Source of the DNA: an uncultured Gammaproteobacteria bacterium
Lineage (GTDB): Bacteria > Patescibacteriota > Microgenomatia > Levybacterales > UBA12049
DNA length: 64,000 nucleotides
Direction of reading: 5' to 3'
NCBI GenBank assembly: GCA_965230895.1
Contig: OZ246394.1
Location: forward strand, 505,316 to 569,315
Shown here: positions 1-64,000 of the stretch, in pieces
Numbering within the stretch: the stretch's first letter is position 1
How the letters are laid out: each line of letters opens with the position of its first letter
Position numbers and translations under genes: made by a program
The notes under the pieces: model-generated
Seen by the model: the letters and a program-made list of their open reading frames with translations, nothing else
Told to the model about the DNA's origin: nothing
Database searches by the model: none

Positions 1-39
1 AAGCAGCCGAATAGCGCGACAAATAGGCTTCTTACAGCA

Positions 40-2061
40 TTGACTGTCATTTTTGCCCTCTGGACAGTCGCTAATTATTTTTCTCTTAATTCTTCGTCCG
101 CAGATGCAACACTCTTTTGGATTAGAGCTGTCATGTTTATTACTGCTCCACTTGGACCAGTGCTCTATTTATTCATCAAAGCATTCCCCCATCGAGAACT
201 CCAGATAAATAAATCTTTCCTTTATATATTAACTGGCTTAACTTTATTTGTGATGGCAATTGCATTTACTCCGCTTATTTTCTCAGGTGTAACAATTACA
301 AACCAAATTACTCCAACACCAGCACCTGGAATTGTCTTATTTGCTCTTTTATTCATGGGTCTTCCAATTGTCGGCATCTATGAAATTATCCGTAAGTATA
401 AGAAGGCAGTTGGTGTTGAGAAACAGCAATTAAAATTTCTCGTCTTTGGAATTAGTTTGACATTTATTCTTCTTATTCTTACTAATTTTGTCTTTGTCGT
501 CCTTTTCAAATTATCTGATCTTGTGATTTTTGGACCAATTTTCTCGCTTATTTTTGTTGGATTTATATTCTATGCAATTGTGAAGCATCGCTTACTTGCT
601 ATTAGATTTATCATTGCGAGAACGGTTACCTATTCTTTTTTAATTGCAGTTCTCGCATCCATTTATACATTGGGTGTTTTCTTTATCAGTAGATATATCT
701 TCCAAGAGGAATCAATAACACAACAACGATTTACTTCAGCACTCCTTGCGACATTCATTGTTTTGACATTTGATCCCATAAAAACTGCTGTACAGAAAGC
801 AACCGACCATGTTTTCTTCCGAGGTAAATATAATTCAGATGAACTTATATTAGAACTCACAACAATTATTGCATCAACATTTAAGTTAAAAACACTTACA
901 TCAAATACCATGGCAAAGCTTTTTTCTAAACTGCATATAGAAAAAGGTTCATTTATTATTTATCGAAAACAGCATAAATTCTCAGTCATTACAAAAGGAT
1001 ATAAAAAGCCACCAACATATAGAAAAGAAATTGTCGACCATTTATTTGCATTAAAGCGTATGGTAATTCTTGATGAGGAAAAGGATAAAACAGTTAAACA
1101 GATTATGCATAAGCTCGGTGTAGCTATTGCAGTTCCTCTTTCAGAGCGTGAACAAAACGAAGGATTGCTTCTTCTTGGAAACAAAAAATCTGGAGAAATT
1201 TATACACCGCAAGATATTAAAGTGCTCGAAATCTTTGGCCCACTTATCTCAATTGCTATTCAAAACGCGAAGTCTTATGAAGAAATTAAAGGATTTAATA
1301 AGACATTGAGTGACAAAATCACCATAGCTACAAAAGAGTTACAAGACTCACATGAGAAATTAAAAACACTAGATAAACAAAAAGATAAATTCCTAGGAAT
1401 GGCGTCTCATGAATTAAAAACGCCTATTACGTCTATTAAAGCATTTACACAAGTTCTGTATCGAAGAATTGATCGAGAAAAGCATCAGGATTACGCATCA
1501 CTTCTGGAAAATATTAATACACAAACAGATAAAGTAACTAAGTTAATTAATGATCTTCTTAATGTCAGTAATATTGAAGAAGGTAAACTTGTATTAAAGA
1601 AAGAGATGTTTGATGCAAACGCTTTAGTCGCCAAAACTATTTCCGATATTCAGTACACTACAGATACACACCAAATTATGCGAGAAGGAAAATTGAAAAC
1701 ACAAGTCTATGGTGATGCAGATCGTATAGCTCAAGTTATTGCGAACCTGCTTACCAACGCGATTAAGTATTCACCAAAAGCAGATAAACTGATTGTCAAA
1801 GTTGCTGAAGATAAGAAAAACGCTATATTTACTGTCCAGGATTTCGGACCGGGTATTGAAAAGGGAGATATAGAAAAAGTATTCGAAAGATTTTATCGAA
1901 CAAAGGAACATGAAGAAAGAAATATTGCTGGTTTTGGATTGGGATTGTATATCGCGTCAGAAATTGTGAAACGTCATCATGGAAGAATTTGGGTAACAAG
2001 CCAAAAAGGTAAAGGTGCATCATTTAACTTTACTATACCTCTTTATAAATCAACAAATTAA
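40..2061 (+). CDS. Sensor histidine kinase with polytopic membrane N-terminus and GAF-like linker. It may extend upstream of the window, since there is no in-frame stop before position 40.
   Basis: HisKA H-box MASHELKTPITSIK. HATPase_c G-boxes DFGPGI and GFGLGLYIASEIVKRHHGRIWV. Multiple hydrophobic TM segments in the first 230 aa. Confidence 0.85.
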   Translation: MTVIFALWTVANYFSLNSSSADATLFWIRAVMFITAPLGPVLYLFIKAFPHRELQINKSFLYILTGLTLFVMAIAFTPLIFSGVTITNQITPTPAPGIVLFALLFMGLPIVGIYEIIRKYKKAVGVEKQQLKFLVFGISLTFILLILTNFVFVVLFKLSDLVIFGPIFSLIFVGFIFYAIVKHRLLAIRFIIARTVTYSFLIAVLASIYTLGVFFISRYIFQEESITQQRFTSALLATFIVLTFDPIKTAVQKATDHVFFRGKYNSDELILELTTIIASTFKLKTLTSNTMAKLFSKLHIEKGSFIIYRKQHKFSVITKGYKKPPTYRKEIVDHLFALKRMVILDEEKDKTVKQIMHKLGVAIAVPLSEREQNEGLLLLGNKKSGEIYTPQDIKVLEIFGPLISIAIQNAKSYEEIKGFNKTLSDKITIATKELQDSHEKLKTLDKQKDKFLGMASHELKTPITSIKAFTQVLYRRIDREKHQDYASLLENINTQTDKVTKLINDLLNVSNIEEGKLVLKKEMFDANALVAKTISDIQYTTDTHQIMREGKLKTQVYGDADRIAQVIANLLTNAIKYSPKADKLIVKVAEDKKNAIFTVQDFGPGIEKGDIEKVFERFYRTKEHEERNIAGFGLGLYIASEIVKRHHGRIWVTSQKGKGASFNFTIPLYKSTN

Positions 2062-2116
2062 CTTTCTTACCGAAAACTCACCAAATAAAACAATTTCCGA
2101 TGATACAATATATAGT

Positions 2117-2326
2117 ATGAATGTTCTTGAACGTCCAAAGAAAGGAAGAATTATCGCTGGCGTCGCAGCTGGTATCGCAAATTACTTTCATATCAGAGTT
2201 TTATTCGTGAGAATTATTTGGATATTATTATTTTTGCCAGGTGGTTTCCCAGGACTTTTCCCTTATCTTATTTTATGGCTTCTTATTCCTTCTGAGAAGA
2301 GCAATTCTGAAACCGCAAAAGCATAG
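2117..2326 (+). CDS. PspC-domain membrane protein. The internal ATG at 2117 is the likely start, because the ORF from 2015 overlaps the HK.
   Basis: RPKKGRIIAGVAAGIANYF followed by a TM segment is the typical PspC domain signature. Confidence 0.7.
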   Translation: MNVLERPKKGRIIAGVAAGIANYFHIRVLFVRIIWILLFLPGGFPGLFPYLILWLLIPSEKSNSETAKA

Positions 2327-2355
2327 TCTCACTTGTTTATATAAGCTCAACATTT

Positions 2356-3321
2356 TTGTGCTATGATGCAGATATGAAAACCGCATATAAAAAAGCTGTA
2401 TTTATTATCAATCCTGCAAGCGGACAAGGCGATCCGAACAGAAGAATTAGCGAGATAAAGACTATCGCAAAATCGTATGGATGGACGGGTAAAACACTTT
2501 TAACTACCAAGAAAAAGAATGCTGAAGTTTTGGCCAGAAATGCAATAGCTGATGGAGCGAAGCATATCGTTATTTGTGGCGGCGATGGGACAATTATGGA
2601 AGCTTTACAAGCTGTGATAAATACCCAAGTTGTACTCGGCATTGTCCCACTTGGAACAGGAAATTTACTTGCACAAAACTTAGGTCTGATCTATCCGCTT
2701 GATGAAGCAATCAATATTGCCCTTTTGGGAAAAATACAAAAAATTGATGTAGGGAAGGCAAATGATAAGTTTTTCGCAATTATTGCAGGGATTGGTTTTG
2801 ATGCTGATTTGATGAAAGAAACCAAAAGAGAACTCAAAAGAAAATATGGATTCTTCGCCTATCTTTTCAGTAGTATTAAAGCATTTAATAAGAAATCTGG
2901 CTGGTACGAAGTTTCTGTTGATGGTAAACCCTCAAAGAAGTTTAAAGCAAAGAGTATTATGATTGCCAATATGGGCAAACTACAAGCTGGATTTGAAGCA
3001 GTACCAAATGCACATTATCGAAATGGCATTTTACAAATTGCAATTATTCAAGCTTCGACTCTTCGTTCATTTCTTAATCTTGTCGCAAACGCACTTTTAG
3101 GGACACTACAAAGAAGTCCACATTATACTTTATTAACAGGGAAAAGTGTTCGTGTTTCTCCGTTGCGAGGAGCAAAACCATACCAGTTGGATGGGAACCA
3201 TTTTCCTCCGATAGCGACTCTTGAAGTAGAAATTTTCCCGAAGTCAGTTTCAATACTTGTAACTCCTGACGAAAAGGGTTTAAAAAATAAGCTCCCCTCT
3301 TTATTGCAATTTAAGAAATAG
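2356..3321 (+). CDS. Diacylglycerol-kinase catalytic-domain lipid kinase (YegS/DgkA-like)
   Basis: Motifs ICGGDGT and LGIVPLGTGNLLA typical of the DAGK_cat family. Confidence 0.8.
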   Translation: MCYDADMKTAYKKAVFIINPASGQGDPNRRISEIKTIAKSYGWTGKTLLTTKKKNAEVLARNAIADGAKHIVICGGDGTIMEALQAVINTQVVLGIVPLGTGNLLAQNLGLIYPLDEAINIALLGKIQKIDVGKANDKFFAIIAGIGFDADLMKETKRELKRKYGFFAYLFSSIKAFNKKSGWYEVSVDGKPSKKFKAKSIMIANMGKLQAGFEAVPNAHYRNGILQIAIIQASTLRSFLNLVANALLGTLQRSPHYTLLTGKSVRVSPLRGAKPYQLDGNHFPPIATLEVEIFPKSVSILVTPDEKGLKNKLPSLLQFKK

Positions 3322-3322
3322 C

Positions 3323-3574
3323 GTGTATACTGAAGTGGTTATGTATTATTCACATGATTGCACGTATTGTCACAAAGTATTTTACACGTACAATAGCGAC
3401 CGACACGCTGCTGCTTCTACCTTGTATTATGGTATTAAAAAGCATCTGGTCGATTATAACGAAGATGAAAAAGAACATGAACTTGATGATGGTCCATCAA
3501 TGGATATAGCTCAGATCGAAGGTGCAATGACTGAACTTGCTGATGCTCCTGCAGGAGCATATGAACTAAAATAA
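3323..3574 (+). CDS. Hypothetical small Cys/His-containing protein
   Basis: ORF only. HDCTYCHK may be a zinc-binding motif. Confidence 0.35.
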   Translation: MYTEVVMYYSHDCTYCHKVFYTYNSDRHAAASTLYYGIKKHLVDYNEDEKEHELDDGPSMDIAQIEGAMTELADAPAGAYELK

Positions 3575-3838
3575 TTAGTCTCTCTCCACCGTAATTGTAC
3601 ATTCCACCACAAGGGCAGCGATAGCTCCAACACCTGCAAGTACAGGCGCGATAGCTACACCCACGAGTCCAAGAGTTAATGGGAATACAACAAGAGTTTT
3701 TCCATTTTTATCTTTAATAGTGATTTTTCTGATATTTCCTTCCTTAATTAATTCTTTTACCTTTTTAACAAGGTTTTCTCCATTAACTTCAAAAGATTCT
3801 TCCTTTTTGTTTTCAGTTTTTGTTTTTGCAGCTGGCAT
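3575..3838 (-). CDS. DUF4342 domain protein
   Basis: ITIKDKNGKTLVVFPLTLGLVGVAIAPVLAGVGAIAALVVECTITVER matches the DUF4342 conserved core. Confidence 0.7.
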   Translation of the reverse strand: MPAAKTKTENKKEESFEVNGENLVKKVKELIKEGNIRKITIKDKNGKTLVVFPLTLGLVGVAIAPVLAGVGAIAALVVECTITVERD

Positions 3839-3931
3839 ATAATCACCTCCTTTACGTACTCTATTGTAACACTTCCTATCAATAAAATTGTCATTCTCTG
3901 CAGTCTATCGTATAATAGTTAAGCCCATATT

Positions 3932-5149
3932 GTGAAAATAGGAATATTTACTGACGCTTATCTGCCTCTCCCAAACGGTGTCGCCACAGCGGTCGATAGG
4001 ACTGCACGTGCTTTAGAAAAGCATGGACATGAAGTTACGATAGTTGCTCCCAATGTGCCAGGCTATCAAGATACAGACGATCATATCTACAGACTTCCTT
4101 CTGTTGGATTTTTAGCAACAGGTACAAGATTCGCGCTCCATGTGCCAAATAAAACCCTCCTGCAAATCGTGCAAAAAGAATTTGATGTTATTCATGCTTA
4201 CAATGGTGGTCCAATCAGTCTATTGGCCTGGGAATTGGCAAAAACAAAAAGAATTCCTTATGTCTTTAGTTATTGCACATTGCTTGTGCAATACAAGCAC
4301 TATCTAGGGAAATGGTTGGGCAATGAAGCATTTATGCGCATGCTTAGTCGTGTCATTTGTAATTATTGTGATTACCTTATCGTCCCGACTGAAGCAGTAA
4401 AGAGAGAATTAATAGAGTATGGAGTTGAAAAACCTATGCATGCTCATCCAACTGGAATCGAGCTTGACCTTTACCAATCAGGGAAAAAAGGGTTTATTCG
4501 AAAGAAGCTTGGATTGGGCAAACAAACAAAGATCCTCCTTCATGTCGGTCGATTAGGGAAAGAAAAAGCAATCGATTTTATTATTGATGCATTTGTCCAA
4601 ATTCAAAAGAAAACTCCAGATAGTGTTCTTGTACTTGTAGGTGAGGGTGCTGACAAAGACATTTTGCAGGAGCGAGTTGATCAGGTAGGATTGCATGATA
4701 AAGTTCATTTCCTCGGGGTTTTCTCTCCAGAAAAATTGCCTGATATTTATACAGATGCTGATATTTTTCTCTTTGCTTCACAAACGGAAACGCAAGGACT
4801 TGTAATTCTCGAAGCGCTTGCTTCATCACTTCCGATCGTCGCAGTCAAGGATAATGTGTTCGATGGGATTCTCGAAGATGGAAAGAACAGCTATCTAGTC
4901 AAAAAAGATAAGAACGTTTATGCAGATAAAGTGGTAAAGCTATTGCAGGATGAAAAACTCCGTAAAGAATTTGCAGAACAAAGTTTGAAATCTGCGCAAA
5001 AATTCTCAATTGAGAAGACTGCGATTGAACTCGAAACAATCTTCGAAGAGCTGATTCGTGAATTTGACCAAACGCCTTTAAGCTCTCGCAGAAAATACCT
5101 TTATAAATTCCACGGATTAATGAAGCCATTTTTATTGGTGAGGAAATAA
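3932..5149 (+). CDS. Glycosyltransferase family 4 (GT-B, group 1). GTG start.
   Basis: C-terminal ETQGLVILEALASSLPIVAV motif (E-x7-E). Overall GT4 architecture. Confidence 0.85.
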   Translation: MKIGIFTDAYLPLPNGVATAVDRTARALEKHGHEVTIVAPNVPGYQDTDDHIYRLPSVGFLATGTRFALHVPNKTLLQIVQKEFDVIHAYNGGPISLLAWELAKTKRIPYVFSYCTLLVQYKHYLGKWLGNEAFMRMLSRVICNYCDYLIVPTEAVKRELIEYGVEKPMHAHPTGIELDLYQSGKKGFIRKKLGLGKQTKILLHVGRLGKEKAIDFIIDAFVQIQKKTPDSVLVLVGEGADKDILQERVDQVGLHDKVHFLGVFSPEKLPDIYTDADIFLFASQTETQGLVILEALASSLPIVAVKDNVFDGILEDGKNSYLVKKDKNVYADKVVKLLQDEKLRKEFAEQSLKSAQKFSIEKTAIELETIFEELIREFDQTPLSSRRKYLYKFHGLMKPFLLVRK

Positions 5150-5695
5150 TTAGTGCGTTGGTTCGAGAAGCTTCCAATTATGGGAGACATATGGTTCACT
5201 GCAAAGATTCCTATTAAAACAACATGGTCGTCGCATCCCTTTGTTAAGTTTATCCAGCATAACTTCAAGATGCTTCTGTCGGGTTTCTGCCGTCTTAACA
5301 GCGCGTACCCAACGAATCCAATCCCAACGTGCCATTGGAGTTATATCATGCCAAAGCTCTTCAGCTTTTTCCGATGTCTGTAAAGCTTTTTGTACATCAT
5401 CAGGTACTTCTGGCTCTATCCATTCTTTTGTTGGTTCGAGAGAAACATGTACAGTATCGCCTGCTGAAGCTTTTGCCTGTTTAAGCAAATCTTCATCTGG
5501 TTGAAACCAATGGCTTGGCTTTAGTCCTGGACCATATGTACCATCTGGTTCGAGTAATGTTTTAAACGGGACACCATTAAGAGTTCCCGCAACCATAGTC
5601 ATCCCTCTTGAAGGGAGTTGGACTGACGCTTCGACTGGCAGATGCAAAATCGTCCAGGATTTAATTTTAAAAAGTTTTGTTTCAAATTGAATCAT
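5150..5695 (-). CDS. DUF1905 / YdeI(OmpD-associated) family protein
   Basis: N-terminal DUF1905 beta-barrel (GTLNGVPFKTLLEPDG). C-terminal YdeI-like helix with conserved Trp residues. Confidence 0.7.
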   Translation of the reverse strand: MIQFETKLFKIKSWTILHLPVEASVQLPSRGMTMVAGTLNGVPFKTLLEPDGTYGPGLKPSHWFQPDEDLLKQAKASAGDTVHVSLEPTKEWIEPEVPDDVQKALQTSEKAEELWHDITPMARWDWIRWVRAVKTAETRQKHLEVMLDKLNKGMRRPCCFNRNLCSEPYVSHNWKLLEPTH

Positions 5696-5704
5696 AGCTA
5701 TAGA

Positions 5705-6271
5705 TTATATAACAACCTTTGTTACGTTAAACGTGATACTTGTTCTCATAGATGTAAGTTCTTCAACTTTAGTTCTTTCAAGTTTTATCTTATCTGTATC
5801 TATATTTTCCAAGAGTTTTAGTCCTGATCCAAGGAGCACTGGCATAATATCGACCTGTAGTTCATCGCATAATCCTGAATTAAGACATTGCTGGACAGTA
5901 TTTGCGCCTAAAACTTGAATGTCCTTATCTCCCGCTGCTTTTTTTGCTTGAGAAATGGCGCTTTCAATACCATCGGTTACAAATGTAAAACGGATTTTGC
6001 CATTGCCTTCAGGATACTTTTCAGGAGGATTATGTGTCAGGACAAAAATAGGAGTTTGGAATTCATAGTCATCGTTCGCCCAGGAAAATGGATCTGCCAT
6101 TTCATACACATGCCTTCCCATAATAACAGCACCAGTATCATCAATCATTTTCTGAAAAGAAGGAACCTTATGAAGTTCTCCGAAATCTGGATAGAGCTTA
6201 TCAACACTGCCATTCTTGTCATTAACAAAGCCATCAAATGACATAGCCATACCAGCAATCACTTTTCCCAT
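5705..6271 (-). CDS. Dihydrofolate reductase family protein (RibD C-terminal-like)
   Basis: MGKVIAGMAMSFDGFV, IMGRHVYEM and FVLTHNPP are typical of the RibD_C/DHFR-like family. Confidence 0.75.
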   Translation of the reverse strand: MGKVIAGMAMSFDGFVNDKNGSVDKLYPDFGELHKVPSFQKMIDDTGAVIMGRHVYEMADPFSWANDDYEFQTPIFVLTHNPPEKYPEGNGKIRFTFVTDGIESAISQAKKAAGDKDIQVLGANTVQQCLNSGLCDELQVDIMPVLLGSGLKLLENIDTDKIKLERTKVEELTSMRTSITFNVTKVVI

Positions 6272-6366
6272 ATGGAAATTATAATCTTTTATTAGGACTA
6301 TTCCAAGTCGAAGTCTTGAATGTTAAGCAATTGCTTTACAGGCATAAATAAAATATAATTCCTCAC

Positions 6367-7512
6367 ATGGAAAAACCACGGCCAAGAGAATTAGCTTTTC
6401 ATAAAGAGACTTCAGGAAGGTCTGAATTTACCGTTTTAGATAAAGCTGCATATATTGATCAGCTCCACCAACTAATTCCTCAAGCGCAAAGACGCGTTTG
6501 GTTACAGACGATGACCTTTGATGGGAATGGTCCCTTTGTAGATCTTAAAAATCTTGTTGTAGATTCCGCTACAAGAGGTGTAGATACACGATACACTGTC
6601 GACGCATATCATAAGCTTCTTGTTGCTGGACGTCCATATTACCTTCCAGGCATTAAACCCTCTACTAAGCAAAAGCTGAGAGAAAAAACAGGTGAAAGAA
6701 AAGCTGCATTAGACGAATTTGAGCAGAATAATGTCTTAGTAACTGTTACCAATCCACCAAGCACACTGAAAGAACGAGTTAATCCTGCAAGAGGAAGAAA
6801 TCATATTAAGATGGCAATTATTGATGATGTCGCTTTTGTAGGAGATCTGCATAATTTTGTCAGTAAAGATCAACCTGGTATTATGATAAAAGTAACTGAT
6901 CCATTGCTGGTTAAAGGATTATCAGATGTCTTTACTTCGGCAGCAAAAGGCAGAGGAGGTTCAGATTATGAAATCACTGGGAGCAAGGATACAAAATTAC
7001 TCATTGATACGGGGGTAAACCATCAGTCTCTTATCTTGGACAGAGCTACAGCATTGGCTGATCAAGCAGAATCCTCGATACGTATGCACACACAACATAC
7101 TCCTGATGGTAAAGTCTTAGATGCTCTTCAAAAGGCTCAAGATCGTGGATTAGCTGTTTCAGTAGCAATTGCGGATCCTCAATTGGTGCTTAGACCTCTG
7201 TCAAGATTGTTTGACGCGAGATCACAATTGAAGTTGAAAAGAGCTGGTTATACATTCCCAATCTTAGAAATTTCCAGATGGGTACACTCCAATATTTTAC
7301 TTATTGATCAAGCATTGCCTTCTGCACAAGCAATTGTAGGTACACGATGTTTTTCTGATACGCTTGCAGATTGGGGAACCAATGAAGTTGCATTACAATC
7401 TGAAAATGCAGATTTACTTCAGCAATTAACAGCGCATACGCACAATGTAGAATCTTTAGGAACTCCACGAGATCATAATCGTACTGTAAAGCAAATTGTT
7501 TTTCGTCGGTAA
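6367..7512 (+). CDS. Phospholipase D superfamily protein (one canonical HKD motif, one degenerate)
   Basis: HIKMAIIDDVAFVGDLHN fits HxKx4Dx5-6G..N. Second motif HSNILLID is degenerate. Confidence 0.5.
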   Translation: MEKPRPRELAFHKETSGRSEFTVLDKAAYIDQLHQLIPQAQRRVWLQTMTFDGNGPFVDLKNLVVDSATRGVDTRYTVDAYHKLLVAGRPYYLPGIKPSTKQKLREKTGERKAALDEFEQNNVLVTVTNPPSTLKERVNPARGRNHIKMAIIDDVAFVGDLHNFVSKDQPGIMIKVTDPLLVKGLSDVFTSAAKGRGGSDYEITGSKDTKLLIDTGVNHQSLILDRATALADQAESSIRMHTQHTPDGKVLDALQKAQDRGLAVSVAIADPQLVLRPLSRLFDARSQLKLKRAGYTFPILEISRWVHSNILLIDQALPSAQAIVGTRCFSDTLADWGTNEVALQSENADLLQQLTAHTHNVESLGTPRDHNRTVKQIVFRR

Positions 7513-7529
7513 TCCCGTATAATTCATGT

Positions 7530-8339
7530 ATGGTAAAGATTGCTACATACAACATTCTCTTATCCAGGCATCCTGATGAAATCATAAAGAATATCACTTC
7601 AATGGCTCACGGAGGAGTTGCTATTTTTTGTTTACAGGAAGTTTTAGAGAGTGATGATAATCCTTTTATTATTGAAGAACTGCTTAGTCGCTTGGGTAAG
7701 GATTGGAAAGCAGCTTCCCATGTAGGTGATGGAAAATCATTTCTAGATTTTGGAACAAGTATCATTTGGAATAGTCGAGTTCTCCAACTTGAAAAAACAG
7801 AAAAGATACTGCTTCCTACAGCCAAAAGATTGACCTTTCCAGAATGGGCATTTCATAAACTTGCGGGACTACAAGCCGTGACACCTCCAAGAAGAGCAAT
7901 TAGTTGTTTGTTTAACTCTAATAATAAACAGCTATTAGTAACAAGTGTTCACCTTGATAGTGTTGGCGGAAAAGCTAATCGTTTGAAACAGTTACGCTAC
8001 CTCCTTAGAAAAGCTAATAACAATTATCATATTGTCTGTGGTGATTTTAATAGCTTTGATTTATTGAAAACTGGGCAAGAAGAGAAAAACATACAAAGAG
8101 TACTTGGCGCTACCTATGTTGATGCTACAAAGGATATTGCTTGGAGTGCAGATATTAATCGAATGGATACCCCTAAACATTTTCCATTTTTCATCATGCT
8201 TATTAAGAGCTTACAGATCCACATAAAAAGAAAGCTTGACTATATTTGGGTGAAAAATCTTAACGTGAAAAAATGTAAAGTGTTGGACGCAAAAGGATCA
8301 GATCATCTCCCCGTTATTGCGAATCTCGAATTAAATTAA
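7530..8339 (+). CDS. Endonuclease/exonuclease/phosphatase (EEP) family protein
   Basis: SVHLDS, IVCGDFNS and the C-terminal GSDHLPV catalytic motifs. Confidence 0.8.
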   Translation: MVKIATYNILLSRHPDEIIKNITSMAHGGVAIFCLQEVLESDDNPFIIEELLSRLGKDWKAASHVGDGKSFLDFGTSIIWNSRVLQLEKTEKILLPTAKRLTFPEWAFHKLAGLQAVTPPRRAISCLFNSNNKQLLVTSVHLDSVGGKANRLKQLRYLLRKANNNYHIVCGDFNSFDLLKTGQEEKNIQRVLGATYVDATKDIAWSADINRMDTPKHFPFFIMLIKSLQIHIKRKLDYIWVKNLNVKKCKVLDAKGSDHLPVIANLELN

Positions 8340-8376
8340 TCTTTCTTTCTGCATTTTGGTTAAGTAAAATTGTAGT

Positions 8377-8910
8377 ATGAAACTTATTCTTCTCTATGGA
8401 GCACCCGCTACAGGCAAGTATACAATCGCAACCAAACTTGCTCAAAAAACTGGATATTCCTTTTTGCACAACCATGCCATCCTTAACCCTTTGAGTGAAA
8501 TTTTTGGCTTTGATCATCCTGCTCGAAAGAGACTAGAGAAGGAATTTCGAGTAAGAATAGTTGAGGAAGCCGTTTCTGCAAATATAAACATTATTCTTAC
8601 GGGAGTAATTATGCGAGACAATGAGGGTTTCTATCGAAAATTACTACAAATCGTTGATGAGGCAAAGAATGAGCTATTTTTGGTGCATTTAACTGCTTCA
8701 CAAGATGAACTTCATAAGAGGATAACAAACGATTCAAGAAAGTCATTGAATAAGCTAGTCTCGCAAGAAAAATTAAAAGATTGGCTAGAAAAGTATCCTG
8801 AATCTTTAACAAAATTGGAGTATAAAAAACATTTGACAATTGATACAACGAAGATAGCACCTGATGATGTTGTAGAACAGATTTCAAAACTTTCAATCTT
8901 CACTGAATAG
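8377..8910 (+). CDS. P-loop kinase (AAA_33-like)
   Basis: Walker A GAPATGKYT at the N-terminus. About 175 aa. Confidence 0.65.
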   Translation: MKLILLYGAPATGKYTIATKLAQKTGYSFLHNHAILNPLSEIFGFDHPARKRLEKEFRVRIVEEAVSANINIILTGVIMRDNEGFYRKLLQIVDEAKNELFLVHLTASQDELHKRITNDSRKSLNKLVSQEKLKDWLEKYPESLTKLEYKKHLTIDTTKIAPDDVVEQISKLSIFTE

Positions 8911-8948
8911 TTACACAATAAGAACAAAAAAGCGGCTTCTAGAACTGA

Positions 8949-9458
8949 CTATTTAACATCTACACCAACATATTTGTATAATTTTTGCAGGTTTTCCTCA
9001 ATGGGTTCAACAGAATCAAGTAAAAGATGTGGATACGACCATTCTTCATAGATACCTTTTACTTTTTGTACCTCCTGCCAATCAGCTGGGGTCCATCCTT
9101 CAACCATTTCTGATCTGCTTTTTATTCGTTCTTCCCAGACCTTTTCCTCAGAGCACTTGCAGACAATGAAGTATATTTCAGCATGTGTTTTGCTAGCGAT
9201 TCCAGATATTTGTTCTCTAAGAGATTCTGTAGTAAACACAGCATCAAGAATAATCGAAACATTATTTTGGAGGTTTAGTTTACTTAATTCAAAGAAAACT
9301 TCATACCCAGCTTTACCGTTGAGCGTATCAATTCTTTCAAGACCACGGTCTATGGCATCTTTCGTAATGAGCGCCCATCCGGTTTGTTGAGCCAATCTAT
9401 AACTGAGTGTGCTTTTACCAACACCAGGAGGACCACTAAAAATAACAATCTTAGCCAT
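8949..9458 (-). CDS. P-loop kinase (AAA_33-like), second paralog
   Basis: Walker A GPPGVGKST at the N-terminus. Confidence 0.65.
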   Translation of the reverse strand: MAKIVIFSGPPGVGKSTLSYRLAQQTGWALITKDAIDRGLERIDTLNGKAGYEVFFELSKLNLQNNVSIILDAVFTTESLREQISGIASKTHAEIYFIVCKCSEEKVWEERIKSRSEMVEGWTPADWQEVQKVKGIYEEWSYPHLLLDSVEPIEENLQKLYKYVGVDVK

Positions 9459-9708
9459 ATGAAAATTATACCATCGAGGAATTAACTTGATGCAAAAAAA
9501 GTTTGGGTAAACTACCGAATGATGTTCGAACCTATTTTAGTATTATTTCGGTAGAAGAAAGAGAATTTTTCAAAGCACACCTAGGTATCTTAAAACAAAC
9601 TATTATCTCATGAAATACTTTTCATTTATTGACTTCTAGATTAAATGCTATGCATACCATAATAGTTGTTTTAGCCTCATTATATTGATATAATCCATCA
9701 ACGATATT

Positions 9709-10404
9709 ATGGCTAGACATGAACAAGAGCACACACAAAGAAGAGCGCCTGATGGAAGAGCTTTTTTTGACTCAACAAAAACTAGGGTTGGATTAGAATT
9801 TGCACGAGGGGAGCGTTTTCCATCACCTTACTCAAAAATAGTCCCTAACACAGAAGCGATTAGTAGAGCGGCAGAATGGAGAGCGGGAGGAGAGAGAGTT
9901 GTGATGGTAGACTCTGTTGTAGATATCCCTCATTATCGACATGCAGACTATTTTAGAGCATGTGCAAACTTAGGCAATAGATTAATTGTAAGAGTTGAAG
10001 CTGATGAATTAGTTAAAACCCGTAAAGATCCACGCGGACCTATTGTCCCTTTTGAGGCTCGAGCTTTACACGTAGCACATTATCCATATATTGATGTAGT
10101 TACTGATCAAGTAGTTCATGGTTTAGATTTTCTTGAGGACTTTCAACCAGATGTTCTTGTAAAGTCTGTTACAAGTGGACCACTGATTATCCAACAAATA
10201 GATGAACTCAGTGCACATAGAGAAAGGTATCCAATGGATGTGGTAGTTATGGATCAATTTGCAAATATTGTCGATCCATCAACAGCATATGAAGAAGGTA
10301 CTGCCTACGATGCAGATAAATATGGTTCTGATAAATTATCTGGATCAACAATTAAACAGGAAATTACAAGACGTGTACTTGAAGATCACAGACCAACAAA
10401 CTAG
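9709..10404 (+). CDS. Cytidylyltransferase-like (CTP_transf_like, TagD/RfaE-II fold) protein with a divergent HxGH motif
   Basis: Aligns along TagD/RfaE domain II: VVMVDSVVDIPHYRH ... LGNRLIVRVEADELV ... RGPIVPFEAR ... PDVLVKS. The canonical HxGH is replaced by HYRH. Confidence 0.6.
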   Translation: MARHEQEHTQRRAPDGRAFFDSTKTRVGLEFARGERFPSPYSKIVPNTEAISRAAEWRAGGERVVMVDSVVDIPHYRHADYFRACANLGNRLIVRVEADELVKTRKDPRGPIVPFEARALHVAHYPYIDVVTDQVVHGLDFLEDFQPDVLVKSVTSGPLIIQQIDELSAHRERYPMDVVVMDQFANIVDPSTAYEEGTAYDADKYGSDKLSGSTIKQEITRRVLEDHRPTN

Positions 10405-10413
10405 AATATAAAT

Positions 10414-10830
10414 ATGGATTTTATTCCTCAATCAAAGCAACCTAAAACCTGGGAAGAATTACAAAGTCTTACTGAATATATGTCAGACTGCGACCCACGT
10501 GAATTAAGACTAAAAGAAGATACTCAGTTTTATGATCTATATAAGGAGTTAGTGCCGAGAGAGATTGCTTTAGAGATTATTAAAAGGCAAATTGGAAATA
10601 ATTCTATTGCACTTATTAATAACAATTTTCCATATACAAGGACTTTAGAGTTACTTCCAAAGGTAAAGCATTATTGTTTGTGGTCATTAACGGGTCCACT
10701 GAATGAGGACACTATTAAAGAAGTAGTAGGCTCAAAGTTTCCAAAAAAAGATTGGTGTAAATCAGAGAGAAAACTCAATTTTAAATCCGTCCCTGAAATG
10801 TGGCATTGTCATATATTTGTTAAGAACTAA
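10414..10830 (+). CDS. Hypothetical protein
   Basis: ORF only. Co-directional with and immediately downstream of the cytidylyltransferase-like gene. Confidence 0.4.
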   Translation: MDFIPQSKQPKTWEELQSLTEYMSDCDPRELRLKEDTQFYDLYKELVPREIALEIIKRQIGNNSIALINNNFPYTRTLELLPKVKHYCLWSLTGPLNEDTIKEVVGSKFPKKDWCKSERKLNFKSVPEMWHCHIFVKN

Positions 10831-11978
10831 TATATGCTTGTAAGCATATTTTTTACTTGCTCTGCACTTATAACTACAGGAGTATTAGCTGCTCTGTTAG
10901 TATAAAAACTTTCCTTAACTATTAAGTCTATACCTGACTTAATTATTCCTAATTCTGACAATTTTGTCTTTAAGCCAATTTCTTTAATTAATCTTTTTAT
11001 TAATTCTTCAGCCTCATTATGTGCAGTAACATTTAGAGCTTTTAATAAATCGTGCTCAATTCTTGGAGAAAGCTTAGGAAGAAATAATTTCAGGAATGAT
11101 GGCATTGTTAATGCTACTGCTTGGCCGTGTTGTATATTCCAATGTGCAGTTATCGGATAAGATACCGCATGACAAATAGTTGTTTGAGTATTTGAAAAAG
11201 CCAAACCACTATATAATGAACCTAAAGCCATATTATCTCTTACAAGAACATTGGGAGAATGTACAGCATTGGAAATACTATTAATAATAAGCTCAATAGC
11301 TTTTAAAGAATATCTTCTTGTTACACTATTACTATTTATATTCCAATATGATTCTATTGCTTGGCATAGGGCGTCAATTCCTGATGTAGCTGAGATGGAC
11401 GGGCTTAAATCATCAGTAAGCGAAGGATCTATTATTGCATAGTCAGGAAACATGTATTCGGAAGTAAGTGAGTATTTCTTCTTATCATCACCCCATACAG
11501 TAGCCCATGGTGTCACTTCACTCCCTGTACCTGATGTTGTTGGAACAGCAATTAGTTGTAATCCTTTATGTGTCAGTTGTCTAGATTTGTTTTTAATATA
11601 ATCTTCTAATAATCCATCATGCTCTGCTAATATACATGCAGATTTTACTACATCTATGATTTTGCCACCTCCAATTGCTATCACTGAATCAAACTTATTC
11701 TTTCTTAAATATTTGGCAAGTTCATCAATAGTTTTATTGTTAGATTTTAGGATTTTCCCTGTATACAAAGTAAAACTAATTGCTCTTTTTAGTTGATCAA
11801 ATTTAGCTGTAGTTTTAAAATGCTCTCCACAAACAATTAAAATTGAAGTATCATTTGAAGTGATTTTATTTAACCTTTCTTCTAAGATATCTCTGCCATA
11901 GTATACTTTCACTGGCATAAAGTAATTCTTAGTTTTTTTAGGAGGAATATACATGTTACCTAAATTTTTCAATTTCAT
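10827..11978 (-). CDS. Iron-containing (group III) alcohol dehydrogenase. Candidate phosphonoacetaldehyde reductase (FomC/PhpC-like).
   Basis: Fe-ADH motifs IGGGKIIDVVK and VPTTSGTGSEVTPWA. Overlaps the ppd stop, so it is in the same operon. Confidence 0.75.
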   Translation of the reverse strand: MKLKNLGNMYIPPKKTKNYFMPVKVYYGRDILEERLNKITSNDTSILIVCGEHFKTTAKFDQLKRAISFTLYTGKILKSNNKTIDELAKYLRKNKFDSVIAIGGGKIIDVVKSACILAEHDGLLEDYIKNKSRQLTHKGLQLIAVPTTSGTGSEVTPWATVWGDDKKKYSLTSEYMFPDYAIIDPSLTDDLSPSISATSGIDALCQAIESYWNINSNSVTRRYSLKAIELIINSISNAVHSPNVLVRDNMALGSLYSGLAFSNTQTTICHAVSYPITAHWNIQHGQAVALTMPSFLKLFLPKLSPRIEHDLLKALNVTAHNEAEELIKRLIKEIGLKTKLSELGIIKSGIDLIVKESFYTNRAANTPVVISAEQVKNMLTSIY

Positions 11979-13062
11979 TCATAAACAATTCTTTTACTTC
12001 AGGCGCAGAGTATTTTTCTGAGACACGCATAGATTTATGTGTAGTATTAAAGTTTATTTTAATATGTAGAAACACACTTTTATTTTTAGCTTCTTGTATT
12101 TTAGTTAATGCTGTTTGAAGCTGGTCTTTAGTTTTTACAAGTTCAATTATTTCAAATCCAAATGCTTTTGCTAATAAAGCAAAATTAACCTTTTTTGAAA
12201 CGGTTGGCTGGCAACCTGTACTCTCACACACCTCATTATCTAAAACAATATAAACTAAGTTTTTGTGCTTGTATGGATCAAATGATCCCATACCACCTAA
12301 ATGCATGAGAGATGACGCATCTCCATCCAAAATAATGGTTCTTTCCTTAGTATTTTCAGCGACACCTAATCCAAGGGCTAAAGTATGCCCCATAGATCCC
12401 ATCATATAAAAATCTTTTGTAGGATTCACAGTAAAAGAATCTCTTGAAGGAAATCCTGTTGATGAAATAAATAAAGAATTAGATGCTAACTGCTCTTTTA
12501 TTTTTTGAACAACTTCATATCTATCCATTTCATATCCATTATCCATTGGTTCTAATTTATATTCATCAAAAGTGTTTTTCTTTACAATTAATGCCACTGG
12601 CTTATTCGTTTTTCTAGCTTTAGTAGCCAACCTTTCAATTTGTTCTGAGTATAACTGATCATCTATAATTTCATATGGTATTTGGAATGTGTCCATAATT
12701 TTTTCTAAATTTTCTCCAACGACATCGTGCTCAGGAGCATCTGCACCTACGCCACCTTCACCTCTCCAAGTGACAACATAAAAAACTGGTATTTGATAAA
12801 TCTGATTCAATGAGGTTAACGCATTCAAGGTATTCATTAAGCCTGAATTTTGCATCATGACAATGGGTAGCTTTCCTGTACTCAAATAATGACCAGATGC
12901 TATTCCCATAGCAAGTCCTTCGTTAACAGGATTGATAACATTCATAGAATTAGTCGCTATGATGTAGTTGAGCAAGTTCTTAAAGTAAGAACAAGGAACT
13001 TGAACGAGTGGTCCCAAGTTATTCTTAATTAATGCATTTGTGAAATCTTTTGGTTTAATCAT
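11956..13062 (-). CDS. ppd: Phosphonopyruvate decarboxylase (thiamine-diphosphate dependent)
   Basis: TPP-binding ILDGDASSLMHLGGMGS ... VLDNE. About 370 aa. Directly follows pepM. Confidence 0.75.
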   Translation of the reverse strand: MIKPKDFTNALIKNNLGPLVQVPCSYFKNLLNYIIATNSMNVINPVNEGLAMGIASGHYLSTGKLPIVMMQNSGLMNTLNALTSLNQIYQIPVFYVVTWRGEGGVGADAPEHDVVGENLEKIMDTFQIPYEIIDDQLYSEQIERLATKARKTNKPVALIVKKNTFDEYKLEPMDNGYEMDRYEVVQKIKEQLASNSLFISSTGFPSRDSFTVNPTKDFYMMGSMGHTLALGLGVAENTKERTIILDGDASSLMHLGGMGSFDPYKHKNLVYIVLDNEVCESTGCQPTVSKKVNFALLAKAFGFEIIELVKTKDQLQTALTKIQEAKNKSVFLHIKINFNTTHKSMRVSEKYSAPEVKELFMNEIEKFR

Positions 13063-13899
13063 TTATGTACCCTCTTTATCTCTACTAACAGTTTCAAGCA
13101 TTCCTACTGTCTCAAATAATGTGCTTATTTCTACACATTTTTCTTCAGCTTCTGTTGATCTATCATTCAATAATATACTTTTACATACTTCTTCCATGGC
13201 CTTATATGCTGATCTCAAAAGATGATTTGCATAGATGATAATATTGAATCCTTCTTTCGCTAATTCTGATGCAGTAATCGCATTGTAAGTTGTAGGAACA
13301 CATACTAATACCTTTCCTCTTGTTAAACTTTCAGGAAGTAATTTATATTGTCTTGCAAACTCAATAATTTCATCTGGTGCTTTCGACTTAGAATGAATCA
13401 TTATGCCATCTGCACCCGCCTTTAAAAATGCCTCAGCGCGTGCTATAGCATCTTTGACTGTTTCACCTGAGATTAAACTTTCAAGTCTAGCTACAATCAT
13501 AAAATCATCGCTCTGTTTTGCTTCAATACCTCTTTTTATTTTTCTTGAAAATACTTCAATGCTTTCTAGATTTTGATTTGTTTCCGCAAAACTATTTCTT
13601 TTAGGAAAGACTTTATCTTCGATAATTACCATAGATGCTCCAGCACGCTCCAATCTACGTACTAAGTATTCGAAGTGATTAATATCTCCTCCACTGTCAC
13701 CATCCACAATCATTGGCTTCGTAGTTACATCTAAGATTTGATGAATTGTATGAAGTCTCGAATCAGAGCTAACAAGTTCTATATCTGGCAATCCTTTCGA
13801 AGCAGAATCTGTCAAGCTGCTCTCCCAGAATCCATCAAAAGAATATTCTGCTGAGTTTTTAGTAATACTAATATTAGCAATATAAATTAGAAAAAACAA
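13063..13899 (-). CDS. pepM: Phosphoenolpyruvate phosphomutase (PEP mutase)
   Basis: Diagnostic EDKxxxxxNS motif (IIEDKVFPKRNSF). Extended colinear similarity to known PepM (GFWESSLTDSAS, MIVARLESL, AGADGIMIHSK, IIIYANHLLRS). Confidence 0.9.
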   Translation of the reverse strand: MFFLIYIANISITKNSAEYSFDGFWESSLTDSASKGLPDIELVSSDSRLHTIHQILDVTTKPMIVDGDSGGDINHFEYLVRRLERAGASMVIIEDKVFPKRNSFAETNQNLESIEVFSRKIKRGIEAKQSDDFMIVARLESLISGETVKDAIARAEAFLKAGADGIMIHSKSKAPDEIIEFARQYKLLPESLTRGKVLVCVPTTYNAITASELAKEGFNIIIYANHLLRSAYKAMEEVCKSILLNDRSTEAEEKCVEISTLFETVGMLETVSRDKEGT

Positions 13900-14087
13900 T
13901 AACTAATATATTTTATTAATACATAAATCTATTTTAAAAACACCTGAAGAAGCTTGACTTTAGATTTACTTAAAAAAATTATATGCTTTAGTGAAGTTAA
14001 GAGTAAAAAGTTTAGTTTAGTTTAGCTTGTTCGATCGACCCACACTTTAGATTGATATGACTTGCTAAATTGATTGAGGCAAAATCT

Positions 14088-14163
14088 TGGGGTGGCTGAC
14101 GGGAATCGGACCCGCGACATTCAGTACCACAAACTGACGCTCTACCCCTGAGCTACAGCCACC
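14088..14163 (-). tRNA. tRNA-His (GTG) with encoded G-1 and encoded CCA
   Basis: Cloverleaf folded by hand. Acceptor GTGGCTG/CAGCCAC, D-arm GCTC-AGGGGTA-GAGC, anticodon arm TCAGT-TTGTGGT-ACTGA, discriminator C, 5' extra G pairing with C73. Confidence 0.85.
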
Positions 14164-14164
14164 A

Positions 14165-14410
14165 TTATTTGAAGAGTTCGTTTCTAATTTCTCTTCCGAC
14201 ACCACTTTTAAAGTATTTTTCTAATTCTCTCGCTTCTGCTCTACTTTGAACTATCTCTACATGAACTAATATAAATGGTCCTCTATGCAAGGTTGATGGT
14301 GTTGAATGAGTTCCTTGATTGTGCTGATCCATTCTTCTACCGATATCATTAGTGATACCTGTGTAGAATTTACCATCTTTTACGCTCTTAATTATATAGC
14401 AGAAATACAT
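14165..14410 (-). CDS. Mini GIY-YIG nuclease-domain protein (81 aa), paralog 1
   Basis: YFCYII...GKFYTGIT...RRMDQH matches the GIY-x10-YIG N-terminal motif. Abuts tRNA-His. Confidence 0.8.
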   Translation of the reverse strand: MYFCYIIKSVKDGKFYTGITNDIGRRMDQHNQGTHSTPSTLHRGPFILVHVEIVQSRAEARELEKYFKSGVGREIRNELFK

Positions 14411-14414
14411 AGAT

Positions 14415-14458
14415 CTCTACCCCTGACCTGCCTGCCGTCAGGCAGGGCTACAGCCACC
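14415..14458 (-). repeat. Duplicated copy of tRNA-His nt -1..23 interrupted by a perfect 8-bp/4-nt-loop hairpin. It is a direct repeat of 14140..14163.
   Basis: ctctacccctga + cctgcctgccgtcaggcagg + gctacagccacc. The outer 24 nt are identical to the 5' part of the adjacent tRNA-His gene. Confidence 0.85.
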
Positions 14459-14526
14459 ATTTGTATAGATAAGTATACCAATTTTTGAATTAAGTTTAAA
14501 GTACCAACTTATAGTATAATACTAGC

Positions 14527-15075
14527 ATGAAAGAAGGTTATATAGGCGGTCCAACTGGTGGAGTTCCTGAAACTATTTTTAGACGAAATTTTGGAAAAAA
14601 TCCTGTAAAAGGTGCATCAGGCGCAGAATTGTTTTGTGAAGTTCGTGAAAGAAAGATTGAGGTTAGATCAACAGAAGAGTCTTATAAATGGACGAGATTC
14701 TTTGGTCAAGTTTCATATGACGGAATATTGGGCTTAAATATTTTAAATCGGGGAATTTTTAATAATCAACCACGACATCCTGATGTTTATGCAGCAAAGT
14801 TAGTGGAACGCTTTGTAGAATTTACAGGTGATAACGGATATCCCGTGTCAGCTATTGATGGGAGATGGCTAGAATCTGGAATGAATAGTAAAACATTTAG
14901 AAACTATTTAGATACTATTGCCCAAGAACGAGAAATTAGTCCACAAGACGAATTAGATGCAGCGAGAATGACTTGGACTGGAGCGTTGGCACATCGACTA
15001 GGATATGCGAACACTGAAGTTATTGATAATGGGAGACAGTCAAATGTCGTGTGGGCAAGATTTCGAAGAAGCTAA
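14527..15075 (+). CDS. Hypothetical protein
   Basis: ORF only. No recognisable motif. Confidence 0.4.
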   Translation: MKEGYIGGPTGGVPETIFRRNFGKNPVKGASGAELFCEVRERKIEVRSTEESYKWTRFFGQVSYDGILGLNILNRGIFNNQPRHPDVYAAKLVERFVEFTGDNGYPVSAIDGRWLESGMNSKTFRNYLDTIAQEREISPQDELDAARMTWTGALAHRLGYANTEVIDNGRQSNVVWARFRRS

Positions 15076-15076
15076 G

Positions 15077-15595
15077 TTAATGATTCCTGATTGATTCTTC
15101 TGCACGATCAATATCACTCGCAATATCTAATTCACGGGGGTGTTCTTCATCTTCGTCCATTTGTGTTCCAACAGCTTGTGCAGCATCAAGTGTATCATCA
15201 TCTGAAGTAGGATCAGTTTCACTTCCACTTATAGATTGTTGGCCTTGATTGGATGGATGATTAAATGGCGCAGACTCAGTATTAATCTCATCACTTCCGG
15301 GAGAATCATCTCCAGAAGCATTTTGAATATTAACCGTATAAGGTATACTTCCTCCATGATTTTTATCTGAGGGCATATCTACGTCTTCTTCAGAAGCAAT
15401 GTCCATACTTTCCTTATATTTTGCATCAGACATAGTCCGTGCAGGATAATCTTGCGAAGTTTGTTGTGATGAGTTTTTATTTGATGTTATACCTGATAAA
15501 CCTGTTGCGTCTCCTAGGAAACCTTCGGCATTTGTTGTCGGGTCGAGTGGTTGAGCCATTGCTCCGCCACCCTTTTTACCTTTGTCATTATTCAT
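15077..15595 (-). CDS. Hypothetical acidic Ser/Asp/Glu-rich low-complexity protein
   Basis: ORF with a Gly-rich N-terminus and an acidic disordered body. Confidence 0.4.
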   Translation of the reverse strand: MNNDKGKKGGGAMAQPLDPTTNAEGFLGDATGLSGITSNKNSSQQTSQDYPARTMSDAKYKESMDIASEEDVDMPSDKNHGGSIPYTVNIQNASGDDSPGSDEINTESAPFNHPSNQGQQSISGSETDPTSDDDTLDAAQAVGTQMDEDEEHPRELDIASDIDRAEESIRNH

Positions 15596-15657
15596 AAATC
15601 TTATACTAAAGGCACAGCATAAAATTTATATGATGATTACGTAAAAATGCAGTAAGA

Positions 15658-16455
15658 TTAAAGTGCCGTCTCCTGTATCTTTATTGGAAGATCTATTAAA
15701 TCCAATTTAGTCATAATCTTTCGGATAACAGTTGTCTGGCCAGTAGTATAAATATCGTAAAATCGCTCATTCGTTTTTGTGGCAATCTGATTATTTTCAA
15801 TAATTTGTTTTACTCTCCTTGCTATAGCTGCACCAGAATTGAGTAAATGAACATGTTTCCCAAGATGTTCCTGAATAGCTGTTGCTATCAACGGATAATG
15901 AGTACATCCCAAAGCCAATGTATCAATTTTTTCTTTTTTAAATTTGTCCAATACGTTTTCCAATTGCTCATCGATTTCTTTCCCATAAGTTATTCCTTTC
16001 TCGATGAGAGGAACTAATCCATCTGTTCCATAATTAAAGACTGCGCAATCGTTCGCAAATTCAGCGATAATCTTTTTCTGATAATCACTCTTTGCAGTCT
16101 GCGTTGTTGAAAGTATACCGATACGTTTATTGACTGTTACTTCAGCAGCAGTTTTAACTACAGGAACTGCTCCCACAATCGGAACATGATGATAGTCTTT
16201 ACGTAATTGATCGATGCAAGAGACTGTTATTGTATTGCAAGCGATAACAATAATCTTCACTTCTTTCTTCAGTAAAAAGTTTATGAGTTCTCTCGCGCGA
16301 GAATAAATCTCGTCTTTTGTTTTGGTCCCGTATGGTGTATTTGCAGAATCTCCAATATAGATAATTGATTCGTGAGGAAGCAGCTCGATTATCTCTTTGG
16401 CAACCGTTAAGCCGCCTATTCCTGAATCTAAAATGCCAATTGGTTTGTCATTCAT
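15658..16455 (-). CDS. murI: Glutamate racemase
   Basis: IGILDSGIGGLTV, DSANTPYG, ACNTIT and GCTHYPL catalytic Cys motifs. Confidence 0.92.
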   Translation of the reverse strand: MNDKPIGILDSGIGGLTVAKEIIELLPHESIIYIGDSANTPYGTKTKDEIYSRARELINFLLKKEVKIIVIACNTITVSCIDQLRKDYHHVPIVGAVPVVKTAAEVTVNKRIGILSTTQTAKSDYQKKIIAEFANDCAVFNYGTDGLVPLIEKGITYGKEIDEQLENVLDKFKKEKIDTLALGCTHYPLIATAIQEHLGKHVHLLNSGAAIARRVKQIIENNQIATKTNERFYDIYTTGQTTVIRKIMTKLDLIDLPIKIQETAL

Positions 16456-16500
16456 GAGGTGAGTTATTATTGCATTTTATTTGAATACTTGTCAAAATAA

Positions 16501-16836
16501 TTGCAGAGTCATATGAAACAACAAATTCATGCACCTGAAATGTTCAAATGGGTTTTGGGATTTTTTATATTACTTTGGCTTGCTGGATTTATCCAAATTC
16601 CACTTTTTAATACTCCCCTCTTTCATGTTTTTGGACGTGCATTCACAGTTCATCACTTATTAATTCTTTTGCTCTTAGGATATGCTATCCGGTTTTTGCC
16701 AGGAATTTTGCAAACAATTGTCGCAATCTTTATCGGTATCTGGCTACTTTCAACGTTCATCTTCCCTGCATTTGGAGGAATAGTTTATATTCTTCTTATA
16801 ATACTTGTACTTTATTTACTCTTTTCTTTTATTTAG
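16501..16836 (+). CDS. Small polytopic membrane protein, hypothetical
   Basis: Highly hydrophobic 111-aa ORF. Confidence 0.4.
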   Translation: MQSHMKQQIHAPEMFKWVLGFFILLWLAGFIQIPLFNTPLFHVFGRAFTVHHLLILLLLGYAIRFLPGILQTIVAIFIGIWLLSTFIFPAFGGIVYILLIILVLYLLFSFI

Positions 16837-16839
16837 GTC

Positions 16840-17403
16840 ATGCAACAACTTCATCCGAAAGTATTACTACTTTTCTTTGTTAAAAATTTTCTTGCGACAT
16901 TTTACGTTATTCCTATTTGGTTTATTGCGGTAGCAGTATTCCAACAGGTTTGGGCTGAGGATATATCCTTTTTGCCCCTCGATGATATTGTTTTGATTTT
17001 GTATGGAGCTGGCGTTATTTTCTTTGCCATGCTTATTTTTGCTTGTTATTATTGGGCTGCTTTAACCTTTACTCATTTTACCTATACTCTTGAAAGTGAT
17101 GGATTGCATATTGATCGAGGAGTTTTCTTTAAGAGACATCTTGTCATCGGATACAATCAAATTGAAGATGCAATCGTTTTTATGAACCCTATTGTCGTTC
17201 GAGCGCTCGGGCTTTATACTCTTACGATTAAGACACGACAACAAGAAAATACTGTAGGTATTTTTAATAAATCGATTACAGAAAAAATTCCCGGGCTTAC
17301 GGCAGAGACAGTAAATCAACTACGAAATGATTTAATAAAACTTTCACATGTACAACCTGTTCAGAGAAAATTCTTCGATCCTGTTTCTGGAAAATATCAT
17401 TAA
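16840..17403 (+). CDS. Membrane protein with bacterial PH domain (bPH_2/YdbS-like)
   Basis: Two N-terminal TM segments then YTLESDGLHIDRGVFFKRHLVIGYNQIEDA, typical of DUF304/bPH_2. Confidence 0.6.
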   Translation: MQQLHPKVLLLFFVKNFLATFYVIPIWFIAVAVFQQVWAEDISFLPLDDIVLILYGAGVIFFAMLIFACYYWAALTFTHFTYTLESDGLHIDRGVFFKRHLVIGYNQIEDAIVFMNPIVVRALGLYTLTIKTRQQENTVGIFNKSITEKIPGLTAETVNQLRNDLIKLSHVQPVQRKFFDPVSGKYH

Positions 17404-17423
17404 CACGCAAACTTTCCTCTTGA

Positions 17424-18749
<1,326 letters not shown>

Positions 18750-18820
18750 ATTGAATCTTTTCTGACAATTATTTTCCTCATTGTCATTTTATCGACTTAC
18801 TATTACAATGTAGGGGTAAA

Positions 18821-19819
18821 ATGATTCGGTTGAAAACGCAGGCAAAAACCCGTAGAAAATCCTCAAAAAAAGAAAACTATTTAAAGAAATTATCATTTAA
18901 TTTTGCATCTCAGAGTGTTGTAATTTTTCTTGTTGTAGCGTTCTTTGGTTTTGAAATCTTCCTTGCACCCACTGCAACTGCAGACCAACTTCCTATAACA
19001 AAACCAACCAATGTGACAATTGCATCAAATTTGTTAGTCTCTCCAACACCTGAACCGACAATTTCACTTCCATTAATGGAAGATTTATCTGAATCTTTAA
19101 AACCTGAAATAACTTCAGAAGCTGCAAAAATTGGACCTTCACAGGCAGAAGATTATTGTATGAATGTTCCTGTCGTTATGTACCATCATGTCCAACCACT
19201 TGATATGTCTGATCTTCTTGGCCACAAAGCACTTACACTTGATAGCACAATCTTTGACGAACAAATGCAATATCTTTCTGATCAAGGATATAAAGCACTT
19301 GCTGCTGAAGACCTGGTCAATGCCTTAGAAACAAGACAACCTCTTCCTGAAAAAAGCATTATCATCACAATTGATGACGGCTATGATGATAATTACACAT
19401 ACGCTTTTATGTCTGCAAAAAAGCATCATATGATTATGAATTTTATGATCCCAACTGGACTTATCGGTAAATCAGGATATATGAATTGGGATCATTTGAA
19501 AGAAATGCATGCAAATCCTTACGTTCGAATTTATAACCATACCACATCGCACGCTCCGCTTGGCTTGATTGATAAAGATAAAATCACAATGGAAGTCAAA
19601 ACAGCAAATGAACAGTTGGCCGCAGAACTCGGTTTGGATAATAAAATCGTTACCTATCCTTATGGATCATACGATGATGAGGCCGTCGAGGATCTGAAAG
19701 AACTTGGAATGACAGCAGCTTTTACTACTGATATGGGAACAGAACAATGTCTTTCAAAAATCATGACCCTCCCACGACTCAGAATCGGAAACGCCCCAAT
19801 GAGCGACTACGGTTTCTAA
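18821..19819 (+). CDS. Polysaccharide deacetylase (NodB homology) with N-terminal TM anchor
   Basis: IIITIDDGYDDNYTYAF NodB motif 1. His-containing downstream motifs. Confidence 0.75.
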   Translation: MIRLKTQAKTRRKSSKKENYLKKLSFNFASQSVVIFLVVAFFGFEIFLAPTATADQLPITKPTNVTIASNLLVSPTPEPTISLPLMEDLSESLKPEITSEAAKIGPSQAEDYCMNVPVVMYHHVQPLDMSDLLGHKALTLDSTIFDEQMQYLSDQGYKALAAEDLVNALETRQPLPEKSIIITIDDGYDDNYTYAFMSAKKHHMIMNFMIPTGLIGKSGYMNWDHLKEMHANPYVRIYNHTTSHAPLGLIDKDKITMEVKTANEQLAAELGLDNKIVTYPYGSYDDEAVEDLKELGMTAAFTTDMGTEQCLSKIMTLPRLRIGNAPMSDYGF

Positions 19820-19825
19820 ACCTTC

Positions 19826-19854
19826 GTCATTGCGAGCGTAGCGCGGCAATCTCA
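19826..19854. repeat. Left 29-bp terminal inverted repeat of the GIY-YIG cassette
   Basis: gtcattgcgagcgtagcgcggcaatctca. Its reverse complement recurs at 20149..20177 with one mismatch. Confidence 0.85.
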
Positions 19855-19855
19855 T

Positions 19856-20143
19856 TTAAAGAATCTTCTTATATAAATCTTCCCACTCAGGATTCACGTT
19901 TTCTATTAATATTACTTTCTTTTTTCGCGATCCTGATTTTAATTGTTTTTCTCTAAGAATTGCTTCTTCTATTTCCTGATATTGTTCGTAATAAACTAGT
20001 TTATTGACATTATATTTTTGAGTAAATCCTTTTGTTGTCTTATGTTTATGTTGGTATACACGCTTTAGAAGATCACTACAAACTCCAATATAGAGTGTTG
20101 TATTCCATTCGTTGGTCAATATATAAATATATGAATACTTCAT
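19856..20143 (-). CDS. Mini GIY-YIG nuclease-domain protein (95 aa), paralog 2
   Basis: YSYIYILTNEWNTTLYIGVCSDLLKRVYQH GIY-YIG motif. Flanked by inverted repeats. Confidence 0.8.
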   Translation of the reverse strand: MKYSYIYILTNEWNTTLYIGVCSDLLKRVYQHKHKTTKGFTQKYNVNKLVYYEQYQEIEEAILREKQLKSGSRKKKVILIENVNPEWEDLYKKIL

Positions 20144-20148
20144 TATTG

Positions 20149-20177
20149 TGAGATTGCCACGCTACGCTCGCAATGAC
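20149..20177. repeat. Right 29-bp terminal inverted repeat of the GIY-YIG cassette
   Basis: tgagattgccacgctacgctcgcaatgac is the reverse complement of the left repeat (28/29 match). Confidence 0.85.
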
Positions 20178-20185
20178 GGGTATAC

Positions 20186-21430
20186 TTACACTAGGAACTC
20201 CATATCTCGTACTCCCCCGAAGGCAATTCGATCAATAATAAGATTGTCCATATCAGCCATAGTCCCAGGAACAACAGTAAATTCACCATACTTATCATTA
20301 AGCGTATCTGCAACATCGGCAACCCGACGGGCTTTGCGTGAATCTTCCTCAAAGAGCATTAGCTGACGACTATCATACTCAGATAGTTGATAACAAGAAA
20401 CTCCTAGCTGGGAAACTTTTTTTGCTTCAGGCTGTGCATCAAAAATCTTCATGGCATGCTTATAGAGGTCAAGCGTTGTATATAATTCTGTGTGCATAAG
20501 TCTGCCGCGATGCCACGAAGTATAATCTCTATAGTGAAACCACATATGCACCCCATGCGCGACCAGCCCTTTTTTGCGTAGTCTTCTTCCCATCTTTTCG
20601 CAAAGCTTCATAATCAATCGTGACAATTCCCGATGATCATTAGTCGCAATCTTGATTGCATATTGGTGCCCAATTGATTTCGTCGGAAAGTCACGTTGAT
20701 CAGCCTCATATCCACGCAATTTCTCAAACCATCGACTTCCGATAACACTTCGAAAAACATCCTTATGTAATTTCTTACCTGACGCATGGAAGAAATCTAG
20801 CGGAGTGAGTATCCCATGTGCATTAAGCCGAGCTTGATAGCGGACATTTATCCCGCAAAAATCAAGCAATGTTGCCTCTTTATAGGTTTCAAGTAAATTT
20901 GTGTGATCAATTACTGTTAGTCCGTCAGGCTTGTGAAGTGTCGCCCCCAATTTGGCAAGGAACATATTGGTAGAGATCCCAATACTACATCGTATCCACT
21001 CTCCTATTTCCACTTTCATACGAGCTTTTATTTCTTTAGCTATGGAAACAAGATCAGGTCGTAACTGATGCGCTTCACGAAAATCGAGAATTGCTTCATC
21101 AATAGATTTGGCGGTAACGTCAGGTGTGTAAGAATGAAAAATATTCATAAAGCGTTGGTGGACATCTCTATACTTTGGGGGATCCGGAGTACGGACGACC
21201 ACCTGAGAAGATATTGCCTGGGCATCTTGCACACGCATTCCCATCTTTATACCAATTGCCTTCGCCTCAATTGAGGGGGCTAATATGAATGCATTTGGAG
21301 TTCCATATGCAGCAACGACGACTGGTTTCCCACGAAGAAGAGGATTTGCCTGTTGCTCAATTGAGGCAAAGCACGAGTTGAGATCAATGTGCATGAGTAA
21401 AGGCTTATCGCGGTTAATTAGGGTTTCCAT
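20186..21430 (-). CDS. dinB: DNA polymerase IV (Y-family). Likely start at METLIN (21430), although the ORF continues to 21472.
   Basis: HIDLNSCFASIEQ catalytic motif and Y-family palm/fingers conservation. Sits in a lexA-linked cassette. Confidence 0.88.
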   Translation of the reverse strand: METLINRDKPLLMHIDLNSCFASIEQQANPLLRGKPVVVAAYGTPNAFILAPSIEAKAIGIKMGMRVQDAQAISSQVVVRTPDPPKYRDVHQRFMNIFHSYTPDVTAKSIDEAILDFREAHQLRPDLVSIAKEIKARMKVEIGEWIRCSIGISTNMFLAKLGATLHKPDGLTVIDHTNLLETYKEATLLDFCGINVRYQARLNAHGILTPLDFFHASGKKLHKDVFRSVIGSRWFEKLRGYEADQRDFPTKSIGHQYAIKIATNDHRELSRLIMKLCEKMGRRLRKKGLVAHGVHMWFHYRDYTSWHRGRLMHTELYTTLDLYKHAMKIFDAQPEAKKVSQLGVSCYQLSEYDSRQLMLFEEDSRKARRVADVADTLNDKYGEFTVVPGTMADMDNLIIDRIAFGGVRDMEFLV

Positions 21431-21674
21431 CAGATACCTCCTCCAAAATCCAATGTAAGGTATCAGGATCATGTTTCAATCGAAACGCTAAGGTATCGGA
21501 GCAAACATGAAAGACATGAAAGACCGTACGGCCCTCGCGAACCTTATGGTGATACCCGACCTTCGTAATGAGATAATCCCGACCGTTCCATCTAATCTTA
21601 TATGGAGCGACTTTCCCCTCATGTTGTCTGTAGATTGTAATGACATCAATTTTCTCATGAATCTTTTCTAGCAT
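21414..21674 (-). CDS. Hypothetical 86-aa protein encoded between lexA and dinB. Possible Y-polymerase accessory.
   Basis: ORF overlaps the dinB start by a few codons. Same strand as lexA and dinB. Confidence 0.45.
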   Translation of the reverse strand: MLEKIHEKIDVITIYRQHEGKVAPYKIRWNGRDYLITKVGYHHKVREGRTVFHVFHVCSDTLAFRLKHDPDTLHWILEEVSDGNPN

Positions 21675-21861
21675 GGTAGTTAATAATTCTCACTTGTCCG
21701 CCTCGCTGCCATTGTTGTGGCAATCTATATCTGGATTCGGGTTCTTCAGTTACCGATTTTGTGGTTCCGGCAAAATCGACCACTGATGAACGTATACCTG
21801 TAAAAATAGACTGCCTTTTTAGCGAGACGGGCAACCAAGAATTGAAGGCGAATCCGGCAAT

Positions 21862-22431
21862 TTACAAATACTTCCGGATCACGCTGATGACCACTCCTCC
21901 GATCTCTAAGCTTTCTTTCGGACGAATGATTGGATAATCTTTATTTGCCGGAACTAACTCAATCGCACCATTTCTTTTGAAGTAATACTTTACTGTCCAT
22001 TCATTGTCAACAATTGCTGCCACAATGTCCCCATTTTTAGGTATACGATTTGGATCGACGATTATCTTATCACCCTCACCGATCAGCGCTTCGATCATTG
22101 AATCCCCGGAGACAGTTAGAAAATAGATGTCTCCTTGCACGTCGTACAAATACCGGAATAAATCAATGTTATCGTGATGAGTTTCAAATGCAGGCATTGG
22201 ATAACCTGCTTTAATTGTCCCCAAATGAGGAATTGCGAAGAGATTTTTTGGAAGGAGTTTACCCTTTTCTCCTTTCTCCAAAATCCCTGCTTCTATTAAT
22301 TTAGATATCAATTTAAAACTTGCATTCTTGGAAGAAAATCCAAAGAGTTCAGTCATTTCTTCATAGGTTGGAAGCCGCTTCTCAAAGCGATAAAACTTTC
22401 GTAATTTCTTGATTGCCTCATCGATTTTCAT
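21862..22431 (-). CDS. lexA: LexA repressor (S24 peptidase). True start is likely MKIDEAI at 22431, because the longer ORF reads through its own operator.
   Basis: N-terminal winged-helix domain, GDSM Ser nucleophile, and downstream catalytic Lys. Tandem SOS boxes immediately upstream. Confidence 0.88.
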   Translation of the reverse strand: MKIDEAIKKLRKFYRFEKRLPTYEEMTELFGFSSKNASFKLISKLIEAGILEKGEKGKLLPKNLFAIPHLGTIKAGYPMPAFETHHDNIDLFRYLYDVQGDIYFLTVSGDSMIEALIGEGDKIIVDPNRIPKNGDIVAAIVDNEWTVKYYFKRNGAIELVPANKDYPIIRPKESLEIGGVVISVIRKYL

Positions 22432-22443
22432 ATCTTTTTTGGT

Positions 22444-22490
22444 GAACAGGTGTTTACCAAGACTACTATACAGTGAACAAGTGTTCACTG
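22444..22490. promoter_or_regulatory. Tandem LexA (Cheo-type) boxes: GAACaggtGTTt (22444-22455) and the perfect palindrome cagtGAACaagtGTTCactg (22471-22490)
   Basis: GAAC-N4-GTTC consensus of Gram-positive-type SOS boxes, directly upstream of lexA. Confidence 0.75.
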
Positions 22491-22922
22491 TCAATACCCC
22501 AGTTTAATTCTTTGTTTTGAGGCTAATATCGAGTAAATGTAGATAAAATGTCAGAACTAGTGTATGTTGACAGGCATGAATAATGGGTTTATACTTAAGT
22601 AAGATTCATGTAAGAATCAAATTTTTGCCCCTCCCCGCCTATGGCGAGGCTCGCTTAAGCGGCTTCACGGGATCGACAAAAATTATTTACAGAGATTAAA
22701 TACAGAGCTGACGTTGTAATAGAGTAGATAATGGTTATGGGAGTTCGTTGTAACTGGAGTAAATAGTTTTACGATCAACATTTTCTCATAATGGTATCTT
22801 CTCATTCAATGGAATTACTATAATACTCTATTATATGCTAATTTTGCGTTAATCAGTCAAAATAGCTTGAATAAGAAGTGTTTAATTTTTTGAGCGATAA
22901 AACTATAGGATAAAATTACCTG

Positions 22923-22951
22923 TTGACATTATATGACGACAGTACTATAAT
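22923..22951 (+). promoter_or_regulatory. Consensus sigma-70 promoter TTGACA-17-TATAAT. The predicted transcript is leaderless (ATG 6-7 nt after the -10).
   Basis: TTGACA at 22923-22928, 17-nt spacer, TATAAT at 22946-22951, ATG at 22958. Confidence 0.65.
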
Positions 22952-22957
22952 AAAGAC

Positions 22958-23278
22958 ATGAGCGAACGAATTGGCGCACCATTAGAAGAACAATTAAAGT
23001 CTGCATTGGGTCGTACTGATGCACAAGCACTTCATCATGAATTAAACGGAAAACAAACTCCTGACCTTATCCAAGGAAAAAATGTTTTTGCTATGGAATC
23101 TGTTCCTTCAGACGTAGCAGTCCATCCAGCAACAGCAGCATTAGAAGCAAGAGCACGAAGAAGAGCAGTAGCTGAAAGTACTGGTAAAACAACTGAAGTT
23201 CGAGCTACAGCACTTCCACAAAGTGGAGAAATCTTTGCAGCACGCAGTGGCATCCCAAAACCTCGAATAACTAGATAA
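22958..23278 (+). CDS. Hypothetical Ala/Arg-rich 106-aa protein
   Basis: ORF downstream of a perfect consensus promoter. No recognisable domain. Confidence 0.45.
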   Translation: MSERIGAPLEEQLKSALGRTDAQALHHELNGKQTPDLIQGKNVFAMESVPSDVAVHPATAALEARARRRAVAESTGKTTEVRATALPQSGEIFAARSGIPKPRITR

Positions 23279-23336
23279 AAAACGAGCCTGATCTTTCGAT
23301 CAAGCCCGTTCTACAATAACTTCTTTTGGACAAACA

Positions 23337-23606
23337 TCATACCCTTCTGTGAGTAAATGTTCTGTAAAGCCACAAAAGAACAACTGATCCGAGAAGTGCA
23401 ACGATGAAACTGTATAAGTTAAATCCGCTTACTCCTGTCTGACCAAATGCATTCATGATGAAACCACCGAGGAATGCACCAACGATACCAACAATAATAT
23501 TTCCGAGAATACCTTGTTGTGCATCAGTTCCCATCATCATAGATGCGATCCAACCAACAATTCCTCCGAAAACTACATAAAGTAACAAATCCATATTATT
23601 TATCAC
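23337..23606 (-). CDS. GlsB/YeaQ/YmgE family (transglycosylase-associated) stress membrane protein
   Basis: LLYVVFGGIVGWIASMMMG ... GIVGAFLGGFI glycine-zipper TM repeats. Confidence 0.75.
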   Translation of the reverse strand: MINNMDLLLYVVFGGIVGWIASMMMGTDAQQGILGNIIVGIVGAFLGGFIMNAFGQTGVSGFNLYSFIVALLGSVVLLWLYRTFTHRRV

Positions 23607-23690
23607 CTCCTTCCTTTTTGTTTATCATAAGACTATCTTAACTGGAGGCAGTAAGAAACGGATGAGCCACGTGTAAGAAGAAGATGAGAA

Positions 23691-24509
23691 TTAATTATTT
23701 TCAGGAGAACAGAGCCCACGAACTTCGTTCATGATACGATCACGATCGATCTTGGATAAGTAAAGCATATCCAACAGGTCAGGATGATCCAACACATCTT
23801 TACAAAGAACGATATGATTTTCAAGAAGTGTTGTCTTCTGAGATTGAGATAAAGAAGTTACCATAGTAATAGGATGCAATCCTGAACGCTCAATCATCTC
23901 ACGTAAACTATTTCCAGCCGGATAATCCCAACTAATGACCTTCATCCCTGTGCATTGAGCGTATGTATTTGCATCCACTGTTGTTTTCGTATTTGTGACA
24001 ATCCAAGCTTCGTGCATTGGATTACGGACTTTAACATCTTCAAATCGAGCATGAGTATATAAAGCAACTTGAATTTCAGAACGAGTACCAGGGCTATTAT
24101 GAAACTTCGCTTCAATAGCAGCTGTCTTACCATCTTTCTCAGCCACAATATCTATTTCATGCGTCACACATCGACCGGAAAGTATCTGACGAACTTGCGT
24201 ATTATAGCCTTCTGATTCCAGAAGCTTTGCAACAAAATCTTCAAATGGATACCCACTTGGGCCAAGCATCATAATAGCTTCTTTTAGCGTATAGCGGGCT
24301 TTAATATACGGGGAAGGTGCATGATTAAGAAACTCCATAATATGCTGGTAAATCTCAGCAGTTGAAATACCATCATAAAGCTTACGTTTTACATGACTGA
24401 GGACTTCTCCTTGCAGTGACTGAGGAACTCTTGCCCTACGGATAGAATCCATGACTTTATGTTCACTAAATGGTTCGTACCTTCTGTCTGCTTTAATAAC
24501 ATGGATCAT
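23691..24509 (-). CDS. ATP-cone domain fused to restriction-endonuclease-like (Mrr_cat, PD-(D/E)xK) domain
   Basis: N-terminal VIKADRRYEPFSEHKV is ATP-cone like NrdR. C-terminal HEIDIVAEKDGKTAAIEAKF is a PD-ExK core. Confidence 0.65.
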   Translation of the reverse strand: MIHVIKADRRYEPFSEHKVMDSIRRARVPQSLQGEVLSHVKRKLYDGISTAEIYQHIMEFLNHAPSPYIKARYTLKEAIMMLGPSGYPFEDFVAKLLESEGYNTQVRQILSGRCVTHEIDIVAEKDGKTAAIEAKFHNSPGTRSEIQVALYTHARFEDVKVRNPMHEAWIVTNTKTTVDANTYAQCTGMKVISWDYPAGNSLREMIERSGLHPITMVTSLSQSQKTTLLENHIVLCKDVLDHPDLLDMLYLSKIDRDRIMNEVRGLCSPENN

Positions 24510-24549
24510 ATATTAAGTATAAAAAAGACGGGGTAATAAAGTCAAAAGC

Positions 24550-26931
24550 CTATTTTCTCTCGTATACCCAGAAGCCATCTCGATCAACAGTTTTATGATA
24601 ATTTCCATTCTTTTCCATTGATTTAAGAGTACTATCTGCATAGCTATCTTTATCTGAAATTACCACCATATCAGCTTGGTCAATACCATAAGGTAACACA
24701 TAAATAACTTCTCTTTGCGAGAGATGTGAACCAATATTGTTTGAAGCAGCTACAGTATAATCTTGAGGGATGTGCGATAAGAATTGATCAATAAACTCTC
24801 TATCTGGAAAAGGACGATTGAACATCGCTGTATTAGGCTCTTGAGAGCCAGGCAGTGGACCAAATGCATGGGCCGTATAAATCGAGTTATAGAGAACATA
24901 GATAATGACGAAACTTGCCAAAGTTGTTCCTGAAGAGATATGGTAACGCTTCTCAAAACCTTTCAATGACTTGCTTCGTTCTCCAAGCTTTTGCAGCACC
25001 CAAATACCATAAATTGCACTCAAGAAGATAAAAGGTGTCATCGTCGCTGTATATTGATAATAAATCTGGTACAGGTTGCTATTGCTACTCAAAAGGCTAA
25101 TTAACAAGTCAGGTCCCGCAAAGATAAGGAAGAATGGAAATACATACGATAAATAACCTAACGGTGAGAAAATTTGGGTAATAAAGTGGAACCGATCAGG
25201 CTCAAGAACTTTCATAAGTACTTTATCTGGCTGTAAAATGATAGCTTTTGCAATATCGGTCGTACTGCTTCCGAATCCAGAGTAATATTCAAGGGCAAAA
25301 TGATTTGAACCATGTGCAGCAGGGATTGCGTGTTCGAGAAGGAAAAAGAACATAGCTGTACATACCATAAAGATTCCTGCACCAATGATCCATTTACGAT
25401 GATGAACCGCGACAAGTATGCCGAACAAAGCAATTATTAACCAAATCTGCTCTTTACACATTGCTGCAAGTAAAGCAAAGATAGCAAACCAAATGTATTT
25501 TCGCTTGTAATAAAAATAAAATGTCGCAAGGAGAAACGTCGTAGCAAGGACAACTGCATGGAAATCATAGATATTTGCTCGCTGCACACTTGGATTGATG
25601 AGATACGCAAATGATAAAACCACCGCAATACTTTTATTTTTCAGTACATCCTTTGCAATTAAGAAGATGAAGTATGCTCCAATTGCGATAACTACCGATT
25701 GAATAATCAATAATGTTCGAGGGTCCTGCCATAACGCATACAATGGAGCCAGTAACACAAGAATGAAATCAGCATGGAATGCTAAACGTGAAACTTGCCC
25801 TACACTATCAGGATTGGTCATGATAAAGAAGTTCCCATGAAGCGTATTCCAGACAGTCTGCACCATATTTCCAAGATCAAATCGGCCGGTGTAGTAATTG
25901 TTGTAACGCATGATAGAAGCAGCTGAGATATAGACGGTATAAATTAAGCTAAGGAATATAACAACCAATTCATATGGATTGCGATACATCCATTGTTCAA
26001 ATCGAAGGACAACTGTATGCTTTGATTTATGCCAAAGGTAAAAGAAGAGGATAAACAATAACTCTGCGACAATAAGGATAATTCTGGTAAAGAGTGCTGC
26101 GAAAGCGGCTAAGCCCGATGTAACAAGCTGTGATAAAGCAAAGATAGTAATTCCTTCCCGAACCCCAAATCCTGCTGGTGTAATAATTGAGAGATAGCCA
26201 GCAACAAAAGCGAATGCAAAGACTCCAATCAATTCCCAAACGAGAAGAGGATCTGTCCCAAAAGCAGAACTCATCACAAGATAATTCCCCAACCCAAAGA
26301 AGAATAAACTACAACTACTAATGACAATAAGTCGTAGACTTTCGGTGATAGAAAATGATGGAAGGATGAATTCAAGAACGGATTTTAATTTGCCTGAGAA
26401 ATGTTTCGTTATCTTACGATTAATGCTATACAGCAGCACACCAAGAACCATAATACCCCATCCCACCCAAATCATTTCATCAGCAATGTCTTGAAAGAAA
26501 TATGGAAGCGCGAGAAGTGAGACAACGAAACTCCCTATAACAAATAATTCTGCTTCAATAAGAAGTCCCTTACCCACATCTTTTTTTGCTACTCCTTTCT
26601 TTTCGAATAAAAGTGTTCTCCCCAGGAAAGACCATACATTACCAGGTATATAGCGCTTTAACTCAGACATAGACCACAGATACGCTGATTCTTTCAATGG
26701 AATTGAGTAACCATAGCTTTTAATAATACGATGCCAGATTAAACTTCGGAGTACGTAGAAAACAACTAAACTAAATATACCTGCTCCGAGAAGAAACGGC
26801 TGGATCGTTTGTACATTTGGAAGAATTGATGGAGCTTGATCAAAAAGAATTTTCCCTATGAAGAAAAAGGCAATGATAGAAAGTGGCCATCCGATGATAA
26901 ATTTCAGAAGAGAATAAAGACGAGACTTCAT
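24550..26931 (-). CDS. Large polytopic membrane protein: lysylphosphatidylglycerol-synthase-like TM domain fused to DUF2079
   Basis: About 20 predicted TM segments. RFDLGNMVQTVWNTLHG matches the DUF2079 signature. Confidence 0.6.
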   Translation of the reverse strand: MKSRLYSLLKFIIGWPLSIIAFFFIGKILFDQAPSILPNVQTIQPFLLGAGIFSLVVFYVLRSLIWHRIIKSYGYSIPLKESAYLWSMSELKRYIPGNVWSFLGRTLLFEKKGVAKKDVGKGLLIEAELFVIGSFVVSLLALPYFFQDIADEMIWVGWGIMVLGVLLYSINRKITKHFSGKLKSVLEFILPSFSITESLRLIVISSCSLFFFGLGNYLVMSSAFGTDPLLVWELIGVFAFAFVAGYLSIITPAGFGVREGITIFALSQLVTSGLAAFAALFTRIILIVAELLFILFFYLWHKSKHTVVLRFEQWMYRNPYELVVIFLSLIYTVYISAASIMRYNNYYTGRFDLGNMVQTVWNTLHGNFFIMTNPDSVGQVSRLAFHADFILVLLAPLYALWQDPRTLLIIQSVVIAIGAYFIFLIAKDVLKNKSIAVVLSFAYLINPSVQRANIYDFHAVVLATTFLLATFYFYYKRKYIWFAIFALLAAMCKEQIWLIIALFGILVAVHHRKWIIGAGIFMVCTAMFFFLLEHAIPAAHGSNHFALEYYSGFGSSTTDIAKAIILQPDKVLMKVLEPDRFHFITQIFSPLGYLSYVFPFFLIFAGPDLLISLLSSNSNLYQIYYQYTATMTPFIFLSAIYGIWVLQKLGERSKSLKGFEKRYHISSGTTLASFVIIYVLYNSIYTAHAFGPLPGSQEPNTAMFNRPFPDREFIDQFLSHIPQDYTVAASNNIGSHLSQREVIYVLPYGIDQADMVVISDKDSYADSTLKSMEKNGNYHKTVDRDGFWVYERK

Positions 26932-26968
26932 GGGTGTATTGTACTTGTTTGGCTGAGATTATACAAAC

Positions 26969-27616
26969 CTATCTTGCAGATCCTGATCCATTTGGACTCG
27001 TAGGAATAAGTACTGTTCCACGGCCATTATAGGTAAAGTTTCTTGAGATTGTTTCTGTGTCATCCCCTGCAATACTTTTAACACGAAGCTCAAACTTAAT
27101 TTGTCCTTGAGGTAGATTATAAAGCGCTACAGAACGATCATCATATCCCGACCAACTTCCACCATTAATTCGATAAGACCACGCAGCTTCACAATATCGA
27201 CTGTCATCATAATCAATATCTACCATGACAGGATTATCACTCACGGTATCGTCCTCATCAGGTGTAGAAATAGTAACCGGCCCCAATCCTTTTAAACAAG
27301 GTGCTTCTGTCGCACCAAGAGGTGTCGGTGTCGCGACATCACTTTCTCCAACAGGTTGAGCAAAGAATCCTTGATTTGTTGTAGCACCAGGCATAGGAGT
27401 TGGAGTAGGTTTCCCGTTGAGGTTTTTAAGCGAATTAAAGTTGAGTAACATGACCGTAATAAGTACAGGGATACTAAGGAATGCAGTTACGAATTCAATA
27501 TAAGGTTTATTTTTAAGAAACTTATTTTCCTTCTTTTTCGCTCTCGGAGAAGCTTTCTTAGGAGTTTTTGTAGCTTTAACGGCTTTTGCTTTGGTGGATT
27601 GGGCAGCTTTAGGCAT
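26969..27616 (-). CDS. Hypothetical secreted or membrane-anchored protein with Lys-rich N-terminus
   Basis: Basic N-terminus, one TM segment, Pro/Thr-rich linker. Confidence 0.45.
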   Translation of the reverse strand: MPKAAQSTKAKAVKATKTPKKASPRAKKKENKFLKNKPYIEFVTAFLSIPVLITVMLLNFNSLKNLNGKPTPTPMPGATTNQGFFAQPVGESDVATPTPLGATEAPCLKGLGPVTISTPDEDDTVSDNPVMVDIDYDDSRYCEAAWSYRINGGSWSGYDDRSVALYNLPQGQIKFELRVKSIAGDDTETISRNFTYNGRGTVLIPTSPNGSGSAR

Positions 27617-27714
27617 AATGGAACAGTCTTAGTATTTTTATTGTAGATGAATTTTGTCAGGTTTGTAAATAGATCTTTTGAAATTAGTCATGAAAACTGG
27701 TAAAATGCATGTAC

Positions 27715-27788
27715 GCACCCGTAGCTCAGCTGGATAGAGCACTTGACTTCGGATCAGGGGGTCGGGGGTTCGAATCCCTCCGGGTGTA
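27715..27788 (+). tRNA. tRNA-Arg (TCG)
   Basis: Hand-folded. Acceptor GCACCCG, D-arm GCTC-AGCTGGATA-GAGC, anticodon loop CTTCGGA, T-arm GGGGG-TTCGAAT-CCCTC. No encoded CCA. Confidence 0.8.
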
Positions 27789-27902
27789 CGACGCACCAGT
27801 CGGTGCATCGCTTCGCTGCGATACAAAAAAGCGTTATTTTAAGAAAAATATTCTAAACTGGATGTGCGTCAGGGATGTACCGTATGGTACGTCCCCAAAT
27901 CC

Positions 27903-28163
27903 ATGTTCTACTACGTCTGTATCTTACATAATTATTCAAAAAGTTTTATTTATACGGGTTACTCGGAAGATTTAAAACAAAGACTAACTTCTCATAAAGC
28001 AGGGAAAAATAAATCAACAAAGGCTTTTCTCCCATTAGAACTCATCCATTATGAAGCGTATAAGAGTAAAACTGACGCTAAAAGAAGAGAGTTATACTTT
28101 AAAACCACGAAGGGTAAAACAACGTTAAGAACTATGCTTAAAGACTATTTTAATGGAGATTAA
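27903..28163 (+). CDS. Mini GIY-YIG nuclease-domain protein (86 aa from the internal ATG), paralog 3
   Basis: MFYYVCILHNYSKSFIYTGYSEDLKQRLTSH aligns with the other two paralogs. Lies downstream of tRNA-Arg. Confidence 0.75.
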   Translation: MFYYVCILHNYSKSFIYTGYSEDLKQRLTSHKAGKNKSTKAFLPLELIHYEAYKSKTDAKRRELYFKTTKGKTTLRTMLKDYFNGD

Positions 28164-28255
28164 CTGCAATTGTGTGTTTTGAATATTAAACTGCACCATA
28201 AACTTAATCCCTTTAGGCCTTTCAAGATTCTGTCAATAATTGTATACTTTGAGAA

Positions 28256-29113
28256 ATGGATAGGCAAAACATTATAAATGCTGCATATAATGCGGCAATT
28301 GAAGCAGCTCTCCAAGCGACTGAAGAGATTATCCCCTTTTGGCCTAACCCAAACAACCCCTCTTTTAACAGGCAACTTGCCTTAAAGGTAATTGATAAAG
28401 AAGGTGTTGGTAACTATGCAACAATCGCAGACTTAAGGTCAGAGAAAAAGATTATTGAAGTCATCCAGTCAAAACCACTTTTGAAAGATCATAGTTTTAT
28501 CGGAGAAGAACTGGGAGCGATACAATCAGACGAGAACTGGTATTGGATTATTGATCCAATAGATGGTACACCAAATTTTAGAAATGGTAATCCCGATTTT
28601 GGCATGTGTATTGCTTTATTTAATGGCCAAAAGCCTATACTTGGATTAATAGCTATCCCCGGATTACGGCAAATAGTTATCGCAAAAAGTGATGGAGATG
28701 CAAAGCTGATTACCTATGATGGAAAAGAGTTAGCGAATCTTAAAGAATTAGCTCAATCATATAGCGACCCATTAGAAAAAGCCTTAGTTGGTTACGATTT
28801 AGGATATAGCAATAGAGATGTTCAATTACATGAAATTGCTGATAAAGTGATAACAAGAGTCGGCTATGCATCTGTCCTTGCGTCTTTCTCAACTGGAAAT
28901 TTTCGAGTAGCACAAGGCATGATGGGATTGTATTTTGGTATGAGTCCAACTGTGATGGATATTGCACCAGCAGCAGCCATCATTCCAGCAATAGGAGGAG
29001 TTGTAACAGATATGAAAGGTAAGCAAATTGATTGGAGAGCTGAAAATAGATCGTATATTGGTGCAATAAACCCTCAAATACATCAACAATTTTTAGAAGT
29101 GATAAACGGTTAA
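28256..29113 (+). CDS. Inositol monophosphatase family protein
   Basis: WIIDPIDGTPNF and the upstream DLRSE metal-binding motif. Confidence 0.85.
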   Translation: MDRQNIINAAYNAAIEAALQATEEIIPFWPNPNNPSFNRQLALKVIDKEGVGNYATIADLRSEKKIIEVIQSKPLLKDHSFIGEELGAIQSDENWYWIIDPIDGTPNFRNGNPDFGMCIALFNGQKPILGLIAIPGLRQIVIAKSDGDAKLITYDGKELANLKELAQSYSDPLEKALVGYDLGYSNRDVQLHEIADKVITRVGYASVLASFSTGNFRVAQGMMGLYFGMSPTVMDIAPAAAIIPAIGGVVTDMKGKQIDWRAENRSYIGAINPQIHQQFLEVING

Positions 29114-29115
29114 TT

Positions 29116-29889
29116 ATGGAATTATCAAAAGAATTTTTATTTGATCTACAAAAATCTACTGCACTGCTTGTTCAAGATGTAGGGAATTATGTATATGAAG
29201 AGTGGTTAAAAGAGCATACTGTTTCGTTTAAGGATTTTCGAGATGTAGCAACAGAAGTTGATGTTGAAGCGGAGCGAAGGTTGCGAAATGGTTTACAGAA
29301 ACTATATAGTGATGCTGGATTTATTGTTGAAGAAGGAGAAGATGCAAGAAAAGATTCTTTTAATTGGATCATTGATCCTCTTGATCAAACCAAAAAATAT
29401 GTAGCCAAGCTCCCACTCTTTTTTGTGCAAATTGGATTACTAGATAAAGATGGAGAGTGCATTTTAGGTCATATTTATAATCCCGTATCAAAACAACTTT
29501 TTTCAGCAAGCAAAGACAATGGTGCGTACTTAAATGATAAAAAGTTTATTACAGAAACACGAGATGAGTTTTCCAAAGCAATTGTTGATATTAATTTTAG
29601 TGGAAAGACTGATCTTCCATGGAAATTAGAAAAATTATCTCTTTTAGCAGAGAAATTCTACCGTATACAGATTTCATCAAATGCGTTTTCAGCATACATT
29701 CTCACAGGAGCAGTCGATTGCTTTGTTGCGTTAGCCGACTTAAAAGATCCTGTGGACATTCTTCCAAGAGTAATCATTATGAAAGAAGCAGGATTACAGA
29801 CAGAATATCTTGAAATTGAGGGAAGAAAATTATGGATTGTTGCTGCTCCAAAGCTTTTTGATGAAACGCTTGCTTTGCTAATGAAATAA
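29116..29889 (+). CDS. Inositol monophosphatase-like protein, divergent (DPLDQT)
   Basis: EVDVEAE and WIIDPLDQTKKY. Tandem paralog of the preceding gene. Confidence 0.7.
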   Translation: MELSKEFLFDLQKSTALLVQDVGNYVYEEWLKEHTVSFKDFRDVATEVDVEAERRLRNGLQKLYSDAGFIVEEGEDARKDSFNWIIDPLDQTKKYVAKLPLFFVQIGLLDKDGECILGHIYNPVSKQLFSASKDNGAYLNDKKFITETRDEFSKAIVDINFSGKTDLPWKLEKLSLLAEKFYRIQISSNAFSAYILTGAVDCFVALADLKDPVDILPRVIIMKEAGLQTEYLEIEGRKLWIVAAPKLFDETLALLMK

Positions 29890-29942
29890 CATCTTTAACA
29901 TACTGGTGGAACAAAGTTGAAGAACAAAAATCGAAGAAATAA

Positions 29943-30641
29943 CTACTGAAGATTTACAGAATATACCTTAAATCCATCATCCAAAAGGACACTTATACAA
30001 CTCCCTATTGAGAAAGAAGATGCATTTGAAACTGTTTGGAAAAGATATGCTGGGACGAGAAGCCCTTGTCCACTTTTATCCGCGGTAAAGCTGATATGCC
30101 AAGAAGCATCATTCTTTTCGACAAGTTTGCCATTGATTTGTTTAATATTACCCGATGATTTGGTAATGAAAGATGGTGGCAAATAGATAGTTGAACCTGC
30201 GACAAAAGGTCCGACCCCATTGAGCTGGAGTAACTCATTTACTCGTGATTCATCTTTTAATTGCTCTTTCGCAATAGATTGCATCGAATCTGATTCTTTT
30301 AAGACATATGGCGTAAGATATTCCCATTTTTGAGAAAGACCTGTTTTGGCACAAGTGTTATTTCCCAGGGTTGCGGTCTCATTTTGAGAAGCTGTTGGAG
30401 CATTGGAATCTGGTCCTACCACTGTACTTTGATTGTTTGCAACTGGAGCTTTTAGTGTTGATTCTTGGTTTGCTTGTGCACTGAGTACTTTCTCCGCAGT
30501 ATTTGGTTGGCTATCCACTGAACCTTTACCATAAAAATAGCCGAGAAACCCTACAAGAAAAAGAGAAATTACCCATAAGGAAGTCATCCAATACTTGGAA
30601 TCTCCAGAAGATTCCGAAGGCGTTTCAACTTTTTCTTCCAT
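29943..30641 (-). CDS. Hypothetical membrane-anchored protein with possible LysM-like segment
   Basis: N-terminal TM segment. YVLKESDSMQSIAKEQL is LysM-like. Confidence 0.4.
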   Translation of the reverse strand: MEEKVETPSESSGDSKYWMTSLWVISLFLVGFLGYFYGKGSVDSQPNTAEKVLSAQANQESTLKAPVANNQSTVVGPDSNAPTASQNETATLGNNTCAKTGLSQKWEYLTPYVLKESDSMQSIAKEQLKDESRVNELLQLNGVGPFVAGSTIYLPPSFITKSSGNIKQINGKLVEKNDASWHISFTADKSGQGLLVPAYLFQTVSNASSFSIGSCISVLLDDGFKVYSVNLQ

Positions 30642-30725
30642 TTCTTAAGTATTGCGTGATACGAATGGAAAGTCAAATGTAAACACATATTGACATAAAT
30701 ATACTTATATGTATAATATACGTAT

Positions 30726-31235
30726 ATGCCAAATAAAACAATTTACGTTAGTGATAATGACTTGCCTCTTTTTGACGAAGCGAAAGATATTGCCGGAGAA
30801 GCTGTCTCATCTGTTATCTCTCGTGCACTTCGAGAATATGTCAGTAGACACCGCAAAAAAGCTCAAGGGATGAAAGAGGTATCAGTACTCGTCGGTAAAG
30901 CAAATGCTGAACTTGAAAAGCGATTCGTCGCCGCAAAGATCGGTAATTGGAGTGGCTTTAGCGATGATAAAGAATGGTGGATGGAAGCAACGATCTATCG
31001 TACACAAAAAAATAATTGGGCAGTTAACCTCATAACAGTATGTAAAGCTAGTCTTCTTACAAATAAGCAAGCCTGGAAAGCAAGCGGAGATTATCTGACA
31101 AACCCTCGACATGCTGAACTTATTGTCGGATCTGATGAGAAAGACTTTATAAAGAAGCTTCCGGAAGATCTTTTAGGAATGCTCAGAAATCTTATGGAAA
31201 AAGACGAAAAGCCAGTCGAATTTTTGGATATTTAA
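30726..31235 (+). CDS. EXLDI-family protein (C-terminal EFLDI motif)
   Basis: Protein of about 170 aa ending in ...PVEFLDI. Confidence 0.5.
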   Translation: MPNKTIYVSDNDLPLFDEAKDIAGEAVSSVISRALREYVSRHRKKAQGMKEVSVLVGKANAELEKRFVAAKIGNWSGFSDDKEWWMEATIYRTQKNNWAVNLITVCKASLLTNKQAWKASGDYLTNPRHAELIVGSDEKDFIKKLPEDLLGMLRNLMEKDEKPVEFLDI

Positions 31236-31250
31236 AGGAGGTGAGATGAT

Positions 31251-31403
31251 ATGAATCACAAACATTTAAACGAACTACAGCAAATGCAAGACGCAGAGTA
31301 CGCAATGAGATGGTATGGATGGGGCTCACCTATTGGTTTGAGTATTTTCTTCCTCACACTCGTAGCAATCGCAGCAATTATCAAAATGGTTTTCTTTGCT
31401 TAA
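31251..31403 (+). CDS. Small (50 aa) membrane protein
   Basis: AAGGAGGTG RBS 8 nt upstream of the ATG. One TM helix. Not in the ORF track because it is under 60 aa. Confidence 0.5.
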   Translation: MNHKHLNELQQMQDAEYAMRWYGWGSPIGLSIFFLTLVAIAAIIKMVFFA

Positions 31404-31407
31404 AATG

Positions 31408-31432
31408 GAGAGCCGTTCCGGAGCGGCTCTTT
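31408..31432. terminator. Bidirectional intrinsic terminator hairpin between convergent genes
   Basis: gagagccg ttccggag cggctcttt. GC-rich stem. Confidence 0.5.
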
Positions 31433-31439
31433 AAGGCAA

Positions 31440-32690
31440 TTATTTCAGCATCAATTGTGCTAAACCTAAGAAGACAAAAAATCCAATCACATCAGTAGCT
31501 GTGGTGATAAAGATCGTTGCAGAAGACGCAGGATCCTTACCAAGAGATTTCATAATCATTGGCACGAGTGCTCCAAAGAATCCGGCATTAATTAAGTTAA
31601 TAATCATCGCAATTCCAAGTACCAAACCAAGGGCTGGGCTCTGATTAAAGACAGTTGCAATAACAGCGACGATGACACCATTGATCAAACCATTCACTCC
31701 CCCGGCAATCATTTCATTAATAATGAGTTTCTTACTTGTTCTGAGTTCTACTTCTTTCAAAACTAACCCACGAACAGCTACAGCAAGCGCTTGTGTGCCT
31801 GCATTCCCACCCATTCCAGCCACAATCGGCATATAAACCGCAAGTAATGTGAATTTAGAAATAGTATCTGAAAAAAGTCCCACAACTGAAGCCGCCATAA
31901 ATGCCGTTGCCAAGTTGATAATCAACCATTTGTAACGATACTTTACTTTTGTAAGTGGGCCATCCAATGAACTTTCTTCTTTAGCAACACCGGCAAAGCC
32001 ATACAAATCATGCATTGCGTGCTTATCAATCAATCGGAGTATTTCATTTGAGTGGATAATACCAAGAATATTTTCTTCTCCATCAAGTACAACAACTTTG
32101 TTGTGCGGATTCTTTACAAATGAATTGATAACTTTTGGCACTTCACTGTCATAACGAATGGATGGAATCCTCCGGATAAGTTTTTCATCAACTTCATTGG
32201 ATTTATGAAGAGCCAATGAATATCCTGGAAGTTCTCCAATAAGCTTATTGCCTTCAACCACAAGTATTGAAGGAAATTTTGCATTCTTTTTCTCGTAATC
32301 AGCAATTTCCTCAAGCACAGCAGATAATTTAGTATTTTTAGGAACGATAATGTAATTGAGATGCATTAATCCTGCTGCCGCTTTTGGATTAAATTTAAGG
32401 AGAAACTCAACCTTCTCGCGGACATAATCATTAAGTCGTTCAGTAATCTTTTTAGAACGACTTCCTTGAATTTCCTGAATAAGATCTGTTGCTTTATCTG
32501 GATCCAAAGGATTGAGAAAATTTAAAATTTCTTCGTCGGAAAGTTTTTGAAGCAAATCTCTTTGGATTCGGGTCGAAAGCTTAAGCAAGATATACCCTTG
32601 ACGGGCTGGTTCAATACCTTTAAATAACGTTAATCTTGTACTTGGAGAATTAACAAGCTGGTTTACAAGGCTTCGATCACTTAATGCCAT
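31440..32690 (-). CDS. mgtE: Magnesium transporter MgtE
   Basis: MgtE N-domain, tandem CBS domains, TM domain with GGNAGTQA. Confidence 0.9.
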   Translation of the reverse strand: MALSDRSLVNQLVNSPSTRLTLFKGIEPARQGYILLKLSTRIQRDLLQKLSDEEILNFLNPLDPDKATDLIQEIQGSRSKKITERLNDYVREKVEFLLKFNPKAAAGLMHLNYIIVPKNTKLSAVLEEIADYEKKNAKFPSILVVEGNKLIGELPGYSLALHKSNEVDEKLIRRIPSIRYDSEVPKVINSFVKNPHNKVVVLDGEENILGIIHSNEILRLIDKHAMHDLYGFAGVAKEESSLDGPLTKVKYRYKWLIINLATAFMAASVVGLFSDTISKFTLLAVYMPIVAGMGGNAGTQALAVAVRGLVLKEVELRTSKKLIINEMIAGGVNGLINGVIVAVIATVFNQSPALGLVLGIAMIINLINAGFFGALVPMIMKSLGKDPASSATIFITTATDVIGFFVFLGLAQLMLK

Positions 32691-32796
32691 AACTAATAAT
32701 AATTGTAGTACGTACTCTTGACTGATAGCAAGAGCTAATCGTTCGTTTTCTTATTAGGATTGACCTTCCAAATAATAAGTGTAAAATATACACCAC

Positions 32797-34596
32797 ATGC
32801 GCAAAGTATCTCTACCGATAAGCCGAACCATGAAGTTTCCTATCAGAAGACCATGGATACCTTATATTGTGTTTGTTATCTCACTTATTATCACTATCCT
32901 CGCAACTCTTTTTGTAATGCGCAGCGCTGAAGAACGCGATCGTCTCCGATTTCAAAGCGCTGTAGAACAAACACAAAATACTATTAATAATCGTGTTGAT
33001 ACATATATCGCACTGCTTCGAGGAGGGAGCGGATTACTCGCAGCTCGATCAGATATAACTGATGAAGAGTTCCGATTGTTTGTTGAACGATTACAGCTTA
33101 CCGAACGCTATCCGGGAATCCAAGGACTTGGGTATGCGCAACGAGTTCCAGCAGCTGAAAAAGAAAGTTTTGAGCAATACGCGAGAAGTGAAATTAAAGA
33201 AGATTTCACCATTAATCCTGAAGGTGAACGTGAAGAATATTACCCAGTTCTCTATCTTGAACCAAGAGATCATCTCACAAATGATCGAGCTCCAGGATTT
33301 GATGGCTTCTCTGACCCGATTAGAAGAAATGCTATGGAGAGAGCACGAGATACAGGTTTGAGTGCCGCTTCTGGCAAAGTATTATTATCACAAATCAACG
33401 GCCAGCAAAACCGTGCAGGTTTCTTAATATACTTGCCTGTTTACCAAAATGGCGAAGTACCAGAGACGCTGGCTGAAAAACGTGAGCAAATTGATGGATT
33501 TATATATAGTCCATTTCGAGCTGATACGTTATTCAAAGGGATTTTTGGAGACCAATCCCAACTACTTATAAACTTCCAAATTTATGATGGTATTTACACT
33601 AATGAAGCGCAATTGCTTCACGATTCTCGTACTGGCAGCAGCACTAATAGAAATGATAGCGAAGCTAATCCACGATATGTAACGAAAAGAACAATTGATA
33701 TTGCTGGTGAGAAATGGACAATTATATATGAGAATGATGCACAATTCGAAAACCAATCCCAACGTGGATTGGCTCCGTTTATCTTGGGCTTTGGATTGGT
33801 AATCAGCGGTGTACTCTTTATTTTAAGTAGAGCACAATTCCTTGCAAGAACAGCAGCGGAAAAGACGGCGGTTGAATTACTTAGTTCGCAGAAAGAGCTC
33901 CAAAAAGCTATCGGAATGCGTGATACATTTATCTCAGTAGCATCACATGAATTAAAGACTCCAGTCACCAGTTTGAATGTGTATTTGGAAGTTATGCTTC
34001 GACAATTCAAGAAAGAGAAAAATGAGTCAGCTGTCGTAAACCTTACCAAGATGAAAAAACAAATTGATAAGTTGACGGTGCTTATTCATGATTTGCTTGA
34101 TGTAACGAGAATTCAAACAGGCAAACTTGCTTTTGATGAAGAACTTTTTGATTTATCAGAAATTGTCCACGACATCGTAGAAAATACAAAACCGCTAGCA
34201 AATAAACATGAACTCATAATTGAGAAGAATGATCCAGTACAAGTTTGGGGTGATAAAGACAGGCTTGGACAAGTCATTAGTAATTTCTTAACAAACGCAA
34301 TAAAGTATTCTCCGGACGCGAATAAAATTATCATTCACTCAGAACACACAAAAGATACAGTTATGGTCTCTGTAAAAGACTTTGGTATTGGTATTGAACA
34401 ATCTCATCTTAAAAAGATCTTCAATCGTTTTTATCGCGTAACTGATAGAAATGTACAAACCTTCCCTGGTTTAGGAATCGGATTATATATCTGCCATGAA
34501 ATTATCAAGCGCCATGGTGGAGAAATCAAAGTTGAAAGTAAAAAAGGGAAAGGTTCCCTCTTTAGCTTCTCAATCCCTCTAAAGAAAAAAAGATAA
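32797..34596 (+). CDS. Sensor histidine kinase with extracellular CHASE domain
   Basis: CHASE region (GYAQRVPAAEKESFE...YPVLYLEP), HisKA SVASHELKTPVTS, HATPase_c GLGIGLYICHEIIKRHGG. Confidence 0.85.
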   Translation: MRKVSLPISRTMKFPIRRPWIPYIVFVISLIITILATLFVMRSAEERDRLRFQSAVEQTQNTINNRVDTYIALLRGGSGLLAARSDITDEEFRLFVERLQLTERYPGIQGLGYAQRVPAAEKESFEQYARSEIKEDFTINPEGEREEYYPVLYLEPRDHLTNDRAPGFDGFSDPIRRNAMERARDTGLSAASGKVLLSQINGQQNRAGFLIYLPVYQNGEVPETLAEKREQIDGFIYSPFRADTLFKGIFGDQSQLLINFQIYDGIYTNEAQLLHDSRTGSSTNRNDSEANPRYVTKRTIDIAGEKWTIIYENDAQFENQSQRGLAPFILGFGLVISGVLFILSRAQFLARTAAEKTAVELLSSQKELQKAIGMRDTFISVASHELKTPVTSLNVYLEVMLRQFKKEKNESAVVNLTKMKKQIDKLTVLIHDLLDVTRIQTGKLAFDEELFDLSEIVHDIVENTKPLANKHELIIEKNDPVQVWGDKDRLGQVISNFLTNAIKYSPDANKIIIHSEHTKDTVMVSVKDFGIGIEQSHLKKIFNRFYRVTDRNVQTFPGLGIGLYICHEIIKRHGGEIKVESKKGKGSLFSFSIPLKKKR

Positions 34597-34629
34597 AGTT
34601 TGTCTTATTTGTTATAATAAATCGACTCT

Positions 34630-35919
34630 ATGGAGATTCTTATCGTTATATTCTTAATTATTCTTAACGGGATCTTCGCCATGGCTGAGATTGCAATCGT
34701 ATCATCTCGCAAATCAAAACTCCAACATCTAGCAAACGAAGGAAGTAAACGAGCTCAAGCTGCATTAGAACTATCAAAAAATCCTAACAGGTTCTTATCA
34801 ACCGTTCAGATTGGAATTACACTTATTGGCATATTTGCAGGTGCATTTGGAGGTGCGACTATTGCTGAAAGTTTGTCTGAACAACTTAAGAATATTCCTT
34901 CGATAGCTCAGTATAGTGATGCAGTCGCACTCGGTATTGTGGTAACAGTCATCACTTATCTCTCACTTATTATTGGAGAGCTCGTTCCTAAAAGACTTGC
35001 ACTCTCCCACCCTGAACGATTTGCAATTATTCTTGCACGTCCAATGAATCTTGTTTCTCAGATCACGGCTCCGCTCGTTACACTATTGAGTGTTTCAACC
35101 GATGTCATTCTCCGGATTTTGCGAATCAAGCCAAACACTGAACCATCCGTCAGCGATGAGGAAGTAAGCATGCTTCTGAGAGAAGGTACACAAGTTGGAG
35201 TTTTTGAAATAGCAGAGAAGGACATTGTTGAAAGAACTTTAAAGCTTGGAGATAAAAGAATTCCAGCACTCATGACCCCACGAAAAGAAATTGTCTGGAT
35301 TGATATTGATAGTTCGATGAGAACGATACGAAATACTATTCTTGAATCTTCACTTGCATACTATCCAGTTTGCCGTGACAGTTTGGATAAAGTTGTAGGT
35401 ATCGTTCGATCAGAAGATGTTTTAAGGACCTTTTTAATGGATGAAAAAGTTGACTTAAAGAAATTTCTTATTAAGCCAGTCTTTATTCCTGAAAGTATGG
35501 ATCCATTACAAGTACTTGAAAACTTCAAGAAAACTGGTGTGCATACTGCTTTAGTAATTGATGAATTTGGGAATGTACAGGGACTTTTATCACTCAATGA
35601 TATCCTTGAAGCGATAGTCGGAGACATACCGTCAGTAAATGATATTGATGAAGCAGAGATTGTAAAACGGGATGACAATAGCTGGTTGTTAGATGGTTTA
35701 CTCTCTATTGATGAATTTAAAGAACATTTCCATATTAAGAAGTTACCTGAAGAAAAAGCTGGAGTATTCCATACAATTGGAGGTTTTGTAATGCATCACC
35801 TAGGAAAAATTCCAAATACAGGTGATACTTTTGAATGGGACAAGTTCATTTTTGAAATCGTAGATATGGATGGAAATCGAGTAGATAAAGTGCTTTTGAC
35901 GAAGAAGTTAGAGAAGTAA
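34630..35919 (+). CDS. Hemolysin-family protein (DUF21-CBS-CorC_HlyC transporter-associated)
   Basis: N-terminal 4-TM DUF21, CBS pair, C-terminal CorC_HlyC domain. Confidence 0.85.
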   Translation: MEILIVIFLIILNGIFAMAEIAIVSSRKSKLQHLANEGSKRAQAALELSKNPNRFLSTVQIGITLIGIFAGAFGGATIAESLSEQLKNIPSIAQYSDAVALGIVVTVITYLSLIIGELVPKRLALSHPERFAIILARPMNLVSQITAPLVTLLSVSTDVILRILRIKPNTEPSVSDEEVSMLLREGTQVGVFEIAEKDIVERTLKLGDKRIPALMTPRKEIVWIDIDSSMRTIRNTILESSLAYYPVCRDSLDKVVGIVRSEDVLRTFLMDEKVDLKKFLIKPVFIPESMDPLQVLENFKKTGVHTALVIDEFGNVQGLLSLNDILEAIVGDIPSVNDIDEAEIVKRDDNSWLLDGLLSIDEFKEHFHIKKLPEEKAGVFHTIGGFVMHHLGKIPNTGDTFEWDKFIFEIVDMDGNRVDKVLLTKKLEK

Positions 35920-36684
35920 TTACTTTTTATTTTTTACTTTGTCTACTAATTTTCGAAAAGCCAAAGTTTTCTCTAGTACGACTGCTGTAATGAACACAAA
36001 AAATCCGGCGATATAACCAGCGAGCACATCACTTGGATAATGCACACCTAAGTACACTCTACTGAACCCTACAAAAAGAATAAGAAATGCAGAGATAATG
36101 ACAGCAATCACACTTAAAAGTTTCTTACGAGTAAAGTGATAAATGTAGTAAGAAAGCACTGAGTAAAAAATAAATGCGTTCATAGAATGACCCGATGGAA
36201 AGCTATACGAATCCATAATCATCAGTGGATCAAAATCAGGTCTTGGTCTTTGAAAAATAACTTTTAATATATTATTTAAAAGCACGCCTACCACAAGGAT
36301 TACGATAAACAAGATTGCTTCCCTTTTATGATCTTTCCACGCTAATCCCACAGCAAATAAACTTGCAATAACCAATGTAAATTCCGCACCAAGCATGGTT
36401 CCAAAAACCATAAATTGATTAAATTCTGGAGATCTAAAGGAATAAATATAATGAGAAAGTGCTGTATCAAGAGATTGTGTTTCAAGCTCAAGTACGTCTT
36501 TTGCGATATCTGCAAAAAGGATTAATGAACCGAGACTCAAGATAATACCGATAATTATCTCGATGTAAATTACATGCAGTGATTTCTTTTGAGTGATTTT
36601 CGAAAGATGTTTTGTTATGACTTGTTTACTCATCTTTCTATTATAGCTTGTAGAAACAATTTTAGCTAAGAGTTCATTCCCCAT
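35920..36684 (-). CDS. PAP2 family phosphatase
   Basis: KxxxxxxRP, PSGH and SRxxxxxHxxxD motifs (FQRPRP, SFPSGHS, SRVYLGVHYPSD). Confidence 0.85.
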   Translation of the reverse strand: MGNELLAKIVSTSYNRKMSKQVITKHLSKITQKKSLHVIYIEIIIGIILSLGSLILFADIAKDVLELETQSLDTALSHYIYSFRSPEFNQFMVFGTMLGAEFTLVIASLFAVGLAWKDHKREAILFIVILVVGVLLNNILKVIFQRPRPDFDPLMIMDSYSFPSGHSMNAFIFYSVLSYYIYHFTRKKLLSVIAVIISAFLILFVGFSRVYLGVHYPSDVLAGYIAGFFVFITAVVLEKTLAFRKLVDKVKNKK

Positions 36685-36980
36685 TTTTCAAGAGACTTGA
36701 AGACGCCACTTAATGATTTTCCTTTTTCAGTCAAAGAATATTCTACATGTAATGGGACTTCCGCAAAGACATGCTTATCAATAATGTTCTCTTGCTCAAG
36801 CTCTTGAAGACGTTGCGACAGTGTCTTCGGGCTTATCCCCGGCAATGCACGCTGCAATTCTCCGAAACGATTTTTACCTTCAAATAGATTATGCAACAAG
36901 AGCATAGTCCATTTACTTCCGATAACTTTGAGTGTTTTGGCAACTGCACAGTGATTTAAATCATTACATTGATTTTTCAT
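36666..36980 (-). CDS. HxlR-family transcriptional regulator
   Basis: CAVAKTLKVIGSKWTMLLLHNL...FGELQRAL matches the HxlR wHTH signature. Confidence 0.85.
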   Translation of the reverse strand: MKNQCNDLNHCAVAKTLKVIGSKWTMLLLHNLFEGKNRFGELQRALPGISPKTLSQRLQELEQENIIDKHVFAEVPLHVEYSLTEKGKSLSGVFKSLEKWGMNS

Positions 36981-37078
36981 ACTTCATTTTTTGTAAGTAC
37001 TTTACTAAAGAAAGTTACAATGTTAGTATAACAATATATTAGTGAATAATCAACTAATACAAAAGGAGGTGATACATA

Positions 37079-37693
37079 ATGGATTGGAATACAGTAGCAG
37101 ATCAACAAACACTTGACACTACAGCCGCTGCTTTGAAGGCAAATGGGGTAAATGCAATCATCGTTGAGACTGGCGAAGAGGCAAAAGTGAAAGCATTGGA
37201 GTTATTACCTAAAGGATCTGAAGTTATGACAATGACTTCAGAAACACTCCGAACCCTCGGACTAGAATCTGAAATTAATGATTCGGGTAATTATGATGCG
37301 GTCAAACCAAAACTTGTGAAAATGGATAGAGTAACACAAGCAAGTGAAATGAATAAACTTGGAGCAGGAGCGGACTATTCAATTGGCAGTGTTCACGCTG
37401 TAACACAAGACGGAAAAGTTGTTGTCGCATCAAACTCTGGTAGTCAATTACCTGGATATGTGTATGGTTCACCACATGTTATTTGGGTAGTAGGAGGACA
37501 AAAGGTTGTTAAAAACCTTGACGAAGCAATGACAAGAATTTACGACCATGTTGTTCCTTTGGAAGGAGAACGTGCAAATAAAGCATACAATATTACAACA
37601 GGAACTAATCTCAGTAAACTCTTTATCCTCAATAAAGAAATAAACCCTGAAAGAATTACCATGATTTTGGTAAAAGAAAAACTTGGTTTCTAA
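37079..37693 (+). CDS. LUD-domain (LutC/YkgG-like) protein
   Basis: About 200 aa with a LutC-like Gly-rich segment. Moderate similarity only. Confidence 0.45.
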   Translation: MDWNTVADQQTLDTTAAALKANGVNAIIVETGEEAKVKALELLPKGSEVMTMTSETLRTLGLESEINDSGNYDAVKPKLVKMDRVTQASEMNKLGAGADYSIGSVHAVTQDGKVVVASNSGSQLPGYVYGSPHVIWVVGGQKVVKNLDEAMTRIYDHVVPLEGERANKAYNITTGTNLSKLFILNKEINPERITMILVKEKLGF

Positions 37694-37707
37694 TCTCACA
37701 AAGCTTT

Positions 37708-37734
37708 ACCCTCTCCCGCAAAGGAGAGGGTTTA
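37708..37734. terminator. Bidirectional intrinsic terminator (perfect 9-bp stem)
   Basis: accctctcc cgcaaa ggagagggt followed by ttt. Lies between convergent gene ends. Confidence 0.7.
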
Positions 37735-37749
37735 GTGAGAAAAATCCAC

Positions 37750-39108
37750 TTAAGAATATCGATCAATGTATTCTTTTACTTTGAATTTAGATTTTGCTCC
37801 GTTATAACTCATATAACGAATTTTGCCAAAAATCGCTCTTTCGAACCATGCTCTATCATGAACTCCTCCAATACTCCACGCAATCCCTGTGTAACCATTT
37901 GGATCTCTGCCATCCAAAAAATATTTATCATTGAGAACGTTGGTATGCTTTTGTGCTTCGTCTGCATTTTTGCTCCATTCAAATATCTTCTTTGCCCAAT
38001 ACATGCGCATATACCCGTGCATTTTCCCTCGTGACATCATTTCTTTTTGTGCAGCGTTCCATAAAGGATCATGTGTCTCTGCTCGCTCCAATTCTTTTAA
38101 AGAGTAAATGAATTCTCTTTTGTCTTCTTTATGTTTTTCGTGTGTTTCTTTGGACCAATTTGGATAGCCAATTGGCTTATCATAATTGGCATTGTAGAAA
38201 CAAAAATTGTCTGACAATTCTTTTCGTACAATTAATTCTTCGAGAAACGCTTCTTTTGATTTCGTATGCTCTTTTACATTTTCCATTTCTAACGCTATTC
38301 TTTGTGTTGAAATATGGCCAAAGTGGATATACGGACTAAGCATCGATTGGGCTGATTTGGTGGGATCATTCCTTTCCTCATCATATTTGGCAAGTCTCTT
38401 TTCAATGAAATCCTGCAGCATATTTTCTGCTGCTTCTTCACCAGATTTACACCATTCAATTGCTGGAACAGAATCATCTACCTTAATTGAGGAAGCAATC
38501 TCCTTCCAATCATTCTTTTGCAAAGAAAGTGCAGATCTCGTTTGTTTTTCTAACTTTGGGAAAGAGACAAGAAACTCTTGCAGATGAAAATGAATCTTTG
38601 GACGTAAGGTATATGCCCCAAACTCTTGTTTTGGAGAAGCAATCCAACAAGGGACAATATTATGCGCATCAACTTCATAAAAAGGAACTTTGATCTCTGA
38701 TGCAATTGCGTTATTCCAATTTTGTTTCCAACGCAATGGGTTAAAGTCTGTAAATAAAGCGCCTACATTATTCTTCTTTATAAACTTCGGGATTTCGTCT
38801 TTAGGATCACCGATTAAAAAATAAAAAGGAATATTCTTTTTTGCTAAATGATGTTCTACTTCTTCCAATCCTTGGAGCATGAACTCCACGAGCCGTTCTG
38901 TGTTATTAGCAAATTTCTTTCGTAAACAAAAAACAACTGCAACTGAAGTATTTTTTTCTTTTGCGAATTCGATAGCATGCAATAAAGCCCAATTGTCAAA
39001 AGCTCGTTGGTCTCTACTCATCCAATAAATAACTGAACCTGATTTGTATTCATGATTATTGAGTTCTCTAACGCGTTTGCTATTCATGAGGTTAGTATAC
39101 AATGACAA
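37750..39108 (-). CDS. Deoxyribodipyrimidine photolyase, class II-like
   Basis: VIYWMSRDQRAFDNWALLHA N-terminal motif, FAD-binding C-terminal domain, about 450 aa. Confidence 0.8.
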   Translation of the reverse strand: MSLYTNLMNSKRVRELNNHEYKSGSVIYWMSRDQRAFDNWALLHAIEFAKEKNTSVAVVFCLRKKFANNTERLVEFMLQGLEEVEHHLAKKNIPFYFLIGDPKDEIPKFIKKNNVGALFTDFNPLRWKQNWNNAIASEIKVPFYEVDAHNIVPCWIASPKQEFGAYTLRPKIHFHLQEFLVSFPKLEKQTRSALSLQKNDWKEIASSIKVDDSVPAIEWCKSGEEAAENMLQDFIEKRLAKYDEERNDPTKSAQSMLSPYIHFGHISTQRIALEMENVKEHTKSKEAFLEELIVRKELSDNFCFYNANYDKPIGYPNWSKETHEKHKEDKREFIYSLKELERAETHDPLWNAAQKEMMSRGKMHGYMRMYWAKKIFEWSKNADEAQKHTNVLNDKYFLDGRDPNGYTGIAWSIGGVHDRAWFERAIFGKIRYMSYNGAKSKFKVKEYIDRYS

Positions 39109-39113
39109 TGAAA

Positions 39114-39518
39114 TTATTTTTGAAAGAATTTGGTATGGAGCGATTGGATATATGTTTCGTCTAATTGCATCTTTTTTAACTGAACATCTGATGGAATAAA
39201 ACGATACTGGTCAATGTCTAAAGTGAAATTTTCTAAAATTGTTACTCCTTCGGCAGAAAGCAATTTTCTTTGTACATGTTTATCGTTATATAAATTACCA
39301 TCAATTGAGATACGTCCTGAATTATTAATAACTCTCCACCATGGTAAATCAACTGATGATTCTATACTGCGCAATGTCCAACCGACCTGTCTTGCTGCTC
39401 TAGGAACTCCAATATACGCTGCAACTTGTCCATAACTCATAACCTTACCCTGTGGAATCATACGGACAACTTTGATAACTTTTTCTTTAAATGTCGACAT
39501 TTGCATATATAGTAGCAT
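39114..39518 (-). CDS. Alkyltransferase-like (ATL) protein. MGMT DNA-binding domain lacking the acceptor Cys (PWWRV).
   Basis: YGQVAAYIGVPRAARQVG...LPWWRVINNSGRIS. Trp replaces the Cys of PCHRV, as in E. coli YbaZ-type ATLs. Confidence 0.75.
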   Translation of the reverse strand: MLLYMQMSTFKEKVIKVVRMIPQGKVMSYGQVAAYIGVPRAARQVGWTLRSIESSVDLPWWRVINNSGRISIDGNLYNDKHVQRKLLSAEGVTILENFTLDIDQYRFIPSDVQLKKMQLDETYIQSLHTKFFQK

Positions 39519-39558
39519 ATCCCGTTGAATAGCTGATATACAATGATATAATAAGCCA

Positions 39559-40905
39559 ATGGATATCTGGTCTATTGCAACAACACTTTTTCTTTCAATG
39601 GTTCTTGGAGCCGTTATCGGTTTGGAACGAGAAGTAAATGAGAAAGCTGCTAAAGAATATAAGGGTAAAGATTCAGCAGTTGTTGGACTTCGAAGCTTTT
39701 CTTTTATTGCAATTCTCGGCGCAATCGTTGGGCTACTTTATCCAAACTTTATTGGCCTTTCTCTGCTTATTGGAGCCTCGTTCTTAATACTTCTTCTCAT
39801 TTTTTATGTGATAAATTCTCACCAAACTGATGGGCATGGCATCACGACAGAACTTGGAATGATTTTCAGTTTTGTCATTGGGATCATTCTTGCGATAAAA
39901 CTCTTTCCAGTACAATTGGTATTTGCATTAACAATCGTAATTATTCTTTTGCTTTCTCAAAAAGAAAAAATCAAAGACGTTGTAGAAGATATCCGTAAGC
40001 AGGAAATTAATGCCTTTGTAAGTTTTGCACTGATTGCTATTGTCATTCTTCCCTTCCTTCCGAATACATCATTTGCGATTGCTGATATCCCTGGGATTGG
40101 AGGATTTCTTTCAAATTTCCATGTAAATGTCCAAAAGGTTACAAACATAGATATCGTCAACCCATTCAGTCTGTGGCTTATCGTTGCGTTAATTACTGGT
40201 GTTGATTTAATTGGTTATATTCTGGAAAAGACGCTGGGAACGAAGAAAGGTTGGCTTATTGCAAGTGCTGTCGGAGGTTTCGTTTCATCGACAGCAACGA
40301 CATTGTCGCTCGCGCAAGAAAGTAAAAACCGAAAGCAAATTAACCCACTGATCTCTGCAGCACTTTTATCAAACCTTGTAAGTTTCTTCCAAATTGCCAT
40401 CCTTATTGGAGCTTTAAACGCTTCACTGTTACTCAATTTATCTCCAATCCTTGGACTTATGATATTCGCGACGACTGCTTTGGTTATCTATTTCTTGCGA
40501 GCTAATGAAGTCAAAACCAACACGAAAGAAAAAGTTGTTAAGACTGAGAGAAAAGGCATTATTGATATTGCAGGTGCATTAAAATTCGCATTAATCTACT
40601 TAACCATAAGTATTGTTTCTAAAATAGCACTGGCTTTCTTTGGCAATAGCGGTTTCTTAATTACAACTGGAATTGGAGCACTTGTCGGACTCGACGCTGT
40701 TATGATTAATACGGCTCAACTTGCCGGCCAAACAATTGATTACACCTTGGGAGCAATTGCATTTATCATTGCTAATGGAGTTAACCTATTAGGAAAAACC
40801 TTCTTCAGTTTCCTTCAAGGAAAGAAAGAGTTTGCGATCAAATTTGCAATCAGCGTTGTAGTAATTATCGCTTCAAGTCTTTTTGGATTATTCTTTATGG
40901 CGTAA
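39559..40905 (+). CDS. MgtC/SapB-family N-terminal domain + DUF4010 membrane protein
   Basis: Polytopic TM protein with this architecture. Confidence 0.6.
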   Translation: MDIWSIATTLFLSMVLGAVIGLEREVNEKAAKEYKGKDSAVVGLRSFSFIAILGAIVGLLYPNFIGLSLLIGASFLILLLIFYVINSHQTDGHGITTELGMIFSFVIGIILAIKLFPVQLVFALTIVIILLLSQKEKIKDVVEDIRKQEINAFVSFALIAIVILPFLPNTSFAIADIPGIGGFLSNFHVNVQKVTNIDIVNPFSLWLIVALITGVDLIGYILEKTLGTKKGWLIASAVGGFVSSTATTLSLAQESKNRKQINPLISAALLSNLVSFFQIAILIGALNASLLLNLSPILGLMIFATTALVIYFLRANEVKTNTKEKVVKTERKGIIDIAGALKFALIYLTISIVSKIALAFFGNSGFLITTGIGALVGLDAVMINTAQLAGQTIDYTLGAIAFIIANGVNLLGKTFFSFLQGKKEFAIKFAISVVVIIASSLFGLFFMA

Positions 40906-40910
40906 CGAGA

Positions 40911-41984
40911 TTATCTTCCAAACATTGATAAGAATAATCTAAGAAGCATTGCAAATAACGCCAACAAGAAACCGATAAAGCCCCCTTCTCCATTAATAGG
41001 AGGTAAACCACCATTGCCAGGATCACCAGGGTTTCCCGGGTTATTTGGATCGTCAGGACCACCAGGTTCTCCAGCTCCCGGAGTGGTTGAGATAGTTCCT
41101 CCGCCAGGATTTGGATTATTCGGATCGATAGTTCCAGAAAGACCAGGAGCAGGCGTACCACCACCATTTCCAGGACCATCACCACCTGGTACATCAGTTG
41201 GTGTAGGACGCTGAGTAAGAAATACCGTTGGCGCTAAAACACTAGTAGGTGTTGGTGTAACTGGGAAATTATCTGGCGCTTGTGTTGCGACCCCTGTCGG
41301 ACAGACGTTTCCAAGGCATTGAGGACTTGGAACCCCTGTTATACCAGGATTAGAACCATTTCCTAACATTGGAGTCAGAGAGTTATTAGGATTACCAGCG
41401 AATGCAATTGTCCAATAGGCTGACTGTCCTGAAGCATCGGTTTCAACTGCTACTGCAGCGAGTGTATATGAAGCATTTGTTAAGATAGCATTATCCGGTG
41501 GATCGATCTGCAAACCAGCGATGATTTCATCTGCGGCAGGAGCACCATTAATAATGATTTCATTGTAGTTATTGGTATTTCGAACTCCACAATCTCCAAA
41601 TCGAAGATCCATCGATCGACCTAACGAATCTATCTTCTGAACACTGCCCCGAGAAATCATGTCATGAGTCATCCAAGATGCTTCTTGATTTAAGCTTTGA
41701 TCCCATGTTAGCTGACCTAGGCCTTTTGCTGCTCGATATTGATTAATTCTATTGAAAAGATCTTGTTCGAGTGCAGATGTCTGGAGCTGGACAGAAGTTA
41801 TGCTGCAATCTCCTGCTGCACGCGATCGAATATTTTGAGACTGATTTGCCTGATAAACTGCAACGAACAGTGAGATAAGTAAAACTGTCATTGTGACCAG
41901 GAGATTTATATTTGGTCTTTTGAATACCGGCTGCTTTGAAGCCTTTTTAGGTGCGGGTTTCTTATTTGTATCTTTTTTTGCCAC
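40911..41984 (-). CDS. Secreted CAP(SCP/PR-1)-like domain protein with Pro/Gly-rich linker and C-terminal TM anchor
   Basis: N-terminal TM/signal, YRAAKGLGQLTWDQSLNQEASWMTHDM is CAP-like. PG-rich low-complexity tail. Confidence 0.45.
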   Translation of the reverse strand: MAKKDTNKKPAPKKASKQPVFKRPNINLLVTMTVLLISLFVAVYQANQSQNIRSRAAGDCSITSVQLQTSALEQDLFNRINQYRAAKGLGQLTWDQSLNQEASWMTHDMISRGSVQKIDSLGRSMDLRFGDCGVRNTNNYNEIIINGAPAADEIIAGLQIDPPDNAILTNASYTLAAVAVETDASGQSAYWTIAFAGNPNNSLTPMLGNGSNPGITGVPSPQCLGNVCPTGVATQAPDNFPVTPTPTSVLAPTVFLTQRPTPTDVPGGDGPGNGGGTPAPGLSGTIDPNNPNPGGGTISTTPGAGEPGGPDDPNNPGNPGDPGNGGLPPINGEGGFIGFLLALFAMLLRLFLSMFGR

Positions 41985-42060
41985 ACTCCATTATTGGCTC
42001 AGCATTGCAAAAAATGCAAGCACTAAATACGAAATGAGCTTGTAATGACAGCGTTAATAA

Positions 42061-43794
42061 CTACGGTGTTGCTGTCAAATTTTGAGGGAGTGAAAGAAGT
42101 TCAAAGTCATCTGCTCCAAATGCTCGCGCATCTTGAATTGAAAGAACACCATTCCATGAAACGCTTTTACCAGTAAGTACTTCTGCATACAATGTCGCAA
42201 CGCCTGATGTATCGACAACATACGCTCCATATGTCTGTAATGCTCGACCTATTACCTTACAAGCGTTATTTGAACCACATTTTGCATTCACATCCACAGA
42301 TGCTTTTAATCGGAGCCGCGCTCCTTCAGGAATGTTCGCTGAAGTATTTCGGTTTGAAGCACTGGCATTGTCGGAATGAGTAGCAATATTCTGTGTAATA
42401 CCGTCTGTACCAAGTCCCATTGCATATGCTTTTCCTCGAGTCCATGGATATGCCATAGCAAGAGCATGTTTGATTTCTCCATCTTTCATTTCCTGATATC
42501 GTATACTGCCAGCAACTGCAGATCCACCATATGCTCGAGCACTTCCTGACCATGCTGTTGTTTGATAGCCAAGCCCTGTAGTACTAAGCTTTGAACCAAG
42601 TCCTGCTGACCATGTGCCATTACTTGCTTTTCTCATATCCCAGAATTCATATATTGTGTTATTTGGAACATCCCAAATTGAAAGATGATGATCGCTACCG
42701 ACAGATGTTTTTGCTTGTGCAGGCATTGGCACATTCGTCAAACCTCCCCACCAACCGGTATTGTCACCGACGTTCACTCGTGGAGTCGTACTATCAGCAT
42801 AGTACAACGGAATCCCATAATCAGGATATGACGATGTTCCCTGGATATCAAATCCTGCACCGCGCTGATTGAATGAATACTTCAAACTTCCAACACTTGT
42901 ACTTGAGATCATTGTCGCAGATTGTGGGGCAACTGAACCAATAGCAGGGACATTCCATGCAGAAGTTGCGCTAAACAATTGGCATGGATACGTATTCGCA
43001 TTCATTGTATTCGCAGAAGGAATAATTCCAGTACAACCACTTGTTGGAGTTGGAGAAGCTGTAGGGGTAGGCGTTACAACACTGGTTGGTGTTGGAATAT
43101 CTGTAGGAGTAGGAGTCGCAGTTGGCGTTACGCTTGGAACGTCTGTTGGTGCTGGAGTCGGAGTTGCGGTAGGAACTTGCGTTGGTGTAGCAGTTGGAGG
43201 TACCACCGTAGGAGTCGGAGTTACACCATTGTCTAACACAAGACTGATATCATCAATTTGCATTCTATTACCAGATACAGCATTATTTTGGACAACGTAG
43301 ATTTCAAGTCCAGTTCTCCCTCGATCCATTACTGCAGAAACAGAAATTTGTTGCCATGTTGAGCTAAGAACAACTGCAGCACCCATTGTCGTCTTTTGAG
43401 AGGTTGAACCACCTGATTGTCGAAGAACGACTTGTGCTGTTTTCCCAGAAGCATTTGAAGTCCGAACCCATGCAGTTCCAACATATTTAGCACCAGCTGT
43501 TGGATTGGTAACAGTCGCAGGATTATCATCCATAGTATATGCAGTACCACTCGTCCGAGTAATTTCACATGATGCAGCACCAGAACGTGCAATTGAAGTA
43601 TTACGAGATAAAGAACCTTGCCAGCCAACCCAACTGGAAGTATTTGTATCACAGCCAGGATTTTTAACCAAGTTTGGCCCTGCAGCAGAAGATGTTATAG
43701 GGAAAAACACGGTTAGAAGAAGTGCAAAAATGCCTGTGAAGGCAAATTGGATATATCTTTTATTTTTTAGATTTTTACTCATTGAAAAACTCAC
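42061..43794 (-). CDS. Secreted protein with N-terminal carbohydrate-binding-like domain, Thr/Pro-rich linker and C-terminal domain of unknown function
   Basis: Signal/TM segment, CBM_4_9-like N-terminus, (TPTP)n linker. Confidence 0.45.
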   Translation of the reverse strand: MSFSMSKNLKNKRYIQFAFTGIFALLLTVFFPITSSAAGPNLVKNPGCDTNTSSWVGWQGSLSRNTSIARSGAASCEITRTSGTAYTMDDNPATVTNPTAGAKYVGTAWVRTSNASGKTAQVVLRQSGGSTSQKTTMGAAVVLSSTWQQISVSAVMDRGRTGLEIYVVQNNAVSGNRMQIDDISLVLDNGVTPTPTVVPPTATPTQVPTATPTPAPTDVPSVTPTATPTPTDIPTPTSVVTPTPTASPTPTSGCTGIIPSANTMNANTYPCQLFSATSAWNVPAIGSVAPQSATMISSTSVGSLKYSFNQRGAGFDIQGTSSYPDYGIPLYYADSTTPRVNVGDNTGWWGGLTNVPMPAQAKTSVGSDHHLSIWDVPNNTIYEFWDMRKASNGTWSAGLGSKLSTTGLGYQTTAWSGSARAYGGSAVAGSIRYQEMKDGEIKHALAMAYPWTRGKAYAMGLGTDGITQNIATHSDNASASNRNTSANIPEGARLRLKASVDVNAKCGSNNACKVIGRALQTYGAYVVDTSGVATLYAEVLTGKSVSWNGVLSIQDARAFGADDFELLSLPQNLTATP

Positions 43795-44084
43795 GCCTAA
43801 GACCTTATATCAAATACTATATATAGATGTCAATATAATAAATTGCATTGAGGCTGCAATGGAGAGATAACTGGGTGAGCCACATGGGTCTGGAACATAA
43901 CGTCGCCATAACTCACATTTGACCTATTGTATCAAATCCTCCAATTTTTATCATTATAACTGTCTCATGTCGAGGCGAAACAAGACAAATAAGACACTGT
44001 AAAAAAGCCGTCTCATTTTTTATAATGTGCAGAGTTACAAAAGTCAAATGATATATTTTGAACTATTTATAGTAACCTGCCTTC

Positions 44085-44669
44085 TTGTTCTGCAAAATGA
44101 CATCGGCAGCAAAAACATATATAACTTTTAATAAGAAGCGACTTGCACTTTTTGTCCGTACCTATGCTTTTTATGTCATCGTTTATTACCTGTGGAAGAA
44201 ATATAAGATTAAAGCAAATCTAAAACCAAAAGATCTCCGCAAAAGATATTCCAAACGAGCTGTTCCAGAAATATCAAGACTTGCTAGAATATTGAATCTC
44301 AACTACATAGAACTACGGGAAGCGATTGTGCTGAATAAAACAAAACGATTGGACCGAGAGTTTGCTGATGATAAACAAATAAAACTATATATTTCTGTTG
44401 AAGAAGAGATAATATCACTTGCTAAAGCAAAACAGCAGGAATCTGACTATACAGAACCTGATTATGAGGAAGAGTTCGGATTACTCACCATGGCAGTTGA
44501 AAGGGCTATTGGGAACGCTCTGGATGACGTAGACGATGATCTGGTATTCGAACAACAGTTTGGAGAGTTAAAAAGAAAATATCTCTATTTGTATTACAAA
44601 ACTGCTCATAAATACAAGCTGCCGACAATAAGGATTGTACCATTTGTTATGCGACTTATAATCTCTTAA
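44085..44669 (+). CDS. Hypothetical protein (left edge of the prophage-like island)
   Basis: ORF only. Confidence 0.35.
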   Translation: MFCKMTSAAKTYITFNKKRLALFVRTYAFYVIVYYLWKKYKIKANLKPKDLRKRYSKRAVPEISRLARILNLNYIELREAIVLNKTKRLDREFADDKQIKLYISVEEEIISLAKAKQQESDYTEPDYEEEFGLLTMAVERAIGNALDDVDDDLVFEQQFGELKRKYLYLYYKTAHKYKLPTIRIVPFVMRLIIS

Positions 44670-44704
44670 CAATTACCATCTCCGCTTAATTCTAGGAGGT
44701 ACTA

Positions 44705-45181
44705 TTAAAAAAAGTTATTCAAACCATTCTTGTCTTTAACTCTAATAAACTCAATACAATACCCATAGCTGGATGGAACCATTAATAAGCCATGTCTTAA
44801 TACTGGCTTCCGATTATCCCATTGAGACACAACAGTATTCTTACCAACCAGTCTTCCAGCGTGCTTAAGATCGCCAGAGAGATAGTAAAGGACAATGTCA
44901 CCGGGTATTCGTTTTTCATGAGAACTTAGCTTTTTGACAAATGTAAAATTTTCAATCGCCCTAAGAACTGATGCTTTACCTGCTCTTTCATTTCCGAAAG
45001 CATAACCAAAGCAATTTCCCATTCCATCAGGCTGAGGAGGTTCAAGAAATGCTATAAAGCGTCCGTATCGCTTGGGTAAAGTACTTTGATATTTTTTAGG
45101 ATCTTTGAAATCCGGATTGTCATACATCTTGTCTATCGCTGATATCGTTGTTGGTTGTGGATGTCTTTTATAAGTATTCAT
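44705..45181 (-). CDS. Hypothetical 158-aa protein, last gene of the CD-NTase operon. Possible Cys/His hydrolase.
   Basis: GNCFGYAF ... KHAG spacing is reminiscent of Cys-His catalytic dyads. 9 nt downstream of the 2TM gene. Confidence 0.4.
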   Translation of the reverse strand: MNTYKRHPQPTTISAIDKMYDNPDFKDPKKYQSTLPKRYGRFIAFLEPPQPDGMGNCFGYAFGNERAGKASVLRAIENFTFVKKLSSHEKRIPGDIVLYYLSGDLKHAGRLVGKNTVVSQWDNRKPVLRHGLLMVPSSYGYCIEFIRVKDKNGLNNFF

Positions 45182-45189
45182 AAATTAGT

Positions 45190-45777
45190 TTAGTAGCTTT
45201 TATCAGGTTTTTGAATGTTTTTAATTTTAAGCTCTTTTGGTAGGAATCTGTCAATTTCTTCATCAGACCATGTGAAATCTTCGTTTTGGACAACACCCTT
45301 TTCATTTAATCTTTTTTGTGCTTCTTCGTATTCTTCTCTTCCTGTTTGAGGGGCTAAGTCACAAAGTATTTGGTATTCTCTCAATAAATCGTCACGTTTA
45401 TTAATAATTTCTCTGTCAGAGATACTTTCATTGATAATATCTGTTATTAAAGAAGTATAAGCATTTCTCAGACCGAGATACTTTAGTGCTGAATTTTTAT
45501 AGAGAATGGTTTTATCTTCAAACTTAAAAGACAGTTGAAAAATTAAAAAAATAATTTCTATAACAGAAAGACTAATACCTAAATATCCAAAAATTGGATT
45601 AACAGTCGAAACTGAAAGGACCAAAGTTATTAATACGAGAGAAACCAATACTACGTTTCCTATCTTAACTTTAAAGGCTTTTTTATCCTGAAATTCGGCA
45701 GCAACCTCCTGTACTTTATGAGTAAAAACGGTATTCGCAAAATTCTGTCTTACAATTGATAAATTTTTGATGTCCAT
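45190..45777 (-). CDS. 2TM effector-like protein (SLATT-like architecture)
   Basis: 40-aa cytoplasmic head, two adjacent TM helices (VVLVSLVLITLVLSV / LGISLSVIEIIFLIFQL), about 110-aa helical tail. The ATG is 1 nt after the NTase stop (TAAtATG). Confidence 0.6.
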   Translation of the reverse strand: MDIKNLSIVRQNFANTVFTHKVQEVAAEFQDKKAFKVKIGNVVLVSLVLITLVLSVSTVNPIFGYLGISLSVIEIIFLIFQLSFKFEDKTILYKNSALKYLGLRNAYTSLITDIINESISDREIINKRDDLLREYQILCDLAPQTGREEYEEAQKRLNEKGVVQNEDFTWSDEEIDRFLPKELKIKNIQKPDKSY

Positions 45778-45778
45778 A

Positions 45779-47065
45779 TTATATGGTTCCGATTGGAACA
45801 AATACTCTAGAAAATGCAACGCAAACTCCGTCTTTTATAGCATAACACTCCACATAATGCTCACCCCAATATTTTGTACTCTCAATTTTCTCTTCTTTTC
45901 CCCTATCCGAAGTAATCTCTCCTCTAAGATCACCAGCATTTTGAGCTTCTTCTCCAAAATTTCTCACTTTCCATTTTATCGAATATGGATAAGGAACTGT
46001 ATTTTTAGTTATATGAAATGTTAAGCTTTTCTGCTTTCTCAATAACAGTTTATTAAGAATAATTTCCCCTAGAGATTTTCTTCTAAACCCATTTTGATCC
46101 ACATGTGCATCAATTTTAAAATCAAATCCTGGATTAAGACGAAATGGTTCCTCAAGAAATTCTTCTTTCTCTGACGGATATGATTCCTGAAGCTCTACTA
46201 AGGTCTGATCAAAAGATTTTTCTGATTTTTCTAGCGATGGAAAAGTATCACCGAATATTTTTTTCCATTCAGATACAGCATCTTCAAGTTTATCGTCTTC
46301 CTCAAGCTGCAATGCTTTTTCTGCTCGATTTTTAGCTGTTTCTATATGACTTTTTCTATTTACATTCTGGTTCACATTTATAAAATAAGCAAAAAATTGT
46401 GTGACAAGCGTAGAATAATCACTTTCTGCAGAATAAATAGTGAAGAAGCCTACAACAGCATCTTCTATTTCGTAAGATTTTATACTTATGGAACAGTTTT
46501 CTGTCCATTTCTTGACGATTCTTATCAAAGCTTTCGTTTTTCCTGTTTGGGCATCTGATTCTTTTATTTTCTTTATTTCTGATCTTGGATCCCATTCATC
46601 CCAAGCTCCTCCATTTGCTGTATTTGGGATTAAAAAAGTTCCCTCTACTGCTTCGTTCTCCCATGCAGGTAAAAGCTCAATGTTGTGTGTACCATCTGAA
46701 AACTTGATTAAAACTATCTTTCCCCAAGCTTTTATTATTTCTGTTGTTGTATATTTCTTAGAAAGGATATTTTTTATATCTTGCAAGAGTTGTGATTGCC
46801 CGTTGGATTCATTGTCATCATATTGTTTAAACTTATCTCCGGGCATTATAAATAGAACGTCAACATCTCTAGGAGGTCGAAGATGAGTATGTTTGCCATA
46901 TGATCCAATTAATAATTTTGTGCTACCATCATAATCTTTATTTGGATAATAGTGACTGTGAAGTTTTTTACAAACTCCTACATACTTAGATTTAGCATCT
47001 TTTCTCTGTGCAGAGGTAAGCAAGATGTTTTTATAAAATTTTTCAAAGCATCTTTGAATATTCAT
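45779..47065 (-). CDS. cGAS/DncV-like nucleotidyltransferase (CD-NTase / SMODS-like) with C-terminal extension
   Basis: Pol-beta NTase core LLIGSYGKHTHLRPPRDVDVLFIMP (GS...DhD) and downstream NIELLPAW (hDhhPA-like with Glu). Start overlaps the upstream HTH gene stop (TAATG). Confidence 0.65.
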   Translation of the reverse strand: MNIQRCFEKFYKNILLTSAQRKDAKSKYVGVCKKLHSHYYPNKDYDGSTKLLIGSYGKHTHLRPPRDVDVLFIMPGDKFKQYDDNESNGQSQLLQDIKNILSKKYTTTEIIKAWGKIVLIKFSDGTHNIELLPAWENEAVEGTFLIPNTANGGAWDEWDPRSEIKKIKESDAQTGKTKALIRIVKKWTENCSISIKSYEIEDAVVGFFTIYSAESDYSTLVTQFFAYFINVNQNVNRKSHIETAKNRAEKALQLEEDDKLEDAVSEWKKIFGDTFPSLEKSEKSFDQTLVELQESYPSEKEEFLEEPFRLNPGFDFKIDAHVDQNGFRRKSLGEIILNKLLLRKQKSLTFHITKNTVPYPYSIKWKVRNFGEEAQNAGDLRGEITSDRGKEEKIESTKYWGEHYVECYAIKDGVCVAFSRVFVPIGTI

Positions 47066-47262
47066 TATTTACTTTTTCTATTATAAGGACTTTGGTTTGT
47101 TGGCTTCAAAGAGATATTCAAACTTTGCGCTTTTGATTGTACAGCTCCAGGAGTTCTTCCTACTTTTAGACCAATCACTCTCGTTGGAGTATTTTGCTTT
47201 GCCAGCTGACCCAACTGCTTTTCTTGTGCTGGTGTCCATGCTTTACCTTTGTTATTTGTCAT
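47065..47262 (-). CDS. Small (65 aa) HTH DNA-binding protein
   Basis: WTPAQEKQLGQLAKQNTPTRVIGLKVGRTPGAVQSKAQSL is a helix-turn-helix-like segment. Translationally coupled to the NTase. Confidence 0.5.
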   Translation of the reverse strand: MTNNKGKAWTPAQEKQLGQLAKQNTPTRVIGLKVGRTPGAVQSKAQSLNISLKPTNQSPYNRKSK

Positions 47263-47269
47263 ATGTTAC

Positions 47270-47908
47270 TCACCCACTTTCTTGCCTAACGGCTTTTATT
47301 ACTTGTATTACTTTGCCATTTACGATGAATTCATCATGTTCACTTATATATATTGGCGCATACTTTTTATCTGATTCAGACAATAGGGCAATATTTCCAT
47401 CGACAGAACGATTATATTTCTTTATGTTTGAGCAACCATTAATAATAGAAAGGATGTAATCACCTTTGTTTGGAATTCGTTGATCGCTGTCTATGACAAC
47501 ATAGTCATTTTCTTCTATTGATTTATCATAAATATTAGCTTTATTCATTGAATCGCCCTTTGCGACCAAAGCAAAAATATTTCCTCTCTTCTTTAACAAA
47601 GACTGGGAAACAAGGAGATATTCTTCATCGACTCGACCTTCTGCAATAATTGTTGCAGGTCCACAGTTCGCAGCTCCTACAACAGGTATTTGTACGAAGT
47701 CTGGCTGCATTGATGCACTTTTATCAAGAAATAATTTTATATCCTCACGTGACTTTAGAGAAAGAAGTCCTTTTTTTTGAAGTTGATTAAGGTGGTGTTT
47801 AACAATTTGAGGTTTGTCTTCTCCAATACGTCTACCCAATGGTCGAATGCCAAGATTTAGCACATCTTCTGTCTTTGACAATTCGAGGATCTTTTTTTGT
47901 ATTGGATG
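47270..47908 (-). CDS. LexA/CI-like S24-peptidase repressor (second paralog). Likely start is MHPIQKK, though the ORF runs to 47968.
   Basis: N-terminal LexA-type wHTH, AANCG linker, GDSM Ser nucleophile and downstream Lys (NIKKY). Confidence 0.8.
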   Translation of the reverse strand, partial: HPIQKKILELSKTEDVLNLGIRPLGRRIGEDKPQIVKHHLNQLQKKGLLSLKSREDIKLFLDKSASMQPDFVQIPVVGAANCGPATIIAEGRVDEEYLLVSQSLLKKRGNIFALVAKGDSMNKANIYDKSIEENDYVVIDSDQRIPNKGDYILSIINGCSNIKKYNRSVDGNIALLSESDKKYAPIYISEHDEFIVNGKVIQVIKAVRQESG

Positions 47909-47940
47909 CATAATATATAATATACACGAGTTATAGCTGA

Positions 47941-47993
47941 CCGTCAAGTAATCATTTGACACTGCCATAGTAGTAATTATTCAACTTGACACC
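47941..47993. promoter_or_regulatory. Candidate operator. GTCAA/TTGAC half-sites: inverted pair 47943-47960 and direct TTGACAC repeats at 47956 and 47987.
   Basis: Repeated half-sites in the divergent intergenic region between the S24 repressor and the rightward phage-like operon. Confidence 0.4.
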
Positions 47994-48041
47994 AGCATTG
48001 TTAAGTGGTAATTTGAGATCGAATATACATCTTATAAATTT

Positions 48042-48785
48042 ATGAAAGAAGACTATTTTGCTAAAAAAGCAACACGCATCCGTCAAAGAATAAAAGTTCT
48101 TACCAATATGCCGATTTTCCAAGAAGAAATCAAGCGTTTACGAAAAAAGTGGAATATTCCTTTGAATGGACTAGAAACTGATCAAGATTTAGAAAACTGG
48201 AAAATACAACTAGAGGTTGCAACAGATGATTATGACGAAAGAGAGTGGCCAAAATGCTTGGATGAGATTAAAAAATTGAGACAAGCAGGCAAACATATTG
48301 AAATTGATGAGAAAAGAAAGGAATACCAGTCAAAAAGACCGCTGATAGAGTTTAATGATGACATATGGAGCGTTGTGAGGGAGTATAGACTCTCTCAACG
48401 GTGGAATTCAGGCATCAAACACTATTTGTTAACAAACAGTACTGAAAATTGGGGAATAGCAAATGGAGTATCAATAGTAACCACATGGGCAAATGGCATG
48501 AAATTACTTTCACTTGAGCTCGATGGAGAGACAACACTTATAGACATAAAGCATATGTGGCCGTGGGTAAAAAGAATGCAAAAAGGCTTACTTTCGAAAC
48601 AATTTGATAAATTTCAACCAATCAGGAACTTTGAAAGGGATAAAAGAACTTATGAGCTTGAACAAGACGGAAAAACTCTGGAAGAAATTGCTGAAGCTAT
48701 TAACGTAGAATTTGATAATGCTCTTGTTGAAGGAGAGGTTAAACAAATCATAAAAAGACATAAAAAGCGCCTCAACATTAATTAA
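48042..48785 (+). CDS. Hypothetical protein (first gene of rightward phage-like operon)
   Basis: ORF only. Confidence 0.4.
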   Translation: MKEDYFAKKATRIRQRIKVLTNMPIFQEEIKRLRKKWNIPLNGLETDQDLENWKIQLEVATDDYDEREWPKCLDEIKKLRQAGKHIEIDEKRKEYQSKRPLIEFNDDIWSVVREYRLSQRWNSGIKHYLLTNSTENWGIANGVSIVTTWANGMKLLSLELDGETTLIDIKHMWPWVKRMQKGLLSKQFDKFQPIRNFERDKRTYELEQDGKTLEEIAEAINVEFDNALVEGEVKQIIKRHKKRLNIN

Positions 48786-48819
48786 GCTTAATTGATGTTT
48801 ATACAAAAAGCCCAAGCAT

Positions 48820-50139
48820 GTGTATTATGAAAACATGCAAAACGGAAAACTCTCCAATATTAACGAGCAACTGAAGATCCATTATGTAGTACCTTCTGAA
48901 CTTCAAGCTTCTGAATATAATCCACGCAAGTGGGACGATACTGCCATAAAACATCTTCTTGAAAGTATAAAACGTTTCGGATTGGTTGATCCTATCATCG
49001 TCAATGGAGCAAAGCATCGATTCAATATTGTGATTGGAGGACATTTTAGGCTCAGGATTGCAAAAGATTTAGATTTTAAAACAGTACCCGTAGTGTACGT
49101 TAATATTCCTGATATTAAAAAGGAGCAAGAGTTAAACATTCGCCTCAACCGCAATACAGGAGAATGGGACTTAGAGCTATTGAAAGCGTTTGATATTGGC
49201 CTGCTTTTAGACGTTGGCTTTGATAATAGCGATCTCTCCAATATTTGGGACAATAATCTATCAATTGAAGATGATGAATTTGACATTGATAAAGCAATCG
49301 CAGATGTAAAAGAGCCAAAAACTAGGCTGGGTGACATTATTACTCTTGGTGAACACAGACTCATTTGTGGCGATAGTACAGACCCTGCTGTTGTTGCAAG
49401 GCTCATTGAGAATCATAAGATCAGCATGTTAAATTATGACCCTCCATATAACATAAATCTTAACTACAACAAAGGTGTCGGTGAAAAAGGAAACTATGGT
49501 AGTAAAAAAGTGAATGATAATAAGTCAGCTGATGACTACTGGACATTTCTCAAGAAAGTATTACAAAATGGACTCGCCTACGCATTACCAGATTGCCATG
49601 TCTTTTGCTTTTGCGATCAGTCATATATATGGATACTGCAAAAGCTTTATGCAGAGCTTGGAATAGGGACAAAACGTGTTTGCCTGTGGATCAAAAACAA
49701 TGCCAATATGACGCCACAGATTGCCTTTAATAAAGCATATGAACCTTGTGTATATGGCACAGTCGGTAATCCCTATTTATCCCCCATCCATAATCTCAAT
49801 GAGATACTTAACAAGGAAGTTGGGACGGGGAATCGTTTAACGGACGATATTATGGACATTTTTGACATCTGGCTTGCAAAACGTGTTGCAGGACAGAACT
49901 ACGAACACCCAACCCAGAAACCTCCTACATTATACGAAAAGGCAATTCGCCGCTGCTCAAAACCGGGTGATATTATCCTTGATCTCTTCGGCGGCTCAGG
50001 GAGTCAACTGGTAGCCGCTGAACAACTCAAACGCCGAGCTTTCTTATGCGAAATCGATCCTGTGTTTTGTGATGTCATTGTTGCTCGCTATCAGGAATTA
50101 ACAGGAAAGGAGGCTATTTATGCAGATTCAACCGAATGA
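48820..50139 (+). CDS. ParB-like nuclease domain fused to N6-adenine/N4-cytosine DNA methyltransferase
   Basis: N-terminal ParB/Srx-like (YNPRKWDD...GLVDPIIVN). DPPY motif IV (MLNYDPPYNI). FxGxG motif I (DLFGGSGSQ). Confidence 0.8.
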   Translation: MYYENMQNGKLSNINEQLKIHYVVPSELQASEYNPRKWDDTAIKHLLESIKRFGLVDPIIVNGAKHRFNIVIGGHFRLRIAKDLDFKTVPVVYVNIPDIKKEQELNIRLNRNTGEWDLELLKAFDIGLLLDVGFDNSDLSNIWDNNLSIEDDEFDIDKAIADVKEPKTRLGDIITLGEHRLICGDSTDPAVVARLIENHKISMLNYDPPYNINLNYNKGVGEKGNYGSKKVNDNKSADDYWTFLKKVLQNGLAYALPDCHVFCFCDQSYIWILQKLYAELGIGTKRVCLWIKNNANMTPQIAFNKAYEPCVYGTVGNPYLSPIHNLNEILNKEVGTGNRLTDDIMDIFDIWLAKRVAGQNYEHPTQKPPTLYEKAIRRCSKPGDIILDLFGGSGSQLVAAEQLKRRAFLCEIDPVFCDVIVARYQELTGKEAIYADSTE

Positions 50140-50872
50140 CATTTTTGTATTAGGTTCCCATTACTTAGCTTGTGGAGATGCGTTAGATCTAGAAGTTGTC
50201 AAAAGGCTTATTGGAGATCGAAGCATCTCCCTCATCCTGACTGATATGCCTTACGGGGTTGGCTATGTCGAAAATAAGGGTGATTTCAATCAGCTCAGCA
50301 AGTCAAAAGTAATTGCCAATGATCATGAACAGAGTGAGTCTGACTACAAGAAGTTTACACAAGTATGGCTAGAAATAGTAAAGCCTTATCTTGCTGAGAA
50401 AAACAGTTATTATCTTTTCAACTCCGACAAAATGATTTTTGCGATGAGAGAAGGTCTAAAAGACGCTGGATTTAAGTTTTCCCAGCTACTTGTTTGGATT
50501 AAGAATCATGCCGTTCTGGGACGGCTAAATTACCTACCGCAACATGAATTGATTGCCTATGGTTGGTTTGGCAAACATATATTTATGAAATCACAGGATA
50601 AAAGTGTACTGTTTTGCCCTAAACCAAATAAAAGCCCTCTTCATCCCACAATGAAACCTTTGAGCTTGATTCGGAATCTCATTCTCAACAGTTCTAGAAC
50701 TGAGGAATGGGTGTATGACCCATTTGGAGGCAGTGGTACAACTCTTATCGCATGTGAACAGACAAAACGAAAATGCTTAATGATTGAACTTGATCCTGAG
50801 TATTGCGAGGTCATTATTAAACGCTGGGAAAAAGTAACGAGACAAAAAGCTAGAAAATTGGAAAGGAGATAG
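50120..50872 (+). CDS. DNA methyltransferase (N6_N4 class), second
   Basis: DMPY variant of motif IV. VYDPFGGSGTTLIA motif I. Confidence 0.75.
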   Translation: MQIQPNDIFVLGSHYLACGDALDLEVVKRLIGDRSISLILTDMPYGVGYVENKGDFNQLSKSKVIANDHEQSESDYKKFTQVWLEIVKPYLAEKNSYYLFNSDKMIFAMREGLKDAGFKFSQLLVWIKNHAVLGRLNYLPQHELIAYGWFGKHIFMKSQDKSVLFCPKPNKSPLHPTMKPLSLIRNLILNSSRTEEWVYDPFGGSGTTLIACEQTKRKCLMIELDPEYCEVIIKRWEKVTRQKARKLERR

Positions 50873-50873
50873 T

Positions 50874-51317
50874 ATGGATAATAAAGCATCAAAAACGATT
50901 CAAGACAGACAACAAAAAGAAAAAACACTTCTGATAGATCTGCTTAAAAAGACACCGATTATCCAAGTAGTGTGCGAGAAAGTTGGCATTGCACGAGCTA
51001 CATATTACCGATGGAAGCAAGAGGATGAAGAATTTGCACGACTTGCGGATGAAGCTCTTGTTGAAGGTAGTGGTTTGGTAAATGATATAGCTGAATCACA
51101 GTTTATGTCAGCAATTAAAAATCAAAACCTCACTGCGATCATTTTTTGGCTGAAACACCATCACCCAACATATGCTACCAAAGTTGAAGTAACCGCTCGG
51201 CTGAAAGCGGATAACGAAGTGTTAACTCCAGAGCAAGAAGCTCTGGTTACAAAAGCTTTGAAACTTGCCGCACTTCTTCCAAATAACACAATGGAAACGG
51301 AGGCCAAGCAGTCGTGA
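50874..51317 (+). CDS. Phage terminase small subunit-like protein
   Basis: HTH VCEKVGIARATYYRWKQEDEEF typical of TerS. Start overlaps the upstream stop and the downstream terL start. Confidence 0.65.
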   Translation: MDNKASKTIQDRQQKEKTLLIDLLKKTPIIQVVCEKVGIARATYYRWKQEDEEFARLADEALVEGSGLVNDIAESQFMSAIKNQNLTAIIFWLKHHHPTYATKVEVTARLKADNEVLTPEQEALVTKALKLAALLPNNTMETEAKQS

Positions 51318-52801
51318 TAATACAGCAGTTAACTGATAATGAACTCGAACAAATTAAGAAAAAGCGCTCGGTTCGTCGGATGCTTGCGAAAAATAGTCAC
51401 TATTGGTTCTTCTCTATATACCTTGGTCATTACATAAAATATCCTTTCGCACCCTTTCATCAAGAAATGTTTCAGATGACGGAAGATTTGGGAAATCGTT
51501 TAACCGTACTGATTGCTTTCAGAGGATCAGGAAAGTCTACTATGATGACGCTCTCATATGTTATCTGGGCAATACTTGGTATCCAACAAAAGAAATTTGT
51601 CCTTATATTAAGCCAAACACAAGCACAAGCAAAGCTGCATATGGCAAATATTAAGCATGAACTTGAAAATAACGAACTATTAAAAGCAGATATTGGCCCA
51701 TTTGAAGAACTGAGTGATGAATGGGGCTCGACTACACTTGTGCTTTCAAAGTTTGGCGCACGAATTACCATCGCATCAACAGAACAAAGTATTCGCGGGA
51801 TGCGACATGGAGAACACCGACCTGATCTTGTCATTTGTGATGACGTAGAAGATTTGAATAGTGTCAAAACACGAGAAGGCCGAGATAAAACGTTTCAATG
51901 GCTGACGGGTGAAGTTCTCCCAATCGGAGATCAGAACACGAAAATCTTGATCATTGGTAACTTACTCCATGAAGATAGTCTCTTAATGCGACTTCGAGAA
52001 GGGATAGAAAAACAGAGACTGGAAGGAAAGTTCTTTGCGTATCCGCTTCTTAATATTGAAGATAAAATTGCTTGGCCTGATAAGTTTAAAACGATGCTGG
52101 ATATTGAAAGAGAAAAAGCCAAGATAGGTACGGATTCTGCATGGCACCGAGAATATCTTCTGAGAATTATTTCAGATGCAGATCGAGTTATTCATCCTGA
52201 ATGGATTCAGTACTATGATCGTATCCCATCAGAAACGGATAACGATTTTGAATACACAGCAACAGGTGTTGATCTTGCGATATCGCAGAAAGCGTCAGCA
52301 GATTATACAGCCATGGTAACTGCAAGTGTATTTGCTCAAAATGAAAAACTTCGTGTTTATATATTGCCAAATCCAGTCAATAAACGTATGGGGTTCCCAG
52401 AAACAGTGGAAGTTTCAGTCAACCTTGCAACTGCACTTCAAAGCAGATTATTTATTGAGGATGTCGGCTATCAAAGGTCCCTTATTCAATATTTAGAAAA
52501 TGGACGAAATGTGTCAGCGGAAGGAGTTAAACCAGGGGGACAAGATAAAAGAACAAGGCTTGCATTAGTAACGCACCTTATTCAACAAGGAAAGGTGCTT
52601 TTCCCCCACCATGGAGCAGAAGAACTCATTCAACAGCTAGTGGGCTTTGGCATTGAAAAACATGATGACTTAGCAGATGCATTCGCCATACTGTTACTGA
52701 AAATCATTGAAGAAGATAATAATCCTGCACCAATGGCTTATTTCTTCGACATGGGAGATTTTTATACTCAGGGAAGACATCCACTTTCAGGAGACTGGTA
52801 A
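51314..52801 (+). CDS. Phage terminase large subunit
   Basis: Walker A FRGSGKST, Walker B LVICDDVED, C-terminal RNaseH-like nuclease acidic residues. Confidence 0.8.
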   Translation: MIIQQLTDNELEQIKKKRSVRRMLAKNSHYWFFSIYLGHYIKYPFAPFHQEMFQMTEDLGNRLTVLIAFRGSGKSTMMTLSYVIWAILGIQQKKFVLILSQTQAQAKLHMANIKHELENNELLKADIGPFEELSDEWGSTTLVLSKFGARITIASTEQSIRGMRHGEHRPDLVICDDVEDLNSVKTREGRDKTFQWLTGEVLPIGDQNTKILIIGNLLHEDSLLMRLREGIEKQRLEGKFFAYPLLNIEDKIAWPDKFKTMLDIEREKAKIGTDSAWHREYLLRIISDADRVIHPEWIQYYDRIPSETDNDFEYTATGVDLAISQKASADYTAMVTASVFAQNEKLRVYILPNPVNKRMGFPETVEVSVNLATALQSRLFIEDVGYQRSLIQYLENGRNVSAEGVKPGGQDKRTRLALVTHLIQQGKVLFPHHGAEELIQQLVGFGIEKHDDLADAFAILLLKIIEEDNNPAPMAYFFDMGDFYTQGRHPLSGDW

Positions 52802-52803
52802 AA

Positions 52804-53016
52804 TTAGAAAAGGTCGGCCATTTTAACTTTAAGGACTTTAGCAATCTTTTCTAATACTTCTATAGAGGCAGAATACCTCCCTTGCTCGATATATCCCATA
52901 TATGCTCTACTAATTCCAATTTTTTCGGCTACTTCTTCTTGCGTTAATCCCGTCGTTTTTCTTAGCTTTTGTATCCTTTTGCCAAGAGTTTTCGGTAACT
53001 TTGCATTCTTTCTCAT
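52804..53016 (-). CDS. XRE-family HTH transcriptional regulator
   Basis: LRKTTGLTQEEVAEKIGISRAYMGYIEQGR is a classic Cro/C1 HTH. Confidence 0.85.
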   Translation of the reverse strand: MRKNAKLPKTLGKRIQKLRKTTGLTQEEVAEKIGISRAYMGYIEQGRYSASIEVLEKIAKVLKVKMADLF

Positions 53017-53145
53017 GCCTCAATTATCAGTCTATAACTGCAACATATCCACTTAGTAAGACTTAGCATTTAGCCTCAAATACTACTTGCTTTTACTCTA
53101 AGTTTCGCTTATCATTGTGGTAGAGGTTCGAAAGGAGGTGATTGT

Positions 53146-53577
53146 ATGAAGAAATTTCTTAAATGGGGCGGAATAGCGATTATTATTATCATTTTTATTG
53201 CTGCTTTTAGTGGTGGTGACAAATCTAGTACAAGTACGCAATCGTCTGGAACAGCTCAGGAAAAACAACAAACACCCACAGAAATAACAGCACAACAACT
53301 TGCTGATGATTTTGATAGTAATCAAGTTGCAGCGGAAGCGAAATGGAAAGATAAGCTTGTACAATTTAGTGCTACCATTTCAAATATAACGGATACAGGA
53401 CTTTCATTCTCAAATGTTGCATCCAAGCAATTTTCGACAGCACAGATAAGTTGTCGTGTGAATGACAAGCAACAGCTTTTATCACTCAAAAATGGTGAAA
53501 CAGTTACAGTCAAAGGAATTATTGGAAGCCAAACAATTGGTGTTATTGATATGAGTGACTGTGAAGTTGTGAAATAA
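53146..53577 (+). CDS. Small secreted or membrane-anchored protein, hypothetical
   Basis: AAGGAGGTG RBS, N-terminal TM/signal, Ser/Thr/Gln-rich linker. Confidence 0.45.
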   Translation: MKKFLKWGGIAIIIIIFIAAFSGGDKSSTSTQSSGTAQEKQQTPTEITAQQLADDFDSNQVAAEAKWKDKLVQFSATISNITDTGLSFSNVASKQFSTAQISCRVNDKQQLLSLKNGETVTVKGIIGSQTIGVIDMSDCEVVK

Positions 53578-53588
53578 TCAGTATCTTT

Positions 53589-53634
53589 TAAAAACATTTC
53601 GGGTCAGAGTGTCTATCCTCCGAAATGTTTTTTG
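53589..53634 (+). terminator. Rho-independent terminator
   Basis: aaaacatttcgg ... ccgaaatgtttttt. 12-bp stem followed by a T-run. Confidence 0.75.
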
Positions 53635-53700
53635 TTAATTCAGAAAGCATCTCATATATAACCATTAAACATATTGACAATCATCTACACATTGTAGTAG

Positions 53701-53723
53701 TATATCCCTGCTGGGGGGATATA
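53701..53723. promoter_or_regulatory. CsoR-type operator palindrome overlapping the csoR start
   Basis: tatatccc tgctggg gggatata. 8-bp inverted repeat with a central G/C tract, like known CsoR boxes. Confidence 0.55.
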
Positions 53724-53995
53724 TGGCTTACCAACCGAAAGATCAACAAGAACGCATAGCTCATAGATTAAAGATAGCAAGAGGACACCTAGACAAGGTT
53801 ATTTCTATGGTGGAATCAGACGCATATTGTATCGATACGATGCACCAACTTCAGGCAGTTCAAAGCGGATTAAAAGAAACTGGAAATGTTATTCTTGAGA
53901 ACCACTTAAAGACTTGTGTCGCAGATGCTATTAATAAAGGAAATAAAGAAGAAACGATAAATGAAGTGATGCAAGTGTTTAAAAAAAGGGCTTAG
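53723..53995 (+). CDS. csoR: CsoR/RcnR-family metal-sensing repressor
   Basis: ARGHLDKVISMVE...YCIDTMHQLQAV...HLKTC. W-X-Y-Z ligand pattern with Cys/His/Cys. Confidence 0.85.
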   Translation: MAYQPKDQQERIAHRLKIARGHLDKVISMVESDAYCIDTMHQLQAVQSGLKETGNVILENHLKTCVADAINKGNKEETINEVMQVFKKRA

Positions 53996-53997
53996 TT

Positions 53998-54789
53998 ATG
54001 ATTTTAAAATGGGCAGTTGCTGTCACTGTACTTACAATTATACTATTTGGCGGTTTTATGATAACTCAAATATCCAATACTAATTTAGATACGAAGCAAA
54101 ATATTTCAACGAAGAAAAAAGATGCTTTAGATTCTCTTATCATTTCACCACAATCACCTACCGATAAAGTAATGGTAAATAGTGCAACGTTATCTAAAAA
54201 AGGTTATATCGTTCTTCGAGAGATAGATGGAGAAAAGTTAAGTCAAGTAATAGAAATTAGCAAACCTTTAGATAAAGGTACACATGAAAATATATCAATA
54301 CCTGTAGGAAATGTCGATATTGTAAATAAAGAGCTTATTGTCATGGTATACGAAGACTATGCAAATGACGGTGTCTTTAACGATTTTGATCGACCTTCTC
54401 TCAATGAAGACGGTACGATGATAGCGAATTATATTAAAACTGGAAAATCAATTGCTTCCACAATTACAGAAGGTGACGGTTCAGAAATGATGGGACATAG
54501 CATGGCAGGTATGCAAAGTATGGTGAAAGTGAAATATACAGATAAAGGATTCATTCCAGAAAAGATTGAAGTTACAAAAGGTAGCATGGTTGAATTTGTA
54601 AACGAAAGTAATGCCAATATGTGGGTGGCATCATCACAACATCCTTCACATACAGATTTACCAACGTTTGACCAATTCAAACCAACAAAAAAAGGAAGTA
54701 TTTATCGATACGTTTTTGACAAAAAAGGCAAATGGATGTATCACGATCATATTAATGCAAGTTTAGGTGGAATAGTAACAGTTAATTAA
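53998..54789 (+). CDS. Membrane-anchored protein with C-terminal cupredoxin-like fold lacking the Cys ligand
   Basis: C-terminal EKIEVTKGSMVEFVNES...KGSIYRYVFDKKGKWMYHDHINASLGGIVTV is plastocyanin-like with His/His/Met but no Cys. Confidence 0.5.
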   Translation: MILKWAVAVTVLTIILFGGFMITQISNTNLDTKQNISTKKKDALDSLIISPQSPTDKVMVNSATLSKKGYIVLREIDGEKLSQVIEISKPLDKGTHENISIPVGNVDIVNKELIVMVYEDYANDGVFNDFDRPSLNEDGTMIANYIKTGKSIASTITEGDGSEMMGHSMAGMQSMVKVKYTDKGFIPEKIEVTKGSMVEFVNESNANMWVASSQHPSHTDLPTFDQFKPTKKGSIYRYVFDKKGKWMYHDHINASLGGIVTVN

Positions 54790-54808
54790 AAGTAAAGGAG
54801 GTGAATAT

Positions 54809-55189
54809 ATGAAACAATCTATAATTTATGGAATAATTGGTTTAGTTGTAGGTGGGCTTTTAACCTATGCAATTACTGCTAATAAAACAGAAATGGCTAG
54901 TCAGCCAATTTCTAATACCGCTATGCAGCACGGTGGAGGAAGCAATGGAAGTATGAGTATGTCAGACATGATGGATAGTTTAGAAGGTAAAAAAGGTGAC
55001 GAGTTTGATAAAGCTTTTATCTCAAGCATGATTGAACATCATCAAGGTGCTATTGATATGGCTAAAGCAGCACAGTCGAGTTCAGATCGGCAAGAAATAA
55101 AAGACTTGGCTGACGATATCATTAAAGCTCAAACAACTGAGATTGAAATGATGACAAAATGGCAAAAAGAATGGGGATTTACCCAGTAA
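54809..55189 (+). CDS. DUF305 domain protein (four-helix bundle metal-binding)
   Basis: FISSMIEHHQGAIDMAK ... DIIKAQTTEIEMMTKW matches the DUF305 repeat signature. Confidence 0.8.
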   Translation: MKQSIIYGIIGLVVGGLLTYAITANKTEMASQPISNTAMQHGGGSNGSMSMSDMMDSLEGKKGDEFDKAFISSMIEHHQGAIDMAKAAQSSSDRQEIKDLADDIIKAQTTEIEMMTKWQKEWGFTQ

Positions 55190-55244
55190 TCTTTTTAGGA
55201 GAGGTGCATATCTTGCGCTTCTTCCAAGGAGATAACACAAAATT

Positions 55245-55604
55245 ATGGAACTTGATAAAATTTTAGTAGTACTATTTACACTAGTAGGAATGGGCTTTAC
55301 TTATTGGTTTTTCCTGATGAAAAAAGAAGAGGTTGTTTCTGTTACAGATGCTGTAGATATTACAGTCGAAGGTGGATACTCACCTAATACTATCGCAATA
55401 CCAGTAAATAAAACTACACGAATTTCATTCACAAGAAAAGATCCATCAAGCTGTTTGGAAGAAGTCGTTCTAGGTGATTTTCGTATTAGAAAATATTTAC
55501 CCCTAAATAAAAAAATAACAGTTGAGGTTATACCAAAAAAGAAAGGCGAATTTGGTTTTGCCTGTGGAATGAATATGTTTCATGGGAAAATAATTGTAAA
55601 GTAA
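55245..55604 (+). CDS. Cupredoxin-domain protein (type-1 copper site Cys/His/Met)
   Basis: N-terminal TM segment. C-terminal FACGMNMFHGKIIV with upstream ligand residues. Confidence 0.7.
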   Translation: MELDKILVVLFTLVGMGFTYWFFLMKKEEVVSVTDAVDITVEGGYSPNTIAIPVNKTTRISFTRKDPSSCLEEVVLGDFRIRKYLPLNKKITVEVIPKKKGEFGFACGMNMFHGKIIVK

Positions 55605-55605
55605 T

Positions 55606-55959
55606 ATGATTCAGCTAGATAGTTTTGCACTTTTAATATTTGCTATTCAGGTTTTCCACTCTATTGAAGAGTTAACAACAGGATTTCACAAACGATGGTA
55701 CTTAACCAAACTCTCATTCAAAACGTTTTTAATATTTGAAATTTGTTTTACTCTTTTATGGGGATTGGTAATCTATATCCAAGATTTTCCATTGAGAGAT
55801 AGTTTACTATTATTTTTTATTGCTTTAATGTTCGCAAACGGAGTACAACATGTTGTATGGGCAGGAGCTGAAAAGAAATATGTACCCGGACTTGTTACAG
55901 GAGTCGTTCATATAATCGCATTTTTCTTATTTTATTTTCAATTAGTTAAGTTTGTATGA
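55606..55959 (+). CDS. HXXEE-domain membrane protein
   Basis: [15 protein letters not shown] motif. Four TM helices. Confidence 0.6.
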
Positions 55960-58178
55960 CAGAAATAAAAAAATCATTTCCAATAAAAGGTATGCATTGT
56001 GCATCTTGTGTCAGAGTTACAGAACGTGCTTTGAAGAAAACACCTGGTGTTAAAAATGCAGTTGTTAATTTAGCTACAACAAAAGCAACTGTTACATATG
56101 ATGAGAAAGACTGTACTCCTGAAAAACTTGCTGATTCAATTGCAAAGACAGGTTATACACTTGATCTTGAGGAGAAAAACGAAGAATTGAGAGAAGAAGA
56201 GAAGAAAAAAGTACTAGCGAGTCTCAAGGTAAAAGTTATAGCGAGTTTAACCTCTGGCGCATTACTCCTTTGGGGAAGTTTTCCAGGTCTCATGAATACA
56301 GCTCCAGCACTCTTACAAAATCCTTTCACGCAACTCCTACTTGCTATACCGATTCAATTTTGGGCAGGTCATGAGTTCTATAAAGCAACAATTCCTGCTT
56401 TAAAACATCGTACTGCAAACATGGATACGCTTGTTGCGCTCGGAACAACTGTTGCCTTTGCATATTCTGCCTTTGTAACATTCTTTCCTGAAGTAGTTAT
56501 GAACGTGGGACTTGATCACATGGCGTACTTTGATGTTTCTGTGATCGTCATTGGGCTTATTCTCTTAGGAAGATACTTTGAAGCACAAGCGAAATCAGGA
56601 ACATCCCAGGCAATTAAAAAACTTATCGGATTACAAGCAAAAACAGCACGAGTTATACGTGATGGAAAAGAGTTTGATGTACCATTTGACCAAGTGCTGA
56701 TTGGTGACATGCTTCGTGTGAGACCTGGAGAAAAAATTCCTGTTGATGGAACAGTCATTGATGGTGAATCAAGTATTGATCAGTCTGTTGTTACAGGCGA
56801 AAGTATACCTGTGGATGTCGCTAAAGGAGATACCGTAATAGGTGCAACGATCAATAAAACTGGTTCATTTACCTATAAAGCTATTAAAGTCGGATCAGAT
56901 ACTATGCTTGCGCAAATTATAAAACTTGTTGAAGAAGCGCAAGGCAGTAAAGCACCGATTCAAAAACTTGCAGATGTCGTCTCATCATACTTTGTACCAA
57001 TCGTAATAATGCTTGCGTTCTTAACCTTTGGCGTATGGTATATATTCGGACCTAATCCTGCATTTCTTTTTGCTCTTCTTAATACTGTTGCTGTTCTTAT
57101 CATTGCATGTCCTTGCGCAATGGGTCTGGCTACTCCAACAGCAATTATGGTTGGAACAGGAAAAGGTGCTGAACATGGGATACTGTTTAAAGAAGCATCA
57201 AGTTTGGAAATTGCCAACAAGATTAATGCAATTATATTTGATAAAACAGGGACACTTACAAAAGGTAAACCAGAAGTAACTGATGTTATTCCCGTCAGTA
57301 AGACAAAAAAAGAAGAGATTATACAACTTGCAGCTTCAATCGAAAAAGGATCAGAGCATTCACTAGCTGAGGCAATTGTAAAATGTGCTGAAATACAGAA
57401 AGTAAAAGTTGCCAGTGTTACAAAATTTAATGCAATTGCAGGACATGGTGTAGAAGGAATAGTTGGAAAGAGGAAAGTATTCTTTGGGAATAGACGATTA
57501 ATGGATAGAGAAAAAATTGTCTACAAGAATGTCTCAAAACAAATTGAAGATCTTGAGAATGAAGGCAAAACGGTTATGATTCTTGCAACTGAAGGAAAAC
57601 TTCTTGGACTCGTTGCGGTTGCAGATACTATTAAAGAAACTGCCGTAGAAGGAGTTGCTCAGCTTACAAAACGAGGAATTGAAGTTATTATGATTACTGG
57701 AGACAATGAACGTGCAGCAAAAGCTATTGCTTCACAACTTGGGATTAAGAAAGTATTAGCAGAAGTTCTACCAGACCAGAAAGAAGCTGAGGTGCGTAAA
57801 CTACAAGCTGAAGGCAAACAAGTAGCAATGGTGGGAGATGGTATCAATGATGCACCCGCTATTGCAGCAGCCGATATTGGAATTGCTATGGGGACAGGAA
57901 CAGATATTGCTATTGAAGCGGCTGATATAACTTTAATCAATAAAGATTTACGAAGTGTAGCATCAGCATTTGATCTATCAAAAAAGACAATGCGGACAAT
58001 AAAACTAAATCTCTTTTGGGCATTTGGTTATAATATAGTGCTGATTCCGGTTGCTATGGGTATTCTCTTCCCATTTGGAGGACCACTCCTTAACCCTATT
58101 TTCGCTTCAGTTGCTATGGCTAGTAGTTCAATATCTGTAGTTGCAAATTCGTTACTTTTAAAGCAAGTAAAAATTTGA
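55956..58178 (+). CDS. copA: Copper-translocating P1B-type ATPase
   Basis: N-terminal [14 protein letters not shown] in TM6 (IACPCAMG), [18 protein letters not shown]. Confidence 0.93.
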
Positions 58179-58903
58179 CTAGAACCTCATCTCTTATGCA
58201 AAAGAAAAAAATATTAATTGGATTTATTTTTGTGATCTGTATTGTTATTGGTTCAATCTCATTATTTATATTCTCGTATACGCTAGAATCAAATTCAGAA
58301 AAGTATATTTTCAAGACAGGAAAAAGTCGAATTATCGTTGAGGATGCAAATACAAATAAAGAAATTACTTCAATTAGTCTTTCCTCTACGGAGGAAAACA
58401 TTACAGTAGAACTTTCCCCTCATGACATTCAAATGACACCAAGTAAAAAATATGTTTGGGTAACAGCAAGTGCCTCTCAGGATCAGTTAAGCGCACTTCA
58501 TAAAAATGCGAAAGAACACTTGCATCTGATGATGACAAGCGACCAAGTACTAGTAATTGATCTCAGTACAAATACTGTTAAAAAAAGATTACAAATGGGA
58601 AATAATATACATCTGAGTGATCTCGTCTTTACTCCAGATAATAAGTATACTTACATAGCAGCTGAAAAAGGAAATGCTATTTATAAAATTAATACTTCAA
58701 ATTATACAGTTGAACAAATGATACAACTTCCACCTGAAAGTTTACCTCATGAAATGGCCTTATCGGAAGATACTGAAAGTTTATATACCAGAAATTCTGC
58801 AGGAAGTAATATCTTCGTAATATCAACTAAAAATGATAAATTAATCTCTAAAATGAAAGCTAATGATGCATTAGTAAAATCGATTAATTGGTCAACGCAT
58901 TAA
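58175..58903 (+). CDS. YVTN-type beta-propeller repeat protein with N-terminal TM segment
   Basis: Repeated motifs ([45 protein letters not shown]) typical of YncE-like propellers found in copper loci. Confidence 0.55.
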
Positions 58904-58956
58904 ACAAGTATTTAGAATGATAAATAACTTTCTGGCGTTATTGTAAAACTTATAAC

Positions 58957-59358
58957 ATGTCTGTTATTATATGGACAATGAAATCAGCTACCCTGGGAGA
59001 ATTAGAACAGAAAATCATGGATATACTCTGGGAGCATAAGAGTTGTTCTGGGAGATATGTATTGAAAATACTTGAAAAAGATAAGAAACTTGCCTATACA
59101 ACAGTAGCAACAATAATGCAGCGTCTATTTGATAAAGGTTTACTCACTAGAAAGGAAGATAAAAACGGATACTTATACTCACCAAAAGTTACAAAAGAAA
59201 AATACAGTAAAAGTATTGCACAAACATTTTTAAAGAAATTTATAAATTCTTATGGAGATACTGCTATCGCTTCTTTTGCTGAAAGCGTAGACAACTTGCC
59301 AGAAAAGAAACGACAATATTTTTTAGACATGCTTGAACAGTATGATAAACATAAATAA
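58957..59358 (+). CDS. BlaI/MecI/CopY-family transcriptional repressor
   Basis: LGELEQKIMDILWEH ... YTTVATIMQRLFDKGLLTRK is the penicillinase-repressor wHTH. Confidence 0.85.
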   Translation: MSVIIWTMKSATLGELEQKIMDILWEHKSCSGRYVLKILEKDKKLAYTTVATIMQRLFDKGLLTRKEDKNGYLYSPKVTKEKYSKSIAQTFLKKFINSYGDTAIASFAESVDNLPEKKRQYFLDMLEQYDKHK

Positions 59359-60346
59359 AAACCTTGTTTTATTTTCTGGACTAGTCTTTGCAGCAAGCGG
59401 CCTTTTATTTGCTATCGCTCAGAAACTTTCTCCACTTTTGGATCATGCAGTCTATTATTGTCAATCACTTATTACAACGTATACAGCTCCTATTCCCTAT
59501 TTTTTAAGCATTATCCCGCTTGTCCTGCTTTTTTTACTCGTTGCTATCTCACTCATTAAATTCTTTACTTTAAGTACTAAAGTAACCTTACTGCGACGGA
59601 AATTACATGGCAAAAAAATCATTAGTAAAAAATTACTTTCATTATTGAAATGTCTAGGGCTAGAAAAAAACACAATGATTATCCACTCAGAAAAACCCTT
59701 TGCTTATTGTCTTGGTGTAAAAAATCCAAAAATCTATATCTCGACAGGTCTAATTGCAAAATTAAATCGAAAAGAACTTGAAGTAGTACTACGACATGAG
59801 CAGTATCATCTGGAAAATCACGATACATTTACAATGATTATTGCATCTGTTGCGTATTCGCTTCTTCCATTCTTCCCTTTACTTGGAGATTTTATTAAGA
59901 AATATCGTATAGAAAGAGAAATACAAGCAGACTCATTTGCAATCAACAAAATTGGTAGCCAATACCCTCTTATTTCAGCACTTAGAAAGCTTCTTAAATT
60001 TCCCTCCATAAAGCGTGTAGAGATTGCAGCAATTGCTGACCATGACACTCTTGAGCCAAGAATATATTCGTTACTGGATAAACGTTATAATCGTAGACAA
60101 TATAGAATAAAACATTTAGCAATAACGCTACTTTCTACATTTCTTCTTGGAACTATTATGATAAGTCCCATATACGCAGAAGAAATTCACCATGTAAACC
60201 ACGACGTTGTTATGTTCTGTACAGATGGGGCATGTATGAACTCATGTAAAAGCGAGAAAAATTTAAAAGCGATTCCTGCAACATCAAGCAGTAAAGACCG
60301 ATCAACACAGAAGGCTTCACATATGTATTCTCCTGTTAAAGATTAG
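59333..60346 (+). CDS. BlaR1-like M56 peptidase with Cys/His-rich C-terminal tail (no beta-lactam sensor domain)
   Basis: Four TM helices, zinc-metalloprotease motif LRHEQYHLENHD (HExxH). C-terminus HHVNHD...CTDGACMNSC. Confidence 0.75.
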   Translation: MNSMININKNLVLFSGLVFAASGLLFAIAQKLSPLLDHAVYYCQSLITTYTAPIPYFLSIIPLVLLFLLVAISLIKFFTLSTKVTLLRRKLHGKKIISKKLLSLLKCLGLEKNTMIIHSEKPFAYCLGVKNPKIYISTGLIAKLNRKELEVVLRHEQYHLENHDTFTMIIASVAYSLLPFFPLLGDFIKKYRIEREIQADSFAINKIGSQYPLISALRKLLKFPSIKRVEIAAIADHDTLEPRIYSLLDKRYNRRQYRIKHLAITLLSTFLLGTIMISPIYAEEIHHVNHDVVMFCTDGACMNSCKSEKNLKAIPATSSSKDRSTQKASHMYSPVKD

Positions 60347-60378
60347 CCTGTAGCAATTTTACTCTTGACATCAGTCAT

Positions 60379-60409
60379 CATATCCTACTACACTATGTAG
60401 TAGGATATG
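60379..60409. promoter_or_regulatory. BlaI/MecI-type operator: perfect 13-bp inverted repeat containing TACTACA/TGTAGTA
   Basis: catatcctactac actat gtagtaggatatg. Preceded by TTGACA (60365-60370). Overlaps the ATG of the DsbA-like gene. Confidence 0.7.
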
Positions 60410-61261
60410 CAGAAAAATATTCAACCCATAAAGGATCAAAATACAAAATCAGAAGAAAAGAAATCTTCAGGCTATGTAAATATAGCGATACCTAAATTTG
60501 CACTACCTCGCTCTACCAATGGATATCTCGTTATTGTTTTAATTATTTTTGCATTCCTACTTGGAATGTTAACAAATAAAGTTTTGTATTTAGAAAATGT
60601 TCAAAAATCTGGAGTGAATAGTCTAACAGCGAACAACCCTTCTTTAGATAACGCACAAGCTCCTCAAGCTATTCCTACTGAAGACTTAAGTCCAAAGAAA
60701 GTATCAATTGATGATGATCCAGTCATAGGAGATAAAAATGCAAAAGTTACCATAATCGATTTTACGGATTATGAATGTCCTTTCTGTAAAAAGTATTTTG
60801 ATGAGACATTCGCTCAAATAAAAAAAGAGTATATTGATAGCGGGAAAGTAAAGTATGTCGTAAGAGATTTACCACTGAGCTTTCACCAAAATGCCCCAAA
60901 AGAAGCTGAAGCAGCAGAATGCGCAAGAGAACAGGGTGGAGATGAAGGATATTTCAAATATCACGATGAAATATTTAAAAGGACAACTTCAAATGGTACT
61001 GGTCTAGCACTTAATCAACTCTCAGTTATTGCAAATGATTTAGGGCTCAATGGAGATGAATTGCAGACATGTCTCGATGCTGACAAATATAAAGCAGAAA
61101 TAGAGAAGGATCTAGCAGATGCTGGGAAAGCTGGAGCATCAGGAACACCATCATTTTTTATAGGTAAGTCTTCACCAGACAATATAATTAGCGGCACACC
61201 ACTTATCGGTGCGCAGCCATTTAGTTCGTTCAAAACTGCTATTGATCAACAGCTTCAATAG
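60407..61261 (+). CDS. DsbA-like thioredoxin-fold thiol:disulfide oxidoreductase, membrane-anchored
   Basis: N-terminal TM segment. CPFC active site (ITIIDFTDYECPFCKKYFD). Confidence 0.85.
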   Translation: MQKNIQPIKDQNTKSEEKKSSGYVNIAIPKFALPRSTNGYLVIVLIIFAFLLGMLTNKVLYLENVQKSGVNSLTANNPSLDNAQAPQAIPTEDLSPKKVSIDDDPVIGDKNAKVTIIDFTDYECPFCKKYFDETFAQIKKEYIDSGKVKYVVRDLPLSFHQNAPKEAEAAECAREQGGDEGYFKYHDEIFKRTTSNGTGLALNQLSVIANDLGLNGDELQTCLDADKYKAEIEKDLADAGKAGASGTPSFFIGKSSPDNIISGTPLIGAQPFSSFKTAIDQQLQ

Positions 61262-61327
61262 CTCAAATTTATTTACCAAGCGTAAGTGATTGATAACGAA
61301 ATATATATTTTGAAAGGAGGTGATAAT

Positions 61328-61501
61328 ATGTTTAAAAAACTAACGATAGCAACAGGAGTATTTGCAGTATCAGCAATGGCTGCGGCAACAATGACATTTG
61401 CACAAACAGCAGCACCAACAACAAGCAACACGACAACTGTATCGCCTACAAACAGTGTGGCTATGCCTAGTTCAGCACCAGCAACGGGTAAAGCTGAATA
61501 A
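61328..61501 (+). CDS. Small secreted Thr/Ala-rich protein (57 aa)
   Basis: GAAAGGAGGTG RBS. Signal peptide TIATGVFAVSAMAAATMTFAQ. Confidence 0.5.
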   Translation: MFKKLTIATGVFAVSAMAAATMTFAQTAAPTTSNTTTVSPTNSVAMPSSAPATGKAE

Positions 61502-61537
61502 ATTGGCTTTAACAAAATATAAGGGCATGGTGCGTTA

Positions 61538-62188
61538 ATGACTATTAGCGCATCATGCTCAGAAAAGAAGAATATGAAAAATAAGTTAATAGTAACAATA
61601 GTTATCATTGGTATATCTGTAGGAATTGGCTTTGGAAATTATTTATCAAAAAAAAATACAAGTAACATCGAACAAAAACAAACAGTGCTTTCAGCTCAAA
61701 CAAAAGAAAAGCAAACTGTTACTTCAAATAAACAATCTGAACCAGGTATACCATTAAAGATACAAATACCTAAAATTGATGTTGATGCCAAGATTGAAGC
61801 CGTTGGTAATGACGAGAACGGCAGAATGGATGTACCAAAAGATGCAGATGAAATTGCATGGTATGAACCAGGTTTCCTGCCAGGAAAGGATGGCAACGCA
61901 GTGCTCGCAGGACACTACGATAAAAAAGACGGGTCACCCGCCGTTTTCTGGAAATTAAATAAACTTAAAGAGGGAGATAAAATAATAGTAACTGATGATA
62001 AAGGAGAGAAACGAACCTTTTTTGTAGTTAAAATGGCTAAGTATCCTTATGATAATTTCCCTTTAGGAGAAGTCTTTGGTGATTCTGAGAGACCTATGCT
62101 TAATCTCATTACTTGTCAAGGTTCATGGAATGAAAAGTCAAATACCTACGCGGAAAGGTTAGTTGTCTATGCCCAACAAGAATTATAG
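61538..62188 (+). CDS. Sortase family transpeptidase (possibly class E/F). Alternative start at 61574.
   Basis: N-terminal TM, catalytic His (LAGHYD), LITC Cys motif, Arg in ERLVVYA. Confidence 0.8.
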   Translation: MTISASCSEKKNMKNKLIVTIVIIGISVGIGFGNYLSKKNTSNIEQKQTVLSAQTKEKQTVTSNKQSEPGIPLKIQIPKIDVDAKIEAVGNDENGRMDVPKDADEIAWYEPGFLPGKDGNAVLAGHYDKKDGSPAVFWKLNKLKEGDKIIVTDDKGEKRTFFVVKMAKYPYDNFPLGEVFGDSERPMLNLITCQGSWNEKSNTYAERLVVYAQQEL

Positions 62189-62355
62189 TATTATAAATTG
62201 TTTTGAGTTGATAAAACGAAATTAATCTACTACAATAAGTCGTAGGTATTTATATATGGCAACTTGAAGAAAGTCACTTAGTAATACTCATACTTTTATT
62301 GGGGTTATCAATGTATACCCAAAGAATATTATAGACAAATTAAATATCGAATAAT

Positions 62356-63405
62356 ATGGATTTAATAACAATATTTTTTACAGGTCTTTTTGCTGGAGCA
62401 CTTACCTGTCTTGCTGTGCAAGGCGGATTACTTGCAACTACCCTTGCACAAAGGCATGAGCAAGAGCTACAAGAAAAGACTAAGGGAACTGGTAATGCGC
62501 TTCCCATACTTTCGTTTTTAGTTGCTAAACTTGGTGCATATACATTATTAGGGTTTTTACTAGGAGGTTTTGGTTCTCTATTCCAATTGTCACTTACTGC
62601 TAATATACTATTACAATTTGGCGTTGGTATTTTTATGCTCGGCACAGCATTAAATTTACTTAATGTACACCCAATCTTCCGTTACTTTATTGTACAACCA
62701 CCTCGCTTCTTGACGAGACTCGTGAGAAAAGAATCAAAAAGCAAAAGTGTTTTAGCTCCAGCAATTTTAGGCGCATTTACCGTATTTATTCCATGCGGAA
62801 CTACACAAGCAATGATGGCTCTTGCAATAGCATCTGGCAATCCATTTTCAGGCGCTGCAATTTTGTTTGCATTTGTATTAGGAACATCTCCATTGTTTTT
62901 TACGCTTGGTTATTTGGCAACACGTCTCGGAGAAAGTATGCAACAAAAATTTACTAAAGTTGCTGCATTTACACTCATTCTTCTTGCTATATTTAACCTT
63001 AATAATGTCCTTGCACTTACTGGAAGTAAGGTGACACTTGAAAGTATAGGTAAAGGTTTCTTTTGCGCAGTGAGTTACTGCGAAAGCTCTTCAGCTTATG
63101 CCAGTAATACTAATCCAAGTAATGCAAAAGCACGTCCAGTTAATCAAGCAACAATTACAATTGAGGAGACAGGCTACAACCCAGATAATATAACCGTGAA
63201 AGCAGGATCGCAGGTTACACTTAACATAAAAAACACTGGTGGAGGTGGATGTACACAAGCATTTACATTGCCCAAATATAATATCCAAAAAGTTGTTCCA
63301 ATTGGAACTTCGGATACAATCACCTTTACAGCGCCAAACGAGCCGGGACCACTCACCTTTATGTGTAGCATGGGAATGTATCGTGGAACGATAAACGTCA
63401 TTTAA
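62356..63405 (+). CDS. Polytopic membrane protein (DsbD_2/CcdA-like TM core) fused to C-terminal cupredoxin domain
   Basis: Six or more TM helices, then ITVKAGSQVTLNIKNTGGGGCTQAF...FMCSMGMYRGTINV (Cys/Met ligands). Confidence 0.6.
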   Translation: MDLITIFFTGLFAGALTCLAVQGGLLATTLAQRHEQELQEKTKGTGNALPILSFLVAKLGAYTLLGFLLGGFGSLFQLSLTANILLQFGVGIFMLGTALNLLNVHPIFRYFIVQPPRFLTRLVRKESKSKSVLAPAILGAFTVFIPCGTTQAMMALAIASGNPFSGAAILFAFVLGTSPLFFTLGYLATRLGESMQQKFTKVAAFTLILLAIFNLNNVLALTGSKVTLESIGKGFFCAVSYCESSSAYASNTNPSNAKARPVNQATITIEETGYNPDNITVKAGSQVTLNIKNTGGGGCTQAFTLPKYNIQKVVPIGTSDTITFTAPNEPGPLTFMCSMGMYRGTINVI

Positions 63406-63410
63406 TTATT

Positions 63411-63656
63411 ATGCAAACAGTCAAACTAAAGATATACGGAATGCACTGTACAAGTTGCGCCTTTAATATAGACGGAGAACTTGAGGATAATGAGGGAGTT
63501 AAAGAATCGAAGACAAACTATGCCAAGCAGCAAACAGAAGTTATATTCGATGGAGAAAAAGTATCAGCAAAGCAATTAGTTTCTATTATTAAGAGTTTGG
63601 ACACTGCATATGATGCTGAAATAATTAATATTACACCTTATAGCAAAATACGATGA
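63411..63656 (+). CDS. copZ: Copper chaperone, HMA domain
   Basis: GMHCTSCAFNI metal-binding motif. About 80 aa. Confidence 0.85.
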   Translation: MQTVKLKIYGMHCTSCAFNIDGELEDNEGVKESKTNYAKQQTEVIFDGEKVSAKQLVSIIKSLDTAYDAEIINITPYSKIR

Positions 63657-64000
63657 AAAGAAAAGTGATTTACGCACTTATTATTGCCTTTTTACTTACA
63701 GATATTATTGTCATTGGTTTTGTCCTCAATAAAATGTATAACAAGCCTGAAAAGACTCATTTCCATGCTGGCATCCAAGTGTATGTTAATGGAAAATTGC
63801 AGGACTTTTCAGATGAAAAATATATGAATACCACCCCATGCGCTCTTAAAGAAAACTCAAATGAACATGAATCACCTGAAGAAATCCAAATGGAAAAAGC
63901 ACATCTACATGACAATATAGGCAATGTTGCTCATGCACATTTAACAGGGGGCAAATGGAAAGATCTATTCCAAAATATGAAGTATGATATTGTTTCAAAA
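63653..64000 (+). CDS. Hypothetical membrane protein with His-rich motifs, 3' truncated by the window end
   Basis: ORF start with one TM helix. HLHDNIGNVAHAH segment. Confidence 0.4.
   Translation, partial: MKRKVIYALIIAFLLTDIIVIGFVLNKMYNKPEKTHFHAGIQVYVNGKLQDFSDEKYMNTTPCALKENSNEHESPEEIQMEKAHLHDNIGNVAHAHLTGGKWKDLFQNMKYDIVSK

Follow-up and report, generated by a model that had tools for sequence, protein, structure and literature searches.

A 2-hydroxyethylphosphonate operon with a 5′-truncated pepM gene, tail to tail with a nucleotidyltransferase/HIT-like gene pair, in a candidate phyla radiation bacterium

We analysed a 64-kb stretch of DNA (hereafter the window) in which genes for the synthesis of 2-hydroxyethylphosphonate (HEP) adjoin a cytidylyltransferase-like gene. 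On balance, our analysis favours reading the locus as two separate units lying tail to tail, an HEP operon with an impaired PEP mutase (PepM) and an independent transferase/HIT-like pair (Table 1). PepM lacks the first strand of its barrel and in this genome has probably lost much or all of its ability to form the C-P bond, as judged from sequence. The HEP pathway is already known, the new part being the candidate phyla radiation (CPR)-type lineage of the host, and the inactivation is likely recent.

Table 1. Features of the locus, in window coordinates
Feature	Position	Strand	Remarks
PF01467 (HIGH-superfamily) nucleotidyltransferase, HYRH	9709..10404	+	231 aa
HIT-like protein, HTC1/DUF3605 kind	10414..10830	+	138 aa; second gene of unit with the transferase
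Group III Fe-dependent alcohol dehydrogenase (Fe-ADH), probable phosphonoacetaldehyde reductase	10827..11978	-	PF00465, PF25137
ppd, TPP-dependent phosphonopyruvate decarboxylase, full length	11956..13062	-	368 aa; TIGR03297
pepM (PEP mutase), 5′-truncated	13063..13899	-	278 aa; PF13714, TIGR02320
AT-rich spacer in place of the pepM 5′ end and native upstream region	13900..14087	-	without similarity to relatives' 5′ ends
tRNA-His (GTG)	14088..14162	-	3′ end faces truncated pepM; edge of block

Results

The HEP operon and its relatives

The genes pepM, ppd and Fe-ADH are contiguous or overlapping on the minus strand (10827-13899), and the open reading frames listed in a preliminary description of this DNA are all present where it had placed them. 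As proposed there, the gene set corresponds to the route from PEP through phosphonopyruvate and phosphonoacetaldehyde to HEP, with all three enzyme families recognised. PepM matches PF13714 with 175 bits and TIGR02320 with 326.6 bits (equivalog cut-off 319.55), and ppd, which encodes its thermodynamic driver, starts at the base right after the pepM stop. Ppd, a single chain with TPP_enzyme_N (PF02776) and TPP_enzyme_C (PF02775) domains and 54-65% identity to the Ppd of related loci, likewise passes its NCBIfam equivalog cut-off (316.5 bits against TIGR03297, cut-off 312.5), which bears out its earlier assignment as a TPP-dependent phosphonopyruvate decarboxylase. The best NCBIfam family of the Fe-ADH (383 aa, or 375 aa with a start at 11954) is TIGR03405 (Phn_Fe-ADH) at 229 bits, with 4-hydroxybutyrate dehydrogenase as runner-up at 171 bits; its suggested place in the HEP route agrees with this top family, but the score falls below the TIGR03405 cut-off of 423.7. 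The same gene directly follows pepM-ppd in four related loci (L004, L008, L016 and L017).

As a canonical three-gene HEP operon, this unit would isomerise PEP to phosphonopyruvate through PepM, decarboxylation to phosphonoacetaldehyde by Ppd would pull the unfavourable PepM equilibrium, and the Fe-ADH would reduce phosphonoacetaldehyde to HEP. Pfam context tables and tblastn over the whole 64 kb yielded no Fom3-, Fom4- or HppE-like gene, in agreement with the preliminary description. There is also no HEPD/MPnS tailoring enzyme for a later pathway step, and no LicD or CDP-alcohol phosphotransferase type transferase for an activated phosphonate within it.

The host is a small-genome CPR bacterium. 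Phosphonate genes had been thought unusual for its lineage, but about 27 PepM proteins with at least 60% identity occur among the matches listed, where the closest named relative is Candidatus Daviesbacteria and several lie on contigs of the same kind. Related PepM-clade loci carry a HEPD/MPnS-like dioxygenase (L004, L017), a TauD/methyltransferase/aldehyde dehydrogenase set (L006), NUDIX/APH (L016) or PfkB (L018), and none of these has the transferase/HIT-like pair. Microgenomates-type (CPR) bacteria share a circulating HEP cassette whose tailoring genes vary. A further locus, L008, whose PepM has 313 aa, shares the entire five-gene block with the window at 76, 65, 56, 71 and 69% identity, and its short flanks have nothing in common with the 64 kb analysed here.

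PepM lacks its N-terminal segment

At 278 aa, the window PepM compares with 311-326 aa in its closest relatives, a shortfall of about 35-37 N-terminal residues rather than the 15-20 estimated before. None of its best 120 homologues is as short (minimum 292 aa), and the match to TIGR02320 begins at model position 28 of 284. Alignment to nine relatives (299-333 aa) identifies the absent segment as RVxLLKKLIxxKGFVRIIEVHNGLSG, which includes R, E, H, G and S positions at which at least 90% of the 10 aligned sequences agree. The (β/α)8 barrel is consequently incomplete, strand 1 (in the RIIEVHNGLS segment) being absent. The preliminary description was right about the EDKxxxxxNS motif (E94-D95-K96...N102-S103), but the protein is colinear with solved PepM enzymes only from Mytilus (1m1b) residue 36 and 5unc residue 50 onward.

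The rest of the protein is undegraded, with two private changes over 71 conserved columns where the median is one. Careful alignment, called for earlier in case the EDK..NS residues had been lost, instead finds the catalytic residues all kept: D39, D66, D68, E94, K100, N102, S103, R138 and H169 are invariant among 10 sequences and presumably equivalent to Mytilus D58, D85, D87, E114, K120, N122, S123, R159 and H190, and the catalytic/loop residues W25, S27, S28 and L29 are also retained. The identical 278-aa protein was recovered from three independent runs and from a 1.61-Mb NCBI contig.

An in-frame TAG immediately precedes the TTG start codon, and homology to the closest relative, in both DNA and protein, starts at about window position 13875-13887. 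Upstream of 13899 there is no remnant of the pepM 5′ end. In the spacer that takes its place, promoter-like hexamers lie at 14007-13978 and at 13938-13910; the second site, TTTAAA-17-TAAAAT, ends 10 nt before the TTG. Elsewhere in this DNA, TATAAT boxes sit 6-12 nt before many start codons. The tRNA-His gene beyond the spacer has no att-like repeat of its 3′ end elsewhere in the window.

We propose that a deletion or replacement took the first ~37 codons of pepM, and with them the N-terminal helix, strand 1 with EVHNG and the beginning of helix 1. The truncated enzyme would then combine intact catalytic residues with an incomplete barrel, and for this reason C-P bond formation has probably been lost or badly impaired. 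The possibility, raised earlier, that the operon is a pseudogene remnant is borne out in part, by the missing first strand of PepM; as the pepM core, ppd and Fe-ADH show no damage, the truncating event was probably recent.

The nucleotidyltransferase and its HIT-like partner

The second unit (9709-10830, plus strand) comprises the transferase and, 10 nt downstream in the same orientation, a HIT-like gene that shares 4 nt with the Fe-ADH gene at their stop codons. The gene convergent to the Fe-ADH is thus this 138-aa reading frame (10414-10830, +), which is absent from the preliminary description, and not the transferase as stated there. The transferase gene adjoins the HIT-like gene in seven of eight distinct loci, whereas PepM, Ppd and Fe-ADH lie near the transferase in only two of the eight, the window and its closest relative L008; the flanks of the pair-only loci span 0.6-10 kb, and the genomes concerned may carry pepM outside them. 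The other neighbourhoods of the pair include HflX, KH/S1, NusB, RNase III, RecG and a defence island.

The 231-aa protein is a CTP_transf_like nucleotidyltransferase, as had been supposed, both by its match to PF01467 (28.3 bits, cut-off 21) and by its AF2 model (pLDDT 77), whose top Foldseek matches are HldC, PPAT and TagD, all of the Rossmann-like nucleotidyltransferase fold. The reported HYRH in place of HxGH is confirmed as H75-Y76-R77-H78, in which both histidines are kept and the glycine is replaced by arginine, so that the (H/T)xGH signature is not matched. It is a family trait, reading DIPHYRHA in nine of 10 members and TYRH in one. A conserved C-terminal stretch, D208-K-L-S-G-S-T-I-K216, resembles the ISSTxxR / RTxGISTT-type motif, but follows an insertion. 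The family is small, with about 10 proteins in a set of 5.8 billion and, at E <= 1e-30, about 15 representatives in one of 1.84 billion.

Profile searches against the PDB place the transferase nearest to ethanolamine-phosphate cytidylyltransferase (ECT; 3.8e-24, 89 bits) and HldC (3.1e-22, 82 bits), ahead of TagD (1e-9) and the cytidylyltransferase (CyTase) domain of Fom1 (5x3d; 5e-4, 23 bits). The suggested kinship to that domain survives as a distant superfamily relationship, with ECT and HldC much closer; similarly, modelling supports a HIGH-type fold but ranks HldC at the top and leaves 5x3d outside the Foldseek top 50. A Fom1-CyTase-like, phosphonate-specific identity is accordingly doubtful, given these closest characterised relatives and a position beside pepM in two of eight loci.

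The HIT-like protein scores 16.6 bits against PF12239, under the gathering cut-off of 23.6, and many of its homologues at 40-50% identity carry that domain; its fold is that of HTC1. H86, H131 and H133 are invariant in the five closest sequences, and only H131 among 41. We suggest that the pair forms a conserved two-gene operon of a divergent HYRH nucleotidyltransferase and an HTC1/DUF3605 HIT-like protein. Because the pair mostly sits among housekeeping genes without phosphonate genes nearby, the transferase most likely acts on some other phosphorylated metabolite and not on HEP; going by its nearest homologues (HldC, ECT, TagD), this would be a sugar-1-phosphate or a phospho-alcohol, and the HIT-like partner may act on the nucleotide-linked product.

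Discussion

The independence of the two units is probable, and the main challenge to it is that all five genes could form one system, in which the operon supplies HEP, the stand-alone transferase converts it to CMP-HEP in the manner of a split Fom1 for attachment to glycan or lipid, and the HIT-like protein possibly handles a nucleotidyl intermediate. A five-gene block kept in the window and L008 despite different available flanks would be expected of a functional unit inherited together, and counts against the two-unit view. In addition, PF01467 enzymes are known as frequent partners of PepM (PMC6697681), the transferase has the appropriate fold and a conserved though variant active-site motif, and 5x3d is detectable from it at E = 5e-4. 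Nevertheless, in six of eight loci the transferase stands in housekeeping contexts with no PepM, Ppd or ADH in the sequenced flanks, it is missing from every other PepM-clade locus examined, and it is far nearer to ECT and HldC than to the Fom1 domain. The window also lacks a LicD or CDP-alcohol phosphotransferase type gene, and PepM is truncated in this genome. A single system of the split-Fom1 kind is thus weakly suggested, and we consider it possible but rather doubtful.

It is also conceivable, though unlikely, that the short PepM still works and the operon makes HEP, strand 1 being dispensable or replaced by the MFFLIY... leader, with translation starting at the TTG of a near-leaderless transcript. 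The retention of all catalytic and loop residues, a core as conserved as that of relatives, intact Ppd and ADH, and fixation of the allele in three samples would fit such an enzyme, as would the TTTAAA-17-TAAAAT site, whose spacing resembles that of the local TATAAT boxes. Loss of a core barrel strand, however, normally ruins folding in the isocitrate lyase/PEP mutase superfamily, and it is such a strand that is absent here. TTG is a weak initiator, and the best 120 homologues, at 292 aa or more, include no comparable protein, those aligned all retaining IIEVHNG. Far less probable is that PepM is irrelevant and that Ppd and ADH use a non-phosphonate substrate, for example converting sulfopyruvate via sulfoacetaldehyde to isethionate. 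Secondary NCBIfam matches to sulfopyruvate decarboxylase alpha/beta (99 and 118 bits) and sulfoacetaldehyde reductase (153 bits) point that way, but Ppd exceeds the phosphonopyruvate decarboxylase equivalog cut-off, the top family of the ADH is the phosphonate one, and the pepM-ppd-adh order is kept in five related loci. Under the favoured two-unit reading, the locus is a mostly ordinary one, and perhaps dead.

Comparison with known systems

In its early steps, the operon has the same three enzyme families and gene order as Fom1/Fom2/FomC, the PhpC-type reductases and the Nitrosopumilus methylphosphonate cluster. It differs from known HEP-derived phosphonate systems in a PepM missing about 37 residues at its N-terminus, among them barrel strand 1, in the absence of Fom3/Fom4/HppE or HEPD/MPnS tailoring, and in its CPR-type host. 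The logic of the split-Fom1 reading, in which nucleotidyl transfer activates a phosphonate that then decorates the cell surface, is analogous to that of the PntC phosphonate cytidylyltransferases, but PntC belongs to a different fold family (LicC-like PF12804 as opposed to PF01467) and acts on 2-aminoethylphosphonate, whereas the window locus has no aminotransferase.

The transferase shares PF01467 and its fold class with the N-terminal domain of Fom1 (an HEP cytidylyltransferase), and its gene recalls the Fom1 context by adjoining a pepM operon here and in L008. In contrast to that domain, it is unfused to PepM, carries HYRH for HxGH, is longer by about 40 N-terminal and about 60 C-terminal residues, and belongs to a family that mostly occurs at a distance from phosphonate genes. 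Its best structural match is HldC / HldE domain II, the D-glycero-beta-D-manno-heptose-1-phosphate adenylyltransferase (5x9q, 5xf2; Foldseek E = 3e-9), and its best NCBIfam match is the HldC family TIGR02199 (50 bits, far under the equivalog cut-off of 181.5); unlike HldC, it has an arginine for the central HxGH glycine and no heptose pathway genes nearby. Compared with HTC1 (YPL067C, 'histidine triad with channel' / DUF3605; 5kci), the HIT-like protein is bacterial (CPR), shorter (138 against 184 aa) and paired with a nucleotidyltransferase.

Results

The best-supported reading of this locus is that it consists of two units lying tail to tail, namely a known 2-hydroxyethylphosphonate (HEP) operon with a damaged first gene and an independent pair of nucleotidyltransferase and HIT-like genes. 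By Pfam and NCBIfam scores, the preliminary description was right to call PepM, Ppd, an Fe-dependent alcohol dehydrogenase (ADH) and a PF01467 protein, and its four ORFs are all present, though the region holds five ORFs in total rather than four. PepM gives 175 bits with the PF13714 model and passes the NCBIfam equivalog TIGR02320 at 326.6 bits (cut-off 319.55); Ppd likewise passes TIGR03297, at 316.5 bits where 312.5 are required. The ADH matches both Fe-ADH Pfam domains, and its top NCBIfam model, TIGR03405 for phosphonate Fe-ADH, gives 229 bits, short of the cut-off of 424. The transferase reaches 28.3 bits against PF01467, above the cut-off of 21, while its top NCBIfam matches are HldE domain II models at ~50 bits, far under their cut-offs. 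The stops of the HIT-like ORF and the ADH overlap by 4 nt.

Positions of genes and other features in the window and, where named, in related loci
Feature	Position	Strand	Remarks
pepM	13063-13899	-	278 aa, TTG start
ppd	11956-13062	-	368 aa
Fe-dependent alcohol dehydrogenase	10827-11978	-	383 aa; 375 aa from ATG at 11954, the start used by gene callers
PF01467 transferase	9709-10404	+	231-aa ORF
HIT-like (HTC1/DUF3605)	10414-10830	+	138-aa ORF, 10 nt downstream of transferase
tRNA-His	14088-14162		188-nt AT-rich spacer between tRNA-His and pepM ORF
GIY-YIG ORF	14165-14410	-	81 aa
Pieces of tRNA-His 5' duplicate	14447-14461; 14415-14429		match 14152-14166 and 14140-14154, respectively; split by a GC-rich hairpin
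Second GIY-YIG gene	19856-20143		
Run of neighbouring genes	6367-9458		PLD-like protein (two PLDc_2 stretches), endonuclease/exonuclease/phosphatase-family (EEP) protein, two small AAA_33/KTI12-like P-loop kinases
Genes with close TATAAT	starts at 3932, 5695, 6271, 6367, 7530, 9458, 9709, 14527		
CBASS-like defence pair	45190-47065		SMODS/AGS_C nucleotidyltransferase, 45779-47065 (-); SLATT_4 effector, 45190-45819 (-)
L004 dioxygenase	13214-14635		HEPD/methylphosphonate-synthase family, after HEP operon; related Microgenomates
L017 dioxygenase	11268-12683		HEPD/methylphosphonate-synthase family, after HEP operon; related Microgenomates
L008 tRNA	966-1040		reads amber (anticodon CUA); immediately upstream of pepM
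L016 in-frame TAG	4805-4807		in Fe-ADH, where homologues carry Glu

The EDKxxxxxNS motif, already claimed from the sequence, and all catalytic residues of PepM are intact on alignment, and the core carries two private substitutions, both conservative, at 71 strongly conserved columns (median of relatives, 1). The TIGR02320 match begins at model position 28, and the top homologues (61-76% identity) are 311-326 aa long, compared with 278 aa in the window. In a 10-sequence alignment, the segment RVxLLKKLIxxKGFVRIIEVHNGLSG, some of whose positions are shared by at least 90% of relatives, is absent from the window PepM. Homology to relatives restarts at about ORF residue 5-9; when the protein is aligned to known structures, the match opens at residue 36 in Mytilus PepM (1m1b) and at residue 50 in 5unc. 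From what is established for this superfamily, the stretch of 35 residues preceding the W-x-S-G-L loop presumably forms the N-terminal helix together with barrel strand 1 and the beginning of helix 1. Because the identical 278-aa product is encoded on contigs of three sequencing runs and on a 1.61-Mb NCBI contig, the truncation is not an assembly error.

In the 188-nt spacer up to tRNA-His, blastn, tblastn and global alignment against shuffles found no remnant of the lost codons. A decayed 5' remnant at 13900-14090, with the weak colinear-looking peptides KSKVKLLQVFLK and VFKIDLCINK, is not demonstrable, as tblastn gives E-values of only 0.2-1.4 and, when the DNA is globally aligned to three relatives, shuffled sequences score just as well (z = -0.6 to 0.8). 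The TTG start sits directly after an in-frame TAG; read-through of this codon was rejected because TAG is a normal stop in the window (13 of 54 ORFs), no tRNA-CUA is encoded in the window, and an extended protein would still be without the missing motif. An integrative island at tRNA-His was also rejected, given that the tRNA 3' end has no repeat in the window and the GC3 of the operon is indistinct from that of its neighbours.

The transferase family is very small, with ~10 proteins in a set of 5.8 billion, one locus among GTDB representatives and ~15 representatives at E <= 1e-30 among 1.84 billion. The motif DIPHYRHA is kept across the family, which makes HYRH a selected variant of HxGH, and DKLSGSTIK, towards the C-terminus, is similar to the second motif of the family. 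The earlier assignment as a nucleotidyltransferase is borne out by matches of the family profile to PDB entries for ethanolamine-phosphate cytidylyltransferase (3.8e-24), HldC (3.1e-22), TagD (1e-9) and CCT (3e-6), and by those of the AF2 model (pLDDT 77) to HldC, PPAT, pantothenate synthetase and TagD. Fusion partners gave no clue to function: in one member (P0263, 404 aa) the transferase is joined to a class I SAM methyltransferase domain, and none is fused to PepM or the HIT-like protein.

Eight distinct loci carrying the transferase were compared (the window, L008-L011 and L020-L022). An HTC-like gene directly follows the transferase in seven; the exception, L009, lies inside a defence island. 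The window and its closest relative, L008, are the only loci with PepM, Ppd and ADH near the transferase within sequenced flanks; elsewhere the pair's neighbours are HflX, a KH/S1 protein, an AAA protein, NusB, RNase III, RecG and a histidine phosphatase. L008 has a five-gene layout identical to that of the window, with a full-length 313-aa PepM, and its short flanks have nothing in common with the 64-kb window.

Among seven distinct PepM-clade loci, the pair is again confined to these two. The operons of L004 and L017 continue into a protein matching methylphosphonate synthase (MPnS; 6b9s, 5e-91) and HEPD (6b9r, 8e-68), and the L004 cluster is part of a conjugative element whose genes include relaxase, T4SS and recombinase. 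L006 has TauD, methyltransferase and aldehyde dehydrogenase genes, L016 has NUDIX and APH genes, and L018 has PfkB. The amber-reading tRNA of L008 and the TAG within the L016 Fe-ADH could reflect amber suppression in some lineages, or just a pseudogene. The genome itself was placed in Microgenomates solely from named homologues, in Daviesbacteria, Shapirobacteria and Woesebacteria. PepM genes are already annotated in MAGs of the candidate phyla radiation (CPR), for example Daviesbacteria; among the papers searched, none discusses PepM in CPR or DUF3605.

The window has no Fom3/HppE-type tailoring gene, in agreement with the preliminary description, and no LicD or CDP-alcohol phosphotransferase gene. 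The PLD-like, EEP, two AAA_33 kinase, GT4 and DAGK neighbours were rejected as phosphonate transferases, as none recurs in related pepM or transferase loci.

Elsewhere in the window, a GIY-YIG ORF is bounded by tRNA-His on one side and by a partial copy of the tRNA 5' end on the other, and 14165-14461 has the appearance of a small mobile GIY-YIG insertion beside the tRNA. The CBASS-like pair adjoins Peptidase_S24 repressor and ParB/N6_N4 methyltransferase genes. In many window genes a TATAAT box precedes the start codon by only 6-12 nt and a Shine-Dalgarno sequence is missing, which suggests that leaderless or near-leaderless mRNAs are widespread here; the operon-internal ppd, by contrast, has AAGAGGG upstream.

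Discussion

Our analysis indicates that the 5' end of pepM was probably deleted or replaced in a recent event that probably cripples the enzyme, and that the HEP locus is probably non-functional in this genome. The shortened PepM may instead be a functional short form, as the spacing between promoter-like hexamers and the TTG is suitable and resembles the near-leaderless layout of many genes in the window.

The preliminary description had likened the locus to a split Fom1. Speaking for such a model are the gene adjacency in two related genomes and the published general enrichment of PF01467 enzymes near PepM (PMC6697681). The five-gene layout shared by the window and L008 amid unlike flanks also counts for linkage of the pair and the HEP operon. 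With no HEP genes in the sequenced flanks of the other six transferase loci, we consider it unlikely that the model holds for the window's sublineage. More doubtful still is that the HYRH transferase and HTC1-type HIT protein form an undescribed two-enzyme module recruited to the HEP operon, in which the transferase would make an NMP-HEP conjugate and its partner would hand the phosphonate to a surface acceptor via a histidine-nucleotidyl or phosphonyl intermediate. Such a module would imply a phosphonate-decorated envelope in CPR bacteria and a first biochemical role for the HTC/DUF3605 family.

Were the operon active, ultra-small CPR bacteria would be investing in C-P compounds, with a bearing on phosphorus cycling and surface decoration by CPR epibionts. 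As found, and read as two independent units, the locus is mainly of cautionary value: a top-scoring PepM has a perfect catalytic motif yet misses a structural strand, and a suggestive cytidylyltransferase neighbour is part of another conserved unit. Two side results may outweigh the original claim in usefulness: the small CPR-restricted nucleotidyltransferase/HIT-like gene pair and, in related Microgenomates, HEP operons that carry HEPD/MPnS-type dioxygenases, of which one lies on a conjugative element.

Neither the pathway nor the notion of nucleotidyl activation is new. The L004 dioxygenase carries Leu and Gly at the diagnostic positions of MPnS F162 and I184, and is therefore not a canonical MPnS. 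The transferase, as judged from profile and model matches, is a nucleotidyltransferase of the same Pfam family as the Fom1 CyTase but not close to it, its family profile reaching the Fom1 domain (5x3d) at 5e-4 only.

Follow-up and report, generated by a model that had tools for sequence, protein, structure and literature searches.

The question raised by this locus is why a very small nuclease gene should lie between an intact tRNA gene and a broken copy of the 5' end of that same tRNA. In the 64,000-nucleotide stretch of DNA that was analyzed (the window), an intact tRNA-His(GTG) gene occupies 14088..14163 on the minus strand, as identified by ARAGORN, by Rfam (RF00005, 62.8 bits) and from the sequence itself; both programs place the tRNA body at 14088-14162, G-1 is at 14163, and the CCA is encoded. 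Read along the minus strand, the order of parts is a promoter-like site, tRNA-His positions -1 to 11, a palindrome, positions 12 to 24, four nucleotides, an open reading frame (ORF), one nucleotide and the intact tRNA-His. The first partial copy (copy A, 14447..14461, minus strand) consists of AAT followed by G-1 to C11 of tRNA-His, AATGGTGGCTGTAGC, and is an exact duplicate of 14152-14166 (15 nt, 100%). The second (copy B', 14415..14426, minus strand) comprises T12 to G24, TCAGGGGTAGAG, and exactly duplicates 14140-14151. Between them, a GC-rich palindrome of 20 nt (14427..14446, assigned to neither strand; CCTGCCTGACGGCAGGCAGG on the minus strand) forms a clean insertion between tRNA positions 11 and 12. 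It has an 8-bp stem and a 4-nt loop, and it folds in the same way as RNA.

The 24-mer from G-1 to G24 (14140-14163) recurs here as two exact 12-mers, at 14447-14458 and 14415-14426, and the AAT lengthens the repeat by 3 nt (14164-14166 being the same as 14459-14461) to a total of 27 nt, giving exact direct repeats of 15 + 12 nt that derive from the 5' part of the tRNA and are split by the palindrome. The earlier note had described a 24-nt duplicate split by an 8-bp hairpin, and this was confirmed, except that the hairpin had been placed within the D-loop; its actual site is in the D-stem, whose 5' strand it breaks between C11 and T12. A 4-nt spacer, ATCT (14411..14414, minus strand), precedes the start codon, and the ATG lies 4 nt past the second 12-mer of the duplicate, as had been claimed; the AGGGG of the duplicate, proposed in the same place, would be a putative ribosome-binding site. 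The 251-nt interval between the repeats contains, as its sole ORF of at least 60 aa with a family match, the GIY-YIG gene (14165..14410, minus strand), which does encode the 81-aa protein proposed for it (PF01541, E=1.7e-17), a minimal predicted nuclease of the Slx1/UPF0213-like kind. Its stop codon is separated from G-1 of the tRNA by a single nucleotide. In 100 shuffles of the window, no chance match was obtained to the 24-mer (allowing up to 3 mismatches) or to the palindrome. Four separate sequencing runs yielded contigs (L005, L206, L207 and L208) that match the window at 100% identity wherever they cover the region, and the duplicate is not an assembly artefact.

The 81-aa protein was assigned to the GIY-YIG superfamily on the basis of its Pfam match, its conserved catalytic residues and the elements of its structural model. 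Y5, Y16, H30, R57 and E64 were invariant, and R25/R26 nearly so, among 23 homologs, and the AlphaFold model (pLDDT 90) has the elements E2-9, E15-20, H23-32, E46-54 and H57-68. Profile searches of the PDB identified 1ZG2 (1.3e-12) and 1YWL (1.9e-11), both UPF0213 proteins, and Foldseek ranked 1ZG2 first, followed by Slx1 structures (7CQ2, 4XM5, 6SEH; TM 0.64-0.67), with UvrC at 0.56 and I-TevI at 0.54. The protein stops after the nuclease domain; it has neither the C-terminal RING/zinc finger nor the Slx4 partner of the eukaryotic Slx1-Slx4 system, and as a single domain of 81 aa it has no added C-terminal DNA-binding domain of the Seg/I-TevI type. Its match to TIGR01453 reached 17 bits against a cut-off of 56, matches to phage homing-endonuclease families in PHROG were weak (E ~1e-5), as were those to phage GenBank entries, and PADLOC returned no match that would suggest a defence system. 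The protein is, in short, a minimal UPF0213/prokaryotic Slx1-like GIY-YIG domain without a DNA-binding domain. The idea of a minimal tRNA-targeting homing cassette consequently held only in part: the recurrent layout at tRNA genes described below supports it, and the term homing endonuclease would describe a mode of working, but not the family of the protein, which is Slx1/UPF0213-like. The family comprises 19,725 clusters at 50% identity (E<=1e-3). Among its 150 top representatives, 20 have the palindrome translated (as LPAGRQ, PACRQAG or CLPAGR) as a spurious N- or C-terminal extension, and the translation of tRNA fragments and palindromes as N-terminal extensions of these proteins is a recurring annotation error.

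The window contains two further paralogs, as had been proposed, at ~30% identity, but only one of them is adjacent to a tRNA gene, and that one has no duplicate. Paralog 2 (27903..28163, plus strand; 86 aa from its ATG; PF01541) starts 114 nt downstream of a tRNA-Arg(TCG) gene on the same strand (27715..27789, plus strand; ARAGORN/Rfam) and has a different hairpin ahead of it, at ~27873-27897. No tRNA-Arg duplicate was detectable beside it, the matches being no better than in shuffled sequence. Paralog 3 (19825..20178 including its repeats, minus strand; ORF 19856-20143, 95 aa; PF01541) is flanked by a 30-nt inverted repeat that is 97% complementary (19825-19854 and 20149-20178), which is a different context, of the terminal-inverted-repeat type.

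We surveyed the 80 closest relatives of the 81-aa protein in species-representative genomes. A tRNA gene on the same strand was adjacent at 69 of the 80 loci, downstream (within 120 nt) in 57 and upstream only in 12. An exact upstream copy (at least 8 nt) of the 5' end of the local tRNA was present at 41 of the 57 loci with a downstream tRNA, and a GC-rich hairpin directly followed that copy in 40 of the 41. The upstream-only loci revealed a mirror form, with the intact tRNA upstream of the ORF and a hairpin-interrupted copy of its 3' end downstream: an exact 3' copy was found in 7 of the 12, preceded by a hairpin in 6 of the 7. Relatives at tRNA-His genes, with 55-73% protein identity, have kept the 5' fragment, the palindrome, the ORF and the intact tRNA-His; the earlier note had held that relatives with the arrangement but not the duplicate would point to coincidence, and these relatives carry the duplicate. 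The layout is hosted by ~27 tRNA species in many bacterial groups of several phyla, and nearest-neighbour proteins share an anticodon in 34 of 76 cases against 3.8 expected from shuffling. Inheritance of the cassette with its tRNA, together with switching between tRNA species, is among the points that we list as support for the reading proposed below.

Two loci carry indirect signs, in their sequences, that the intact tRNA copy may be of foreign origin. At L027 the D-stem of the dead copy is perfectly paired (GCGC/GCGC) and that of the intact copy reads GTTC/GAAT; five of the six differences are compensatory, which indicates that the two copies are different functional alleles. At L006 the acceptor stems of the dead and intact copies differ. 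Tandem arrays were found at L049, L021, L024 and L046. We do not regard them as proof of repeated invasion, as the ~88% identity of the L049 copies fits local duplication equally well. With 69 of 80 loci adjacent, ~27 tRNA species and tandem units, the tRNA association is of the SegB kind. Twelve copies were found on viral contigs, mostly without a tRNA gene or palindrome, and no match to the cassette was found on plasmids; the small number of viral copies and the lack of plasmid copies count against a mobile cassette. We found no prior description of the layout in the searchable literature, a scope outside which most subscription journals fall. Together, these data show that the tRNA-His arrangement is no product of chance but a genuine GIY-YIG cassette that recurs in association with tRNA genes.

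The hairpin is not a local feature but a near-invariant palindrome shared across phyla and dispersed elsewhere. Its cross-phylum consensus is CCTGCCTGCCGGCAGGCAGG, from which the window copy differs at one base of the loop; the hairpins that follow the tRNA copies are usually of this sequence. With up to 4 mismatches it was present within 300 nt of 43 of the 80 loci, compared with 7 copies in the remaining 167 kb of locus DNA. Within tRNAs it sits after nucleotides 9-11, 21-24 or 31-32, or just before the T-stem, and its position varies even in close relatives, being after 11 in the window and after 22-24 in L001, L003 and L006. Within clades specific to one tRNA, the ORFs agree at only 40-55% of their third codon positions; the palindrome, compared in the tRNA-His and tRNA-Gly clades, differed at 0-3 of its 20 nt. 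Its variants preserve intrastrand pairing, and one of them, CCTGTCTACCGACAGGTAGA, has five substitutions and retains two perfect 6-bp hairpins. Judging from these comparisons, the palindrome is conserved far beyond neutral expectation and would be kept either by selection or by re-copying. Its placement at the apex of pre-existing hairpins was considered and rejected as a general rule (pairing of the flanks versus controls, p=0.10, Mann-Whitney); L102, L149 and L138 are single cases suggestive of such a placement.

A promoter-like site, TTTAAA and TG-TATACT separated by a 17-nt spacer, is located at 14472..14500 on the minus strand, just upstream of copy A, and is a match in a consensus scan only. 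No terminator-like site was found in 13900-14650; the palindrome is followed by TCAGGGG, with no T-run, and for this reason it was rejected as an intrinsic terminator. The position of the promoter-like site and the lack of a terminator in the region are both in keeping with the cassette reading. As only 1 nt separates the ORF from the tRNA, a promoter for the tRNA alone would not fit outside the ORF, and a single precursor is the most economical reading. We presume from its position that the site at 14472..14500 is the original tRNA-His promoter, now serving the leader, the ORF and the tRNA. That promoter would transcribe all three as one precursor, from which RNase P would free the tRNA-His, such that the host would retain its essential tRNA and the cassette would gain a strong promoter. 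A second promoter-like match in the consensus scan (10/12, 14419..14391), whose -10 hexamer is inside the ORF, could drive tRNA-His separately. The leader was also considered as a structured RNA and rejected, as its fold was no better than those of shuffled sequences (z=-1.28) and it has no Rfam family. Across the window only two tRNAs reached Rfam gathering scores, and the interrupted copy and leader had no match to the tRNA-intron (group I) or any other family.

Based on these observations, we propose that the locus is one instance of a widespread selfish cassette that resides in tRNA transcription units and is both created and spread by nuclease-induced breaks in tRNA-gene DNA followed by homologous recombination, a reading to which we assign a probability of roughly 60%. 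At tRNA-His, we infer that the tiny nuclease gene invaded the tRNA gene, leaving a dead, interrupted 5' copy upstream and a whole tRNA downstream. By analogy with SegB, the nuclease may nick or cut tRNA-gene DNA at stem/loop junctions of the cloverleaf, i.e., at the positions where the palindromes are located. Recombination through the conserved tRNA sequence could then place a copy of the cassette in a like tRNA gene that is still unoccupied, or duplicate it locally. The partial tRNA duplication and the tandem arrays would both follow from such cutting and recombination; arrays of the kind seen at the four loci above are predicted if the target is re-formed after insertion. Rather than a scar, the palindrome is best regarded as a mobile mini-element that belongs to the cassette and acts in cis or travels with it. 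It may be the recognition structure of the nuclease, may destroy the target in the dead copy, or may block loss of the cassette through its repeats. The insertion is inferred and not seen, because all relatives of the flanking gene are from the same organism: no empty tRNA-His site was retrieved, and a search of 5.8 billion sequences with the flanking 182-aa ORF returned the identical protein only.

Two features of the locus do not follow readily from the cassette reading. The re-formed tRNA retains the presumed target. In addition, the palindrome is separated from the ORF by copy B', which is derived from the target, and a model of one insert at one cut does not predict this order.

The alternative that survives best takes the palindrome as the primary mobile agent. 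A selfish palindrome of 20-21 nt would insert at structured DNA, tRNA genes included; insertions into an essential tRNA would survive only beside a second intact copy, and the nuclease gene would be either a parked mobilising enzyme or merely linked to tolerant tRNA duplications. An unbiased scan identified at least 120 stretches with the exact palindrome, most of those listed lying far from any GIY-YIG or tRNA gene. Among the matches listed, a GIY-YIG nuclease-type gene was within 500 nt of 2 of the 51 scorable palindromes, which speaks for an independent element and against the cassette. The same applies to hairpin-interrupted tRNA duplicates that have no intervening ORF (L120, L137 and L164); the cassette reading has the further difficulty that paralog 2 is without a duplicate. 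Several dead tRNA copies hold more than one hairpin (L016, L026 and L030), and the difference in position between the window and its close relatives L001 and L003 is likewise in line with independent insertion. In contrast, the hairpin is exactly at the end of copy A in 40 of 41 cassettes, which is too regular for late random colonisation. In the tRNA-Gly clade, moreover, the hairpin is inherited with the cassette, as its position is constant and its variants are clade-specific.

Outside tRNA genes, the palindrome cleanly interrupts and frameshifts an IS200/RAYT-like ORF (L127), and it stands in frame in real genes. In the atpA gene of L124 it adds exactly 7 aa (21 nt) that solved AtpA structures do not have, and the remainder of that protein matches at E=2.6e-127; genes other than atpA also carry it in frame. 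These cases favor a palindrome that moves by itself, but no insertion target motif emerged beyond a depletion of T at -1, and strand-transfer chemistry is not known for hydrolytic GIY-YIG nucleases. Palindromes were flanked by the same base on both sides in 40% of cases versus ~25% expected. IS200/RAYT-like genes, which were near 2 of 80 palindrome loci in addition to the interrupted ORF, offer an alternative mobiliser. Measured against the REP/RAYT type, the palindrome is dispersed, but a conserved flank and the GTAG head are absent. Overall, we consider it unlikely that the palindrome is the primary agent.

A role for the host is an improbable explanation in our judgment. It would make the mini GIY-YIG protein a tRNA-linked housekeeping or quality-control nuclease, co-transcribed for regulation, whose substrates would be tRNA precursors or the R-loops and other structures at highly transcribed tRNA genes, with the duplicated fragment and hairpin as a regulatory or stabilising leader. 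Co-transcription is implied by the invariable position of the ORF on the tRNA strand and a few nucleotides away, and the hairpin of the leader is stable in RNA; against a leader function, the overall fold of the leader is no better than shuffled, and the mirror form has its hairpin-bearing fragment on the downstream side of the ORF, where it cannot be a 5' leader. Fusions and operons of stand-alone Slx1-like domains with TrmH and COG4123 methyltransferases are consistent with a host function (PMC1564403), as are the lack of a PADLOC match and the weak matches to phage families. The fusions to tRNA methyltransferases leave room for a host RNA-level role beside the cassette reading (PMC1564403). 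Against a host role stand the patchy use of ~27 tRNA species and the three paralogs within 64 kb, in three different contexts; tandem arrays, copies in decay and tRNA alleles of foreign origin, as at L027, are typical signs of mobile DNA.

We regard as very improbable a Campbell-type integration, in which a small circle carrying the ORF and a hairpin-interrupted tRNA segment recombines with a chromosomal tRNA gene, the repeats being att-like. Crossover on one side of the hairpin would give the upstream dead copy and on the other side the mirror form. This has the appeal that a single crossover of one circular form, with the order tRNA segment, hairpin, tRNA segment, ORF, yields both architectures, with direct target repeats flanking the ORF. 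However, the 251-nt interval lacks an integrase or recombinase, and none is consistently nearby; the repeats are split and come from the 5' end, unlike those typical of integrase islands; no plasmid copies were found; and no way is known in which a circle of ~300 bp would replicate or be transferred. The suggestion that the direct repeats are att-like does not hold in the sense of integrase att sites, because the 251-nt interval is too short for an integrase gene. The chance that coincidence or mis-assembly explains the duplicate is negligible, given that neither repeat arose in 100 shuffles, that four independent assemblies are identical and that dozens of unrelated genomes, isolates included, show the same architecture.

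A more far-reaching form of the cassette reading, and one that we put forward as a doubtful but distinct possibility, is a two-part mobile element, in which a structure-specific GIY-YIG nuclease of ~80 aa housed in tRNA units mobilises the 20-21-nt palindrome in trans across many phyla. If true, a tRNA promoter would drive expression of the nuclease, the abutting essential tRNA would protect it from loss, and the palindrome would enter dead tRNA copies, intergenic hairpins and, as x-LPAGRQ-x, essential genes in frame. No smaller pairing of an autonomous with a non-autonomous element would be known, and the nuclease would be of a kind not previously known as a transposase. A 20-nt palindrome that is near-identical from Patescibacteria to Bacteroidota and in frame in atpA is striking selfish DNA in itself. 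The cassette would also give an origin to one class of the partial tRNA genes found in prokaryotes.

Among known systems, the palindrome has organellar counterparts. The yeast GC clusters and Neurospora PstI palindromes are conserved, mobile or optional, and associated with tRNA genes; the GC-rich palindromes of fungal mitochondria were reportedly described by Yin, Heckman and RajBhandary in 1981 and by Wenzlau and Perlman in 1990. They differ from the present palindrome in sequence and in being organellar, and we know of no linked mini GIY-YIG gene or partial tRNA duplication among them. Like REP/RAYT elements and the Rickettsia palindromic elements (RPEs), the palindrome is short, dispersed and GC-rich, and in atpA it is in frame, as RPEs are within protein-coding genes. 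Unlike REPs and RPEs, it has 20-21 nt and is near-identical across phyla, it has no GTAG head of the REP kind, and it is strongly enriched in dead tRNA fragments beside a GIY-YIG gene, with RAYT-like genes near only 2-3 copies.

Integrase islands and prophages also enter a tRNA gene, partly duplicate their target and re-form an intact tRNA, and those that target tRNA genes typically duplicate the 3' end. They are kilobases long and carry a tyrosine or serine recombinase. The mini GIY-YIG cassette shares with them the tRNA direct repeats at both ends, but it has no recombinase gene within it, its insert measures ~275 bp, the duplicated part may be 5' or 3', and the dead copy holds a palindrome.

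Structures of stand-alone Slx1/UPF0213-type GIY-YIG domains have been solved since 2005, and we found no function assigned to these domains in the searchable literature. Dunin-Horkawicz et al. reported in 2006 that fusions and operons of prokaryotic Slx1-like domains with tRNA/RNA methyltransferases suggest a role at the RNA level (PMC1564403). That literature describes methyltransferase fusions and not a function, adjacency to tRNA genes, target duplication or a palindrome (PMC1564403). The 81-aa protein is of the same family as 1ZG2 and 1YWL by sequence (E=1e-12) and by fold, and like them has no auxiliary domains. With a defined way of life in the genome, and with tRNA-gene DNA and the palindrome as a candidate substrate, the function of UPF0213-type proteins would become directly testable.

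The closest parallel in mode of working is SegB, a protein of ~220 aa that includes a DNA-binding part. SegB of phages T4 and T6 is a free-standing GIY-YIG homing endonuclease encoded in tRNA gene clusters (PMC2330249; PMC13096335). It cuts inside tRNA genes at a conserved motif, identified here with the T-arm box, and drives the recombination-dependent tandem amplification of segB together with a full tRNA gene; the tRNA genes beside which segB is found are of many isotypes (PMC13096335). The cassette resembles this system in having a nuclease gene beside tRNA genes of many isotypes and in forming tandem units of nuclease and tRNA. It differs in that its Slx1/UPF0213-like protein, of 81 aa, has no more than the catalytic domain and is encoded on bacterial chromosomes of several phyla, whereas SegB is encoded in phage genomes, and neither a conserved palindrome nor a dead interrupted tRNA fragment has been described for SegB. 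If the cassette reading is correct, the SegB principle of nuclease-driven recombination at tRNA genes would extend from phages to bacterial chromosomes across phyla.

The cassette at the tRNA-His locus of the window is compact and lies on the minus strand. A promoter-like site predicted by consensus scan (TTTAAA, a 17-nt spacer and TG-TATACT; 14500-14472) is followed by AAT and GGTGGCTGTAGC, an exact copy of the intact tRNA-His from G-1 to C11 (14461-14447), by the 20-nt palindrome CCTGCCTGACGGCAGGCAGG (14446-14427), and by TCAGGGGTAGAG, an exact copy of T12 to G24 (14426-14415), with the result that target-derived tRNA sequence sits between the hairpin and the ORF. The spacer ATCT leads into an 81-codon GIY-YIG ORF (14410-14165; PF01541, E=1.7e-17), and a single T separates this from the intact tRNA-His(GTG), which has G-1 and an encoded CCA (14163-14088). 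The ORF-tRNA spacing is so tight that no tRNA promoter would fit outside the ORF; a second predicted promoter-like match has its -10 hexamer inside the ORF start. The earlier note had described a split tRNA-His 5' duplicate with a palindrome, accurately so: both 12-mers are exact, identity continues for another 3 nt upstream, chance would not be expected to produce the 24-mer or the palindrome in the window, and the cassette region is 100% identical, over the covered parts, in contigs of four separate sequencing runs. It had erred in placing the split within the D-loop, as the split point is in the 5' strand of the D-stem. Its assignment of the intervening ORF to GIY-YIG stood, as did the two further paralogs in the window, which are 30% identical to the 81-aa protein. 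That protein (14165-14410) is recorded solely from Logan assemblies, and the adjacent gene is present in NCBI. Directly downstream of the tRNA-His are a PEP mutase gene (13063-13899, minus strand) and a TPP-enzyme gene (11956-13062), a pair (11956-13899) that we take to be the usual beginning of a phosphonate biosynthesis cluster.

Sequence and predicted fold place the protein in a UPF0213/Slx1-like stand-alone GIY-YIG family. The sole PDB matches of the family profile were two UPF0213 structures (1ZG2 and 1YWL), and the AlphaFold model (pLDDT 90) was nearest to UPF0213 and the Slx1 nuclease domain (TM 0.64-0.67), with UvrC and I-TevI less similar. The two catalytic Tyr residues, the His and the Glu do not vary, and the Arg pair R25/R26 is nearly invariant. 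No DNA-binding domain was found in the 81-aa protein, PADLOC returned no match for it, and phage homing-endonuclease families match it weakly. For Dunin-Horkawicz et al. the GIY-YIG fold has its minimal form in these stand-alone domains of prokaryotes, and they noted fusions of the domains with tRNA or RNA methyltransferases, with no link to tRNA genes (PMC1564403); no assigned function for the family was found in the searchable literature.

The arrangement is general. A collection of 5.8 billion sequences held 23 homologs of the 81-aa protein, and all contigs of those 70-73% identical to it had a tRNA-His 5' fragment, the palindrome, more tRNA, the ORF and an intact tRNA-His. In these contigs the palindrome follows tRNA position 22-24, versus 11 in the window, and the copied stretch reaches the anticodon stem. 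The family profile was also run against one genome per species and the best 80 loci taken, which came from Patescibacteria lineages, Bacteroidota, Ignavibacteriota, Acidobacteriota, Planctomycetia, Omnitrophota and others. A same-strand tRNA gene was directly adjacent in 69 of these 80, downstream within 120 nt in 57 and upstream only in 12. An exact copy of the local tRNA 5' end, 8 nt or longer, was present upstream of the ORF in 41 of the 57 downstream-tRNA loci, and 40 of these 41 copies end where a GC-rich hairpin begins; past the hairpin the tRNA sequence usually resumes without duplication or loss. The palindrome CCTGCCTGCCGGCAGGCAGG (at most 4 mismatches) occurred within 300 nt in 43 of the best 80 loci and was exact in 26 of the 50 copies found there; the background, counted over 167 kb of these loci, was 7 copies. 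Loci with an upstream intact tRNA show a mirror form, with a partial 3' tRNA copy downstream of the ORF and the hairpin before it, just before the T-stem; this duplicate sometimes takes in the terminator (L038, L034, L043, L063). Some loci carry tandem cassette units (L049, L021, L024, L046). At E<=1e-3 the family comprises 19,725 clusters of 50% identity. Of its 150 best representatives, 20 have a spurious extension at the N- or C-terminus that translates the palindrome (as LPAGRQ, PACRQAG or CLPAGR), and this sample agrees independently with the 80-locus survey. Gene callers often extend these ORFs upstream through the palindrome and tRNA fragment (e.g., ..VVPWWLWRSGSPVCRQAG.. in representatives P0007 and P0027-P0165); other ORFs are called downstream into the tRNA, with C-termini WWV or VAQW. 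At one tRNA-His locus a large serine recombinase gene on the opposite strand (L001:3262-4851, Resolvase/Recombinase Pfam matches) borders on the 3' end of the cassette tRNA, or overlaps it according to the called coordinates, and may represent a second, integrase-type element on the same tRNA-His.

Paralog 2 (27903-28163, plus strand) and tRNA-Arg(TCG) share a strand, with 114 nt between the tRNA and the downstream paralog (27715-28163), so a mini GIY-YIG gene neighbours each of the two tRNA genes in the window. A different hairpin, GGGATGTACCGTATGGTACGTCCCC, precedes this paralog, and no tRNA-Arg duplicate was detectable on either side of it (27715-28163). The ORF of paralog 3 (19856-20143, minus strand) is tightly bracketed by a 30-nt inverted repeat, 97% complementary (CGTCATTGCGAGCGTAGCG.GGCAATCTCA; whole unit 19825-20178), a setting that, unlike the tRNA cassette, looks transposon-like. 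Related GTCATTGCGAG / GTCATTCTGAGCG repeats adjoin palindrome copies in four metagenome loci (L104, L130, L141, L163).

Nearest-neighbour proteins shared an anticodon in 34 of 76 cases versus 3.8 expected, and since about 27 tRNA species are used across the family despite this tracking, tRNA switching also happens. In L027 the D-stem of the dead copy, as we term the partial tRNA duplicate, is perfectly paired and differs in sequence from the intact copy by five compensatory differences. This marks the two copies as distinct functional alleles, of which the intact one, beside the nuclease gene, is probably the incoming one. Acceptor stems differ between dead and intact copies in L006. In tRNA-specific clades the ORFs are only 40-55% identical at third codon positions; palindromes differ at 0-3 of 20 nt (clades examined: tRNA-His and tRNA-Gly) and dead tRNA pieces are almost identical to the live tRNA (e.g., 64/64 nt in L067). 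Selection or re-copying maintains the palindrome, and the tRNA repeats evolve in concert.

Palindrome variants retain intrastrand pairing, with CCTGTC...GACAGG recurrent. One of them, CCTGTCTACCGACAGGTAGA (e.g., the downstream copies of L034 and L060), has five substitutions and just 5 of 10 full-register pairs left, and still forms two perfect overlapping 6-bp hairpins, which suggests that these hairpins (positions 1-6/11-16 and 5-10/15-20) are conserved rather than the full 10-bp stem. All six reading frames of the palindrome are free of stop codons. Hairpins are positioned at cloverleaf stem/loop junctions: after nt 9-11, 21-24 (the majority) or 31-32, or before the T-stem. Other GC-rich hairpin families (e.g., CCGCCTTGGGCGG, CAGCCCAAGGCTG, CCCTCCGAATCGGAGGG, CCCGCCAATTGGCGGG), some nested or doubled, take the palindrome's place in the dead copies of L045, L053, L083, L085, L009, L052, L055, L057 and L065, before or after the nuclease ORF. 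A dead copy may hold several hairpins: in L016 two palindromes stand in tandem at the anticodon loop, about -70 to -33 relative to the ATG; in L026 a full-length copy of tRNA-Cys downstream of the ORF carries two hairpins of different sequence; and in L030, upstream, there are hairpins after the D-arm and before the T-arm. Slx1 is a structure-specific nuclease, and one candidate role for the palindrome is as a structure recognised by the Slx1-like enzyme; other candidates are that it destroys the target in the dead copy, splits the direct repeats and so prevents cassette loss, or allows escape from heteroduplex repair.

A rival reading, which we keep alive, is that the palindrome is itself the primary mobile agent. 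An unbiased scan of metagenome contigs for exact CCTGCCTGCCGGCAGGCAGG, from which loci L086-L165 among the matches listed were examined, favors this reading in that the palindrome was dispersed: only 2 of the 51 copies far enough from contig ends had the mini nuclease within 500 nt, about 6-7 of these 80 metagenome loci lay in tRNA duplicates, some without an ORF between the copies, and most palindromes were in unrelated contexts (e.g., L124:389-408, L094:5257-5276, L115:4699-4718), many of them intergenic. Several are in frame inside long ORFs, mostly read as x-LPAGRQ-x; the ATP synthase alpha subunit of L124 matches solved structures (E=2.6e-127) and has exactly seven extra residues (21 nt) at the palindrome. 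The sole recurrent families near copies at these listed loci were mini GIY-YIG (3 loci) and IS200/RAYT-like (2 loci and an interrupted one). In the interrupted ORF the palindrome (L127:3593-3612) causes a frameshift (..HVDIGE, palindrome, FVVMPNHVHGIVV), and copies lie 40-330 nt from two more RAYT-like ORFs (L096:174-193 with ORF 506-1204, minus strand; L100:5330-5349 with ORF from 5371). These RAYT-like ORFs make a tyrosine (HUH) transposase another candidate to mobilise the palindrome. The dispersed copies also sustain the more novel reading, in which the mini nuclease would mobilise it as part of a new class of two-part element; we give this a real, though minority, chance.

For the tRNA cassette, the observed anatomy and generality, conserved active site and palindrome, and tight ORF-tRNA spacing support, rather than demonstrate, a mechanism. 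The old tRNA promoter would most likely transcribe leader, ORF and tRNA as a single precursor, from which RNase P would most likely release the tRNA. The nuclease would break tRNA-gene DNA, and the cassette would be copied or duplicated by homologous recombination through tRNA sequence. No unoccupied tRNA-His site was found in the search with the flanking gene, whose matches all came from the same organism. No prior description of this architecture was found in the searchable literature, the coverage of which is incomplete, so earlier work is possible.

The motif RAWTSGAAC is where the phage GIY-YIG homing endonuclease SegB cuts within tRNA genes; by way of recombination the enzyme amplifies segB and a tRNA gene in tandem, and it is encoded near tRNA genes of many isotypes (PMC13096335). 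We identify this motif as the T-arm box. SegB provides an experimental precedent for the proposed mechanism, and the cassette would work like a SegB-type free-standing homing-endonuclease element; it differs from free-standing homing endonucleases in that its protein has no DNA-binding domain. Like tRNA-targeting islands the cassette re-forms its target, but it has no recombinase. There is a real chance, about one in four, that nuclease and palindrome form a two-part element of a new class; otherwise the cassette is a variation on these known systems.

Follow-up and report, generated by a model that had tools for sequence, protein, structure and literature searches.

A GIY-YIG nuclease gene flanked by inverted CGTC-tagged hairpin repeats, a probable Ssn/SRM module in a CPR-type genome

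Introduction

What is the gene of a 95-residue GIY-YIG protein doing between two nearly identical inverted repeats, at the junction of two convergent genes? The question is raised by a 64-kb stretch of DNA, hereafter the window, that originates from a 1.6-Mb genome of the CPR type (Levybacteria-like). An earlier note on this stretch had described a MITE-like unit of 352 bp with 29-bp ends, belonging to a dispersed repeat family in which the GIY-YIG gene would be either a passenger or a mobilising endonuclease; alternatively, the ends would form a long-range RNA stem around the whole ORF.

A family of site-specific single-stranded DNA (ssDNA) endonucleases associated with NTS/SRM repeats, designated Ssn, was reported recently, with SsnA from Neisseria meningitidis (NMV_0044, 94 amino acids, assigned in CDD to cd10448, labelled GIY-YIG_unchar_3) as a member (Chenal et al., Nat Commun 2025, PMC11893778). 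SsnA cuts ssDNA a few nucleotides upstream of the NTS (CGTCATTCCCGCGMAVGCGGGAATCYRG in Neisseria), in an unconserved flank, and acts neither on dsDNA nor on RNA nor on the reverse strand (PMC11893778). The family was delineated as GIY-YIG proteins shorter than 150 amino acids, with a blastp hit to the meningococcal SsnA CAX49033.1 at E < 1e-10 and a query coverage of at least 75%, with cd10448 as their top CDD assignment, and with at least one match to the SRM pattern HGTCWYN(0-2)YYVSBRHN(0-5)WNVSBRGN(0-2)RNCYNB within 500 bp on each side of the gene (PMC11893778).

Here, we report the anatomy of the unit, the homology of its protein, the grammar of its repeats and the covariation in their stems, together with the association, orientation bias and co-variation of proteins and repeats across homologs and the presence or absence of the cassette in relatives. 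The analysis covered the window and, elsewhere, loci of about 6 kb. We consider it probable, with good confidence, that the unit is an Ssn/SRM module made of a small GIY-YIG nuclease and two inverted cognate recognition repeats. The Ssn/SRM system was already described in 2025; new here are its occurrence in a CPR-type genome and a repeat variant that the published pattern misses.

Architecture of the cassette

A search for inverted repeats returned one pair at this locus, 19825-19854 and 20149-20178, with arms of 30 nt each that are 97% complementary (29/30) and lie 294 nt apart; this pair is also the top-ranking inverted repeat of the whole window. The near-perfect 29-bp repeats (28/29) described earlier were recovered as matches of the 29-mer at 19826-19854 (+, no mismatch) and 20149-20177 (-, one mismatch), while shuffled controls gave 0/100. 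The inverted ends are hence real, and one more C/G pair extends the arms from 29 to 30 nt and the unit from 352 to 354 bp.

The unit occupies the gap between two intact convergent genes. On its left, the polysaccharide deacetylase gene (18821-19819, +) has an intact C-terminus that is conserved with relatives; on its right, a Y-family DNA polymerase gene (dinB-like, 20186-21472, -) closes the conserved part of a LexA-like / 86-aa / dinB operon. The ssn-like gene itself, identified from its ORF and Pfam match as encoding a single-domain GIY-YIG nuclease of 95 amino acids, spans 19856-20143 (-), on the same strand as the dinB-like gene, which ends 42 nt upstream. The arms do lie, as had been noticed, just outside the ORF, 1 nt from the stop codon and 5 nt from the start codon.

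The left arm (19825-19854, +) can be read as a single SRM-like hairpin unit with the grammar of the Neisseria NTS: a CGTC tag (19825-19828), a proximal stem in which ATTGC (19829-19833) pairs with GCAAT (19846-19850), a GA-GCG-TAG-CGC-G centre in between and a CTCA tail (19851-19854). The right arm, CGTCATTGCGAGCGTAGCGTGGCAATCTCA (20149-20178, -), is a second such unit, with its CGTC tag at 20178-20175; it differs from the left arm by a single C to T change that keeps the distal stem via a G-T wobble. The arms thus fold as a 5-bp stem, an internal loop, 3 bp closed by a 3-nt loop, and a CTC(A) tail. Base composition is atypical, the GC content of the ORF falling in the lowest 0.5% of sequence windows and that of the arms in the top 1%.

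No target-site duplication was found at the ends of the unit, the flanks (ACCTT on the left, GGTAT on the right) showing no direct repeat. Likewise, the 64-kb window contains no further copy of the repeat beyond the two arms, even with 2 mismatches tolerated in the 12-nt head, and an Rfam scan of the full window at the gathering threshold returned two tRNAs only and no RNA family at the arms. A scan around the cassette revealed no intrinsic-terminator signature and no promoter-like site between dinB and the ORF, so that both arms are probably transcribed; the ssn-like gene would probably ride the LexA-like/dinB transcript.

A single-domain protein of the Ssn type

The protein matches Pfam GIY-YIG (PF01541) over residues 4-75 (E = 2.1e-13), with no second domain in its 95 residues. 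It shares 50% identity with the 94-aa SsnA ortholog of N. gonorrhoeae over 90/94 residues without gaps (pairwise E = 1e-30), and a tblastn comparison with this ortholog gave E = 8e-17 in a 7.3-Gb database. The gonococcal sequence, taken from a chromosome in PLSDB, stands as a proxy for the meningococcal CAX49033.1; with this proxy, both the length and the similarity of the protein lie within the published limits of the Ssn family. Catalytic residues Y6, Y17 and E64 of SsnA align to Y7, Y18 and E65, and these three, with R28, H32 and N84, make up the six canonical catalytic positions, invariant across 22 members of the clade. By sequence, the 95-aa protein therefore matches the Ssn family in the system of Chenal et al. 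(2025).

Within this family, SGSRKKK after REKQLK places the protein in what we call the G-class: it carries Gly-Ser just after the catalytic Glu, where the Neisseria SsnA, a member of the W-class, has Trp. The segment of residues 70-76, SGSRKKK here, reads KWNRAWK in Neisseria. The AlphaFold2 (AF2) model (pLDDT 92.7) displays one compact GIY-YIG fold, whose best structural matches are UPF0213, Slx1 and UvrC-N. A single-sequence search of the PDB gave no match and a profile search reached UPF0213 proteins only, so there is no solved Ssn structure for comparison. The UPF0213 or YhbQ-type proteins (PDB 1ZG2 BH0048 and 1YWL EF2693) come closest among solved structures, agreeing in size and fold (profile E = 2.6e-7; Foldseek E = 2.4e-4; 27% identity). 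CDD places them in another family, what they do is uncharacterised, and hairpin repeats have not been described in association with them.

NCBIfam models gave nothing informative beyond a weak N-terminal match to TIGR01453, a group I intron endonuclease family (E = 1.8e-4, well below the cut-off). This match, and the variable presence of the cassette among relatives (see below), would fit a free-standing homing endonuclease, of the kind known from phages or introns, whose gene is inserted by repair after the enzyme has cut an unoccupied dsDNA site. Enzymes of the I-TevI type have a linker and binding domains, whereas the present protein, at 95 aa, has no DNA-binding extension. Moreover, no homolog was found among 50,697 phage records, the locus offers no intron or intein context, and homing endonuclease genes are not characterised by flanking hairpin repeats, which together make this origin extremely improbable.

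Grammar of the repeats

Both arms follow the scheme CGTC-ATTGC...GCAAT-C, with an unpaired 5' GTC and a C right after the palindrome, and the gene hence has on both sides the oriented hairpin repeats with conserved 5' GTC and C that are expected of an Ssn locus, where these positions matter critically to binding and cleavage. The published SRM pattern nevertheless has 0 matches in the whole window and recognizes neither arm: its YY stem positions are not satisfied, the stem having ATTGCGAG in place of ATTCCCGCG. The same pattern gave 9 matches in the gonococcal ssnA locus, used as a positive control, and 0/148 among units of the type found here, hereafter TGCGAG-type.

The ATTGCGAG-stem variant is pan-bacterial, the TGCGAG-type family being abundant in other genomes among the matches listed. 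A pattern for scanning for such units would be CGTCAYTGCGAG-N(4-130)-GCARTCY. Among the matches listed, the centre measures 7-34 nt, 34 nt being the limit set in the genome-scan pattern, and one unit (L007) has a centre of more than 100 nt for a total of 126 nt. Of 200 units compared, 97% have Y following GCAATC, and no conservation is seen over the 10 nt that precede CGTC. These repeats are also the source of the common spurious 'RHCE...' and '...PRNDG' ORFs, in line with the earlier note; both LRHCERSAAIS and MRLPRYARNDG occur in the ORF list of the window. In the literature, these peptide and DNA signatures met with nothing but unrelated primer matches.

Centres are hypervariable yet self-complementary, and the Y/R positions of the stem covary (T-A 105, C-G 4, T-G 11, C-A 1; Fisher p = 7e-4). 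The proximal stem has 5 bp only and the folding energies of single arms are no better than those of shuffles, so the case for a hairpin rests on covariation and not on thermodynamics.

Association of genes and repeats across homologs

A TGCGAG-type unit lies within 500 nt of the gene at 50/80 homolog loci, and on both sides at 39 of them. The proximal units point their CGTC outward in 33/43 cases upstream and 33/46 downstream, with the downstream unit lying directly against the stop codon, as here; at many homolog loci the repeat is one-sided, or repeats form arrays. Repeat type follows protein class: 57 G-class proteins go with TGCGAG-type repeats and 0 with published-SRM repeats, against 2 and 8 W-class proteins, respectively. 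Given this co-variation of protein subclass and repeat type, the gene is no passenger.

Approached from the repeats, only 5/120 loci carry the gene, and most copies are therefore dispersed, far from any such gene. In other genomes, 16/19 close pairs are doublets without a gene, CGTC-outward and 6-112 nt apart. Strains with an identical protein differ in the order of units and in array length (0, 1, 2, 5 or 7 units). The notion of a dispersed family thus holds in the sense of a family tied specifically to small GIY-YIG genes, although the window itself has its two copies only. Finally, a comparison of both arm centres within each of 31 other cassettes built in this way gave a similarity no higher than that of random pairs (0.53 vs 0.51), and 1/31 has identical centres.

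This last comparison bears on whether the arms pair across the ORF in a read-through RNA and so control the translation or stability of the nuclease mRNA. The 376-nt sense RNA of the present locus can indeed fold its arms into a stem of at least 30 bp (MFE -103.9 kcal/mol, z = -8.5) that would bury the region just upstream of the AUG; the probable transcription of both arms, and T-G wobbles commoner than C-A mismatches in the stems, go in the same direction, and IS10 is a known case in which read-through transcripts are inhibited by fold-back. The z-score, however, restates the inverted repeat itself, and since arm centres do not match in the 31 cassettes, full-length pairing between arms is not conserved and a conserved RNA stem is unsupported. 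One-sided repeats, arrays and the many copies distant from such genes also speak against it, and SsnA binds ssDNA, not RNA (PMC11893778). The stem is physically possible at this locus, and we deem its regulatory role quite improbable.

A second possibility is that the arms are ordinary host REP-type elements serving as mRNA stabilisers, terminators or gyrase sites, with the gene placed there fortuitously or as a passenger. CGTC-tagged REPs do prefer gaps between convergent or unidirectional genes, and they were reported to lack a dedicated enzyme (PMC3733652); the position of the arms, right at the 3' ends of a convergent gene pair, would agree with this. Against this, the many other gene ends of the window have no copy, no intrinsic-terminator signature was detected around the cassette, the junctions of relatives have neither repeats nor gene, the association of repeats with the gene is strong and oriented, and repeat type follows protein subclass. 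We thus hold this explanation to be very unlikely.

The junction in related genomes

The comparison of loci between the deacetylase and dinB genes, which the earlier note had called for, revealed that the cassette is missing from the orthologous junction of relatives. The junction is empty in L136, in the P0122 contig and in L222/L223, and occupied by other cargo in L135, L139 and L221, the C-termini of the neighbouring genes being intact. No repeat was found at the loci of four relatives, nor the gene at their junctions, and in the filled junction of L221 a search for the cassette or an SRM remnant found only the conserved 3' end of dinB. In L222, one of the operon's other intergenic gaps houses a different Ssn cassette, which implies that the cassette was gained or lost here. 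As the relatives share only 74-79% DinB identity, the boundaries of the insertion cannot be defined to the nucleotide. The exact protein was found on seven contigs, 7/7 in this same context, and the next most similar protein (72% identity) is encoded in a different context, with other arms around it.

A mobile element driven by the nuclease?

Such a distribution recalls an autonomous IS-like transposon, with the gene-less doublets as MITEs and the GIY-YIG nuclease mobilising both. This reading overlaps with the Ssn/SRM module and adds to it an active role in transposition. The unit resembles MITEs and insertion sequences as a compact one-gene element with near-perfect inverted 30-nt ends and atypical base composition, filling an intergenic gap that varies in content among relatives, with another Ssn cassette in a second gap of the L222 operon. 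The outward-facing doublets found elsewhere, the predominance of copies without the gene and the array differences between strains with an identical protein point the same way. Chenal et al. call the architecture identical to that of an IS and raised the same mobilisation hypothesis for NTS-ssnA-NTS (PMC11893778).

Several observations speak against it. The unit lacks a target-site duplication as well as any catalytic domain of a transposase (DDE, HUH-Y1, serine or tyrosine type); it is a single unit, without solo arms in the window, and a second context with the identical cassette was not found. Its ends belong to a family of self-folding hairpins, and the differing arm centres of most cassettes mean that a matched pair of ends is not what gets copied. 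Unlike the cuts of IS200/IS605 peel-and-paste transposition, the nicks predicted here would each fall on a different strand, and the array changes are equally explicable by recombination between repeats. GIY-YIG enzymes hydrolyse DNA, and no strand-transfer chemistry is known among them; since such a nuclease alone cannot join strands, its role as a mobilising endonuclease is hypothetical. The MITE-like label is hence borne out by the inverted ends, the doublets and the polymorphic junction, and not by target-site duplication, copy number or enzyme, and we judge active transposition by the nuclease to be on the unlikely side.

Proposed mechanism

We favour the Ssn/SRM module, in which each arm would be an independent CGTC-tagged hairpin and not one half of a transposase-type terminal inverted repeat. 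Whenever DNA becomes single-stranded, at replication forks, during repair or upon DNA uptake, the CGTC-bearing strand of an arm may fold; the protein would then bind the hairpin with its asymmetric flanks and nick a few nucleotides 5' of CGTC. A candidate ssDNA substrate is the strand carrying CGTCATTGCGAGCGTAGCGCGGCAATCTCA with its 5' flank. As both tags face outward, one nick is predicted on each strand, right at the unit's outer borders and beside the stop codons of the neighbours. By analogy with SsnA (PMC11893778), the putative left nick zone (19817-19824, +) overlaps the deacetylase stop codon and a 5-nt spacer, and the putative right one (20179-20188, -) spans a 7-nt spacer and the dinB stop codon. 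The ssDNA specificity and cut position of G-class/TGCGAG pairs are here extrapolated from enzymes of about 50% identity. The module may have entered, or survived at, a variable junction of convergent genes in this CPR-type genome, where a G-class cassette could act in the restriction of incoming ssDNA or in the spreading of repeats.

Relationship to known repeat-nuclease systems

The cassette and the published Ssn/SRM systems both comprise a single-domain GIY-YIG protein of about 94-95 aa whose gene has oriented hairpin repeats on either side, beginning with CGTC-ATT and ending with AAT-C. In both, repeats are dispersed, form arrays of alternating orientation and vary in number between strains and species; the gonococcal ssnA ortholog sits among 10 canonical NTS repeats. 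The stem differs, with ATTGCGAG...GCAAT in an interrupted 5+3-bp helix here and ATTCCCGCG...GCGGGAAT in the published repeats, as does the Gly-Ser/Trp turn. Proximal CGTC tags face outward in this clade and toward the gene in the gonococcal locus, so the two architectures are not identical. The present subclass is also set apart by its CPR-type host with two flanking copies only in 64 kb, and is known here from sequence.

The CGTC-tagged REP superfamily, which includes dRS3 of Neisseria and RPE-4/6 of Rickettsia, features a continuous 8-9-bp stem starting from A-T pairs, a 4-5-nt loop and a 3-nt unpaired tail, tag variants TGTC/CCTC, and from tens up to thousands of members in each genome (Di Nocera et al., BMC Genomics 2013, PMC3733652). 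The arms share with it the unpaired CGTC at one end, the A-T/T-A stem start, the short unpaired tail and the opposite-orientation dimers at 3' ends of convergent genes, and taxa that carry the superfamily (Bradyrhizobium, Rickettsiales, Bacteroidota) have the TGCGAG variant too. They depart from it by their interrupted stem, hypervariable centre and position around a nuclease gene: with a stem start of A-T, T-A, T-A, the total of pairs fits CGTC-tagged REPs and the geometry does not. Copy number on the REP scale was not observed either, the window holding two arms only.

REP/REPIN-RAYT and IS200/IS605 systems likewise combine a single-copy nuclease gene with short flanking hairpin repeats that also occur as gene-less doublets or arrays (BIME-like), and rely on a folded single strand that is recognised and, here by prediction, cut beside the hairpin. 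Their enzyme is an HUH tyrosine transposase whose covalent intermediate rejoins DNA, unlike the hydrolytic GIY-YIG nuclease; in REP-RAYT the tag is GTAG, not CGTC, and the opposite-strand cuts predicted here are a further difference. Membership in REP-RAYT/REPIN is ruled out by the GIY-YIG domain and the CGTC tag.

A broader scheme, which we advance tentatively and consider improbable as it stands, would make SRM-ssn-SRM the autonomous form of an uncharacterised class of ssDNA mobile elements. Nicks 5' of outward CGTC hairpins would let host repair or recombination spread both cassettes and doublets, Ssn would be the dedicated enzyme so far missing from the CGTC-tagged REP superfamily, the Gly-Ser versus Trp turn would set the hairpin family, and TGCGAG repeats would be the footprint of the G-class.

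Significance

This work proposes a precise and testable function for a gene annotated 'GIY-YIG nuclease family protein' and for repeats mistranslated as ORFs, and extends the Ssn/SRM system to a CPR-type genome. As the SRM pattern is blind to a large class of repeats (0/148), the published rates of gene-repeat association are probably underestimates. The pairing of a two-residue protein signature with the sequence of the repeat stem provides a candidate specificity determinant, useful if Ssn enzymes become programmable ssDNA cutters. One operon harbouring two different cassettes in related genomes offers a natural starting point for studying whether such modules move.

Results

Anatomy of the cassette

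An inverted-repeat search of the window returned one outstanding pair, two 30-nt arms (19825-19854 and 20149-20178) that are complementary at 29 of 30 positions and, 294 nt apart, bracket a minus-strand GIY-YIG ORF of 95 aa (19856-20143; Pfam match, 2e-13). The inverted repeats described in the earlier note are hence confirmed, with a minor correction of arm length from 29 to 30 nt; the 29-mer has only two sites in the window, and shuffled sequences gave zero matches. The stop codon is separated from the downstream arm by 1 nt, and the start codon from the upstream arm by 5 nt. The resulting 354-bp unit takes up the intergenic space between the genes for a polysaccharide deacetylase (plus strand) and the Y-family polymerase DinB (minus strand), apart from spacers of 5 and 7 nt; both neighbours have intact C-termini, conserved to the last residue. 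Against a window mean of 37%, the G+C content reaches 57-60% in the arms (top 1% of 30-nt windows) and falls to 27% in the ORF (lowest 0.5% of 288-nt windows).

Assignment of the protein to the Ssn family

Chenal et al. (2025, PMC11893778) showed that the Neisseria repeat NTS (CGTCATTCCCGCGMAVGCGGGAATCYRG) is bound by SsnA, a ssDNA nuclease (Ssn) consisting of a single GIY-YIG domain of 94 aa. SsnA recognises the folded repeat exclusively as ssDNA and solely in its CGTC strand, with cleavage a few nucleotides upstream. The same paper reports thousands of homologs (CDD cd10448), with genes typically flanked by Ssn-related motifs (SRMs), and likens the NTS-ssnA-NTS layout to an insertion sequence.

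The window protein matched one locus of a Neisseria gonorrhoeae chromosome from PLSDB (tblastn E = 8e-17). The matched ORF encodes 94 aa with Tyr6 and Tyr17 and is embedded in a 3.3-kb stretch with ten canonical NTS repeats, and is thus identified as the gonococcal ssnA ortholog. The two proteins share 50% identity over 90 ungapped residues, with Y6, Y17 and E64 of SsnA aligned to Y7, Y18 and E65; taking the gonococcal ortholog as reference, the window protein appears, by proxy, to be a homolog as defined by Chenal et al. Across 22 clade members, none of the six canonical catalytic positions of GIY-YIG enzymes varies. The AlphaFold model (pLDDT 92.7) adopts the GIY-YIG fold, with UPF0213 BH0048, Slx1 and UvrC-N as best structural matches; sequence and profile searches of the PDB found no Ssn among solved structures. 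The PLSDB records NZ_CP119140.1 and NZ_CP119142.1 are 2.17-Mb N. gonorrhoeae chromosomes labelled as plasmids.

A repeat class invisible to the published pattern

Homolog loci carry repeats of the same kind as the arms, with ends CGTCAYTGCGAG and GCARTCT around a variable centre, often in arrays of alternating orientation. The CGTC-tagged REP superfamily comprises REP-like stem-loops in which the CGTC tag is unpaired, A-T pairs open the stem and the tail is short; most units form oppositely oriented pairs at gene 3' ends, and the family was reported to lack a dedicated enzyme (Di Nocera et al. 2013, PMC3733652). NTS belongs to this superfamily and shares one grammar with the window arms (CGTC, followed by ATT...AAT and a final C). 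The degenerate SRM pattern as published needs pyrimidines where the arms read GCGAG and does not match them; it matched nine times in the gonococcal control locus and in 0 of 148 units of the arms' variant (TGCGAG-type), a class therefore invisible to it. TGCGAG-type units occur in at least 120 stretches of species-representative genomes, with hosts, among the matches listed, in Bacteroidota, Bradyrhizobium, Rickettsiales, Chloroflexota, Patescibacteria and many other groups; the class is not CPR-specific. In the listed units, covariation links the two free stem positions (T-A 105, C-G 4, T-G 11, C-A 1; Fisher p = 7e-4), and the centres are mutually unrelated yet usually self-complementary, which supports a hairpin on the CGTC strand; the folding energy of single arms is not significant by itself.

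Association of gene and repeat

The association was examined at 80 metagenomic loci whose gene product shares 52-64% identity with the window protein. One or more TGCGAG-type units lie no more than 500 nt from the gene at 50 of these loci (on both sides at 39), and the published SRM pattern matches at nine. The nearest upstream unit is oriented with CGTC outward in 33 of 43 cases and the nearest downstream unit in 33 of 46; the latter usually abuts or overlaps the stop codon. The window cassette thus displays the canonical arrangement of its clade. The orientation is opposite at the gonococcal ssnA locus (L220, NZ_CP119140.1 1880787-1884056), where the gene-proximal NTS tags point CGTC toward the gene. 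One locus (L191, 1-3650) holds 15 TGCGAG-type units within 3.6 kb and two Ssn-like genes 2.5 kb apart, 84% identical in DNA over 638 nt including flanks; here an entire repeat-gene-repeat block has undergone segmental duplication.

Repeat type also follows protein subclass. Eighty-five distinct proteins were classed by the second residue after REKQ[IL]K: the Gly class (SGSRKKK in the window) pairs 57 times with TGCGAG-type repeats and never with published-pattern repeats (Fisher p = 7e-9, kinship between proteins ignored). For the Trp class (KWNRAWK in Neisseria), the corresponding counts are two and eight; neither type was detected in the other 12, at least five of which carry different CGTC-ATYCC hairpins. 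In the model, the class-defining residues lie in the turn joining the Glu65 helix and a basic helix, and we infer that the segment after Glu65 helps set repeat specificity.

In the most likely mechanism, each arm would fold on its CGTC strand once the region is single-stranded; the nuclease would bind the hairpin, GTC and the trailing C, and nick a few nucleotides 5' of the CGTC tag, at predicted zones about 19817-19824 (plus strand) and 20179-20188 (minus strand), along the unit's two outer boundaries. Across 200 units, the 10 nt preceding CGTC show no conservation, matching the published SsnA cut in a variable flank. Beyond the sequence facts, this mechanism is inferred.

Turnover and mobility

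The minus-strand cluster downstream of which the cassette lies (20186-22494) comprises genes for a LexA-like S24 peptidase (21862-22494) and an 86-aa product (21414-21674) together with dinB, and is an SOS-type mutagenesis cassette of a CPR-type genome. The cluster is conserved and was also observed in the loci of relatives (L136, L137, L139, L221 and L222). Among named relatives, the one closest to the DinB protein comes from Candidatus Levyibacteriota.

In relatives with 74-79% DinB identity, the deacetylase/dinB junction is empty in L136 (genes overlapping by 6 nt), the P0122 contig (2-nt gap) and L222/L223 (4-nt overlap), providing the cassette-free loci that the earlier note had asked for. 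It holds a YflT-family gene in L139, a 59-aa ORF in L221, and in L135 (2090-2740) an inositol phosphatase gene and a 216-aa gene with a weak Pfam match to Y1_Tnp (IS200/RAYT-type); the same junction thus hosts a ssDNA-transposase-like gene or a ssDNA nuclease, depending on lineage. No SRM-like units were found in the relatives' loci, except those flanking a different Ssn cassette in L222 (1400-1840; DinB 78% identical), between the 86-aa gene and dinB. Its 94-aa, Trp-class protein is 59% identical to the window protein, and its arms are Neisseria-like (CGTCATTCCTGCGTAGGCAGGAATCCAG and CGTCATTCCTGGCTGGACCAGGAATCCA, CGTC outward). Two different cassettes hence occupy two gaps of one operon in related genomes; this operon is either a preferred landing site or one whose SOS-coupled expression was selected.

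Strains with an identical homolog, P0020, vary in how many units follow the gene, with 0, 1, 2, 5 or 7 of them (L007 3291-3800; L009 2069-2350; L008, L010-L014), with differing unit order, swapped hairpin centres and, in one 126-nt unit, a centre grown to about 100 nt. Their conserved tail-to-tail spacers (about 21 nt, AAAATATRACTGCATTCCTTA) suggest that the repeating module is a doublet of ~87 nt. Together, junction states and array variation show gain, loss and turnover.

The MITE-like mobile unit proposed earlier is partly supported, by the presence/absence polymorphism, by this variation among strains and by the dispersal of the repeats: among the matches listed, such a GIY-YIG gene is present at 5 of 120 repeat-centred loci, so most copies are dispersed, and 16 of 19 close repeat pairs are gene-less doublets (6-112 nt between units) with the cassette's own topology, CGTC outward. 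However, a direct repeat flanking the 354-bp unit was sought in the window and none was found, that is, no target-site duplication; the window contains neither a second copy nor solo arms, and the predicted nicks fall on opposite strands. To our knowledge, GIY-YIG enzymes hydrolyse DNA and do not rejoin strands, which also argues against autonomous movement.

Expression and arm identity

The ssn-like gene lies 42 nt downstream of the dinB cluster on the same strand, with no promoter-like site found in between; it would probably be expressed via read-through from the operon, possibly under DNA damage. This continuity also suits the other proposal of the earlier note, a long-range RNA stem formed by the arms across the ORF, which is physically possible: the arms pair with each other in the computed fold of the sense RNA, which buries the start region (z = -8.5). 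The stem is not conserved, however, as arm centres in 31 same-architecture cassettes are no more alike than random pairs (0.53 vs 0.51) and identical in one. This makes the 29/30 identity of the window arms unusual, and its probable origin is recent duplication of, or gene conversion between, the window's only two copies.

Other small GIY-YIG genes

Two further small GIY-YIG genes lie next to tRNA genes, making two of three in the window tRNA-adjacent. The 81-aa ORF (14165-14410, minus strand; Pfam 1.7e-17) ends 2 nt (14163-14164) upstream of tRNA-His (14088-14162, minus strand). Directly upstream of the ORF, the initial 24 nt of this tRNA occur a second time (GGTGGCTGTAGC/TCAGGGGTAGAG; whole feature 14088-14462), split by a 20-nt near-palindrome (CCTGCCTGACGGCAGGCAGG), and the ORF looks like an insertion at the tRNA gene 5' end with target duplication. 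Its match to SsnA is confined to 29 N-terminal residues, so by coverage it is not an Ssn, and no CGTC-type arms surround it. The third ORF (about 27903-28163, plus strand; 86 aa from ATG, Pfam 2.2e-13) is located downstream of tRNA-Arg (27715-27789; feature 27715-28163, plus strand), at a distance of about 110 nt, and the tRNA is followed by a GCACC-AGTC-GGTGC hairpin; no tRNA duplication was found there.

Discussion

The feature is real and well-defined, and belongs to the Ssn/SRM system published in 2025. This member from a CPR-type genome adds a repeat variant and a protein subclass not described in the text of Chenal et al. (2025). Biologically, it may restrict incoming ssDNA that bears the repeats, as in Neisseria, or may serve the repeats' own propagation.
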